Positions 1 through 64,000 are shown, numbered from the stretch's first letter. The stretch is DNA of 64,000 nucleotides from Raillietiella orientalis (GCA_036172245.1 JAYWIR010000079.1:248001-312000), one strand, 5' to 3'. Made by a program: numbers and translations. The notes: a model not told the origin generated them from the letters alone.

Positions 1-893
1 TCGAGGTCTTGAATCTTATGAGCATCCGAGCTGGTCCTTTAAGCACGATTCTTACCTGTCCGCTCCAGCTTATCATCTGGAATCACGAATGTTCTTCCTT
101 CCTCTGCCATCCCATTTTTCTCTGTAGCCCCCTTCATTCGTTCGCGGAAGATTCAGTCAAGATTCACAGTCCACGCCTGTTTATCTAGTGCCAAAAGAAA
201 GTGCCATCTGCAAATATTTGCGATGTGCGTCTTTCTGCATTGCTAGTACGGTACTTCCGTTCCTTGCGTACACGGTCTGGGCGTAGTGGGAAGGAGAGCA
301 GCACACGCGTACTCGCGCTCCGTGAGTACTTTAGGGATGCGGACAGGACAGTTGCATCGCTTTCCCGTTCGTAAGCAACTTTCGTCGGAGGGAAGAGCGC
401 CTAGAGCTGATCATTTTCAAGTTCGGTGGTATCAGGGTCCCCTCCAATGCCAGGAAGGTCTCTCTCTGTTTTCAAACCGGAAACCGAAGCCGTGCTTATC
501 GTGTCGAGAGACCCGAAGTGTCCGATACTCCCTTTCGCAGAGCACCGCTTATGAATGGCTGCGGTGGCGGGACGAGGCGCTTCTGACATGTCTCTGCGTG
601 GGCTCGGCTATCGGCTTTCAGAATCTGACAACTCGCTGCGTGAGTACCAGCTATCAGGTTTTGTCGTTAATTGGAAAGAGCGACTTGCAGCTGCTGCGCG
701 AGCCCTGATATGGATTCCAGTGGGTGGTCAAGCTCGTGATGAGTTCGTTCTGCTCAAGGGTTAGACAAAGGGATCGCGGAAGAAGCCCACCGTGTGAGCA
801 GCAAGCAATGGGGACAATGAAAAAGTATAGCATAAATATTTCATCAGATTTAGAATGCATCTTCATTTAGAAGTCACGAAGTTTAAATATATA

Positions 894-935
894 ATAATTC
901 TATTATTAGTGTGTATAATTCTATTATTAGTGTGT
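894..935. repeat. Tandem duplication, 2 x 21 bp (ATAATTCTATTATTAGTGTGT)
   Basis: Read directly from the sequence. Confidence 0.85.
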
Positions 936-2803
936 ATATGATGCTGACCTGATATGCTAGTGTATAGTACACCTGAGGAACACGGCTGGAGAATGCGTAT
1001 TTGCTTTCTATCCCAAGGGGACATGCATTCTAGACGTGTTGTAGTAATATTTAACTTGAAATAATTGCTACGTTAAATACTATAAAAGAACATTTCCACT
1101 TTGTAGTTGACATATCACGGGCATTATTCCCACAGCTTTCTGCAGCCCTCAAGAGATTAATTTAATTTTCATATTATTTGGGAAACTTTGGGGATTTCAG
1201 AAAAATAGTGAGCACAGCCTGAGGGTATTCAGCAGACAGCTCACCACCTGGAAAATGTAGGACGGTTGCTGGTGTCTTTCTTTTTTTTCCTTTCCATTTC
1301 ATAGAGGAACATGATGATAAGGTGCAGATATTTCAACTTTCCAGTATTCAACTTCCTTATGCCACAATGAAGTGCGATAAGGGGACGCATGGTTCCAGAA
1401 ACCAGCTCCTATCCTTGTCATGTCTCCTGCACTGAAGTGAAACCGAGAAAACATGTTCACTAGCCGTATATGTATCTAGGTGATAAGGATGAGTTTCCTA
1501 TGCAGTTCTTGAGTTGGGTAGGGAAACGAAGGATCCGAGAATCTGGAGATCAGAAAAGTATCGAAGGAATTTTTGCTCATGCTTTAGAGATGTCTTTCGC
1601 AGATTAACTAATAAATCCACCTTGGTTAGGAAAGCAGAAACGAAGAGATAAAGACTTAGCTAATGATCTCAGTGGCTACCATGGCAGCAAAAGAAATAAA
1701 AACAGAGCTCATCTCTGTAAGGATTGGAGTGTTGAGTCATCATCCGTCACTTGAATGACCAGTAAACGAACGTCAAAATCTGCGACATGTCTCTAGTGAT
1801 GACGTCATAAACATGTACGAAGTTTGAAGGAACTATATGGAGTAGAAGTCCCAGCGGACCTCTAGATTTGGTCAGCAGCAGCTCAAGAAGCTTAAGGATC
1901 GGAGCAGTGCACTACTGGCACTGGAAGGAAGATGTGTTTGGCTATACGTATAGACTGCCGAGGGGCAAAGGTTTCTTCATGAGCTCTCTGTTGCTGGTCA
2001 TGTTAAACTCACAGAGGACGTATTAGCATTTGACGCGTCTAGGAAAGTTCGTGAAGAAGGCAATTTGCCCTAGAGTGGAAGCAGTGACACGAGGGTAGGG
2101 TAGATGAAATATGAGGAAGGATCAATCACTTCCCTAATTGGGAGTTCCTCACGATCCAAACTTGTGATCATGTGAGGGATCTGATCTTGCTCCCTTTTGA
2201 AACTTCATCCAAACCTGTGAGAAGCGTGCGATAGAGATGCGGATCTCCTAACGATGTGATCCGAACAAGAGAAATGGTTGAGAAGGTGTGGTTTTGTCGG
2301 TCATTTCGTCTTCTGTTCCTGTGATCGAGATCGTGATGGAGCCTTCGCATGAGTCGGGTTGTTGGTTGTTGCATGGCAACGCGGGACAAAAGAAGCAAAT
2401 GAAGACATCAGTTTGCACATGATGGTTAAATGAGTGTGGACAGAGTGGAAGCGGTAAGAGGACTGAAGAAATGAGAAAGGGAGACAGGGGATGGAGTGCT
2501 CGGATCCCAAGCTGGCTAAGGGGACAGGATAGTCCGAGGTCTAGATTGGGCGAAAAGGGCGATTGAAGCATGCAGAATTCAGGTGACTCTTTTCTTTGCA
2601 TACAGCCGAGATATCCTTTTTTACTCTTTCCAGAATTCGTAGGGCGAGGTCATTCGTTTTTTGCATGCTTAGTGACTGTCATATTCTGCAGTCTTGTGTA
2701 TCAGGAAAATCTCTTTGGGGGAGAGACAGCGTGAGGGTTCCTGAGGCAGCAGCAGCTTCATTTTCTTCAATTTTCCTGCGATATGTTTATTCTACAAAAA
2801 GAT

Positions 2804-3033
2804 ATGCTCAGATGTACTGGTTGCCACCGCTCGCCAACGAACGGCCTTCCCTCTTCGTCTCCAAAGTCGTCGCCTCCATTTGCTCTTCTGGCCGTTTTGT
2901 TCTTAGCCACCATCACTCACATCGTCGGGGGATCTTCCGATCATCTCCATCATCTCGCTCATCTTTTGCAACATCTCGATGGCTGCCATTGCCAACGAGA
3001 GAGAAAGCTGTTTCCCGATACGACCCTTCAGAG
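2804..3033 (+). CDS. Candidate signal-peptide exon of mesh (unconfirmed)
   Basis: MLRCTGCHRSPTNGLPSSSPKSSPPFALLAVLFLATITHIVGGSS... has a hydrophobic core and ends at a donor-like AG|GTCGGT. The donor is phase 2, so it cannot join directly to the phase-1 exon at 9842; an extra exon would be needed. Confidence 0.2.
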
Positions 3034-6000
3034 GTCGGTCGGAGAATTCCATAATTCTCCTTTTTTTTTCTTACGTTTTTTCGAATTGAAATCACGTTTC
3101 AGCTTGATACCCAATCAGGCAAGCTCCTGCTGTCGGCGGGTTGATTCAAAGATTCGGCGAAAGCCTCCCTCGCATCACGTCTGGAGTGCCCCGAATTGCG
3201 GTGACGTAATCCGTCATGCGCACTTCCAGAGTATTGAGGGCATGGAAGAGGGAGTCATGGAAGTTTGCGCTGTGGCGAAAGGTCCTCCTAGATGAAAGGC
3301 TTTCAGACTTCCCTCTTCCTCTACGCTTCCTCCTCCTCGTCCAACGCTTTCCTGGATACTGAGGAGAAAGGGATTGTGGTTACCTGCATCGTGCTTTCCT
3401 CGTTTCCGTAGGGCGTAAGACGGCGGGAGGAGGAGGTGAACGAGGAAGAAAGATCCACTCTCCGGAACAGATGCGAGCTCCTCTCCAGGGGTATGGCAGA
3501 TGGATCGAGCGAAGAAATCCTCGCTCTCGGGGGAGCCGGAAAGTAGCAAACGGCGCGAAAAGGGGGAGGGAAAGAGTGTCAACGGCAGCACCGAGGAGTG
3601 GGCGCGACATTCCTTTGGAGAGCGCTGTCCTCGAAAACATCGTTGGAGCTTCTAATCTTCCAAGCCACCGTTATCTGGGACCGGAGGTATCTTCGATAAG
3701 ACACTCACGGTCTCCCCTCCTTGCACCTTTCTCGAGCAGAAGTGAGCGAGCCGGTGCGACGGGAGCCCGTTTCCAGATAGGAGGGGAAAGAGTTCCCAGA
3801 CTCACGCAAAGGAAAGCAAGCTCCGAGGAACTCGTCTTAATGCTCTGTAGTCCGCCGAAAAGGTCCTCCTCCTCCTTCTTCGTCCCCTCGCCTGCATGAT
3901 GGCAACGTCACGGCGTTTTTCCCTGGAAGTGGCCCTCCTGCTCTCCTCCTTGTGTTGCACCGCAGCCGCCTCGAACAGCCTCTCGGTGAAAGACAGTAAC
4001 GGGGACTCCCGATCTCACCAGCTGGTGGTGAGCAACACCAAGGAACGAAGACTCAGGGACCAAAATTACGGTTAGAGGGGTTTTCTTCCCACCTGTGTCC
4101 GGGGAAGGGACATTGGGAGGCTGGGCTGAGAGCGGAAGAGAACCAGCGAGCCCCTTCCCTCCTCCTCCGTGAGCGCGCGCGCTTTCGCTCCTCCTTGGAA
4201 CAGACTCGGGAGCAGCGACAAAGAGGGGGAAAAGTGGTGGCATAGGACATGAGTCGTGGAGTCCGATCCTCCGCCTTCATCCGCTTCAAAGAATTTATTC
4301 CTCCCTCTTCTGTGTAACTCGTATGGGGGGCGAAGGGAAGGAGTAAGGTACAGGATGGCGTTCCTAGAGGAACTTCCAGGAACTCGAGATAAAAGACAGG
4401 CTCCCTGTGCGCCTTTTTTTCCTGCCGCTTCAGACGGCCTTGAGAGCGCGGCGTCGCCCCGGCCTACGGAACACCGACTTTCCTCCGCCTGAAAGACGGC
4501 GAAGGGGACAATGGCAATGATGACCGCCTCCAGAGACACCACACCACTAGGAGGGATTCTCCGATCCGAAGGTGGCACAGAAAATCACTCGGGAACGTGC
4601 ACGATGGGGGAACTTGGGAGCCGGTCGCGGACTTGCGAGCTGGACTCTTCGTTCAAGAGGGTTGTCAGGGGAGATCCAGGGGCCTCGGACGAGAGAGGGG
4701 TTGGTCCGAAAGCTTTTCCTTGTGGAGCATGGACTCCAAGGGAGGTTCGGGAGCTTCCTCTCTCCTCTAGTTTGCGCGCGAGCCCTCTGGCGTTTTTTCC
4801 CCTTTTCCGTTTCCGGTGCTTCGTCCCCTCTTCGGAGACGAGGAGACGCTCTTTCGCCCGAAAGGAGAGCGGCAGACGCGTTTGGACCGAGGAGGGCGAA
4901 AGCCCGAGCTGCACTGAACTCTGGGACATAGTCAAAGAAGGCTGCGCTCTTCGGAGTTCCAGCTTCTTTCCTCCCGACCAGCATCCGCATTTGGAGGGAG
5001 GTGTGGGACACTCTCCAGCAAGCACGCCTGGGTAAGGACAGGCGGCAGGGAGCAGTATTTCCAGCTTCCCAGTGCTTCCCAAGGAAGCTTCGCAGCAGTG
5101 AGGTCCCGTTAGTGGAGTGGGGGGTGGGGTGAGGGGAGGAGGTGGGGTAGGAGCGGGACCTCATTCCTTTCGAGTAGCAATGTGGCTCGCGCGCCACCCG
5201 AACGTCTGTCCACATTGCTCGCTGTCTCCTTCGTTCCTCCTTTCCCCTTTCTCTCTTTTGCACTCCTGGTCTCCAGGGGAAGATAAGAGGAGATGCCTTT
5301 CCGGGAAAACTGAGGGAGAGACGGCTCCAGAGGCTGCAGAAGCAGGTTCTCCCTGAAGAGCGAAAAGAGGAGTGGGAACTTGTCCCCGGTCCTCTTTCAG
5401 CAGGGCATTCCGCTCCGCTTCCGTTGCCTTCGGCTCGCGGAGCGAAAGAGGGGGCTGCAAGTTGCCGCAGGATGGCGCACGCTCGTCCCGAGTTCCTCCC
5501 CTCGTCGAGGCGGAGGAGGCGCAAACGTTTTGCTCCAGGTGACTCTCGCCGCTCTCTAAGGCGAAGAGGACTTAGCCCGCCGCGAGCAAACGATAAGATA
5601 AGGACACACCCACGAACTCAGAATCCCGCGTTTCCATGGCCTCCCGGAGCTCCCGGAGGAAAAGAGTGAGGGAAGGGGGAGAAGTGAGGACGCAACGTTC
5701 CCTTCGGCCCGCGTGCGTGGGAGAATCCTTGCCCACCGCTGCGGGCAGGTAGGAGATGATCCTTCCTCCCTTCGCCGATCTTCTCGGATTGAAGATTTCT
5801 CCTTCGCTCACCTTCCCGCCCACTGACGCGGAAGCGAATGCGTGGCTGCCCGCCACTCTCGCGAGCCGTTCCTTCCGGCTCCTCCCCCTCTCAGAGAGGA
5901 AGTGCTGCTCGCGTCCTCGGCTGTTGCCGCCGAGGCGCCGCATCGCGAGATAGCCACTCCCGGAGGCTGAACGGGAACGCCTTCGCTCTTCTCTTGTTGC

Positions 6001-9000
6001 GCGTCGAAGCCTTAGGTCCAACCTCAGGGCGGGCGGCTCCCTTCAGCTGCGACGCGCCGACCGGTCCGCGTCTTCGTGGGGATGTCGGGCTCGAGCGTGC
6101 ACTTTCCACCCAAGCTCCTGGCTCCCCAGAACCGTCTCCACCAGGGAAAACTCGCGCGAGATCGTCGCCGATGCGCTCCCTTTTCCGGTGGGTTCCCGGG
6201 GAGACGACGGTCCTCTCCGGATGTCCGATGGCCTCCGGCTTCGGACAGGCGCGGCTGGCAGCCCTCGTCATCCGGATGCCCCTTGCGTATTCTCCTGAAT
6301 CTCCGGCCTCACAAACGAGGTGATCCCAGTGAAGGACTTTGCATCTCCGGAGATCAGCATCGTTCTTAGCGCCAGCGCCACGGCGCTGTCTAGAGCCTGG
6401 AGGAAATCTGGTGGAGAAAAGCCAACTCTCACATGTTTGGGCACGCTCAAATGCCTCAGCTGAAGTTCCGTTCCTTTTTTCTTGTAGGACTGGAGTCCGG
6501 AGGGACTAATGAGAGCATCTTTTAGCATCCCTGGCAGATGCCTCTTTTGCAAGGGAGGAAGGGGGGTTTCCAATGTGACGGACAAATCAAGAAATCTCAG
6601 AGGACATTGAGCATGCACCGTCATGACAGGGTGGATAGGGATCCTAGGCTGGATTCCAGGCATCTAATTGATGAAGAGTTCATGTAAGAAAGGATAACAA
6701 TCAGAGCACGGACAAACACGTACACCGTACATTCGTCCAGTAAGCGTACAATTTAGGGGAATACGCTGAATACGTTTAGGAAGGTAGTCTCTTTACACTA
6801 CGATGTATTTCTGCTTGCAGCAAGTTTCCAAGCTTTCCCAATGACGCTTTGAGGGATAGCATGGTTTCCACGGCAACTCCTAGCCATATCTAACCTTTTC
6901 CTCCTTCCATCAGACCTGTGGCAAAGTGCTCTTCGCAGCCTGGCTCTTGCGAATCTGAGAAATCGAGGCGATGATGAGTCCCAGATGCATACGAAATGGC
7001 TCTGTGTGCCCCAAGGTCGCATCCGTCGCTGAGTTGTCTTTTCCTTCCATCGTGCGTGATATTCGCAGATGCCGCAGCTTAATTCGCAGACTTCGGAACG
7101 AAGAAAGTCCTCCAGAAAGGTGCACGAGAGTAACTACTATCCTACTCTTATCCTGATGACATTCATGTTTTCTTGGACTCCCCAAGTGCCCAGGATCACT
7201 TTCGGATCAGATGTAGTCTTGAGGTAGTTCAGCAAGCAAGTGTTGTTGTTCCTTCTTCTCTGGTGGTAGCTGCCAGGGAGGGAACATCCGATGTTGGTGT
7301 TGGGGCATCAGGTGTACTGCAAACGGGTTTGCTTTCCCCCTGGAGGCATTTCCGTGCTTCTGGCTTCCAGCAGTGACTGAGTCAGCTTGTCTGGCTCTTT
7401 GTCGTGGAGGGAAGGGAGGTAAAAACCGTGACCGAGCGCGACCAGAAGATAGTAAAGACAATTCAGATCTCTCAAGCACGAGTCTAGATCCCCTGAAAAT
7501 TCCTTAGTGGGCTCCCAGTTCGCTCACTAGAGCGTGCGCAAGAGCGCTCACCATCATGAGCAAAACTCCTGCGTACAACGTTCGCCTTAAACGACCCTTC
7601 CTGCGAGCTCATTCCATGGTGCTCCTTTATGAGCAGGGAATTCATCCTGCTCCTTGACCTGCAAGAAATGGGAATGAGTGATGATGGTTTTCGTCATTCT
7701 GGTGTTTACGAATGGCAAACATCCTGATAGGAGGCTCGGATTCTTAGGAAGGGCAACTCTGAGTCCATCCTAATCTTTGGTGCCTGCGAGCTGCAGAGCA
7801 AACAATCTCCTGCTCTCATTTTCTCGTGAAGACGCAGGGTGTCCACGTTCCTTTTCCACGCACCAAGAGGCAGAAGAGAGCTAAGCCCACCGGGCTGTTT
7901 TTCTTAGCGCTTTTGCGGCTCGACAAGCTGCACTCAGCCCACTCAACCCTCGGGCAAGCCACCTCCTCTCTATGATCCGTCGCTGAAGTCAGGTGCCATT
8001 GAATTCCCTCTTCTCCCTGCAGGAGCGCACGAAGCATTGCCGTTTTCTCCAAGAAAAGCTCCACAAGTTGACAAGAACTGGCTGGCCACTTCCGCTAGTT
8101 TAACGCGTTTTTCCTTTAACTGGTGAGTCTGAGAAAGTTGCTTCTAGAAGACGCCGCGGCTAATAAGAAAGTGACAGCATCACAAGAAGGCTTCACAGAG
8201 CTGGGCTGGCTCACAGCGTTCCTCTTGAAACGAGTAAGCATGACAGCTGTGAAACCGACCGCGCAGCAGATTCAGCAGGGCCACCTGCGTTGACCATTCT
8301 TGGATGCTAATTATTTCGCACTGATCACCCCAGTGGCTGTTCGGGACAGCGTTCGCGCATTGTCCCTGAAGTTTCCTCCACGAGATGGACCACCTGCTCC
8401 CACCCATCCGTATTGGCGTGACCTTTTTCTGTGCCTTACCATCCTGCTACAAGCCACCTACCGTTGAGGACACATAACGTGCGCACGTGTGGATAGAAGG
8501 ACGTTCCTTATTGGTCGATGCAAACACAAGTACAGCTTTTGCGCTATCGAAGAAAACAAAATCCCAGAGATGGAGCTTCTTTGCGGAAGTAGAGAGTATT
8601 CTGGAAGTACAATACAGAAGTTCCTGCACGCCATTTCCCACAGAAGGGATGCTCATTTCGAAACCGCTGATCCACGCGCCACAGAAACTGCGCTATCGCC
8701 GGTTCTGCGCATGATCACGGAGCGCCAAAATAATACCATCGTAGGATTAGGAACCTAGAGAAGGCAAACAAATGCTGAGAAATGCACGTGACACCAGCAG
8801 GCCCTGATTTTGTATAATGTCGCGTCGTCTAGACTCATCATCTACGGCTTTTGTATCCCGACTAAGGACCAGTAAGGATTCAGCTGAATCCATGCTTTAT
8901 CTACCGAGAAAGTCATCGAAATCATTTCGGCCAGAAGTTTCGAACAACTGGCAGCGTTCTCTTACAAGGTAAAACGTAAAACACGGTATCGGTAACCTTG

Positions 9001-9841
9001 GCAACGGAGAGACGGGAGCTGATGTAGGTTCGCAGTGATTTTTTGTATCTCGGACTGCAATCCGAAGCTATTCAGGGAGTCACTTCTTGTCGTCAGCATC
9101 ATATTCTATTTATTTGTTGAAGTGGGATATGAATTCATTGATGAAGCTTTTTGAGGGAAAGCTCCCAGTTATCAGTGGCGGCGGTTATACAGGAATTCCC
9201 GAAGCAGATATGCTAACCGCTGCCCTAATCTCACAGATAAGTGTCACTGATAAGCCACGTATCACCCGTTTTGACGCCGAGGGCATCTCACGGGGAGGGG
9301 ATGTTTACAGAGCAAACGCGCACTCTGCGGGCGTTCTGGTGGGTTCTCTCCCTGCTTCGCAAAGAGCGAGCTGCGTAGTGCTTGCAGAAATGCGTGTTGC
9401 TCTGGGCACGGAAAAGGGGGGAGGGCTCCCGGCTTGTTCGGATAGGGTCATGTTGAGCGCAACGCCTTAGTAAAATGCCGAACAGGAGGATTGAAATGGA
9501 CGGGCGTGCCTGCTAGAGACAGGCACGACCTCTTCCTCCCGAGCCAATAGATGGGTTGCCGCGCCCATGCTTACGAGGACACGTCGCGGCGCACGGAACG
9601 AGGGACCTCCCTCCGCCCCTTTCCCCTAGATGTGCTCTCGGTCGCCTTAGGAGCGGGCGGGAATCGTACCCGAGGGAGGACGGAAACTTCGCTGCTAAGC
9701 TCCAAGAGACCCGACGACGATTTTAGGGGGGGATGGGGGAGGGGAGTAGTAGAGAAGCTCGCTTTTTCTCTCCGTTCTGGAAGGCATCCTCTTTTCCGAC
9801 CCCACCTGCCCATCAGCGAAGGGCCCTTCCCTCCCTTCCAG

Positions 9842-12800
9842 ATCCCATGTTCTCCCGGGTAGCTCCTGTGCGGGACGACAAGGAAGTGTACAGGATAACA
9901 GAAGAGAGGCTGCGGTTGATCCGGGAGCCCTTGATGTACCCCTACTTCGACGGGGGCGAGCATGCCGAACTCGATCCGTCCAACATCCCGCAGAACGACT
10001 ACCAGGAACACATCAATGTGGGGGCCACGATGCTCAACAAGCAGCTGAACTTCAGGTTCCCGTTCTTCGGGATGGCCTACAACTACACCTGGGTATGGAG
10101 ATAGGGAACGGGATCGGATGCTGGAGAGCGGACACGGGGCATGGGAATGGGTTTGCCTTGTCAACCGCTGGACTCCCTGCAGATCTCCATCAATGGCTAC
10201 GTGGGATTTAGTGACAACCCAATCTACGTGGCCGCCTACCCCCTTCAGTTCCCGCAGCCCGAATGGCCCCGAATCCATGACCCCTCCTTCATCGGGCCGT
10301 TCTACAGTGAGATCAGCGTCGGTGCTCTCCGTGGAGACGAGATCGACAAGAGGAAACCTGGAGTGTACTTCCGGTAGACTGCCTTTCCTCGTTCCACGAC
10401 CCCGTGCACTTTTCCTGCTCTTCTGCAGTGTGGAAAGAGACCTCAACTCCCGCACTGACCAGTTCGGAGTGGAGCTCCGTGAGCGCCTCAAGTGGGACAT
10501 CCGAGAAGGCATCGTGGGCAGCTCGGTGTTCAGGCCTCAGCACTGCTTCATCGTCACCTGGAAGAACGTCAGCTTCGTTGGAGGGCAGAAGCCCTACTCC
10601 CTCTTAAAGGTACCTGCCTCCGTCCCATCCTTCCCTCCTCTTCCCTCCACGGAAACGAACCGTCCCTGGGGAACGGACCAAAGATGTTTGAGAAGGGAGT
10701 TGCCCCCTCCTGCGGAGCCTGCTCGTCTACTTTCTGAAGAGTTTCTCCTTTTCCTTCCAGACCAACACATTCCAGCTGGTAATAGCGACCGACGAGATCA
10801 CCTCGTACGCCATTTTCAACTACGAGTACCTGGGATGGACGGCCCACACCGGTGCAGGAGGTGATCCCGTGGAGGGGCTTGGAGGAACACCTGCCTTTGT
10901 AAGTGCTCGGGCCCATAGTGGGCCAAAGAGAAAATGTGACGGAACGAGAAGCCACTTCCTTTCCTCCCAGGTTGGCTTCAATGCGGGAAACGGGACAAAG
11001 GCCTTCGAGTACGTGCCTTACTCCCAGCAGATGAAAATCCGGGACCTGCCCAACGCCGGAAACACCAACGACAAGGCTGGGAGACACATTTTCCGGATTG
11101 ACGAGAGGATTCTTCGTGGAACGTGCAACCCGTATCCCGGTAACGAGGCCCCCTGCCAAGCCAGACTCGAATGCATCCTTCTCCTCCCTCTCTCTCTTCC
11201 TTTCCGGGCCCTTCACCTCTTTCCACCGAGCAGAGGGAACGAATCTACCCCTAGTGTTCGCCCCGGAGAAGGGCAACATGCTGGGCGGCCAGATGGTGAA
11301 TTTCACGGGCGTCTGTCTGCTTCCAAAGGACCGCGTGGTGTGCCGCTTTGACAGCTGGACCGTGGAAGGAATCGTCCTGGGACCGAACAAGGGGATGTGC
11401 ATCACTCCCCTAATGACTACATCGGGCTACGTAGTCTTCGCCATCTCCATCAACGGTGGACCCTTCCACTGGAGAGGTTACTACTTCGTTGGTAGGTTCC
11501 TCCCAGCCGGGAAGGGAGGAGGCTGTGTGCGCGTGGGCAGTAGGCTAGAAGGGACCTCCCTCCAGAGACCCCGGACACAGCACCTGAGGGCGTTTGGTTT
11601 GAGAACCACGACTGGCAGCTTCCCCACGTGGATGTCCTCAGCATCAAGTGGGACGCGCGCAACTTGTCACTCAATGCTCAGCATATGGTGCAGATCTCCT
11701 TGTGGGGGTACAAGGAGACCCAGATCGATCCCCAGTTCCTGTACATCGATGAGCTGGTGGTCAGTTTCTGCCTCTTCTTCTCTTCTGCTTCTTCTTCTCT
11801 TCATCTTCTCGGAGGAAGAGATCGACTTTTTTTCGTCCCCCTATCCAGGAGAGCACCCCCAACACCGGCTCTTACGATTTGACTCTTGCTGACTACAAGC
11901 ACCGGAGGAACCACAACTTGACCGAACTTAAGTTGGGCATGATCATGGTCAACCTGACCGATTCCGCTTCGTCGATCGGCCTCAAGTACTCTCCGTAAGA
12001 GACCCCTATCTAAGCCTCCCTCTGGAGTCGGTCTGAACGTTCGTCCTTTCACAGGAAAGTCTGGAGCCGTCCCGTTCCCTTAGCGTGGTACTTCAAGGAT
12101 CAATGGCAGGCGCAATACGGCAGCAAGTGGTCCCATCAGCTGTGCTTCGACTGGGTCTGGAAGGATAAGAGGATGAAGCAGTTCGCCCACGACGTAAGGA
12201 TGGGATGAGAGAGGGGGGGAAAGGGGGGGGAGAAATTTCCTCTTCCGTCTGCTGCTGAGTGGCCTCGCGTACTTCTCCAATCTCGTCAATTTCCTCTTTC
12301 TCCGATGAGGAGGTGTCGGGGCCGTAGCGACACGCCCGCGTTGGCGACTGCGTGGCACCAGGCGTTGTGGGTTCAAATCCCACCCGAGAGAATGGTTGCA
12401 TCATGGGTTCCGAGTTCCCCATCCGCCCAGAGGATGGCACTGGTTGGCCTACGGATTTCGAGTCCTTTCGGGAGCGGTGCTGGTGGGATGCACGTGCGCG
12501 TTGAGAACCGTCCGTCCCCGTCGACTGGCCAGGATTGGGACTTCGAATCCCAGCCAGTCCCCAGGATCCTTCCAGCATCCACGGAACCAGTCCCCTTCTA
12601 CGCTCTCTTCTAGTTGTGAGAATGAAATCAACCCCTCCCCTCCTCCTCATGGGAACCCTCCACAGATTTCATGGAGTTGGTTACCCCCTTCGGAGGGTCC
12701 CTCTCCAGAGAGGCTTTCCCGGAAGCCGCTTCCGGGAAAGCCCTTCAAAGGAGTGCTTGAGAAGCGGTTTCCTTGAGGGTTTCTTCCAAAGAAGGGATAA

Positions 12801-15800
12801 AGAGAGGCCTTCCTCGCGGTTCCCGTCAGAGACAACCAGCCATACGATTTCCTCCCAAGAATCAGAGAGGGGCTGACAGCGTTCGTTATGGTGGTCCCGT
12901 CGGGGATTTCCTGAGTTGCACGGCACCCTCGGGTGCCGCTGATGCTCCCTCTTGCACACGGTGACATCGTGGAGGTGCCGTTAAGGGGATGTTTCTAAGG
13001 GATGGACGGTTCTCGAGACCTTAGAGAACCCAAAAAGGATTTCTTTCGCCTAAGATTCATCGTGGATTCGCCTAAGAGCAGAATGGAAGCGTCTTCCTCG
13101 AACCGATTCGCCTGCCCTCTGGCAAATATCGGCCATAGAAGCTTCCCGGTAGCCTAGAAGCCCGCTTTATATCCCCTTTACCGAAATACACCCCAGACGA
13201 AAGTAGGAAAAAAGACTCCGAGAGTGCGGGGGCGTCCGTGTAACACGCCTTCCTGCTGACGGGTCTTGTACACGCCCTTGTCGCGAGGAAAGCGAAGCCT
13301 CCGCTATCCCGTTCAGGAACAAGCCGCTCCAACGAAAGGTTGTTCAGTGGCTGAGGGAAAGGAGGTAGGGAGAGGAGCTGGACAAGGAAGGGGAACGGGG
13401 TAGTGGTCTTCGTTGCTCGTGCCATCTTCCTTCACGAGATGCACTTCCTCGGACCGGCATCCCCACAAAAATTCTGGTGCGCCCATAGGTTCCATGGAGA
13501 GTCTTGAAACCTGGCTCATGGCTTTCGCTCGGTGGCATTGACCACATGTCAGACGGAGAGCAAGGTGTTCTGGTCGGCTGCTTGTGGTATCGTCTCTTCC
13601 TCGTTCGTCCTCTGGCACCTGCTCCTGCCCACTACCAAGCCTCCTCTTTTGCTCCTCCTTCCCCGTGCGAGGCCGCAGCGGCTCGACTTTTCCTGCCCCG
13701 CCTCCCCCCTGCGGGTAGGACGGGGAGGTGGGACGTCCTCGGCGCGTAGCAGGAGAGCCTTCCCGCACGCCGGTGGGCGCTCTCGCGCAGAGTCGAGTGG
13801 AGTGGTCTCCTGCAGCGCTGTCAAAATTCGCCACGGGGGGAAGAGGGAGAGGAACCGTTTGCCCACACCTGTTTCCGTCCTTCTGGGAGATCCCACCTGT
13901 CGCTTTCTCTCCATCGCTTTCCCTCCTTAAACTGCCAGTCCGCTATCCCAAATAGGGAGAGGCGAATCCTCCTCTGTACACCCCCCAACAACTCAAAGTC
14001 TGGGAATCCTCAGCAGTTCGTTATGCAAAGAAAAAATCTCCAGACAGGCAGACTCTTTTCTCGAATAAGGGCGAGGACAAAGGAGGGAGAGAGACAACGA
14101 AAAAAAAAGGCGCTGCACTTTCTTGCTCGAGGACCCTTACTGTTCGCTCAAACTCTTTGGGGAGGACAGCTTCTACCCCCTTTCAGCAGAGGAACATGCT
14201 GTGTCCTTCTCCAGCAAAGGCCGGCATCTTAGGAGACTCTTGTTCCAGGTCCCCAGGTGTCCCTGCCTTCTCCAGCAGGCACTAGCCGCCAAAGGACACT
14301 TTGTTGCCGACTACTCTTGCGACATTAACGGGAACACGGAGTGCCTCTATCACAAGGGCGCAGTGCACTGCGTGCGCAGTGGGCTGCCCAACCGAGACGG
14401 TGCCTCCCAGCAGTGCTGCTACGACAGGGAGGGCTATCTCATGATGACGGCGGACAAGAAGTGGGGGGGCACCCCGCAGAGAGCGCACAACTTGGGCATG
14501 CTGCCCTACTTCGAGGCGAACAAGGTCCCCACAATGTCCCACTGGTATCACGACATCATCCCTTTCTACCTCTGCTGCATGTGGAACAAGGAGCAGAGCG
14601 ACTCCTGCGAAATGTACCGCTTCGAGATGAGGGTATCGCAGGACTGCGTCGGCTACCAGCCTCCCACGGCAGGTATTCGCATCTTCCCCCTTTCCCTCCG
14701 TAACCATTTCTTCCATTTCTCAGCCGCGGTGTACGGAGACCCTCACATCACCACTTTCGACAACGTTGAGTACACGTTTAACGGACGCGGGGAATTCGTT
14801 CTGGTCCGCGCCAATACCGCCAACCACAAGCTGGACGTGCAGGGACGGTTCGAGGCCGTCGAGAACAATTTGTCTGGGTTCTCTCTGGGAACCACACTGA
14901 AGGCGGTTGCAGGTGAAGGACCTGTCTCCATCGGGTCCCTGCTTGCTAATTTCAATTTTCTTTCTCGCTCCTTTCAGCTAAAGACAACCAGTCCAGCACT
15001 GTCGAGGTCAAGATGAGATCACCTGAGTCCCAGTGGCGGTATAAGCTGGACATAACCGTGGACTCCATCCCCATCTATTTCGATTCTTTCTCTACGAAAA
15101 TACAGCAGTTCAAAGGTAACTTTTTCGGAAGCAAGGGACTCCTAGAAGAGATTCCTTTGTTTCTTGCCTTCTTTTCCCGTTCCAGGAGTCACCGTCTACA
15201 CCCCGAGCAATATCCTCAACCAATCAATCATCGTCATCATGTTCCAGTCCGGAGCGGGAGTAGAGGTCGTCGAAAGCCGCGGATACATGTCTTGCCGTGT
15301 TTATCTGCCTCTCGTGTTCATGGTAAAGTGCAAAAGACGCTGCTGCAGTGTGTGAGTCTCATGCAGGACCGTCACTCGGCTAACTCTCGTTACAAGTCTT
15401 GCGTTTTCGTGCCGAAATTCTCAAAGAATGCCGGAGGTTCACTGTTGTTTCGCTGAATTCAGTCAGATCTGTTGCTTGCCTAGGGTCTTCCTATCTGCAA
15501 CTCTCCCAAACGAAACCAGCTTCCAAAAGGTGAGAGGCTGGTTTTGTTTGGGAGTCCTGAGGTCCTTGCAGAGCGAACCAACCAGACCCTTGGATCTGCG
15601 CCTTTTTGGGGGGAGGGCTGGCCAATAAATTTGCACAGGATAAAGATAGATTTGGAATGAGGTCGAAAGAATTTGGGGATTAGCCAGAGACGGATTTTAG
15701 AGAAAGAAAGTATCCAGAACCAGACTGCCCGCAATCAAAAAGAACGGAAGGATGCGCCAACGCCTTGATTTTATGGATGAAGGAAGAGAGTCCCAAGAAC

Positions 15801-18800
15801 TGGGACTAGTGGATGAATAGCAGCCTCGCTCAAAATCGGAAGGAAGAGGCAGATTGCTGCTGATGGATCCATCCATTTTCAATAATGCTTAGGTCGAGAA
15901 TGCCTCAGGGATCAAGCAACATCTCCTGGAACAGCTGGAGTCTTTCAGCTTTGACCCATGCCGCCTCATGACTTGGGCAGGTTTATCAATAATGCTGCAC
16001 CCATTCGGCAGAGTGAAGTGCATCCTGCATGAGATGTTCCTCCTGAAGGCAGAAGGCAAAAGTATGAACAAACTGCAAGGCCACAGACTTCATCAGATCG
16101 TTGAAAACGATGAGTGACGAAATTCATCCTTCCGAGAAAACTTTTGCAACTCGGACGGCGTGTTTTGGACGTGGGTTTAATCCGAGACTTCGATTAATTT
16201 CGGAAGAACACTTCAATAGAACTTCGCTAACATCCCTCCCGGGAAGTTCGAACCTTCGCCGCGTTGGATAGCGTTGAGTTTCGTCTCTTAGTCCATCGGC
16301 AAGGCTCTCACTCAAATCGAAATGGTAGATGAAAATTCAACAGCCTGCTGTAGCTGAGACATCGGCCACTAGAAGTTGGCTCTTGCTTCGAAGGATGCGT
16401 TTCTGCTTTGCAGACGTGCGGCCGAAGGCTCAGAAGCGAGGAAATGTGTGTTGGGGCAGCGGCCAGCAGTTAAACGGCAGCATATGAGAACGACAATCAC
16501 ATCGTTGAAGATAAAATGGACTGGCAGCATCACAAGAAAACCAAATTGAATTCCAAGTGCAACAAGCATCCACCTACACCTCATTCACTCAAATTTTAGG
16601 ATTCAGAAAAGCCTCGATGCACAATGTTCTCCGACGTCTCGAGGGGGAAAAAAAATTATTCAACAGATCTCAACTTGGTGTGAGGAAGAAGTTTTTCTTC
16701 GATCCTCTCTTTCTAAAGGAATTCTTCTATAATTTCGAAACACAATTAATAGTGGAAACAAAATTGTATGAATATTGGAAGTACTCCAAAATCTGCGAGA
16801 AATACCTGAAGCGATTCCTTCAGAAGAGCGTATGAAAAAATAATAATTAAAAAAAAATCGCTCTTCCTTTTACTGTCTTCCTTACTCAGGCTAATTGCTT
16901 GGCTCAGGAGTCTGAGCAGCGACCTTAGGATATGGCGCATAATTGAACCAGCTAGCAGAACTCCAGAAAAAAGACTCAAGAAAGCAAATGATGTCAGATA
17001 CAAGCATCAGTCATCTCCCAGCTATTCCTTGAACCCCACTCACAAGAAACTCCGTTTTCTAGCGGGGAAACTTTTCTCGCCTCCAGAATGGAGTCAAGGA
17101 TGAAGATATGTTGTGTACGATCTGTTTTTCTTTCCAGACGTGGGAGAGTGGATGTTATCAAAAAAAGAAAAATCGTTGAGGTGGGATAAGTCCGACTCTT
17201 TTTTTTCTCGATATTTTATCCTTGATAACTCGATGTTCCCCCTTCATAATCGATAAGAAACTATTTGTAGTACTTGCACTATCGAAAAAATCAGCTCAGA
17301 TAAATTTGGTCAACGAGACCACGGTGACGTGAATGTTTAAACAGATCCAAGAGGAAACAAAAAAAAAAAAAAAACGGAAAAAAGAGAGAGAGAAAAGGAA
17401 GCCTTTTTGAAAAGCGCGAAGACTTGCCGTTTGAGCAGCATGAAATTTAAAGAATGTCGTTTCGTTAACCAATGTTTGTCGGAGGGTGGTTCATTAATTG
17501 GAATATTTACTTGCCTTCGGAAGAATTTTGCTTGGATATCTGCTGCTGCTAATCAGCATGCACATCAGATGGCCATCACATCGTCTGTGGGGATTCTTCG
17601 CTGAAATGAATCGAAGAAATATTGCTTTCACGGAACACTGTTCATCAAATAGATGACTTTAGCAAGCATACGGCGTGCACGTGGCAGCCGAGCTTGCTTT
17701 CAGCAGTTCCTAAAATGCAAGGATCGGCAGTTCTTTCAATCTTAATCATTCTTTTGTGAATCTCCGTGTCCGTTCGCCTAATGATGCTGCATTAACGTGC
17801 CATGAGGTTTTTCAGCATCTTTTGTGAGCTTATCTTCGTTTTTCTTTTTTACAGAATAAAACCAGAGGGCTCTTCGGAAACTGGAGTGGAAACAAAGAGG
17901 ATGATTTCCAGAGACCAGATGACCCTAATGACAGCTACGAATACCTCGATCCCAACAACTTCCAGTTGGTGCATGAGCGATTTGGAATGAAATGTAAGGA
18001 CTCTTTGCACACTGCAAGGATGTGCTTTGCTTTAAATGAAAAGATCTTTGTGCGTGTCTAAAAGCTGTTCCAAAATTCGCTGAGGCAAACTTCGTGGAAT
18101 ATGGCACGGACTGCCAACCGATCATTTTATAAGCACTAAAACATAATGTTCGAAACGAATCTGCGGTTCCTCGCATCTCATAGACCCGTGCCACAGCCAT
18201 GAGACCATACTGATGACGTCTTTCTACTGAGTTTTCGAAGCGAAAATCATCTTAAGCATAAAACAAAAAATGCGGGAGTCAACTCAGCAGTCCGATAATA
18301 AAAACCCTTTCCTCCGTCCTCAGGCTCTGTGCACTAAGCAGCTGACTGTGTCTACACCCCAAACCACCTATGTTCCTTAAGCACCGTATCTCCTACATAT
18401 CTTTGGGTCTAAAGTTCTTTCCTTTATCCAGGGAAAGTCTTCTCCCAAATCTCGAAGTCATGACTTCGCGGTAATCGTCCTTCAACTGATGCTTGGAAGT
18501 TTCTGCGCTGTTTACCTCGCCGTTTCGCCTCCCGTTCTCATATGCAAGAGCCTTTTCCGCAATAAGTCCATCAACTGAGATTTTCCAGTGCTGTTCTGGA
18601 AACTCTCACCAAAGTCCTCAAACAGAATTGAGGCTCTCTTCCGAAACATGTACCACAACAGGAATCCTACTCCCACACGAGCGAATGATTTTCCTTCGCC
18701 TTGGGTTATCCCCTCTGATCCCACTATTGATGCGATCCACTGTTCGTGTTTGACAAACGTCATTCCCCCAAAAGTCAATGACTCAAGTAAAAAAAAAAAA

Positions 18801-21800
18801 AAGTCTGGTTTTCTTTAAATGAAGAATCTGTTTTTTCCATGAATACTAAGATTTGAGATTCCTTAAGTGAGGAACTGAGTTACCGACGTGAATCATTTTT
18901 GCCCGTCAGATGTGCTTGATAGAAAAAGCTCCGCCTGCACTCACTGTGTTTCGTTTCAGGGGCCGTCGAAGACAAAGATGATCCGCTGAAGGGAAAATCC
19001 TTATTTTTCCACACGAACGAAAGATCTTCCAACTTCTACTACGACGAAGCGTACAAGCCCTTGTTCGAAAAGATGCCTACGCTACCTGATAACATGTAAG
19101 AGCTACAAGAACTGCCTACTCCTTCCACTACCTTGCATTCTCAAGAAAGCTCTCATCCTACTGTGCACAAATCAGCAAACACACAGTCACGATGCTGTTG
19201 CATTTTGCTAGAAACGCAGAATCGTCGTTGTTCTCAGTTGACTCGGGGGTCATTTGTCCTGCCTAGTTCAGCCCTCGGCAAATGCGATGTAATGTTTCCC
19301 TGCTCCTCTTTTTGTCTCCCAGTCCTTGATCCCTGCATGTATGAGAACAGGGGCAAAGCGAAAGCTCGGTCGCAGTCCAGAACCTGCGAAGAGACTGCAA
19401 GCGTGGCAAATCGTCGACAGTGAAGCGCGAAACGAACACGAGGGCGGAAACCACAGAATTTGCACGATAATTACGTTGATGGTTCGACCAAATACTGTGT
19501 GAAGAGGGCAGTTTCCTTTTCGAAGCAAATGGAGGGAAAAGAGTCATTGGGGCGTAGGAGCGTAATGAATTTCCTTTGGATTTCTGCATGCTTGTAAGAT
19601 GTGGAGCTGCTAGACAGAGCTCGGATTAAGAATCTCCAAACCCAAAGGAGCATAATATCTGCCTGACTGATAAGAATGAATGGCCACTCGGCTCATCGAA
19701 GGTAACGACATTGTGGCAAGGTGGGAAAAGGAATCGGGATTCCTGAGGCAAATTATGTCGGCAAAAACATCAAAAAGGCACTTTCTATGAACTGAAAAAA
19801 AAAAAAAAAAAAATTCCTGGACCCTATTAATCCAAGAAATTCCAACCATAGAATTCCTCGCAGCCATCCCATTTGTTGATAGATAGCAGGCACATGCAGT
19901 GAGTGATCCTTCCAAAGCGAGAGGTCATTTGTTGAATGTCAGTAGGCGTTTGATTTCTTTGTCTTGTCTATACTCACTTCTCTAGGTCACAGAGAAGCAG
20001 ATTCGAAAGTGTTTTAGCAGCGGATGCCTCTTGATTACACTTTGCTGTGAATTCTGTCATTGCCATTCCGTCGCTGAAATTTTTCGTGCCCAACTCTGAG
20101 CGAATATCGGCATTTTTAACACCTCTAGAAATTTCCTTTCAAGTATTTGACGGCGTCAAGTATTTTACCAGCTACTCTTCACCTCCGGAATATTCTTCGA
20201 GGAGAATTGCCATGCTCAAATGATGATCTCTGGATCAGTTAGCTATGAGTTGGAAAAGCGCCACCACTCCAAGATTCGGGAGAAGATGCAGGAGGAAATG
20301 ACAGATACTTCGAGATGCACCAATTCTCATCTCTCCAAATCCGTTTCCAATGTTTCATTCGTATTATGCTTTTCATATGCGTGCATATGACCCTCGAGTG
20401 GACCTACTAGCAGTCACCTGCTAGCTTCAGACCAAGATGATTGAATTTCGAGATTCAATCTAGTATATAGGCATTTTACTACTAAAGGAATTTGCATGGA
20501 ATGTAGATTGTGGAAGTATCAAAACCATTGGAGTCCATTTCTATGTTTTTTGAAATTCTTTTCATGGTTGGAGAAAAGTAATCATTCCATCGCCTTTAGA
20601 TGTCAAATGGAACTAACAGAAGGCGAATGAAGCACTGATTCCTTTTATGTTTTTTTTTTTCTATGTTTTTTTCCTTTTAGTGCTTTACATTTGTGTGCAT
20701 TACCTCAACATATTTCTCACTCTTCAAACCCGTTCGTATTTCCTGTATGGAGTTATTACTCACAATGGCTTCTAACTAGTCATTGTAACTAATAAATTCT
20801 AATGGCAAGGTGCATGTACATCGTCATCTTCCTTCTCTTTCTCTAATACAGGGAAACTATTCGAACTCGTGATCTGAATGAAACAACGGAGACTCATTTT
20901 AACTTGACAAGAGTGACTTTAATGCATTCAGATCATCAGAATTGAGAGCTGAACTCAATCACAGCTTCGGAAATGAAGTTTTGCAGGAGCGTTTGCTTAT
21001 GAGACGAAAAGCTTAGAGATGTAGGAGTTCGAAACGATGCTGAAACCACAATTTGATGCTAGTGTTCGCCTTTGGATCTCACAGTTCATCTCTCTGAACA
21101 AATTATAGGATACCTAAAAAGGAAAAAAAGTAACTCTGCGTTTACTGTTAATTCATATGCAAGGCAAGTAAGAACACATTCCCTTTCACGTGAAAGGATC
21201 ATTATTTCATTCAGAAATCAGAGGTAACAACAGCATCATGATTTCCACATGACAATGACCTGAAAGTCTGCCACACATTCTTGTATTTATTTTTCATGTT
21301 TTTTAGAACTCTCAAGAATCAGGATGTCTTGAAATTCTGTGGCATGTCGTACCAGTGTTATTTCGATTATGCTGTAACTTACAACCGTGAACTAGCCCGC
21401 TGGACCAAGCATTTCCAAGATGAATTTGTGAACATTAAGCAAATAGGGCTGCAAAAGGGTATGTGCATGCAATCGATTTGAGATCCGCTTTCGATCATTC
21501 GATACAATAACCATGCGCCGTTTCCATCATTGCGGTTTCGGAGAACTCATTCAATGAGATTGCTTTTGTTTTGAATGGCGCCTTTTTTCTCGAATTAGCC
21601 ACGGTGACCACGCGCTTCCGGTTAAAATTCCTGACCGAAGGATCCGTGGAAAGCGAAAGCGGTCCCCGCCAATGGGAACTCATAGCAATGCATCTTTGTT
21701 TGTCTTGATCAGTTCGAACAAGCCTGCTCGAACCCTGAAGAAGGGACTGAATTTTTCTTCGGAGGGATCCAGTTTCTTGGCTGCAGAAAACTGTTTCTCA

Positions 21801-24800
21801 ATGTAGAGATCGAATGGTACCTTTGATTTTGAGGAAGAGAAATTCTCTTCGCTCCGGTGACCGATGTGTTCTCTGGAAACTGGAAACGTGTGCAGCAAGG
21901 CTGGCTGAATGAGTATTTCAGTATAAATATTAGATTGCATGCCGATATTCGAAAAATATTAGTCCTTCTATATTCCTCGATTGTTTTGTGCTACCGATAG
22001 ATTTATTAATGCTCTTGACTGAAGATATGGGCTTTTTGTAAATATCAATAATACTATTTTTTTTGAATAGTGATTTCCTGCGGTGCGTTAGCGACTCCCA
22101 AACACGGAAGAAAAAGCAGTGTTTTTTATACACCTGGATCTGTTGTTAAATTTGACTGTGATGCTGGTTACATCTTGATCGGAGACAGAGAAAGAAAATG
22201 CGAATATGACGGACAGTGGAACGACCCGGAGGCTGGAAAAGCAAGATGCTTGCGTAAGCCTTTATATGTTTTCAGCATGAAATTTTTCCAATGCCACTGT
22301 TTATCCACGTTATTTTATTTCTTCAATCTAAAATGGGGATATTACCACAATCGATCAGTCTACCACTCTTATAAAGTGCACGCACAAAAAGTTATCGCTA
22401 GAATTCGTGTATTACAATGTTTCGTTATTGTCGAAAATTCAGGGGCTGCTTGTAATTATTATGATGCAAACAGGTGATGTGTGCCAATTAAATTTGATTA
22501 ATTGATTGTTTAAATAAATAAATACATATATATCAATTCGAAACGAAGAGATGAATGAAAGTGATGAAACAGCATAATGAATGAGAATTAATTTCAGATG
22601 TTTTTCAAAATTTAAGATACACGTATTCCTATGAAAGTCTGCGTCATCCTCTCAGTGACAAAACTTGGTCTTTGCCATTTCACAATCACAGCTAGAAAAA
22701 TCCTGCTTTTTTTATTAGGGAAATGCCTGGAAGAACCCTTGCTTGAAAAACCCATCTTGAAAAACCTAAGCATCGGTCTCCATCCTTTTCGATCCCCAGA
22801 TTGCATCTACTGTCTTACAAAAAATCCGAACACCTGGACACATGCATGCATAAATAATAAAAAACAAACTTTGAAACAAGTTTCTCAACGGAGACATCGG
22901 AATTTTTTAGTGCGATGCCAAACCTCATGTATCAATCATCACTATGCATCATCGTTTGCAATACAGCAACCAAGACACGGACATTCAGACTTCTTTCGTC
23001 TCTCTTGAATGGCACCAATTATAGTTACAGTTGTATTTCACAGATGCAGCTTTGTGGTTTGCATCTTTGCAAAGCCACATGAATTCGTTCGTGATTAAAG
23101 AACCGAAATTCGCAGAGAACCTGAATCTTCACAGTTGCTATTTTGTCCATGAAAACCTCGGTCAGTTTTCCCATGTTGCTTTGGTTCCCAAACTCCCTAG
23201 CTTAATTTTCGAGTTGAAGAAGTATACTTTGATTATTTTTTTGTGCGAATGCAAATGGTGGAAGTATTATTGCTGGCAATAATCAAAATTCCCTTCTCTT
23301 CACAAAGCTGTCAATTTCATGGGACCTTCGATTTCGAAAATTGCATGTTTTTTTTTTTTTTTTCTTTTGTTACTTTGATCTTTTTTTCTCTCATCGCTCC
23401 TCACCATTATGTTTGAAAGTTATGAAACTCATCAGGATGTGTTTGCAAGTTCGACAGCGACGTAAGGCAACAGATGAATCTAGTAGAATGGTTCTCTGAA
23501 ACCAGAACACTGGAATAGAAAGCAATTTACTTTTTGCTATTTCTTAAACTCTCCATAGATTGATCCTTCGTTTCTATTTCACTCATCTTGTTATGATCAT
23601 TTTTTTTTTGTTCAGTGATTCCTTTTGATTCTGGAAATTTCACTGATGAGGATGTACAAAGAGTATCTCATTCTACCAATCAAAGTAACCAATAAGCACT
23701 CATGCATTTGTTATGGATTCTGATACTTTGGTGTCATGAAAATATATCTCGTGATTTTTCTCTTTTCTTCGACTTTTAGGTTTTTCAACACTCGATAATT
23801 CATGTTTGCCATACTTGGGAGGTGCACATCGGAAAGAAAAACTCCTTAAAAATTGAGCTAGTTGTGATTAATTGTGATTATTAAAACTCTAGATAGCGTT
23901 TAGATTAGATGAGGAATAATTAAATTTCAATGCAGTGATTAAATTTAAGATAATTGTCACGGTCGTTACAGGGCTTCAAATTAAGCAAAACATTAGGCAT
24001 AGAAATTTTTCATCACCAGTCCTGGAAAATTAGAAACAGCGCATTCAGAATTTTGGGAGAAATTCTTTTATGTTTTCAATTGTAAGCAAAATTTTTTGCA
24101 GCTTTGCTCCATTTCGTAAAATCATACGTAAGACACATATGGTACGCATAAGCTGTTTTATTACCACAGCAGTAACAGTTAACGGTTGATGGTATGCCTC
24201 AAGAACGTGTGTTTCTAGAGGCACGAGCACATGCTTAAAGACATGTAATGCTATCTGTCTATCTGTCTTTAAGCAATTTATATATATATATATGTACATA
24301 CATACATGCATGCAGAGGGAAACATGACTTATCCAATTTTGTACAAAACAGATGGCTGGAAGAGTGCAGAAAAGAACAATGAAAAGAATCAATATAACTG
24401 TAAACTTGATAGTAGCTGTTAATCAATGGTAATGAAGAGCTTCCTGAAATCTTTTCGTAGAATCAAGGGCCTTTCGGAAATGTGGACGCTCCTAAATCAT
24501 GTATCCATGAATTGACTACGAAACTCGTCACAAGTAACCCCATTATCCATTTATCTGAAACTTAATAAAATCACCTGCGCTGCATACTCAGTGTACTAAG
24601 TACACGGTCAGTCGAGCTGCTGATTCTGCGAAAGTTCAGATTTGAGGAAGTTCACTGTGTTTGAGGAAACTGACCGTAGAAAGCGCTCTCTGAAGTATCC
24701 GATTTTCGGGTGCTTCGCGAGAGTGCCCAAAAAATGATGGTGTATGTTTCGTAAAACAACGCATCATTTGTAGTTATGTTGCTTTTGCCTTCTATACTAA

Positions 24801-25168
24801 TATGTCTTGTTCCAGCTGAGGAAAGTTATTCCGCTATGATGGCAGGAATTACTTCGGGCATTGTGATAGCAGTTGTCATACCTTTATTATGTATAGCAGT
24901 ATTAATCCTGGTGTGCATAAAAAAGAATCGAAGACGTAAAAATGCTGCCCCCCTAAAAAACGGGTCTCTAATACCTAAATCTGGAAATCACGATTCTGGC
25001 AAAGGTTCTTCAGAAGAGAGTCCCGGAAAATCGAAATCTTACGAACCTCGTGATCTCGATGGCGAATATTTTACAGGAGAACCTTTGCCTAACAGATATA
25101 ATTACGAATTTGATGACGAGAACGAAAAATACCCTCCTGTTACAACTGGACATTCAGCCATGGTTTAA
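9842..25168 (+). CDS. mesh: Mesh (SUSD2/MUC4-related) single-pass adhesion protein, isoform with terminal exon A; 5'-incomplete model
   Basis: Exons, all GT-AG and phase-consistent: 9842-10092, 10183-10373, 10429-10609, 10761-10898, 10971-11139, 11234-11491, 11566-11759, 11849-11994, 12055-12193, 14249-14672, 14724-14912, 14978-15115, 15186-15322, 17855-17993, 18960-19095, 21307-21458, 22071-22253, 24816-25168 (about 1172 codons). Domains: NIDO ([29 protein letters not shown]), IPT/TIG ([18 protein letters not shown]), AMOP ([25 protein letters not shown]), VWD starting GDPHITTFD, Sushi ([12 protein letters not shown]...[11 protein letters not shown]...W...C) and a TM helix. The first listed exon starts in phase 1, so the signal-peptide exon(s) lie further upstream. 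Confidence 0.93.
12340..12690 (+). mobile_element. Degenerate tRNA-derived SINE-like repeat, copy 1 (mesh intron)
   Basis: B-box-like GGTTCAAATCC at 12370-12380. 12350-12385 is 30/36 identical to the reverse complement of 37302-37337. Further colinear blocks are shared (CACTGGTTGGCCT, GACTGGCC, CATGGAGTTGGTTACC). Boundaries are approximate. Confidence 0.55.
20802..21040 (+). mobile_element. Highly degraded RTE-like non-LTR retrotransposon fragment (post-RT region)
   Basis: Stop-interrupted translations [14 protein letters not shown] and [30 protein letters not shown] resemble the RTE-clade pattern PILxYGxETW...AxEMKFLRxI...RD.IRNE. Recognised by eye only. Confidence 0.35.
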
Positions 25169-25199
25169 TGTTATTGGTGTCAAAACACGCTCGATACAA

Positions 25200-25205
25200 A
25201 ATAAA
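25200..25205 (+). promoter_or_regulatory. Polyadenylation signal for mesh isoform A
   Basis: AATAAA about 30 nt after the exon A stop and before the exon B acceptor. Confidence 0.6.
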
Positions 25206-25252
25206 ATGCTCAAAGAATGTTTACACAGCGTAATACTACGATACTATTTTAG

Positions 25253-25528
25253 CTGAGGATAGCTACCAAGCCATGATGGGAGGTATCACATCCGGAATTG
25301 TTTTGGCCGTTGCTATACCCATACTGTTGATTGCTCTTTGCATCCTCTTGTTGGTACGCCGACGTCGATCCAGGAAACGAAAACAGTACGTATCCGAGAT
25401 TAGGATACATCGCTTTTTACGGAGTCTTCAGGAATATGATATATGTTACATCAGGAAGAGATGCATCTACACTACCTATGAATGCGGCAGCTTCTTCACG
25501 TTTGGTTGGCAAAGAAACGGCAACGTGA
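25253..25528 (+). CDS. mesh: Alternative terminal exon set B of mesh (second TM segment plus short tail)
   Basis: Acceptor ttttag at 25251-25252 is in the same phase (1) as exon A. Exon 25253-25385 encodes (P)EDSYQAMMGGITSGIVLAVAIPILLIALCILLLVRRRRSRKRK, 26/42 identical to exon A. A probable 46-nt intron (25386-25431, GTACGT...TTCAG) leads to 25432-25528, QNMIYVTSGRDASTLPMNAAASSRLVGKETAT*. If the intron is retained, the stop is at 25537-25539. Confidence 0.8.
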
Positions 25529-25568
25529 CGTTTTTTTAAAAAAATATATTATACACGAATATCATACT

Positions 25569-25574
25569 TTTATT
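25569..25574 (-). promoter_or_regulatory. Candidate polyadenylation signal overlapping the ALKBH8 stop codon
   Basis: The minus strand reads CAA TAA AAG, so AATAAA includes the TAA stop. Confidence 0.5.
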
Positions 25575-27637
25575 GGGACGTTTTGCATACAACAGCTACC
25601 CAATTTCCTCGATCATAGTAAACAGAGTTCTCCACACGAGCTCCAGAGATCTCCCCAATCAATTCTGCCAATTCGCCTTCGCAGAATACATGATAAAAGC
25701 GTAACTGCACCGGAGCAGCACTTGGTTGATTGGGTTTCCAAGGCACATATGAATCTTGATACAAGAAGGGTGAGCGTCCGTTCTGAACAGGAAGCGAGCA
25801 GACAGGAGACACGTGCTCACTTGGATGCACTGTATCTGCCTGGGCACTGTCACCTTGTTCCTTTGCCCAGACAGTGAAAAGGGCACGCCCACCTTCACGC
25901 AGGACACGAATAAGTTCCGCTATTGCTGCCCGTCTTCTCTCCTAAGCTGAAATAGCAACGATCTACTATACACTTGGTGATGCTCACTTTTGTAGCTAAA
26001 TGATGAATAACTGCTATGCACAAACATGCGTTGATGCACGCATCGCGAAATGGAAGATGAAGACAGTCCGCGCACAAAACGTTCAATTCTTGGTCTCTAC
26101 AGAGTCTCAGCAGAGATGTGCTCCTGTCAACTCCGATCTCTACTAGACAATCCCGAATATGCATGTTTTTTCCATTTCCACAGCCAACATCTAAAAGAAA
26201 CGTTCCTGGGGGCAGGGAGCGAACAAAGTCAACTACAGCTGGCCAAGGTTTATAACGTGTTTGATGAAAGTGTTGGGCAATGCACTCGTACACCTACACG
26301 AATCAACATCGATAACAAGAAGGCCTACATACATCGTGAACATGTGTTTTTTCGATCTGAATGGCTAAGTCTTGGATTGGCACAACTTTCTGTTGGTCAC
26401 AACTACTTGGAAATGGGCACGTGCAACCACCATGAGAAACTCGACGAAATGTAAAAGATACCCGCTTCCGTCGATGAGAAAGAGTCAGGCTGCCGTTCTC
26501 GCCAATAACTGTATCTGTCGTTCGAGGAGTTATTCCATGTGTCCAGATGTACCTACAATAAACAGTCATGTCCTGCAGCCATCACCATGCTGGTAACCTG
26601 CTCTCCTGACTCATCAACAATAAACTACGCGGATTCAATAGCACAGGAACATGCTTTCCTGTTTTCTGTTCTTTAAAATCCATGACTACAGAAGAACACA
26701 AACTTAAGCAAAGAATTCCATCTTCAAATGCACTGTGAGCATCAACGTGAGGTGGAATACCTGGGGAGGACAGAAAATTCCAACATAACCAGTATCTTAT
26801 TCTACCTTGTCCTGAGTTGTAACTGTTGACAGTTAACTGATCAGGCATATGGGAAATGATGCCTCTGTTTAAAGCCCTCTGCAAGATTTCCAAACAAAGG
26901 GGGGGAATTGGTTTTTCCAAATTTACTGTATCTACTGTGTTACTATCATATAAAAACCTGAAGCCAAAATGGAGAACTGTACGGCGTTTCAGAGAGCAAG
27001 TTAGTTGTTCGAATTCTGAATGAAGAGTCAAGAGGGCTTCTTCTTCTTGAGGACTAATAAAATCTTCAAACAGTTGTAATCCTGGAACTATATCTTTCTG
27101 AGACCAAATGTTTTGTTCAACTGAAACTAGGAATCATTGCTGACATCGGATCTTACGTGAGCAACTTACTATGAGTTACAAAGGATAACAACAAAATGGA
27201 ATTCCCCAGATGATAATGTCCATGTATTGCATTCATGGCATCAACAGCATCCTCAGTGCATTCATATTCTATGAACGCATAAGCTTTCCCAGTTAGAAGA
27301 GTAACATTACAAAGCATTCCATAAGGGGAAAAAATCTTTATAAGATCTTCTGCTCCGATGCCAGTTAGCATTCCAGCATTGAGCACTGCTATGATCTATC
27401 ATTATTCAAAAGTACTAACTAAGTAGTTAATTTGGCAATCAATTTCTATACATTAGATACTTGTTGACACAAGCTGATACCATCCCTCAGTAATTTCACT
27501 GATGCCTTTCTGGCTTTGAATGCTATTTTTCTGTTATGATTCTTGCTGATTCCATGAGACTACAATAAGGAAAGAATAAACTTAAAATACAGAGAAAGAA
27601 CAGCAACTACCTACAACCAGTTAATAACCTGGACCAT
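25570..27637 (-). CDS. ALKBH8: Alkylated DNA repair protein AlkB homolog 8 (tRNA mcm5U methyltransferase / 2OG-Fe(II) dioxygenase), about 572 aa
   Basis: Minus-strand exons: 27637-27629 (tentative MVQ), 27559-27452, 27395-27170, 27120-26806, 26760-26598, 26552-26333, 26293-25988, 25941-25570; phases consistent. Motifs: RRM (GKAYAFIEY), AlkB domain (LKRRTVLHFGFRFLY, PDQLTVNSY, GIPPHVDAH, YIWTHGI, RVSFTFR), Zn site CTCPFPSSCD, Trm9-like MTase (LDVGCGNGK, IAVIHHLAT, RFYHVFCEGEL, YYDRGNW). Confidence 0.95.
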
Positions 27638-29913
27638 TTTCTATTTCTATTAATAAGACACGATCGTACTTTTTGAATTACACACCAAGTTTTTTATTAA
27701 TGCTGATAAGAAATTATGAACTGGAAAGGACAGTTCAATAACAATAACATCGTAACAATAACAAATGAAACCCAAGCAATACTTTAAATATACAAAAATA
27801 CTTTGCCAACAGTTTGCAGACAACAAAAACAGCATTAAAAACCTAAGTGTGATTGTGAATGGGGTCAAAAGATTTATAGAAAACTGAGAACCCATATGCT
27901 AAACCTGTATACTAATCCAGAACAGAAACCCATACGTAATAATTTAAAAAAAATACTCATATACCTTTTAAAATTGTAATAATGAACAAATCATGAAAAC
28001 TGGGAAACAATGATGATGACTTCATATTCAAAATTATCATCTATTACTTTATGTGCACAAAGTTAATGATACATATTTGAGTTCATAAAACTTTATCCTC
28101 AAGTTACCAAAGAATGAATGGAAAAGAACACCAAAAATGAATAAAAAGTTATTGCCCTGTAATCAGCTGGGTTAACTCGCAATATCAAAATACGCTGACT
28201 ACCATACCATATAAATTTTTGGAACTTTTGGATATTCAGCTTAAGATATGAAAGTGGTTTGGGGCAAATAATAATCATCTCCTTGATTTAAAGTACATAG
28301 AAATTAAAATCTAACTAATCCAATCTGATAATTCATTACTACTTCCTTGGATATGAACGCATTCTCATATTTAGACCAATCCACCAGAGCAGTATAAATT
28401 AAAACATGAGTAATCAGAGATACACATCATGAGAATAACAATACATGTATTCAATAGATGGTCAACAATGACAACCTGAATAAGAAATACAGCATTTGAT
28501 TATTTGCAAACTGGAGAGCATCACTGCAAAAAGAAAACAATTGCACCCTTTATTTGCATTATGGTAGAATGACAAACATATGATGCCTTGAAAATAAGTC
28601 TTCCCTGGTTTGTACATGAAATGTTTCCCATTGCTCATTTTTTTTTGTCTGACTAAATGAATGAACAAAACACAAACCTAGAGAACAATATTGCCTTAAA
28701 TTTGCAATAGTAGAAAGCATCAAAGTTTGCATGATAGACATTTACTCTTGATGTCCATCATCAGTGATATTTACAAGGTGATTATCAAGGTGATTTTCAT
28801 GGCAGCTATGGTTTGAACTTACTTTAATTCAAGACCAACTGGACAGAACAGTCCAAACCCAGAATGCCAAAATGATACAAGCAATTCCTCTAGGGGGATG
28901 CTTAGTAAGGAAAATTTGTAAAATAGTTTGTGCTAACACGGATTTCGTTGAGAAAAAAACATAAAATCGAAAAGCACATTGATCTTAAGCATAAACTGCT
29001 TTCTAGAAAACATATGGTTAAGGTTCTCAAAATGCTTAAAGCTTGTTCCAGATGCCAGAAGCGTGCACTTTATTTAGGACAATATAAAATGGCATGTATT
29101 CATGAATCCTAAAACTAATAATGCAAATAACTACTCCAATAACACTAAAACAAAGTTTGCAAACTATAAGACTAACTGTAACACCAGAAATTTAGTATAG
29201 GATATTTACACTCCCCAAGGCTAGGTGGATTATGCTTAAGAATGTAAAAACCATCACTCAACTGTCCTAATGAAGATTCCATTCGTAAAATGCATGATTG
29301 TATTGTGTTTATGGTAGTTCGTAGTATTTTTGTCCTTGTTTTATCGGAAACAAAGAAATTTATAAGTATAGTGTCTACTTACTAAGCTGGGATCCATTAT
29401 TTGAAATTATACGACGACACGCATCACGAAATTTCCAGGGTAGTTCTCTCTTTTAAGTTTTTTTGCCAAATTTTCAATTATGGGTCTCCAATCCCCTGTA
29501 CGGAGTACAGTTCCCCCTATTTCAGAAGCCTTCAATTCACTTGCCATGTAGGTAGCTCTTAAACCGACTCTCAATATATATTTAATGAAAGTATTTGCAA
29601 ATGAATTACAAAAAATCAACCTGGTCACTTCAAGAAGCACCTACAATGATTTGTACTTAAATTATTATTTTGCACCTATTAAAGCCCCGGTACTTGGTTT
29701 CCTCATCTTTTACACACGACATTCGTGATATTACGATATCATCGGAAATTTCACGAGCTTGGTCTGAAAAAGCTACCATGATTCTTGGATCAATTTTTTT
29801 TTTTTTTTTAAATGGTTGATTAGGCAGTGAATTCTCATTTGTCTTTCAAAAATTAAAGGCTGAGATTTATTTTCAATACTATGAGATATGTATCTCTTGA
29901 AACAATATATAAT

Positions 29914-29951
29914 TATAAATTATTATAAAATACTATAAATTATTATAAAAT
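29914..29951. repeat. AT-rich tandem duplication, period 20 bp (TATAAATTATTATAAAAT x2)
   Basis: Read directly from the sequence. Confidence 0.7.
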
Positions 29952-32900
29952 GTGTTTTTAAAAAGAAACTTAGAAAACAGTTGTAATTAAAAAGTTTAAA
30001 AATAATAACAACTATTGAAAATAATAAAATTATGTATGTAATTTATCAGTAATTCTTAATGAGTCATCTATTGAATAAAGAAGACTATGCATGCTCTATC
30101 TATAGCCTGGAACATATTGCATTCCTGTTTTCTACCGTAATAAGGTATCTTTATTAGACATCTAAACTTTTAAAATTTGTAAGTCTGCTTTCCCAGTAAG
30201 GAGTCAACGAAATAAATTAAAGAGTTGTGAATTTAGTATAAACAAAAACCAGAAGAATAGAAAGTCTTACTGATAATTACTAGAATCTTACTAACAATCC
30301 CACGGCTTGAAAAATATCATCCACTAATATTAAATGCATGATATTCTTCCGATAAATCTTAAAGACTAAGGAAATACCAGTTCAGCATTCATTCCCTTGA
30401 TGAGAAAATGCTCAAAAGTTGTAAAAGGATTCCAAAGAACTACATTAGACATTTGAAAAACTTCACATAAAAATAGTTGAGAATAAGAGGACAACAACAG
30501 ATCGCATCTATGTGTACACAAAGTTATGATTCGAATCATGTCTATCTCAGAGCACATCTCGCGTTCAATGAAGACTACGAATGACTGGCAATCCTGAGCA
30601 TCAGCTCCTTGTACACGTTGGGTACAGGAGTGAAACGAGCTCAAAGGAAAATTCATATTACCACTTGCAAGTGGTATCCATCGACCTGACAGAGAGACGA
30701 ACCGAAAGTTGCGTGCCGTGCAAGAAATGCGTCTACAGGCTCATCTGGAAACGCAGACAGTGTCGGTCCGAAAAATAATGGATTGCAAGACACTGTAGGA
30801 AGAATTATTGTGAAAGTCAAGCTTTGCAGTGATCAGCGATGAGGGAAGGGTCTCTAACTAGAGCTTAAAAAATCAACATTACTCCAAAAAGGTTCCTTCT
30901 CAAAGTTGTATCAGAATAATTCTTTAGAAGAAGACGTCATATACAAGATATGAAGTACCTTAAGCGACAACATTGGTCAACATCTCTGCACGGAGCTCTA
31001 TGAGCTTCCAGCTGAAAAGAGGTCGCGAATGATATTCTGATGACTCTGTGTTAACTTTTTGGTTGCGGACATTTCGTTTCAAATATTCCTCAGCACCGAT
31101 TAGAATGACAAACTTTTAGTTTCAGATTTCTCTAATATTAGTCTTGTGAAGCAGCTGCATTGTAACAAATTTGAAGTTTCTGGTAAGTTTTGCTTCTTTT
31201 CCATACGTTCCCACAATTTTAGTGTTCGTGGCTCTAAACTGAACAGATATCCATCTCTTTCTTTTTCATAGTTTCTCTAAGCTTCAGTTTTCCTATCACA
31301 TTTAAGATCCTCAAGATCTTTGTACGTTTCATGGCTCGCTTCACGCATCACCAGAAAGGAAAATGAACTGCAGCCTCTCTTGTGAGCACAGCTATCTATA
31401 TCCAAAATAGCATTTCGCTTTTTTTCCCTGTATGAGAAAAGACATGTGATAATTTATATTCAAGGGCATCACTGCAGATGCCGTGGAAACATGGAACACC
31501 ATGAATTCCCAACGCGTACCTCAAGAATAAGGTGGTTCTTCTAGGATCAGCATGTAATTCAGTGGCCGTTAGTCACCAAGTATAAAAGTGGCCCAAGTGG
31601 CATTCCGTAAGAAAACAGCCTTGGATTGAGACTCTTTGGCATACATCCCCAAAAGGAATTACAATTCTCTCTAACGCAAAGCTGACCAACACGGTCTGTG
31701 ATAATGATGTACTATCACTTCTACATCCAGAAGCAAAGGTGCAGATGCTTCGGAACTTGAAAAAAACAACAACAAAAAAGGATTCCTGGTTAACGTGAAG
31801 GCAGAAATATTCCCTACAGACGTGAGTGGACTATCTGATTAGGAACCGGAATGCATGAATACATGCTGCGCGTCTTAAACGCGTAGACCTTCATTTGGTA
31901 ACAGTTTAAGAAAGAAAGTATGGAAAGAAAAGATCAAGAAAGTGAGCAAAAAAAAATTGGCCTGCTCTATTTTAAACAGAAAATGATCATGTGATACAAT
32001 CTTTGCAGCTCTTCGCATTGTGCTACGTGCTGGGAAACTTCCCCAACCCTCGTCAGTGGTAAAGGGAGTGTTTAGCGCAATTAGAAATTCCCTACTGGGA
32101 AAGGGAAATCATCAATTGGATTGAAAGATTTAAAGTTGACCTTGCAAGGTGACTTCGATATACTCAGGGTGCAAGTGAAGGAATACCGAAGAGGAGGAGA
32201 AGTCACTGGAAAATGAAGCTCTAAAAGTAGTCACTAGAATTGCATAAGCATACAGCAATAAGAATAGGCAGACATCTGTAATTCTGGAGTTCCAGAAAGG
32301 GATAAACTAACTAGGAGCAAAGGATATCAAGGCTTGCGAATGCGCACATTATAAATGGAGGCTTTCAAAGTCTCCCCCCAACGACCCTCTCCACTCTATT
32401 CGTTTTTCTGTGTCCTTTGTCCGGGAACCCTGTTCCCGGATAGTTTAGAAATAAACGCCCCTGCGCACCCGGGTGGGAAACAACAACCCTCTCCAGTCTA
32501 AGCTGGAAAACCCATACAGATAAGAATCCAACTTCGAATGAAGATGGGAAGGGTGTGCAGAGCTGGAAGCAAAGATTTTGTAGTAGATCCACAGTGCCTC
32601 AATCCTGCAAATCCACAGTGGAACTTGGAAAGCAAGAGTATTGCAGAACTGCGACAGTCCTTTGAATGCTACTGCGAGCTGCTTATTGTCTTCATATGTA
32701 CGATCCATCACCATAGAGGCATGATCTCCGAAACTAATCTATATGGATGCAGTGGTAGATATCAACAGTACAAAAGGTGGTCCCAAACCCGTCAAAACAT
32801 GAGTATTGGAAGGGTGCCAAATAATTGCTCAGCAAAAACTACGGAACCTATCAATAAGAACTTACAAGGAAAAATCGCTAAAACTGGTGCAAACTCGGAA

Positions 32901-33729
32901 GCTCGAAAGGTAGACAATCTTTCGTTCTGATAGAAGGAAACCAGCTAATCTCCAATGGAGCACACCAACACGAAACATAGAAGGATAAGCAGCGACAGCA
33001 ACTCGTTTTGAATTTTTGAAAAGAAATCGGGAAGATTTTATCGAAGAGGAGACTGTTCGATGAGTACGGCATCAATCGTTCACATTGGTGCCATTGTAGC
33101 TTTCAAGGATCTAGCTACTTTTCTGTCTCACTACCCTTCTCATCCGTCTGTTTACATCTCTCACAGGGAGAACACATGCAGGAAATCACATGCAACTTTT
33201 GAGACGAAAACTCCATTTGTAGATGTCTAATCCTTCCCCAAAAAGAGTCCTATTTTATCTGTCATCCCAATTGCAACAAATCTTGCATCGAAATAACATC
33301 GTCATTATACTCTTAAAGATTCCAGTTGTCCAGATCGCAGCATTTGCTTGCTATCGAGTACCAACTATCCCAGTATATGTAATGTTAACATGAAATGAAG
33401 ACATCCATTAATATTAAGCTATAATTTCTCCAGGTTTCAGTTATGTGAAATCCAATTTTAAACTCATACGAGCATTCACTTTTGGATACAGTCAAAACAA
33501 AAGATAGAAAAATCAGCATCAACACGATCGCAAGATTTGCTTTAATTTACTGACCTACCTGTAAAAATCGAATTTATGTAATAATTACTAATGCAAAAAT
33601 GCTATCTTATTAATCTGTAATGAAGTGGTATAGACATTACCCAGTAATCTCACTGTGATGATAAATATATGGGATCAGTAATATATCATAATATCAAAAC
33701 CCCATCTTCCTAGGCAGAGAGAAGGATTT

Positions 33730-33803
33730 TGATAGGAATAAGATGGAATATGTAAGATAGGTGAGATAGGATAGGATTGGAAAGGATGTAAGATAAGGTG
33801 ATA
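33730..33803. repeat. Degenerate GATAG/GATAAG low-complexity repeat
   Basis: Run of GATAGG, GATAAG and GATGTAA variants with no C. Confidence 0.5.
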
Positions 33804-36800
33804 TGCATAAGTAATCAACTACAATGACTAGTGTCTAGTAAGAGAAGATCTTTTGTAAGATTGGGAAACTGCAAGTGATCAATCAATGAAGAGGCTGATA
33901 TTTGAAAGTGCACACTATGCGTGACTTTCGGTGGGCTTAGGAGATGATGACAGTTTCGACTGCAAACTTGTCATTTTTCGTTCGATGGGCTGCCCATTTT
34001 CAAGTCTGAAATTCAAATCCAAAAGTTCTTACTGCTTTGGAACCTTCCCTCCCTTCTAATAATTGCACTCTGGGCAAGTTTATCGGTATTTTCAAACAGT
34101 AGCATCGTTATTTGAACCTGCCAGGCCTTTTCGAATATCCGAAAATGTAGAATGTGAGCCTTGGATTAAAACGAAGTTAGCAAAGAATTGGAAAAATAAA
34201 TAAATAGGTGTTCAGTCCAGAGCTGCGCGGATGTGTTTCTAATAGGTCAACGTTAAAAGATCTCCTTAACTTAGAAGCTCGTAGAATTTTAGTATTAGCC
34301 CTTACGAATGCAGATTTGGTTTCCGATGACGGATTGTTTTTACCGATCCACAAAGTGGTTTGTGCATAAATTCATCGGGAAGATGGAAACCATTAGCTTC
34401 GGGACACGATGCCTTCCTGCCCGTAAGCTTGCGTATCAAGGGCGATTAAGTTTCAGTCGATTCCGCACTGATCTTACGAATTCAGTTAACAATCTTTGCA
34501 TCACTCCTTTCATTCCTTTCATGTTTCTCAAAGTGGGAAAAGTGAAAGTGGAGCCAAACGAGGCACAAACGCCATTATTTCAGTGAATCGAAACGATCCT
34601 TTATAATGTGGCCAATAACTGCTTCCTTAAGCAGCATCTGCACGAATATTAATGCATCTAATAAATCTGTGTGCATCTTTATTTCAGAAAAACGTCCAGC
34701 GTGGAAACTGCGGTTCCTGACTTTTACATTCCTCCATGTTCTCGATGTTTGAAATCACGCTCAAGTGTGGGCACCACCATTCTTTATATTTGGCTGAGTT
34801 GACATCTATTTTCCTTTTGGTTTAGGAAGCACCAGCCTCTCAGTGAACTCGGAATCAGCTGTTCCCTAAGCCTGACTCCAACGGAGCACAAGAGAAAGTG
34901 CCAAATATGTACTCTGCTGTTGTCTAGAGCATCTAGCGATCAAACCAGCCTCCATCCGATACAAAGGTCGTCCACGAGTGATGCATTAAATCGTTTTTTC
35001 CTGCGTAGACTGGGGCAGGGGGAGGTGGAATGTGCAGCAATCGAAATTCATGCTTTTTTCGATCCTATATGCAAGTCTTCTCACCAGACACATGTGGGAT
35101 CGATACTGAAAACACAGATTGAGGATCTTCACGGAAATCGTTCATCCGAAGAGGTCCGTCGTGGAATTACGCTTTTTATAGTAAAAAAAAAGAAAAATGA
35201 TGAAAATCCAGGATGAATGCAAACTCAGAGGAAAATCCTGTTTGGACGATCGTCTCCGTGAGTTGCTTGGGCATCCAGAGGAGTGAAGTTGGCAGCTGCA
35301 TCCCTCGAGATGAGCTGAACGCTGAAATGCTACCTAAAAATGGTACAGGAAAAGAAAGGCAGGAAACCCAAAAGGAGAGAAACCCAATTCGGGGATCCTT
35401 CATTTGCTAGAATGAATAGGTGTAGTTTGAGCTGAAATTGTTGAATCATTACGTTCATTGTGTCATCGGAACCGTTTCTGTTGCCGAATGACTCTTTATA
35501 TTGCTAATCTAACTTCCACAGCCAATTTGGCACGGGAAGGTGGGGATCAGGCAAGAAAGTCACACCTTTCTTGCTGCACGCACCATTCGGATGGGGAAGG
35601 GGGAAAGGAAACTGGACAAGATTAAGACGTTCTCATCGATGCGGCTCTCTATTTTTAATTTTTTTTAATCTATTTCAGCTGGGAACACGGGAGAGGCTTC
35701 CACGGCATCAGGATAACAGAAGTACAATGCGCGGCGATTCATAGTAGACCGATCAGTTTCCGATCGAAATGATGGAATACTTTATTAGTAGATGAGGTGG
35801 ATTATGGGGAGAGGGGGGCAAGGTATTTATGCTGCAAAGGAGGCTGCAGATCGAAGGGCAGTAAACAAATTGCTGCGATCAGGATCCCGACGCACAGATC
35901 CAGGAATCGGTTCCCACTGCACTGCTTCGATTGGATCGCAAACGTGGTCTTCGCGAACGAGGAGTGGCTTCCGCCTCGACACTGTACGATGAATTAGTAA
36001 CAGAGGATGAATTGCATCTGTGAGCGAGGTCGAGTGTATCAAGGAATGATAAACGCAGCTCCGAAATTTAAAATCCCGTCTTCTTCAATCCTTCCGTTCT
36101 CGATCCCTGTCTTGGATGCCTGAGCGAAGGAAAAGAACGGGTGCAGGCAGCTGTGGTTCAAAGATCCGGTGACCGGTGGGCACGTTTACGCACGCGACAG
36201 TTGCGGGACGGAGCGACCACACTGAAGCTTTCGGGATCGAAGAACCCGAACTGCGAGGAGAATCCAGCTTCCCGTTTTCGAATTTTAGGGATGCTCGTCT
36301 GATCCTCTGGCGGCAGCCTCGCGGAAGAGTTTTGAACCTATTCCTGAGGGTAGTGCAAGTTCCTCTCCGGGGAGCGACAGTGATTTCCGTTTCCTCAGGA
36401 ATTCACAGAGAAAAGGAGAGCATGCTCTTATCTTGGATGCCTGTGAACAAAAAAACGGTTCTTGGGGAGGGAGGGGGATCTCCTGGTTGATAGTATTCCT
36501 GTTATCCCGTTATTGCATGCGGGACTGTCGTCCGGATGCCCAGCAGCTCCTCCCATTGGAGGAATTGGCAGGCGTCGCAGGGGACGATGGAAAAATCCTT
36601 TCGGGTTCTGCTTTCTTTCAGCTTTTTTTTCCCTTGCCGGTTTTCTATTCTTTTGGTTCCCCCTGAGTGCTGAAAAACCTCCGCCTTAACTACACAGACC
36701 TATTTGACATTGTCCGTGCCATCCGAGGGTGCATGTGATCCTTCAAGTTGTAGGGGGTAATCATCCCGGAGGGACCACTCTATGAGTCCAGGAAGGGCTC

Positions 36801-37087
36801 CGGAGGACGGAGTCCTTACCTTTTAAGCTCAGGAGGGGAATCCGAAGGGGATTTCTTCCTTATTCTCCTTGGAGGGACCAACGGAGGGGCTACTCCTCGT
36901 TTCTTCTTCAAAGAGAATCGGGAAAAGGATCCGCTCCGGGAATTTCTTTTCCGGAGGGACCCGGCAAGCGAACCGTTCCTTGTTCCCTCCTCTGAAGAGA
37001 ACCCCGAAGGGATGCTTCCCTGTTTCTCTGCAGGAAGCGGTGTCTTCTCATCTCCCAGAGGGAGAGGTGTCCTTCTCACAGTCTGGA

Positions 37088-37365
37088 GAGGCAACCAGCT
37101 TCATGGGACGCGATGGAGACTACATCCTGACCAAGACTAAGGGAACCGACTCTCCTTTATTCTCGGAAGCAGTCCCGAGGGTCAACTTCCAACACAGGCC
37201 AGTCAGCGGGTTTCCATCAGTGTTACACCCGAGCCCACAGGCCAACCGGTGCTATGCTGTAGGGGAAGGCTCCGAAGGTTCTCGGCGTCGTCCCTTCCCT
37301 AGGGAGGGATTCGAACCCATAACGCTTGGCACCACGCGCTCAGAGACAGCAACCACATGGCTGCC
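37088..37365 (-). mobile_element. Degenerate tRNA-derived SINE-like repeat, copy 2
   Basis: Minus-strand GGTTCGAATCC B-box at 37307-37317 and colinear similarity to 12340-12690. Boundaries are approximate. Confidence 0.55.
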
Positions 37366-40300
37366 GATGCGGGCAGTGGTGGAAGGTACAGGAACAGCCT
37401 TCTATTTCTAATGGAAACATCGAGACATCCTCAGAGGTGCGAGAGAATCGTAGATCGGAGAGCAGGCGTCCTCTGCTGCTTCTCACGGGCGAGTTGGAGG
37501 CCGTAGCGGACCGCTGGTACACAACACGGGTCGGCTTGTGGCTTCTTTCTCCACTGTGCACGAACCTGCTCTTCCAGAGTAGGACGAAGGAGGGTCGCTC
37601 ACCTTGAAAGTAGGGAGCTGCGCGCTGCTGGTGCGAGGCAAAAATTCCCTCTTTTGCAGGTGCACCACCGAAGCTGCAATCTGTTTCTGGCTCCAGGACT
37701 TGAGGTTTTTTTTTTTTTTTCGATTTGGAAAGGCAGATCGTGGAAAGGTCTCAGGTGGACCTTAGTCTTAGAGTGAGGCTCGAGGACTGGAGGAAGAGGC
37801 GAGATATTCAGGTGTTGCCGGACGGAGATCGATGGTTTTAGCAAGAATTATCAACTGCTAATTGATACTGATGAAGCAGGGACACGGAATGCGCTTCTCT
37901 CCCTTGAGGAAATTAATTTGATTGATGGAAGAGGAGGAGCTCAAAAACGTCATGATCATATTGACCTAGACCGTCTGATGCGAAATGCAAGAAAGCATCT
38001 GGATACGGTGGGGTCAGAGGCGCAATTTCGTGCATCTTCCCCTTCCTTCCCATCTTTCCTTTATCCACTAAGAGGTTCTGGCAGGCGTCGTCGTCCTGGA
38101 GAACCGTTCCAGGGTGAGCGCGGACGCGACAGTCGCAAATCCCGAACCTATTTGGGGACTCCCATCTCTCTGAGCCTTGACAGTCTCGAAGGGCAAATCA
38201 ATAAGCTGCCTCGATCGATGGGCCAAGGAGACTACTCAGCCTCCTCTTCCCGAGAGGGGGTGAACCACCAGAGTGGACGCGAGGCAGAGAGAACCCAAGA
38301 GGACGTCTGGTCCAAGGAGCCCGACACTTGACGGGCGTCAGATGCCAGCGGAGTCCTTACTGACGGCGAACAGGGGAACGATGGGGGAGCGGACGGTGGC
38401 TGCCGTGCGGCCAAGGCTTGCATCTTCATTCTGGTGTCAATCCTGGACTCATCCTGGCGTCCGTCGTTCCTCAGCGCCGGGTAGCAACAAAAGACAGTCG
38501 GCGCTCCGGACGTCAGAGTCAGCATCCGGGTCGTTGGAGTCCACGCGCGCACCGTCTTTCCTTCTTTCGAAAAGGCGCGATCCTGAGACACGGAGGATTC
38601 ATTTTGTAAGAGAGGGAGAGAGAGGGGGGGAGGAGACCGAGCGAAAAGGATGTCGGGACAACACCCGCGGGGATGAAACGACTTCCAAAAACGCCAGGTC
38701 CACTGACTCTGTGTTGTGAGTCAGTGGGTAGGGGATAGCTGGTGATGCGTTCCGGTTGTTGACGACCAGATCTCTTAGTTGGGGAGGGAGGAGTGCCCCG
38801 TCTGCCTGGCAGTTTTGGCAGGAGCTTGGAAACGCAGATTCGAGGTGGAGGATGTCAACTACTAGACGTGGGAAAGGGAGCGGCGGGGAGGCACCACATG
38901 GTCCCGCTATCGGGGAGCGAGCCTGGAGGGAACTTTTTTTACCTGAAGGAGACTCCGGTACCCTCCAGACTTTCGTTCGCGAGGGTCCCGGAGCTGGCGA
39001 GGCTCCGGCCGGAGGTGGGTGCGGCGTCGCACAGGGAGGGATGCTCCAGCGGCGAGGCGAAGAGCAGGCAGCAGCCAGGGAGAGTTTCCTGGAAGCGGTT
39101 CGAGCTTAGCTGACGGGAGGAGGCGCTCCGAGAGACCATCGCGCCATCCACGCGCGAACGGCGTCTGCTTCGCGGCCGACAGGGGGAGCCCACCTCAGTG
39201 TGTAGGATGCTCCTCGGAGACGCTCCTTCGCTACCTGCCCGCCTGCCACGGAGGCATCCTCAGCAACACTCGATGAAGGCTCCTTGCCCCCACCCCCCCC
39301 TCTATCCCCGACGAGTTCAGGAGAGGTGCATCGGCTCCCTGCAGTATACCGCCGCCTAGGCCTCCGAGGCATCCCTCGGGGGCGTTCGAGCCCGGTTCTC
39401 GACCCAATCATCTCCGGGAGAAATCTGTTGCCGGAGGACGGACAAAAAGCGAGGGGCTACGGCGGGGGACTTCAGGGAGCGGGGTAGATCGGATCGCCTC
39501 GGGGTGGGGCTGGAAATCCCGGCGGATGATCCCGTAGGAAAACACATCCAGGAGGCCTCTGGTAGTGCAAGAGAGGGCTTCCGGCAGATATCTCTCGTGG
39601 CGGCTTTCTTACGACGCAGAGATGGAGGGAGGATGCTGGAAAGATCGAAGGGAGCCAGTAGTTGCGATTTTTTTTGGAAAAAGGAGGGGCAGTCGACGGG
39701 CGAAACAAGGAAAGGGGGGGAAGGGAGTCTGAAGGCAGAAAGGGGAGCGGGACTCGGCAGCATCAAGAAGGACTCTGAAGACTGAGCTTCCAGCCTCCGG
39801 GAGGTTCTAGATGCCAGTCGCGCTCCTGCCTCCCCCACGATTGAGGTGGCGCCTGGAATTCCTGGACGCTTCCGCGGTCCCACGTGGTCTCTCCTCTGCC
39901 AGCGGGAATTTAATCAGAATTTATTCCCAGGGGTTGGCCTTGCACTGCTCGAACTGCCTGGTCCTGGAGAGGTGGTCGCCTCAGGAGGGTAGAGCTTCCC
40001 CTTCCGGGAATCGGCAGGGAAGTTGCCTTGAGGAGCCTCAGCGGGGCGTCCCTGAAGAGAGATGGCCTGCCCCTGCACGAATTCACCTCGTTCCCGGGGG
40101 ATCGGACGGCATCTCGCTCCTCTCCCTTGCGGATGCCGAAATGAGGGGGAAAAAGTCGAATTCCCGGAGTTCCTTCCTTCCCACTAGCGCGAGGGCATTT
40201 GCGGCTCCGGCGCGCGCCGGGTCGACCGCAGCGCAGGTTCCCCCACAAGCAGGGAGGTCCTTTTACCAGGACGTGCGGTCAACAAGCATCTCTGCCACAC

Positions 40301-43300
40301 GGATCCCGCTCGTCGGGTAGGACTGGGATGCCCTTCTTCTGGTGTTGGTTCGTATCCTCGTCGGGCAAGATCGGCTGCATCTTTCGGGGGTGGAGGATCC
40401 CCGTTGGAACTGTGGCAAGAAGAGGAGCACCGGAGGACACCTCCACATCCAGGACCTTGCTCGTGTCAGTCCCGTGATTCTTCCCGTTTCTCCATCCGCC
40501 CCGGGAGTCAGCCCTGGTTGCTATGCAACAGCCTCTCCCACGGTCCCGCGCGCGTGCGCCCGGTGTTCCAGCTCCCGGAAAAGTCCGGCGCCGCTGTCTC
40601 TACGGGGTTGCTTTGGCCGTCACGGTGCCGCTGGGCGAGTGCCCGTCGTCCGCGCTCGAGGATGGGAACCATCGCGCCGACGACGCGAAGAGCTATCTCG
40701 AGAAGGGGGGAGGCTGATCCACTTCCCTCCAAGGCGCTGCCTACGCGGAGGAAACTCCATCCTGTCCGCAGCCAGGCAACCGCGGAGGGAAGACCCATTA
40801 GGTGCATCGCCTCAGGTGGGTTCAGGGTGCTTGGAGACGACGACCGCGACGGGGAGGAGAGGAGAAGGGGGGAGGGGAGGGAGAGATCATCCAGTTCACT
40901 CTTCCCCACCAGAATTTCGTGCGGAGGAACTCCGCCGCCCGGACTACGGAGCTCTCATCCTTTGGACCCTCTCGACTTCCCCTCGCGCGCCGTGGATTCA
41001 GTCTTATCCCCTCTCCTTACTCATCATCCCCACTCCCTGCCCATTCCGAGCGCTGCCTTCCTCCCTAGGTGGCGGGTCGGTGGCGAAGTACCTTGCAGCT
41101 CTTTTCCCGGCGCCGTCCCGGAGCGACGCTCGCGGGCCCGCACGGTAGTCTGAGAGTCAGGTGGACTGACAATCGAGGAGCGACGCGGCCCTCGCTCGGG
41201 ATGAGAGGGAGGGGAGTGGGAAGGAAGATGGAAGACTTCCTCCACTTTCCGGGTTCTCCCCAATGCTGATTCCTTGGAGGGAAGGGAAGTGCGCGCGGTA
41301 GAGCAGAGGAAGAACTCCATCCCAGGGGAATCGAAAGGCCTTGCTCGCTGACCCTGGCAGCCCTGAGCTCCATCGGGCGGTCCTGCACCTCCCTCCCTCC
41401 CTCTCCTGCACAGCGCCCTTATGCGATCGGGGCTTCCCCACCTGCGGCGCGCATGAGAGCAGGGGAAGAGGGGAAGGCGCCGGAAGGGCGCGGCTCCCCT
41501 TTCCTAGATACACCCGGGCAGGAAGGTCGGCGTAGAGTGCTCTCTCGCTCCCTGAGATAACCTTATCGACCCCTCCTCCTTTCCCGACTAAGGAATCTGA
41601 TCGTCAACAGCCGGAACGCATCACCAGCTATCCCCTACCCATGGGTGGAGGGGGCGCACAACTCCGGGAGGAGCGACCGGGTTCCGATCCTAGCGAGGAG
41701 CGTTCTTCCTCCTTTCCCGCGCCCCCGTCTCCCTTCCGGTAGAGGGGAAGGCAGGGTCAGCCGTCGCTCCTTCCCTCGGTTCCTCCTGCTGCCTTCTCGC
41801 CCCGCGCCTGCGCGGGAGGGCGGGAGTACGAAATCTGCGGGCCAATCCCGAAGCACATCGGAGAGGTATTGGCCAATCGGAGGGCGAAGGCAGAGCCTGC
41901 GCGGAGCGAAAGCTCTTCGAACAGGTAGGTTGGAGGGGGAGGAGCGCTTCATTGCGAAAGACGGAGGCGCGCGCGCGAGCGTCCGGGAGTGATGCCGGAG
42001 GGGGAGAGGAGGAAAAGGGCGGGAAGGTTCCGGAGGGACAACCAAGGTGGTTCGCCGGCGTCTTCCTGCTCCTTCGCCCCTGGGACCGCTGCAGGGGGTG
42101 CCTCCTTGGTGGTGGCGACAGCAGAAAACCTTATCCCTCCCGGCCTTCGGGACCGTCCTCGAGCCTTCTCCTCCCCGTTCCCCCTTCTCCGACTAGGGAG
42201 GGAGTGGGGTTGGGGTTGGGGGAGTGCTCCTGCTCGCAGGGAACGAAATGAGGGGAGCAGCAGTAAAGGTGTGGCCGAGCAAAGGGGGAGGATGCCCCTT
42301 CATCCCGGACAACGGGGTGGGAGGGAGAGGGGGAAGCGAAAGGAGAAGAGCGAATTGCACGTTCTCGTGCTCCAGGATGGTAGGGAATGATGCCGCGTCC
42401 CAGACAGGAAGGAGGAGCCGACGGCCAGCGGCGCCTCCTTGAGGAGAGGATCCCGCGGGCGGAAAGGGAGAGAAGGGGAAGAGGGAGGGACGGCGATGGG
42501 GGCAGGAACAAGTCCGGGAGGGGATCTCGGCCTTCTCTGAGAGGGAGGGGAAGGGAGAGAGGACTCCATGAGGAGAGGGGGCGGTGCATCGTCGTCTTGC
42601 CCCTTCCCTTCCCTGGCTCTCCCCTACTTCCGGATCGCTCCCAGGAGCGACAGGACAAAAGGGACGCGATGCTCCCGTCTCACTCTGTTCCTCCCACGAG
42701 GGGACTTGGCCCTCCTACGATAAGAGCACCTCCAGGGAACCCTGGGGAGGGACTGAGTCGTGGGCAGGGAGAAAATACGAGGGTGGAGGACGGAATGCAA
42801 AGGCAAACGCACAGGGAGAAGTGGGGCCATCTCAACTGAGCCCGAGGGGCGCCTCTTCCTGCGGATGAGGGCGACCTGGAGGAGGCGACCCGCCTTCCCG
42901 TTCTTCCCAGAGCCTTCGAGCGCATCTCCAGCTTCCAGAGGCTGCCACCTCGGTGCGCGTCCCCACGACGCGGCCTGAATGAGGGCATGAATTCTCCCCG
43001 CCGGGTTCCATGTGGAGGGGCATATGGACGCTCCTTCTCTCCCTCCAGAAAAAAAACAGGGAGCCCGCGGAAGGGGGGGGGGAAGGGGAGGAAGAGAAGG
43101 GGAAAAACACAAAAACGGGGGAAGAAGGGGACGCGAGGAGGTCCCAAACGCGAGCAGGGTACGGTGAAGAGGGGAGAAGGGAAGGGGGAAGGTTTACCTG
43201 ACCCTTGGTCGGGGAGATCCTTGGAACGGCTGCTGCTGTCGCTCGCTTTCCTCTTTCGCCACAAGGGCTATGCTGGGTCCAGCTTGTTCCGTAGGGGGTT

Positions 43301-44557
43301 AAAGAAATGAGAGAAGGGAAGGGAGAGGGGATGGCTGGGAGCGTGGATTCCTTGAGAAGGAAGCGTCCCTGAAGTTTTCTCCCTGGAGACGGCGGGGGAA
43401 AGGGAATTCCCTGAGATTCCTCCGCATCCAGGATGAAGGCAGCCTAGGGCGCGAGAGCATCCGTGCTGCCTCCTCGCCCAGACTTCCCGGGGAGCGACGG
43501 CAGCGCCACGGGGAGAAGGGAAAATGGCTTTTCCCCTGCCCCCCTCCCTCCTCCCTTTTCGTGCAGTTCGTTCCCTAGGGAGAGGGACTGAGCTATCGTT
43601 CCCTGCCCTGCTCACGCGACTGGGGAAGCGGCAATCAGCCTGAGAGCCCCTGGAGCTCGAGGTCCTCCATGCCGGAGGGAGGTCGCACCAGCCGTCCTGC
43701 GGGGATTTCTGCCGGGAGAAGACTTCCCGGCATCCGAATCCCTTCCTGCGTACCTCTGTGGATCTCCATCCGGTCCTGGGAGGCGAAGAGTCAGGAGGGG
43801 AGCAGGAGGGCGATCTCTGCTCCCTAAAAGCGTTCTTACTGGCTCGCACCCTGCTACCCGCAGTCTATCCGGGACGCACCGCTCCTCTTTTCCGGTCCTG
43901 GGATGTCGGCTGCGGGAGCTACGGGGGGAGGGGGGAAGCCTGGTAGAACTTGCAAGGGCGGGAAATCTCAACGAGTCCAGGTCCTGTCTCCGCGGACGGA
44001 GCTCCTGGAGACGTCCTGGAGGCGGCAAAAGGGTGAGGAGCTGGAAGGGGCGATGCTGGGTGTGAGTGGGAGAAGTCGTGCAGGGGACATCCCTCTCGTG
44101 GACGGAGGGCGGGACCCAAAGGACTCCCGAGACTCAATAGGAGCCCAGTATGGTCAATAGGAGGAGGCAGGGGAAGGAGGAAGATTTCCTACGAAAGAAG
44201 ACCAAGGGCTGCAGATGCCAATCCAGCAGCAATTTCTTCTTCTTTCCTCCCCTCAGCGGTTTGGCTTTTTTTTTTTTCTTTTCTTTTTTTTCTTTTTTCT
44301 AGCCGCTTCCTTTTGTTTTGCTTTTTGTTTTTTTTTTCGGGGTCGAGAGAAGAGAGAGGATCTGTCTGCCTCCTGTCATTTGTTTTTTGGGGCAGCTTTG
44401 ATCCCGAAATCTCCATTTCCAGCTTCCTGTTTCCTCCTCTGGCCGCGCTCTTTGAAGAGCAGATCCGAGCCGCCCCGCACGAGAGAGAAAGGCTGGTGTT
44501 TTTAGAGGACCGCGTGAGGATCAGCCGTTCTTTGAAGCGCGGGCGCCTCGGACGGAG

Positions 44558-44666
44558 AGCCGCCGCTGCTGCGTTTTGTTCGGCGGAGGGGTCTCCATGG
44601 AACCCACGCCAACCGCATCAAAGGAGGGGAAGGAGAGATGCGCCCTTCGGTTCGAGGGCAGGCAGA
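44558..44666. repeat. 109-bp dispersed direct repeat, copy 1
   Basis: Ungapped 97/109 identity to 46112-46220. Confidence 0.85.
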
Positions 44667-46111
44667 GCTCCCCCCCCCTTCTCCCCTATCCAGCGGCTCC
44701 CTCTTTGCGGGCTGCCGGAATCCCCGTCGGAAAAGGGATTTTTTGCTTCCCGCGATCGGGAAGCGAACCCTACTTACGGACCGACCAGTGTTGCCGCTTC
44801 CCACTGAGGCGGAGGCACCGGAAGACTCCCTCCCGATCCAGAGGCAAGGCTGCGGGTACCTCCTCATTTCCTCACGCCTCGCGCCTTTCGAGCTGCCGGG
44901 TCCCGCCGAGGGACACGAGGACAAAGCCCAGGAAGAGGTTTCGGGCGAGGTGGAGGAAGGTCCACCGGGAGACATCCCCTGGAATTCCTCTTCGTGCAGG
45001 ATCACTTCCTGCGCTCACCCGTCGCCCTCCTATGCAAAAGCAACGCTCGTCAAGACGAGCCCCCAGGACCACCTGACCAGAGGGGTTGTGTGCATGCAGC
45101 ACCCTTCCACCTTCTGCGTCTCTCCCCCTGGCCAAAGATGCAACCGACTCTTCTGACCTCATCCACACTAATGCCGAGGAGCATCACGGATCTCCATGAG
45201 AGAGAACGCCCTTTCTTCCGGACATGAGGATTTCGGATTTCGCCCGCCTGCCAGAAGGGGCGATGCGAATGCGACCTTTTCTGTTTGTTTGTTTGTCTCT
45301 CCTATACTTTTGTGAGCGTGTGTGTAATGTTTGTGTTTCTTTCCGTCTCCAGGGACACTTGCGAAAGTTGTTCCGGGTCGCCGCTCGCGATCGGTTGTGC
45401 GGAGACTCCCTGAAATCTTGAGCTGCGAGGCTCGAAAAAGAGCCCTAGCGACACGAATGATTCCCGAGCTCAGAGAGCGAGGTGCTGACAGGAGTTTTCT
45501 CTGGAAAGGCGATAGCGGGATGATGAGCGCTGATCTTCGGCGCTGATCCAGGGTTTCTGGCCCGAGGACAGCAGGCAAACAACCCGAGCCGAGCATCGAA
45601 TCGTCCTCAAGTTGGGCTCGTGCACCGAGACCATGCAGCCAATCAAAAGGTTCGCGCAACAATGCATCAAATGAAGCTGGAACAATCAAATTTTCTTGAT
45701 TGTTGTCGCAATAGATGATTGTTGTACATCCCCTTTGCCGGCGCTATTCCAGGAGTTAGCTGCACAACTTGCCGCGCCCTGAGAGCGACCAGGTTCCGAC
45801 CTAATTTCGCCCGTGGGCGTTCCTGAGACTGCGCGCTCAGATATTGATCTCTCCATGGGAGGAGCGTTCCGTTCGTTCAACGGGAAAGCTGAGGCTGGCA
45901 GAAGGCTGCTCGCAGCTCCTTATCAAAGCGGCACTAGAGAGCGGCCTAGTGAAGAAGACTCCCGAGGGCATTTGGGGGGTGGCCGACGAGCGTCCGTCAC
46001 TCGCCTTCCGCAGAAGAGTAGGACCCTCTTGGACTGTAAGGGGCGGGGTGTTTTTTTGCTACTTCCCGAATTCGGAAAACGACCTCCGAGCCCTTGGGCG
46101 CTCGGGCAGAA

Positions 46112-46220
46112 AGCCGCCGCTGTTGCGTCTTGCTCGGTGGAGGGGCTTCCATGGAACCCACGCCAACCGTATCAAAGGAGAGGAAGAAGAAATATGCCCT
46201 TCGGTTCGAGGGCAGGCAGA
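46112..46220. repeat. 109-bp dispersed direct repeat, copy 2
   Basis: Ungapped 97/109 identity to 44558-44666. Confidence 0.85.
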
Positions 46221-47077
46221 ACGCTTCTCCCGTCCGGCTGCTCCCAGATGGTTTCTCACGCGACAGGTAAGGAGCGGTCAATGGCGGAAAACAGGACGAG
46301 GAGGGAGGAGGGAAGTGATATGGAAGTAGCTTCAGGGACGGTGGTGTTGAAGGAGGGTGCACCAAGGAAGGGCACTACTCAAAGAAGCTTCCCGGTCTGG
46401 ACCACAGGAGCTGCTGCCTACTTCACTGCCATGGAGATCGCATCGCGCGCGCGCAGAAAAGCTAAGTCGGGGAAGACAGGAGAGTGGGATAACACCAGAA
46501 CGAAGAGAAAAGGGAAAATCAGAAACGCCTCCCCATCCGTCAAGGGACGAGATCAGAGACAGCACATCCCATTTAACAAAGTTCGGCCTTGACACCCCCG
46601 CCGGAAGCGGGGGCAGTAAAGGCGTTCATGATCGCACTGAACACCCGTCATTGTAACGCTAGCATTCCTGCAGATGGGATCAGATTTGGCCGAGCCTGCG
46701 GAAGGCGCCGTGCCAACTGGGCATGGCCCAAACTTCCCATCGGGCAGCAAGTAAAGGGTCAAAGTTCATGGGTCCTTTGATCACCGAGTGTCTTCCTCTT
46801 CCTCGCCCTTTCCGACGCTGCCTCTCTGCCTGACCCCCTTGGCCTGTTTCTTCCGCCTCGACTTGGGAGTGGTCTGTCGAGCCTCTCAGAACTCTGGTGG
46901 GCTGGAGAACTCTGGAGAGAGAGGTTCGGAAGGTTGCAAGCCTCATCCGCGCCTGGCTCTCCAGCAACAGGAAGGAGGCGCTTTTCCTTCGACTCCAGCC
47001 AGTTCAGAGATGGAGTCCTCAATCCTTTCCCCAAAAGAATGGCTCTTGGAACTTGACACCTTTCTTCCAAAGAACTG

Positions 47078-47083
47078 TTTATT
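47078..47083 (-). promoter_or_regulatory. Candidate Phox2 polyadenylation signal
   Basis: AATAAA on the minus strand about 105 nt downstream of the Phox2 stop, in otherwise GC-rich DNA. Confidence 0.45.
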
Positions 47084-47187
47084 GAGGGCCTTTCCATCCA
47101 CCTGTTGGATCTTTCCCTTCCCTCCCTCCCCTCTCCATCCTTTTTTTTTTTGTTTCTCTTTTGTGTTTAGCACAGCGGAAGCGCCGC

Positions 47188-50100
47188 CTAGAACAGCTGC
47201 GAGTGCAAGACGGGTTTCGTATCGGTAGCCATGGAAACGTAAGGAGGTGCGGCCTGAGCCGTCAGAAACGAGGGAAACGGACCGCTGTGCAGAGACGGTG
47301 AGCTGTGGGACAGGGTGTAGCCTTGGTTACTTAGCAGAGACGACGTGATGGAGGGCAGAGTCAGACCCGTCGCGCCCTGTCCAAGGAAAGACGAAGGGCT
47401 GGACCACCTGGGGACATCGTACTCCACCTTCGTCTTCGAGGGAGCTGGAAAGCACAGACACAAGGAAGGAAAGACGGAGGAAGGGAGAGTTGCCCTCAAG
47501 AACAGCGCCCGTGCCCGCGCACCCGCCGTCCTCTTTCCACTTTTCGGTTTCGGAGGTCGTCTGTCCGCAGTCTCTCGGAGCCAAAAAAAAGAGCCGGGAA
47601 GGAAGGGGAGCGTGGGGAAGGAAGCACTCAAACAATTTGCCACCACTGCTGTCGCACCTCCCCCTACTCTCCCGTTTCTCAAAGCCGCTCGCATCTTTCC
47701 CTCCCCCTTCCCTCTCAGCTTCCTCGTTTCGGTCAGCGGGCTGCGGAGGACTCCCGTCAGAATGCAAAGGTCGCGGCAGCGAGCGCTTGGAAAGCGGACG
47801 CGGCCTTTCGGCTCCTTCATGAGCGCTCGGGAGAGCGGGTGGGAATTCTTCCTCTTCCTCCTCCTCCTCCTCTCCGCTGCTGCTGCCACTACTGCCGCCC
47901 TTGGGCGTCCTCCCGACAGAGGAGGGGGAGCCTCCCGCCTCTCTCCTCACCCCCTGGATCCTCATCCCCTGGATCGCCCGGTGGAATTCGTCGCCGCAGC
48001 TCCTGGGAACGAGGAAGGATGCCATTGGTGGAGCGGGAAGGGGGAGGAGGAGCCAGGGAGAGAGCGGAAGAGCTGCCCGGGAGCACTCATTCGCCCCGTG
48101 GCTGCGGTGCAAGAGCGCCCGAATAGATGGAAGGAGGAGACTTTCCTTGGAAGCGAAAATGACCCTTTTCCCCCTCCCTGCCTCGGAAACCGATACGCAC
48201 GCATGCGCCTTCCGAAGTTCTTCCTCTGCGAGTCGCAGGCCACACCATGAAGGGCGGAGGGGGGGAGGAGGGGGAAACAGGTGACGAAGACGCGCGCGCG
48301 CGCACGCGGCGCTTCATCGTGGCGTGTTGTACCTGCAGACGCCAGCGTCTTGCCTTCTGACGCCGCTTTGGCGCTGCCGCCCTTGGAGACCATCTGCTTG
48401 GCAGGCTCCGCCTTTCCGGTTCCGGAACGGGAAGCCGGCGCTTGTGAAGTGGGCGCCTGAGTCATCAGCATGGCGCCGTTGGTTCCCTGGCCGTCCGGGT
48501 TGCTGGCGCCCGACGACAAGGAGGAGGAGGAGGAGGTGGAGGGAGCGTCCGTCTGCTTCTGGGACTTCTGCTGACTGAGCCTCTCCTGCTTGCGGAACTT
48601 GGCGCGCCGGTTTTGGAACCACACCTTCGGGAGCAGAACATGGGGAGAGGAGGGGTGGGTGCGGAAGGGAAATCTGGGGAGAGGGAGGGAGGTGCCCTCA
48701 TATCTCTCCTTTACTCGCCTCCACTGAAAGGGTCCCTTGCTCTTCCTAAAACGCCCGAGGATAGGGGGAGGGGGGAGCGCACGCGGGAATCCCGCCCTGC
48801 GCGACCTCCCTTTCCCTCCCGCTTACTTCCCGCGGCTCATCCCGCGTGTTTGCACAGCTCCCCTCCTCCCGGCCTGGGGAAATCCCGGCTCCTTGAATCG
48901 GTCCCGCCTGCGCCCGTTGTTACTCCCCCCCCCCCTTCCTTCCTCGAGCGCGCCTTACGGGTCCCTCTCATCCCTCGTCCTTTGTTTCTCTGGACGGGCC
49001 AGGAAGGAGTCCTTCCGGTCGCACTAGCAGGTGGTGCGAAGCTTTCGGTATGAAGCGGGCGCACGCAGTCGAGGGAAGCTGCCCTCCCTCCTCCCCCTCC
49101 TCTCCGAAGTGGGGTCCCGCTGAGCGACACGTGCGGCAACCGCCCTTTCCGAGCCACTGCACCTGCTCTCGGGACAGACGTCCCTCGCGGTCCCGACCGC
49201 GGCGCTTCCAGGGCAACAGCGGTTCCGCGGAGATCCTTCTATAGGATCTGCCGGCTTCCGACCGGAGCAGGAAGGGGAAAGGGAGGGGGTGAAAGAGGTA
49301 GGATCTTGGTGTGTTTGTCCGGGAACGCTGCAGGAGGAGACGCTGGGCACTGCTCAGCAGGAAGCATCTGAGACTCGCGGTCTCCAGAAGAAGATCCGAC
49401 GAGACGGGAGCCGGGAAGCGGGCGCTCGAGGGTCTACTCCGGAGGGGAGCAGGTCTGGAGGGCACACGGAAAAGCGCACGATCCTTCCCGGTCCGCGCCT
49501 CTAGTTCCCTGGTGGCGCGGTTCACGGCTTCGTCCTGCCCTCTTCCCCAGTTTCCCCGAGCTAACGGTCGACCCTTTCGCTCTTGCAGAAGTGCAAGAGG
49601 GGCGGAGAAGCAGCAAATTTCCTAACTCACGCGTCAAGATGGGCGCTCCCTTTCATGAGGATCTCCGATCCCGAACCTCGGAGCCCTTCCGCTCTGAGGA
49701 TCGCCAGGTTCTTCTTGGGACTTGTTCCCTTGGAAACGGACCGCTCATCGCCACGCGGGTGCACTGGATGGGGTCGGTCGGGAATATGATCGTGACCACA
49801 TTTTTCCCTTCCCCTCTGAGAAATTCAGGAATGGAAACAGGAGGGAGGGAGACAGCAGTAAGCCGACAAGAACAGGTAGATCAACTAAGCAGCAGCAGCG
49901 GCAGCAGGGATGGTGGTCACGCAACCAGCGATAATAGGAGGAAGGATGGACTCGAGAGGCTATTCATCAGGGTGGAGAGGAGCCTTTCAGGACGTGCTTC
50001 CCATTCGCCCCACAGTGCAAGATCGTCAGCAGCCGTCCTTTCGTTCTGGTTCCTCCGTCATGGTGGGAAGGCGAACGGCTGCCCATCTTCGGTTTCGCGA

Positions 50101-53100
50101 AGAGACGAAGGAACGGCCCTGTGTTTTCGCCCACATATCCAAGATATCAGGAAAGAATGAGGTGGGGGGAGGGAGGGCAGGTAGACGGTAGGAAAGGGTA
50201 ACGGCAACTGCTCCAACTGAAGCAGTGGCAACAGTGATCCAGAGCAGATGCGTCACGTGCTGCTCTCGGGGTTTTGACGATCCCCTCACAGGAAGTGGAG
50301 TCACGTATGTATCTCCGCAAGACTCGATTCCTCCTCCACCTCCTCCATTCGTGCTCCTTCCCGACCCCACAGTCGCTCACGGGAGCCCAGCTAACATGTG
50401 CAAGCCCCCCGGGCAGGATCCTCTCTCTCTCTTGTATGCACGAAAAACCGGGAGCATCCGGAAACTCATCCGACGGGATTCTCCTTCTTCCCTTCCGCTA
50501 GAGCTTCACGAAGTCCGCAGCGCATCCCGCAGCGATCCATCGGCTGGCGCCCTTGACGGCGGTTGCTTGGTGCCAACTCAGAAAAAAAATTACCTAGAGC
50601 GGTAATTGCTGACGCCTGCTTTCCGATCCGGACTCTGCTAAGTGATTGTTTGCTCCCTCTCTCCTTGCGTCAGCCGCCATTGTTCTTTGCTCCGGAGGGT
50701 CTCGTCGTCGTGCTTGGCTGACCTCGGCACCTGCGAAACCTCGCGGCGTGGTCGATTCCCGTCCGCGAGTGCGGGTCGTTGCCGATGCTCTGACAGTATA
50801 CAGTTGATGCTCGAGAGGGGGAGGGGAGGGGGAGGGGGAAAAAAGGAAAGGAATCACCCCCGCTTCCCGCTGCGGGGATCTGAAAAAACGCGCATTGAGG
50901 GAACATCCGGGGCTCCAGGGATGCTTCTCTATCGTTCGCATGGTAGGACACGCAAAATCATCTCCTCTTCTTTCATCAGATTACTTTTTTTGAATCCGGG
51001 TTCGGCTTCATCTAGGAGGGAGGATGACCCTCCGGGATGGCATGCTCATGTTTTGACCACCTGTGGTGGTGTCTCTGGAAAACGAAACTTCCAGAGGCGC
51101 GGGAGCTGAGCGGCTTCGACCCCCTTTTCGTTCCCGCTATTCCAGAGCGGCAGCGCCGAACCAAAGAAGAATTTTCAGGGAGCTTCCCCGTCAGCAAACA
51201 GAATTCTCTTTCAGGGTTGAAGAGCGTGGGGTTGTGACAAACAGGATCATTCTGTTCATCCAAAGGGAATCGTCCTGTTTCTCCATGACGGAGGGAACGA
51301 ACCAGAGTTTCTGTCAGGAATCATGGGGCTGCTGCGGTCCCCCAGCTGAGCAAATACACCAAACATTGCCTCCGCAGAGGAAGAAGCGGCTTGCTCAAGA
51401 TGCAATTGTAGGGGCCAGTGATGACTCTCACAGAATAGTCCAGTTTTCATGGGATATCTCATCTTTTCCTGAGACCTGCCTGAATCCACTTATTCTCTCC
51501 ATGCAGCCAGAGGCTCCCCTTTCTGATTTCAGGACCACTAATCGAGCGAATGAAGTTCTTTCGAGCCGGATACACCAGAAATTCCACGAAATTCTTCCTC
51601 CTCCGCCCGCTGCTCCTTCGTACTTACCTGTGCTCTCCGACTCGCAGCCGCATGGACAAGAGTCAGAGACAATGAATGGGACGGAGTCAACAATGGAAGG
51701 CGAATTGTGACGACGGCAGCAATGGGTCCGGCGACAATGGATTGAGCGTGGAAACAACAATGGAGAAAGAGGCAACAACGTCAGACATGATAAAACGAAT
51801 GGCAACGGTGACACCTGTGGCAGAAGGGAACAGAGCTCTGTGAGCTCGTTCTGAAATAGTCCGTGGAGGAAGCGGCTGCGGTGTGGAACGACTGCCGAAA
51901 ACGGGACCGAGAAACGCAAGCGTGAGGTTGAGACGTTGGAAAAGGGGAGTGGGAAGCCTCTCTCGGGAAGCGAGATTTCGCAAAGGGGCGAACGCAGTCG
52001 GCCGGACCTTTTCCCGCCAACATCTAAACCCAGCGATCTCCGCGCGAGAGCCGGGATCCGATAACTTCCCGTCGCTTCCAAACTCCTCCTGGGAAGAGAA
52101 AGGCAGCGGGAATCAGGAAGGAAGAGAACTTCTTCCCTTCCACTGAGAACGCCCTTTTCCTCATCTCCCTTTTCTTCCCAGATTTCGTAGGATCTCGCTT
52201 GTCGCACTGGTCCCCTCCGGTTCTCCTACAAAGCGCCTTACACCGGACATGTGCAATGGCAGTTTCCCTGCAGCACACCCTTGCGCCTCCAATTCCTTGT
52301 TGCAACACCAGTTACACACGATGAGGGTAAGAGTCGGTGAGATCAAACGTAGCTCTGATGCTGAGGAAGGGGGGGTACGAGGGGCGGGGGCAAGGGGACC
52401 AGTGCCGTGTCGAAGGCAAAGTGGAATTCGAAGGAGTAGGCGCTCAGCCGTGGGACGACGATTCGAAAGGGGACGTCGGGGACATTGGGATGGCCTACCT
52501 GAACCCGAGCCTCTGTGAGGTCGATCTTCATGGCGATCTCCTCGCGGGTGTAGATGTCCGGGTAGTGGGTCTCCTGGAAGGCACGCTCCAGCTCTCGCAG
52601 CTGCGCTGACGTGAAGGTGGTGCGTATCCTTCTCTGTTTGCGCTTCTCACTCAGCGCAGCGCCATCATGAGCAGCGTACATCTTGTAGGGCAGGGACGCG
52701 CCTGCGGAGGGAAGCAGAGAGCGGTGGGCCAGGTAGTAGACATGATGGCGAGAACGTGATGGGGCGCCGGTGGGCAGCAGGCGGGGAGTGGAGGGTGCAT
52801 AGGGTTTCGGGTTTTACGAGGTGCAGTGGGGCCGACGAGGCGCGCGCGGTCTCACCTTGCATCCCCACGGACGGGGAAAAGAGAGGAGTCCTGTAGTGGT
52901 GATGCTGCTGGTCCTGGGACCCGCTGCCGTTGCCACGTGAAACGACTGCGCAGGATGGCGCAGCGGAGGCAAGAGCAGCGGTGCCTCCTGGGAAGGCACC
53001 ACCACCTCGCACGCTGGAGGCGTACCCCATGCGGTACGCTTGGCCCATCTGGCTGCAGGAGCTGAGCTCCGGGTAGGAAGGACATGGAAGGGGGCCAAGC

Positions 53101-53177
53101 CCTGCCGTGGGGTCCACAGACGGCAGGGAGCAGCCGCCGCCCTCGAAGCCCCCGTGGTTCAGGTACGAGTACTCCAT
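47188..53177 (-). CDS. Phox2: Paired-like homeobox protein Phox2 (PHOX2A/B, PHDP/CEH-17 family), 357 aa
   Basis: Exons 53177-52856, 52701-52499, 48624-48333, 47444-47188 (1074 nt, phase-consistent). N-terminus MEYSYLN in a GCCGCCATGG context. Homeodomain [67 protein letters not shown] has the PRD-class intron between codons 46 and 47. The C-terminus GPFPSFL...KPVLHSQLF* resembles vertebrate Phox2 ends. The last exon is slightly less certain. Confidence 0.93.
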
Positions 53178-53299
53178 GGCGGCTCGGTAGGGGGAGCTCT
53201 CTCCTGGGGGAGGGGGAAAGGAGGGGAGGAGTCGCCGCAGGGGGGTAGGGGAGGGGAGGGGAGGAGGACGCTGCCGCGGATGCGGAGCGGGGTGGTGGG

Positions 53300-53323
53300 C
53301 TGCTGCTGCTGCTGCTGCTGCTG
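53300..53323. repeat. (CTG)8/(CAG)8 microsatellite upstream of the Phox2 start codon
   Basis: Eight perfect CTG units about 120-150 nt 5' of the ATG. Confidence 0.9.
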
Positions 53324-53439
53324 CTTGTCAGGCGGACACGGGCTCGCTCCTCCCGGGTTCCGGCGGGCGCGCGCGGTTCCTCCGGGAGCGACGGCAGTCG
53401 ACTCCCCCTGCGCGCGCGCAAGTGCCACACTCTCCTACA

Positions 53440-53569
53440 ACCCCCTCTTTTCCTCTCTTTCTCCCTCTCTCTCCCTCTCTCCCTCTCCTTCTCTTCCTCT
53501 TTTTCTCGTTCTTTTCCTCTCCCTTTGCCTTCTTTCCTCCCTCCTCGTCTCTCGCTCCTCCTCCTCCTC
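53440..53569. repeat. Polypyrimidine/polypurine (CT/GA) tract in the Phox2 5' region
   Basis: About 130 nt that are almost exclusively C/T on the + strand. Confidence 0.75.
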
Positions 53570-53593
53570 AAGGGCGCGCCGCACGGAGGAAGC

Positions 53594-53773
53594 CCAATGA
53601 GAGGGCCGGCTAGCCGCGTTGCTGAGAGACTCAGGGACGTGTCTTCGGGAGATGAGCTCCTCGGCGGGACTAATTCAATCAGAAAGGCTGTAGATCAAAT
53701 TACGTGGCGCCGAACGAGCGCGTGCGCACACGCGCACGGGCGGGAGACGCCTCCCCACGGGGGCGCGGCCAAT
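53594..53773 (-). promoter_or_regulatory. Putative Phox2 proximal promoter with CCAAT boxes and paired-type homeodomain sites
   Basis: CCAAT at 53594-53598 and 53769-53773 flank TAATTCAATCA (53671-53681) and AGATCAAATTA (53692-53702), 0.4-0.6 kb upstream of the ATG in CpG-rich DNA. Confidence 0.4.
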
Positions 53774-56700
53774 AGGGAAGCCGCGCTCGCAAGAAGTGCA
53801 GCCCTACGCTCTCGGGGGAGCGCCTGCGCCGCCGTCTCAGTACGGGAGCGGTGGCGGCGCGACGCCGACAGCCGGGGAGGAAGGGCGGCGGAAGGCAGGC
53901 AGGGTGATGTAGGAGAAAAGAGGTCGGGCGACGCTCCTGCTCCCCTCTTACCCTCCTCCAACCTGGCCGCCGGCTCCAGAGGCGACCACCTGCCCTGGGG
54001 TTCACTCCTACGTCACCGAGCAGCCACACCGGCCACGAGGGGAGATGGCGATCCCGTGCGCTGCGCGCCGAAAGCGCCTTCCTCAAGTCCGCAACACGGA
54101 GGTGGCTCCGCGAGTGCGACACGAAGGAGAGGGCACGGGAGATGTCCCGGTCCCGTAATGAGCCATCGCGAGAAGCAAATGGCGTTTCTGTCGACGCGAC
54201 TTTTCCAGCGTTCTTGAAGACACGGGAGGGAGGTCCAGCGGCTCGTTGTAGTGTCTTCGGATCCCTCCATGTTCCAGCTGCTTTCGGAGGATGGGGTACA
54301 CCTTACACCCCGGGGAGGGGTGACTGCCTCGTTCCCCTCCTGAAATGGGGGAGGGAGGAGTAAACTAAGAAGTGGTGGTGCCGGACTCACCGGCAAATGG
54401 CAAGCCGCGAGTTCCCAGAATCCAAAGCGACATGCCTCTCCTCTGCTTCCCCTAGCCCTCCTCAATCCCACCCCCAAACCCTCTTCCCGAGGAGAATGAG
54501 GCAGAAAGAGTCCAGCCGGCGCGAAGGGCGCCTCCGAGTCAGCCGTGCCTCTAGGGGCGACCGCGCTCATCCCACAGCGCATCGCCGTCCTCCGCCAGCT
54601 CCCTACTCGTGCGACGGACGCGGTAGGATGCGGCGTGAAATTTCCGTGCTATCCGACCGGGGAGAGCGAGAGAGGGAGAGCGAGGGGAGTCAGTCGGCGT
54701 GGCGGACGCGAGGGACCGCGCACGATTTACGGGAGCGGGCCCTTTGTCGCTGCGCAGGGCGCATTTCTTCATTAGCGGAGCGTCCCGGCTCCGTGATGAC
54801 ACTCGCTGGACCCTCTTTGTTCCGTCGGAGGCTGCATCCATTCGTACATCGTTTTCCGTTGATTAATACGCGATTTTCTGCGCTCATCCTCCTCTTCCCC
54901 TCCCCTTCTTCCCCTCCCCCTTCCCGGAAGGTTTGTGAGGCTACGGGACCCTCTTTGTCTTCCACGGGAAAGCGAACTCTTCCCCCGCTTTCATGATTCG
55001 AAGATGGGGGAGGCGGGGGAGAAGGAACTCGACCCTCATCCTCGTTGGTCCCGGGAGCGAAAGGGAGGCGGAGGACTGAGGGGATCGAAAGGAAAAGTGG
55101 AATTTCCCTGCTGTCTGCGCGATCTGCAGCGTCATCGCCTCCTCTATTCCCGTCTCCTCCTTCCCTTGGATGGTTTTCCTTTCCTCGTTCCCTCCGCGGT
55201 TCCCAGAAACAGCTATTTCCGAAGACCACCTCCAGAGAAAGCGTCATCACCTCCTCTTTTATCGCTTTGTGCGCTTCGACCTAGGGAAGCCAACCCTCAA
55301 CAGATTCATGTGTGAGAGGACGGGTCAGCTGATCAAGGAAGAGCTGGAATTATTCAGAGAAGTCCAGAAGTGTGGACCAGCTCTCTCCTTGCTGCTCCTT
55401 TTGTTCTTCACTCCTCATTTTCCAGCCTTCTAGTGGTCTGGCTGAGTTGTGGGAACAGAGGTTGCCGAAAGCGGAGAGGAAGACTCCCAGGGAACAGCCA
55501 CTTGGAATCTCAGAATCATTGCTTGGTGAGGCATTCTGAGTACGCTTCAGATCCAGGGATCCTGTGCCTCCTTTTCCTTACCATTCGCGGAGCTTCCTTT
55601 TTTTAGTGCCTGCATCAGCACGGGAGCAGCCGCGCTGCACCCGAGATGCCGCTTGCAGCTCTGGAGGACCCTCCTAGGAGACACCCTCGGAGGATCTGAC
55701 GGAGGAAGAGAGGCACCTCAAGAGACCATCGGGATAGCTGGTGGCTCAGAGGGGGATGCGGATGGGACTCCTCAGACTGACTCCCTCTGGCCGAGGATTG
55801 CGCAGCTGCTCGTTCCCGGAAGATGCGGACTCGCCTCCGAGATCCAGCTGGAACCGAAAGACAACAGTGAAGGTGCCTTGTGAGTGTCCCACCCTTTTCG
55901 GTTGCCTCCTTGCCCAGACTCACCTAACTCCACCCTTCCTACTGCAACCGTATTCTGCTCTTCCCTCCTCTTCCATGTAGCCGGAGAACCTGCTGCTTGG
56001 TCGGGGTTCCCTGCACCCTCGTGCTTCCTTCTGGCCATCTTCCAGAAGTCCTTTCCTGCGTGGTTCTCTAAGCCTCTAAGCTGTCAGGACGCACTCGCGT
56101 CTGCCTCTTCGGGATGATGTCGAGACGGGAGTGTTGCACCAGCCAGGGATCTCAGGGACTCTGCTGTCTGATTTCCAATGCTCTTATGGCATCAAGTACC
56201 AGAGGTGTAAGGGGGCGATAGATGCCCTTTGTTCTCAACGGTTGCCGAAGACTTGGATCCGCCTAACAAGTGGCCTCCAACCCACCCAATCCTGTCTCTA
56301 TAGACAAACGCTTTGAACGTCTTTCGGATGGACATTTTGAGAAGCCTCCATTCTTGATGGACGGCCGTTTGATTTCATCTCTTTCTCAGCCTCCACACCT
56401 CAAAACGGCACTTCTCACCCTGCTCTCTCGTGTCCGATCCTCCGGAGTTACGTGCAGTCTTTCTGCCTGAGACATCAATTGAATACACGTTTCCCGCCTT
56501 CGGAAGTGGAAGAACAGGAAGATGAGAGAGATCGTCCGAAGTTCCGTGGGTTAGACACCAGAGGTTCCGCGATGCAAGAGCGCCTTCCTCACCAAGAGGT
56601 CGCCCGTCAGCTGTGGGTAGCGACCGCCTTCAGCAGCTTCAGCCTTCCGAAGCCACCTCCTCTTCTCATCACGCTCTTTTTTCGCTCTCTGCCTTCCTTC

Positions 56701-59700
56701 CCTCTTCCGTTTCCTAATGCTGCCGCTGTTGCTGCACGCTCCTCTGAGGACCGAACAAGTTGCTGAGGAAAAACCGCTCCTGTTTAAAGCCATGCTAATG
56801 CATGGCTCTGAGAACCGACAAGGCTGGATCCTGCGATGATGCCTCCCTTTCTGTCCACTTCCGTCCTTGCAGCACGTTAGCTGCTCCTGTCCCGGACGAC
56901 GGAGCACGCGCGTTTAACTTTCTCGGAGCGGGGCACCCTGCGAGCAACTTTGCCTCAGACAGCCTCGCTCTCGCAGGGGTGCCAAAGAGTTAGCTCGCGC
57001 TCCCAGAAGGGGACAGCGGGAGGCTAGAATCCTCTTCCTTTCTGGGTGAACCAATCTGGTGCTCAGTCTATTGCAGCCGAGAAGCTGGTGTCTCTTATCT
57101 TCCATACTGGGGTGTCGGTTCAAGTCCACCTCGAGCGCTGCGGTCAAAGGACATCATTCCGACACAGGACGAAAGTCCCTGGGTTAGACACCAGGGTCTC
57201 CCTCAGTGAGGTTCATCTACCTACTGCTTCCTTTCTTTCTCGGTCACCCCATCTCGCCGTACTCCTTCCTCCGTTCTGTCGCTCCATCTGCGACTACGTG
57301 AATTCTATTTGAGAGTAGGGAAGAGCCTAGCAGTCTCTATGCATGTTTGTTTATGAATTATTCAATCAATGAGCTCTCCGGAGTGACTGGATTAAAACCC
57401 CTTCGTTCCCCAATCATACCAAACTGGATGAAGTCTGGCGTGCATCTTTTGAAAGCAGTACATAGGGATGCGTGTCGCCGCAGTTCGCAGTTCAGCGTTC
57501 AAAATGGAGCCTGAAGCAGCCAGAAATTCTGATGAAAGAGGAGCTGCTGCCTTCCACTCCCTGTCCAACACAGGACGTGATGCCTTCAAAATCACGAAGA
57601 ACTGACGGTCGTTGGGGAGGATGCGATTGGCAGTACCATCCGATCTCATGCAAAAGTTCCAAACACAAATGGTAACGATCCATCTGAAACTGATGATCTG
57701 GAACTCGTTTTCTTCGAGGAAAAAGGGAGAAGCGAGGTTGGAAAAAAAATGCATTGCAGGTGGAAGAAAGCCCTGATTTTGGCCTTGACCAGCGGGCAAC
57801 GTACAGTTGCGCTTGTTCAAGGATAGTCGAGAGGTTTAACCGCACTGGAGCAAGAGATGCAAGCTGCATTCTTTCTCTTATGGAGGAAGCAAAGCACTGC
57901 ACACCGACAAAAGGCGTCATGAAACCCAACAGCACTGCGTCCTCACGCACCATGTTGCCCTGACGCCCGTCTGACCTGCCTGACCTGACTCAGGACGCTC
58001 TTTCTCAGACGAAAGTTCAGGAATGAAAGAGGTGGTCGACGTAGGAACGAAGACGGATACCGAAACATCTAAAATCGATCTCAAATCCTTACTTTTGGGT
58101 GCAGGAAGTCGCGAGAAAGGAGGAGAACCACGTGGGGAGAAAAAGATCTCGAAAAGACGAGACGAGAGTTTGTCCGCTTCTCTCACAGTTTTTCCTGTTG
58201 CGGATATTCGAGCGAGAGAAGAGTGAAAGGGGGAAAAAAAAGCAGAAAGAGGAAGGGACGAGAAGACTTGCAAAGTGCTTCCAGGTTGAGGCAGCTCTGA
58301 CTAAAGGGTGGCCTCCACTCCTGAGGAAGCAAATGGCTGAAACCACCAAAACCTATTTTTCCTTCCCTGTCAAGATGAGAAGGCGGTCCGTGGCGTTCTC
58401 GATCTCTCAAAAGGAAGCAGGAAAACGCCGCATCCCAGACACGAGCTGGATTCGCTCTGGAGAAGAAGTCGGCGGGCGTATGTTTCCTGAGGATGCTGAG
58501 CTCTCGACAGAGATGTCCGTCCATCCGGATCATCCGCGGGATCTCGTGGAACCGGCGAAGCGAGGCTGTCTCCGAGCATTCCCATTCCGTTCCACGCGTC
58601 CAGTCAGGTGCTTGGGACGGGAGGAGGGGAAGAGGGAGCGGACGGATCCGTTAATTGCCCCCGTTTAGCTGGATCTCATCCACCCTGAGTGCCAGCTCAG
58701 CCACTCGAGCTTTGACGCGGTTTCGGCACGCCACTCTCCGCACGCGCCCCAAGTCCACTCGCGCGCGCGCCGCACCCAAAGGCATGCTCGTGTTTCAAGT
58801 GCGCGTTTCCGCGCACGCGTGCGTGCGGGTGCAGGTGCATGCGGGCATGCTCGCGCCCCTCACGCACGTGTGCGCTCGCCTGCACGCGCTCGAGGCTTGT
58901 GAAAGCTTGAGGCCCGCTGGACCCCAAAGGATCGTTCCGCTGGGATGAGATTCAAAAGCGGGCGAGGTTTTCCAATGGATCAGCGTCTTGCTGCGGCCAC
59001 GCGTCTCCCTATGAATAGAGTTGCAAATCACGTACCTGCTGGGCTGCCGTTCGCTCCCACCAAAGAGGGATCCAGGACGCCTGAACAATCCCTGTCCGTT
59101 GTCCTCTGTTTTTTCCCTTCTCATCCCAGGTTCCTTCTTCCTCCTCCAGCTCAACCCCCCACTCGGGCCAGAGACGCAACACAACGGCCGAGTGGCTCCC
59201 TCTCGCAGCGACAGCCAATGAGCTGCGTGAATGGGGAGCTTTGGAACCTCTCCGCAGTTCGCACCCGGCGGCGGATGGACTAGCGGCCCACATTGTCGGC
59301 CCCTATCGTCAGAACGCATGGGGTTGCCCGTCCTTGCGCTCGGCACGGCCCCAGATAATGCCTGCGTTGCCTGTCGAGAAGCGTCCGCCGCCCCCAGGAA
59401 GAGATTTCAAGGCGGTGACGCGCCTGGAGAGCATCTTCGGAAAAACGGTCGGCCCTAGCGACGCGCTTCATCTCGCTGCAGCCTTCATTTCCTTCACGGA
59501 CTGTCTGCGCAAAGTAGGACGGAGGTTTTCCGCCGTCGCCAGCAGGACGCCGCCGCTGCTCCAAGGTTTCCGAGACGAAACCGGACGGACGTTCTCGTTC
59601 CCGCCACCGGCCACTCGCCAGTCTGCCAGGGGATCTAGCGGTGGCACAGCAGCTGGGGGAGTCAGCGCGGAGCGACCGACTTCCCTCCTTCTTCCCTCCT

Positions 59701-62700
59701 CGACTTGCTGTTCTCAGGTGCTTTCCCCATGCCGCGGACTTCAGAACCTTCGAGAAAAGCTGCCGCCGTCGCTCCCATTATGACACGCGAGATGTTTTGG
59801 CAGTGCTCTGCGCGCGCGTTCCCTAATCTCATTTGAGTGATGTTTTCATTGAGACTCAAGAGATGCTTTCGCTGTTATTGCAGGGATGCCTCGATTGCAG
59901 TTAACAGATGTTCCTGTTAATGCGAAGAGCTCTTCCCATTATTATTCGATAGATGTTCCCGTCTGTTCTTCTAATCCCAGCGTAGATGTTTCCATTGCTG
60001 TTCGAACTTCATTTTCTATTGTAATTCGGAAGAGAATTCCCGCTGCTGTTCTTCGGCTGATCCTCTGGTTTAGGAGGCCAGTGATGGCGCTCTGGTGGAT
60101 GCCTAAGCGGGGCGAACCATGGCGATGCTGAAGGAGGTCGCCAACAAACCTTCGTCCGGGTCGACGACCTGCTGGCGCGATTTTACAAAGTCTTTTTCCC
60201 GCCACTACCTTCGTCCCCATCCCCCTGGTTTTACTTTCAGATCCTTACTCTTTGACCCTACGTCCTCCCTGCAATTTGCCCCTGGTCAGCAAAAGCAACG
60301 GGAGTTGCCAAGGCCTTCGGCTTGCTGACTCGCGTTGCCCATGCTTTCCTTGCCTCCCATGACCTACATATAGGACTGTCCTTTGCTACTCTCGAGAGCG
60401 AGGCTCGCCTCCAGGGAGGGGGCAGGGTCACTAGGTAACTCTTCTCCCCTCCACTGGAGCGAAGCGCTGACACGAGGGACTTGAAGGGCACTGCGAGCGC
60501 GCGAGCGCTCTCGGAAAGGAGAGGAGAAGGAACGAGGGGAAGAAAAGCTTCCGAGTCCGATGACCACATCTAGCGGAGGGAGGGAGATTCTCCGGTAAGG
60601 AGGCACTTTGGATGGAGGCGATGGCTTCCGGGATCCAGTTGCTCAACTAGACCCACGGCTGAGCCGGCGGCGTCGCCGGCTAATTAGCAAGGCACACACA
60701 CGCGCCGAGAGCCAAAATCCGATTAGCGGACGGCGACGCCATCTTGAAAGCGCGTCCTTCCTCCCCACCTCCCTTTCTTTCCTTCTCTCGACCTCTCTTC
60801 GTTCCCGAAGACAAGGGAAGGGATAACGCCTGCCGGGACGGCGTCCCGCGCTGCGATTCCCCGAGGCTTTCTGGAAAGCCGGAACGGGGAAAAGCCGATT
60901 CGATTATCGCGCTTGAAGGAGCCGGTGTCATGGGAACACCGCAGAGAGGGGAAGGAGGGATGTCCCTCTCCCCCGGAGACATTCACGTCGCCCCACGGTG
61001 CCCACGCGCGAGGCGGCGGGACTGCTCTCATGGGGCGCGACCAGCTCGGTGGCTGGGCTCGGGTGACGAATCGCATCTTCCCGCCTGTTCTTCCTGAGCA
61101 GCCAAGCAGATGGAAGGAGTCGCTGCTCTGTGGAAGCGCACAGGAGGACCAGGGAGGAGAGATGTTCGAGTCCGACCTTCTCACGCGGGGCGCGCACGCG
61201 CTTTCGTCACGCCTCCTCTCGGCGGCGTGAGCCGAAGGGACGGACTCCCACGGCGGGGGCTCCAGCCTGCAGCATCCCTTGCGCGCGCGCTTCCACCTCT
61301 GCTAATTGGAGCTGCCGGGGACAGCGGAATCCTAGTTCTCCCTCAGCGCCGCGCTTCCCACCTCGCCCCGGTCCTTGACCGCGTTTTGCGTTAGCTCGCG
61401 AAGCTCCTCTTTAGGATGGGCTGTGGAAGCGGGAGAAGCGAATTCCCCTTCCCTCCCCTCAACCCCATTTTCCACTCCCCATCGCTGATAGGGAGGGAGG
61501 TGCAGGCTGCCACCCACCGAGAGTGCTCTTTTCCCTCTCTCGACGGCAGCCGAAAAAAAAAACTGCCCTGCTCGTGGGGTTTGGGACCGCTGCAGCCCCT
61601 ACGGAGACGATCGATGGTCGGACGATGGGAGAGCGCGTATCTCAGAATCGCCGCATCCCGGACTGCTGGGGAATCCAGAACTCGGCTTCCACGCTTCTGA
61701 GAGGATAGGAAGACTCATGGCTCTGCTCTCCCGCTTCCCGGGAAAACCCCCGAGACTGTTGGTGAGAGATCTCCGAGCTCCTGGACTACACCGCTCTGCC
61801 CCTTTCCGTCCTCACTCCTTGTCCTGCCCTCGCGCTTCGAAGAGCGGGAACCTCTCCCCCCTTCCTCCTCGAGAGTATCTTGACCTGCCACCAGGAGCGC
61901 CTCTTCCCCTCCCCGAATCGACCGTCGTTCCCCAGTTCACAGGATTTATCGTCCTCCCGACAACGCGCCGCTGCCCTGCCACGCTAGTTTCTGAGGCAAC
62001 GCGAAGCATGCGGGTGTGTGTGATGTGTGTGTGAGGGAGGGAAGGGGGGGGGGGAAGGGACTGGGCGAATCGCTCGAGGGAAGAGGAAGAAGCGCTCGCG
62101 GAGGAAGGCCTTCGTCGCACCACTTCTTCCTCCTCTTCCATCTCCCCCACTACTCTTCTCCCGTTCGATCGATACCCAAACTTCCCCTCCTCCCCTGCGT
62201 GCTCCGAGGAGCGCGTCCTCAGCGGACGGTGGCAGAGGGGAGCTTAGGGTTTTCCGCTCTCCCGGTGACCTTTTCCTCCTGCGGCTGATTTCTGACACCG
62301 ATGTTGGCAAGTGCACTCCCGCGTCGCGGCGCGCGCCAAGGTCTGAGCAGCATCCCTAAAGCCGGACGAAGCAAAAGCGAGGAGTGAGGGAAGGGAGAGG
62401 TGGCAAAAAGGGAGGTAGAAAAAGAAAAAAAAAACAGAAGAAGGGAAAAAGAAACAGGTAGGAAGAAAAGCAGAAGGGCGAAGGCAGGAAGAAGTGCAGC
62501 TTCGCAAAGCTCCGGAAGCTCCCACTAGCGGTGCTACGCAGAGGATGATGGAGGGGATGAAAGGAAGCAGATGAGGCTTTCCCCGAGACGGGAAGAGGAC
62601 GGGGAGAAGTATGGCAGAATTCTGGTTGTGTCAACACAATCAGAGGGGAAGGGAAAAAAGGAAAAAAAAATCGATCAGCTCAGGACCAATCCCCGCTAGG

Positions 62701-64000
62701 AGATTGAAGACGGCGAGGAAGAGTTCCGTGATCGGCATTGTTGGCAGCCGATGCGGGAGAGAGCAGGAAAGAGATAGAGAGAGGGGGCTCTTAGCCTGAT
62801 TGCAGAGCAAGGAAGGGGGAAGGGAGATCCGTAGCAGAGATCGGGTCCAGAAGCAGCGGGCGTGGAATCGTCTGCGGGGAGCTGGGTTTCCGTCCGGCGA
62901 TCCTGCAGGATTGGGAAGAGCAACGGCCAATTGTGCACGATGCGTCTCCTAGTCTTCAAGGAAAAGGGAAGAGAGGGACGTCGAGCAGGCGTGTGGAGAA
63001 AGAATCAGCTGCCTCCGGGCTGTTGCCGGAAATGGGCTGACCTCCGGTTCCCATCCGGAGAGATCCTGAAACCTTCGAGGAGTGATGGAAAGTCTCATCT
63101 CTCCTTCTTCCCCCTTCCTTCTGCTTCTCTGCCGGACGCTGTGCACCCTGCAGCGAAGGGAAGATAAACGAGGCTTCTCGAACCTTCCGGTTCCGCGAGA
63201 GGCAGAGAAGAAGCGTTGATCCCTGAAACGAGACAGAAGCAGCCTCTGAGCTGAAGTCACTGCAACAGGATTTAGGGAGGAAGGAAAGAGAACGCATCCT
63301 TTCGCATTCAACCCTTCTCTTCCCATCCTTCCCCTGCGAGATCGGAAGACGAGAGAGAGAGAAATCCAGGAGCCGAAGTGGCTCCTTGAACGCGCCTTCC
63401 CACTCCGGAGACCCCTTCGGCTATCCTGGCTGATGGGCGTAATCTCCAGCAACCAATGGGGCGTGTCGGATGGAAAGGAAGAAAAAGAAGGAAGGGCACA
63501 GGACGGAGAGCTACCCGGAGAGAGCAGTCGCGCCGCCTCAGCGGGAAAGGACGAGACGCGCGCCACCGCGGAACAGGAAGGGAGGCGCACCTATCCGCAG
63601 CCCCTTCCCGGCGACAAGCTCCCTCGGACGCATCCTTCAGAACGCGCCACTAGGAACACCATTTGCAGGAGACACGCAGACCCGCGTTTTCGAGAGGAAG
63701 CGAGCGAAGTTTTCCACGACAACGGGGAAGGAAGGTGCACGAGTGCTCAAGAATATACCGGGAAGAGTTTCGGAGCATCTGAAGATACGAAGAGAGGCTC
63801 ACGAAGCTCTTTCACGCTGTTCCACGCCACCCGAGGTGTATTCCAACTCTTCAAGATTGGGGATACCACGGGAGGGGAGCATCCTATGAATCCAGGAAGG
63901 GCTTTGGAGAAAGGAGTCCGTTCCTCTCACTCCTGGTGGCGAGACTGCCGCAGGGAACTATCCACCCTGGTTGTCTCCGAAGGGAACCTCAAAAGGAATC

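Follow-up and report, generated by a model that had tools for sequence, protein, structure and literature searches.

Two candidate alternative last exons, each with its own transmembrane helix, at the 3′ end of a probable mesh orthologue in Raillietiella orientalis

Mesh, a gut protein of the smooth septate junction, is related to vertebrate SUSD2, and the described genes closest to the locus considered here are the pancrustacean mesh genes whose RefSeq models ('protein mesh isoform X1/X2') form pairs with a long (L) and a short (S) end. The likeness extends to the domain order, to a point of divergence right past the Sushi domain, to a long tail with the same Y-x-T-x-E-P-[LV] sequence, to a second, paralogous transmembrane (TM) segment followed by a short tail, and to the order L then S. 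The Mesh encoded here, whose two last exons are called A and B, differs from those of other Pancrustacea in being only ~52% identical to the nearest of them, from ostracods, in having neither tail end in [ST]-x-[VIL], and in a short tail that seems to need an extra mini-intron; its L tail is without the W-D-L part, as in ostracods. Vertebrate SUSD2 shares the AMOP-VWD-Sushi ectodomain and has one TM segment, at its C-terminus, with GxxxG-type glycines (frog SUSD2). However, in the few vertebrate proteins compared there was one TM segment with a short tail, no Y-x-T-x-E-P-L, and no second TM exon was seen.

Is there a precedent for one ectodomain being provided with either of two TM helices? 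The choice at exon 17 of Dscam1 bears on dendrite versus axon targeting, and so alternative TM helices can change localisation. The exon-17 cluster of insects, named in the abstract of PMC8042237, has two alternative TM-encoding exons, and there, likewise, a single ectodomain can receive one or the other of two tandem duplicated TM exons. However, the Dscam exons are internal, mutually exclusive cassettes with shared exons downstream, whereas mesh A and B are terminal, with their own stops and unrelated tails. As both mesh exons are terminal, their exclusivity would be a matter of polyadenylation, with no special splicing device involved. An internal cassette of the Dscam exon 17 type was considered for the present locus and rejected: exon A ends with a stop and AATAAA, and the stop of a convergent gene is within 41 nt of B.

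In PMC8277862, the subject of which is Ssk duplicates and not mesh exons, Ssk, Mesh and Tsp2A are a complex that forms the junction core, and in PMC4805545 Mesh co-purifies with the PDZ scaffold Dlg1. For Drosophila mesh three isoforms are on record, with Hu et al. 2016 cited for the known isoforms, and passages in PMC9545526 and PMC10565245 make no mention of mesh isoforms. No published remark that the mesh TM helix itself is alternative or duplicated was found in the literature on mesh isoforms that was covered, which left most subscription papers outside. By comparison with the annotated pairs, the A/B arrangement is the ordinary long/short mesh isoform pair, already annotated in many insects and crustaceans; it is not new, and the findings on these exons do not overturn current views. 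Their interest is that the L/S last-exon structure, with each isoform having its own TM helix, reaches a deeply branching crustacean-like lineage, and going by its distribution that structure is probably as old as Pancrustacea. For junction biology, what alternates goes beyond the cytoplasmic tail to include the TM helix, with both helices keeping GxxxG and an invariant proline.

The window, by which is meant the whole 64,000-nt stretch of Raillietiella orientalis DNA that was analysed (GCA_036172245.1, JAYWIR010000079.1:248001-312000), would, on the reading that we prefer and to which we give a probability of about 0.8, contain the 3′ end of a mesh orthologue with long and short ends at two alternative last exons, L reached via 24816 and S via 25253. 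The upstream part of this mesh/SUSD2-like gene (9805-22253, + strand), with NIDO, AMOP, VWD and Sushi domains, is common to both isoforms. Pfam matches on its exons come in the order of the family, NIDO (5.4e-20), AMOP (5.1e-52), VWD (1.7e-07) and Sushi (1.2e-08), and some 13 exon blocks were mapped, colinearly, by tblastn of ostracod and decapod Mesh proteins against the window. The relatives have in addition an Ig-like/TIG domain between NIDO and AMOP (PF23263 / PF01833), and the matching window exons, at ~11.2-12.2 kb, align by tblastn. Among 244 candidates the AMOP exon matched 83 proteins at E <= 1e-10; almost all the arthropod proteins that have a name are called 'protein mesh', and those from vertebrates are SUSD2. 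When all exons are summed, identity to Mesh is greatest for the ostracods Darwinula (52%) and Cyprideis (51%), and is 47-50% for malacostracans and copepods and 43-46% for insects; by this measure the gene's nearest relatives are crustacean (ostracod) and not insect Mesh, and the DNA would come from a pancrustacean with no close relative in the database, probably one outside the insects. The gene is heterogeneous in composition. Its 5′ half (to ~15.3 kb) has 52-60% GC and introns that, with one exception of ~2 kb, are short (~55, 66 and 70 nt for the three that were delimited, with the remaining inter-block gaps below ~150 nt), and its 3′ half is AT-rich, with 35-45% GC and introns of 0.6-2.6 kb.

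The Sushi exon (~22071-22253, + strand) is the last that the two isoforms have in common; it ends ...GCA AGA TGC TTG C at 22253, the last C being codon position 1, and is followed by GTAAGC, thus a phase-1 donor with its GT at 22254. The intron between it and exon A (22254-24815, + strand, 2562 nt) runs from that donor to a ttccag acceptor, and the intron of the short isoform would extend to 25252, with exon A inside it. An initial annotation of this DNA had placed two acceptors, each followed by CTGAGGA, after a phase-1 Sushi donor, and that is what is read, ttccag/CTGAGGA at 24816 and ttttag/CTGAGGA at 25253, the CT of each completing a CCT (Pro) codon; translation also reproduces the two exon peptides that it had reported.

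Exon A (24816-25168, + strand) is a long-type terminal exon by its translation, its match to the Darwinula Mesh C-terminus and its motif. It encodes a juxtamembrane segment and a TM helix (~24842-24919), then a basic stretch for stop-transfer, KKNRRRK, and lastly a tail of 75 aa which is acidic, Tyr-rich and ends SAMV, with the stop at 25166-25168. Its poly(A) signal, AATAAA at 25200-25205 on the + strand, is 32 nt past that stop and 48 nt before the acceptor of B, so the long, acidic, Tyr-rich tail with an AATAAA of its own that had been described is correct. The first part of exon B (25253-25385, + strand), the short-type exon, was delimited by translation, by its similarity to A and by alignment to the TM segments of relatives, and encodes a juxtamembrane segment, a TM helix (~25279-25356) and a basic RRRRSRKRK, after which comes a GTACGT donor at 25386. 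The TM segments of both exons align gaplessly with 27 isoform ends of relatives. A run-on L+S product from the window, of the kind found in two-TM lepidopteran models, was discarded on a by-eye reading, as the sole GT close to the stop of A has phase 0 and does not suit B's acceptor, which has phase 1.

How general are the two ends? Isoform pairs were drawn from ten 90% clusters of Mesh proteins, in which 14 species had paired models. The crustaceans were the decapods Palaemon, two Macrobrachium, Scylla and Portunus, the amphipod Hyalella and the stomatopod Oratosquilla, and the insects, from six orders, were Periplaneta, Ischnura, Colletes, Thrips, Rhodnius, Rhynocoris and Chrysoperla. In all 14 the L and S forms diverge 0-16 residues past the last Sushi Cys and differ from there to the end, each with its own TM segment, so the comparison with relatives and known mesh isoforms that had been proposed as a check comes out in favour of two ends. 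The long forms have a conserved block, Y-D-x-x-Y-x-T-x-E-P-[LV]-x-x-x-P..F...W-D-L, the core motif of which, [YF]x[TS]xEP[LVI], is present in 59 of the 107 fetched Mesh proteins of at least 700 aa; in exon A, where the block is at ~25055-25120, it is EYFTGEPLP. From ostracods to Lepidoptera the portion Y-D-x-x-Y-x-T-x-E-P-L-P-x-x-P..F is among the most conserved cytoplasmic parts, and no described function for it turned up in the literature searched. The Darwinula Mesh C-terminus aligns by tblastn to 24818-25126 (E 1.4e-14), and with it as the query, copepod-like proteins of both the long and the short form were added, as was one more long form from an ostracod. Used by itself, the exon A peptide, a query too short for that database, had no match at E <= 0.01 to the longer proteins.

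Over 102 fetched proteins of at least 1000 aa, the C-terminal classes were long with one TM segment (43), short with one TM segment (42, one being a frog SUSD2 that is merely without the motif), run-on L+S with two TM segments, L before S (14), and no TM segment, through truncation (3). Lepidoptera (the Swiss-Prot Bombyx entry among them), Ephemera, Frankliniella fusca and Hetaerina are the sources of the 14 run-on models, from which it is deduced that in insect genomes the long exon precedes the short one, just as it does in the window. In Lepidoptera the two-TM form has been annotated repeatedly (isoform X3) and, if real, would pass through the membrane twice; either these models are artefacts of annotation or they represent a third, unexplored isoform. 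A C-terminal [ST]-x-[VIL] ends 31 of the 43 L tails and 14 of the 42 S tails of relatives, and neither window tail, and 18 of the 42 short tails end [ST][EDM][VIF]x; SAMV and KETAT fit neither pattern exactly. Judged by these comparisons, A and B are, respectively, the long- and short-type terminal exons of a pair found across Pancrustacea.

The tail of B had been described as short and ending KETAT. That holds only if a 46- or a 73-nt intron is removed, since KETAT is not in the frame of the TM segment: read straight through, exon B ends ...NGNVTFF at 25539, and removal of a 69-nt in-frame intron would keep that ending. Enumeration of GT..AG combinations past B's TM segment gave one good donor, ACA/GTACGT at 25386, and hence a putative mini-intron at 25386-25431 (+ strand), 46 nt, GTACGT...TCTTCAG; with an alternative AG at 25458 the intron would be 73 nt and the ending the same KETAT. 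The second part of exon B would then be 25432-25528 (+ strand), encoding the tail (Q)NMIYVTSGRDASTLPMNAAASSRLVGKETAT, with the stop at 25526-25528. What favours the mini-intron is the composition of the resulting tail, which fits that of relatives, together with the resemblance of KETAT to the ends of insect short isoforms (KETEVN, KETEVL, KETMVN or KETDFN). The fraction of Cys, Trp, Phe, Tyr and Ile in 40 short tails of relatives has a median of 0.081 and a maximum of 0.143; for the tail of B it is 0.065 with the 46-nt intron removed, 0.40 on read-through and 0.41 with the 69-nt in-frame intron removed. Plain read-through and the 69-nt intron are accordingly disfavoured, for the tails that they give are rich in Cys and aromatic residues and far outside those 40. 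Removal of the mini-intron, with a short tail of ~32 aa ending KETAT, is the most likely outcome on these grounds, and for annotation the consequence is that exon B, probably with a tiny internal intron, belongs in the gene model. At 46 nt it would be shorter than the shortest intron delimited in the mesh gene (~55 nt). Two forward frames are open together over this tail (ORFs 25234-25539 and 25331-25528), and therefore retention and removal of the mini-intron would both give a terminated protein. A hexamer scan after exon B found no canonical AATAAA or ATTAAA, the only poly(A)-like hexamers downstream being weak ones, TTTAAA at 25535 and AATATA at 25543.

The likeness of A and B to each other is far beyond chance. 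When the entire window was searched in six frames the two matched at E 1.4e-13 and the next best match was at E 0.018; no third TM copy was found in that search, which took in the 2.5-kb intron before exon A. The TM segments had been put at 26 of 42 residues identical, and this is what recounting gives, as 25 of the 41 full codons from E to K are identical in meaning and the split Pro is shared. Identity by codon position is 29/43, 31/43 and 14/43, and 16 of the 25 conserved residues have different codons, as expected from the earlier remark that third positions mostly differ where residues are kept. By the Nei-Gojobori method pS is 0.74, dN 0.42 and dN/dS ~0.13, which supports purifying selection as foreseen, though with dS saturated the ratio is imprecise.

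For the history of the TM helix, the 48 residues past the last Sushi Cys were aligned without gaps in 29 rows, comprising 13 species pairs (that of Macrobrachium nipponense was omitted as redundant), Darwinula L, and window A and B. Tyr or Phe at column 6 and a mid-helix Pro at column 24 are present in all 29, and Thr at column 14 in 26. An AxxxGxxxG small-residue motif had been pointed out in the two window exons. Its GxxxG part, Gly at columns 12 and 16, is kept in 23 of the 29 rows, both window exons included, but its Ala (column 8) is found in 4 of the 29 only. In a tree of the TM parts, what unites the rows is lineage rather than isoform type: window A pairs with window B (96/86), Darwinula being the next to join them, and all the malacostracan rows, whether L or S, fall in a single clade (96/99). 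Within species, L-S identity over 40 columns ranges from 11 (Thrips, Rhodnius) to 35 (Portunus), being 34-35 in crabs and 25 in the window, where the TM segment closest to A is that of B and vice versa. A single clade uniting the L-type TM segments is rejected by the AU test, with p 0.00016 for 48 columns and p 0.0024 for columns 15-48, a subset without the residues that may in some species belong to the shared exon, these values being for groups chosen after a first tree, in an alignment of 34-48 columns with several long branches. The proposal of an old exon duplication under purifying selection thus stands for the pair, which the tails and the exon order indicate to be old and the dN/dS of ~0.13 to be under constraint, and is not borne out for the TM parts as one ancient duplication whose products diverged independently. 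Put another way, tails and exon order point to an ancient pair, and the TM parts by themselves show no ancient split.

Why, then, should the TM parts resemble each other within lineages? Gene conversion long ago, or else selection through a shared partner, would keep them alike. Under the former, the TM part would have been re-copied between A and B, or one exon re-duplicated, in this lineage, as appears to have occurred in others, with the function as alternative last exons unchanged. The sister relationship of A and B at 25 of 40 columns, the single malacostracan clade, the near identity reached within crabs and both AU results are what this would produce. However, a co-evolving membrane partner shared by both helices would yield the same tree, the tree itself comes from few columns, long branches and groups formed after inspection, and recent conversion in the window is excluded because synonymous sites are saturated (pS 0.74, third position 14/43), so that any such event must be very old; re-copying is a possible history, at well under even odds. 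A slightly more tentative thought is that the L and S helices evolve in step in each lineage since both must fit the same intramembrane partner, Ssk or Tsp2A. Were this true, and due to selection and not conversion, mesh would be a natural paired-helix system for mapping the intramembrane interface of the core complex of the junction, and the L/S switch a pancrustacean-wide device that alters cytoplasmic coupling only, e.g. to PDZ scaffolds of the Dlg type.

Two other explanations would deny exon B its place as an alternative end. It could be a decaying relic, the 25253 exon no longer being spliced in and only the long isoform made. The absence of a canonical poly(A) signal, the abutting neighbour, a tail that is unreadable unless an unusually small intron is assumed, and the presence of L-type models only in the nearest database relatives, the ostracods Darwinula and Cyprideis, are all compatible with this. 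But those ostracod entries are single automatic gene models, so a second exon may yet be there, and B itself has an intact acceptor with a pyrimidine tract, an open frame of 43 codons, of which 25 keep their residue amid saturated synonymous change at dN/dS ~0.13, and the family-invariant Tyr of column 6 along with GxxxG and the Pro of column 24; decay is therefore an unlikely account. The 25253 segment could alternatively be part of some other transcript, either a small TM-protein gene whose start would be the ATG ATG at 25273 or the convergent gene, of which it would be the 3′ end in antisense. Two in-frame ATGs do stand at the start of the segment and that gene does end 41 nt away. Yet the P-E-D-S-Y-Q-A before the ATGs is conserved with exon A and aligns with the juxtamembrane residues of relatives, acceptor and phase fit the Sushi donor, 14 species have this architecture annotated as an isoform of mesh, and the neighbour, whose AATAAA overlaps its own stop, probably ends before the TM part of B. 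A separate transcript is very improbable, and alternative last exons of one mesh gene remain the reading that we follow.

On that reading, splicing of the Sushi donor (22253/GT) to 24816 would give an L isoform with its own TM helix, the 75-aa tail with its Y-x-T-x-E-P-L-P block, and its own stop and AATAAA, and skipping of exon A, with the Sushi donor joined to 25253, would give an S isoform with the paralogous TM helix and the tail of ~32 aa, the mini-intron having likely been removed. As exon A seems to offer no usable phase-1 donor, the choice would be a competition between splicing to A plus cleavage past 25205, and splicing past A to B. Direct competition is probable because the branch-point/pyrimidine region of B is within ~50 nt of the AATAAA of A, and because exon A carries a stop and a poly(A) signal the two ends would be exclusive without a special device. 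Both isoforms would have the same ectodomain and a similar GxxxG/Pro TM helix, presumably for the complex with Ssk and Tsp2A, and would differ in their tails, which presumably serve distinct scaffold or sorting partners. Use of both junctions in Raillietiella orientalis, the mini-intron and the competition are what we infer from the genomic sequence, and a switching of partners with a shared TM interface is plausible.

The convergent gene (25570-27133, - strand), delimited by Pfam and ORFs, has 2OG-Fe(II) oxygenase and methyltransferase domains (Methyltransf_11 3e-10; 2OG-FeII_Oxy_2 7e-07, the latter below the curated cut-off), an architecture that we take to be ALKBH8-like. Its stop is at 25570-25572, overlapped by an AATAAA on its own strand at 25569-25574, and is 41 nt from the putative stop of exon B, and the 3′ ends of mesh and of this gene must abut or overlap. 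Further along, from 36000 to 64000, the window is GC-rich, at 53-64% as against 32-45% in the 16-36 kb stretch.
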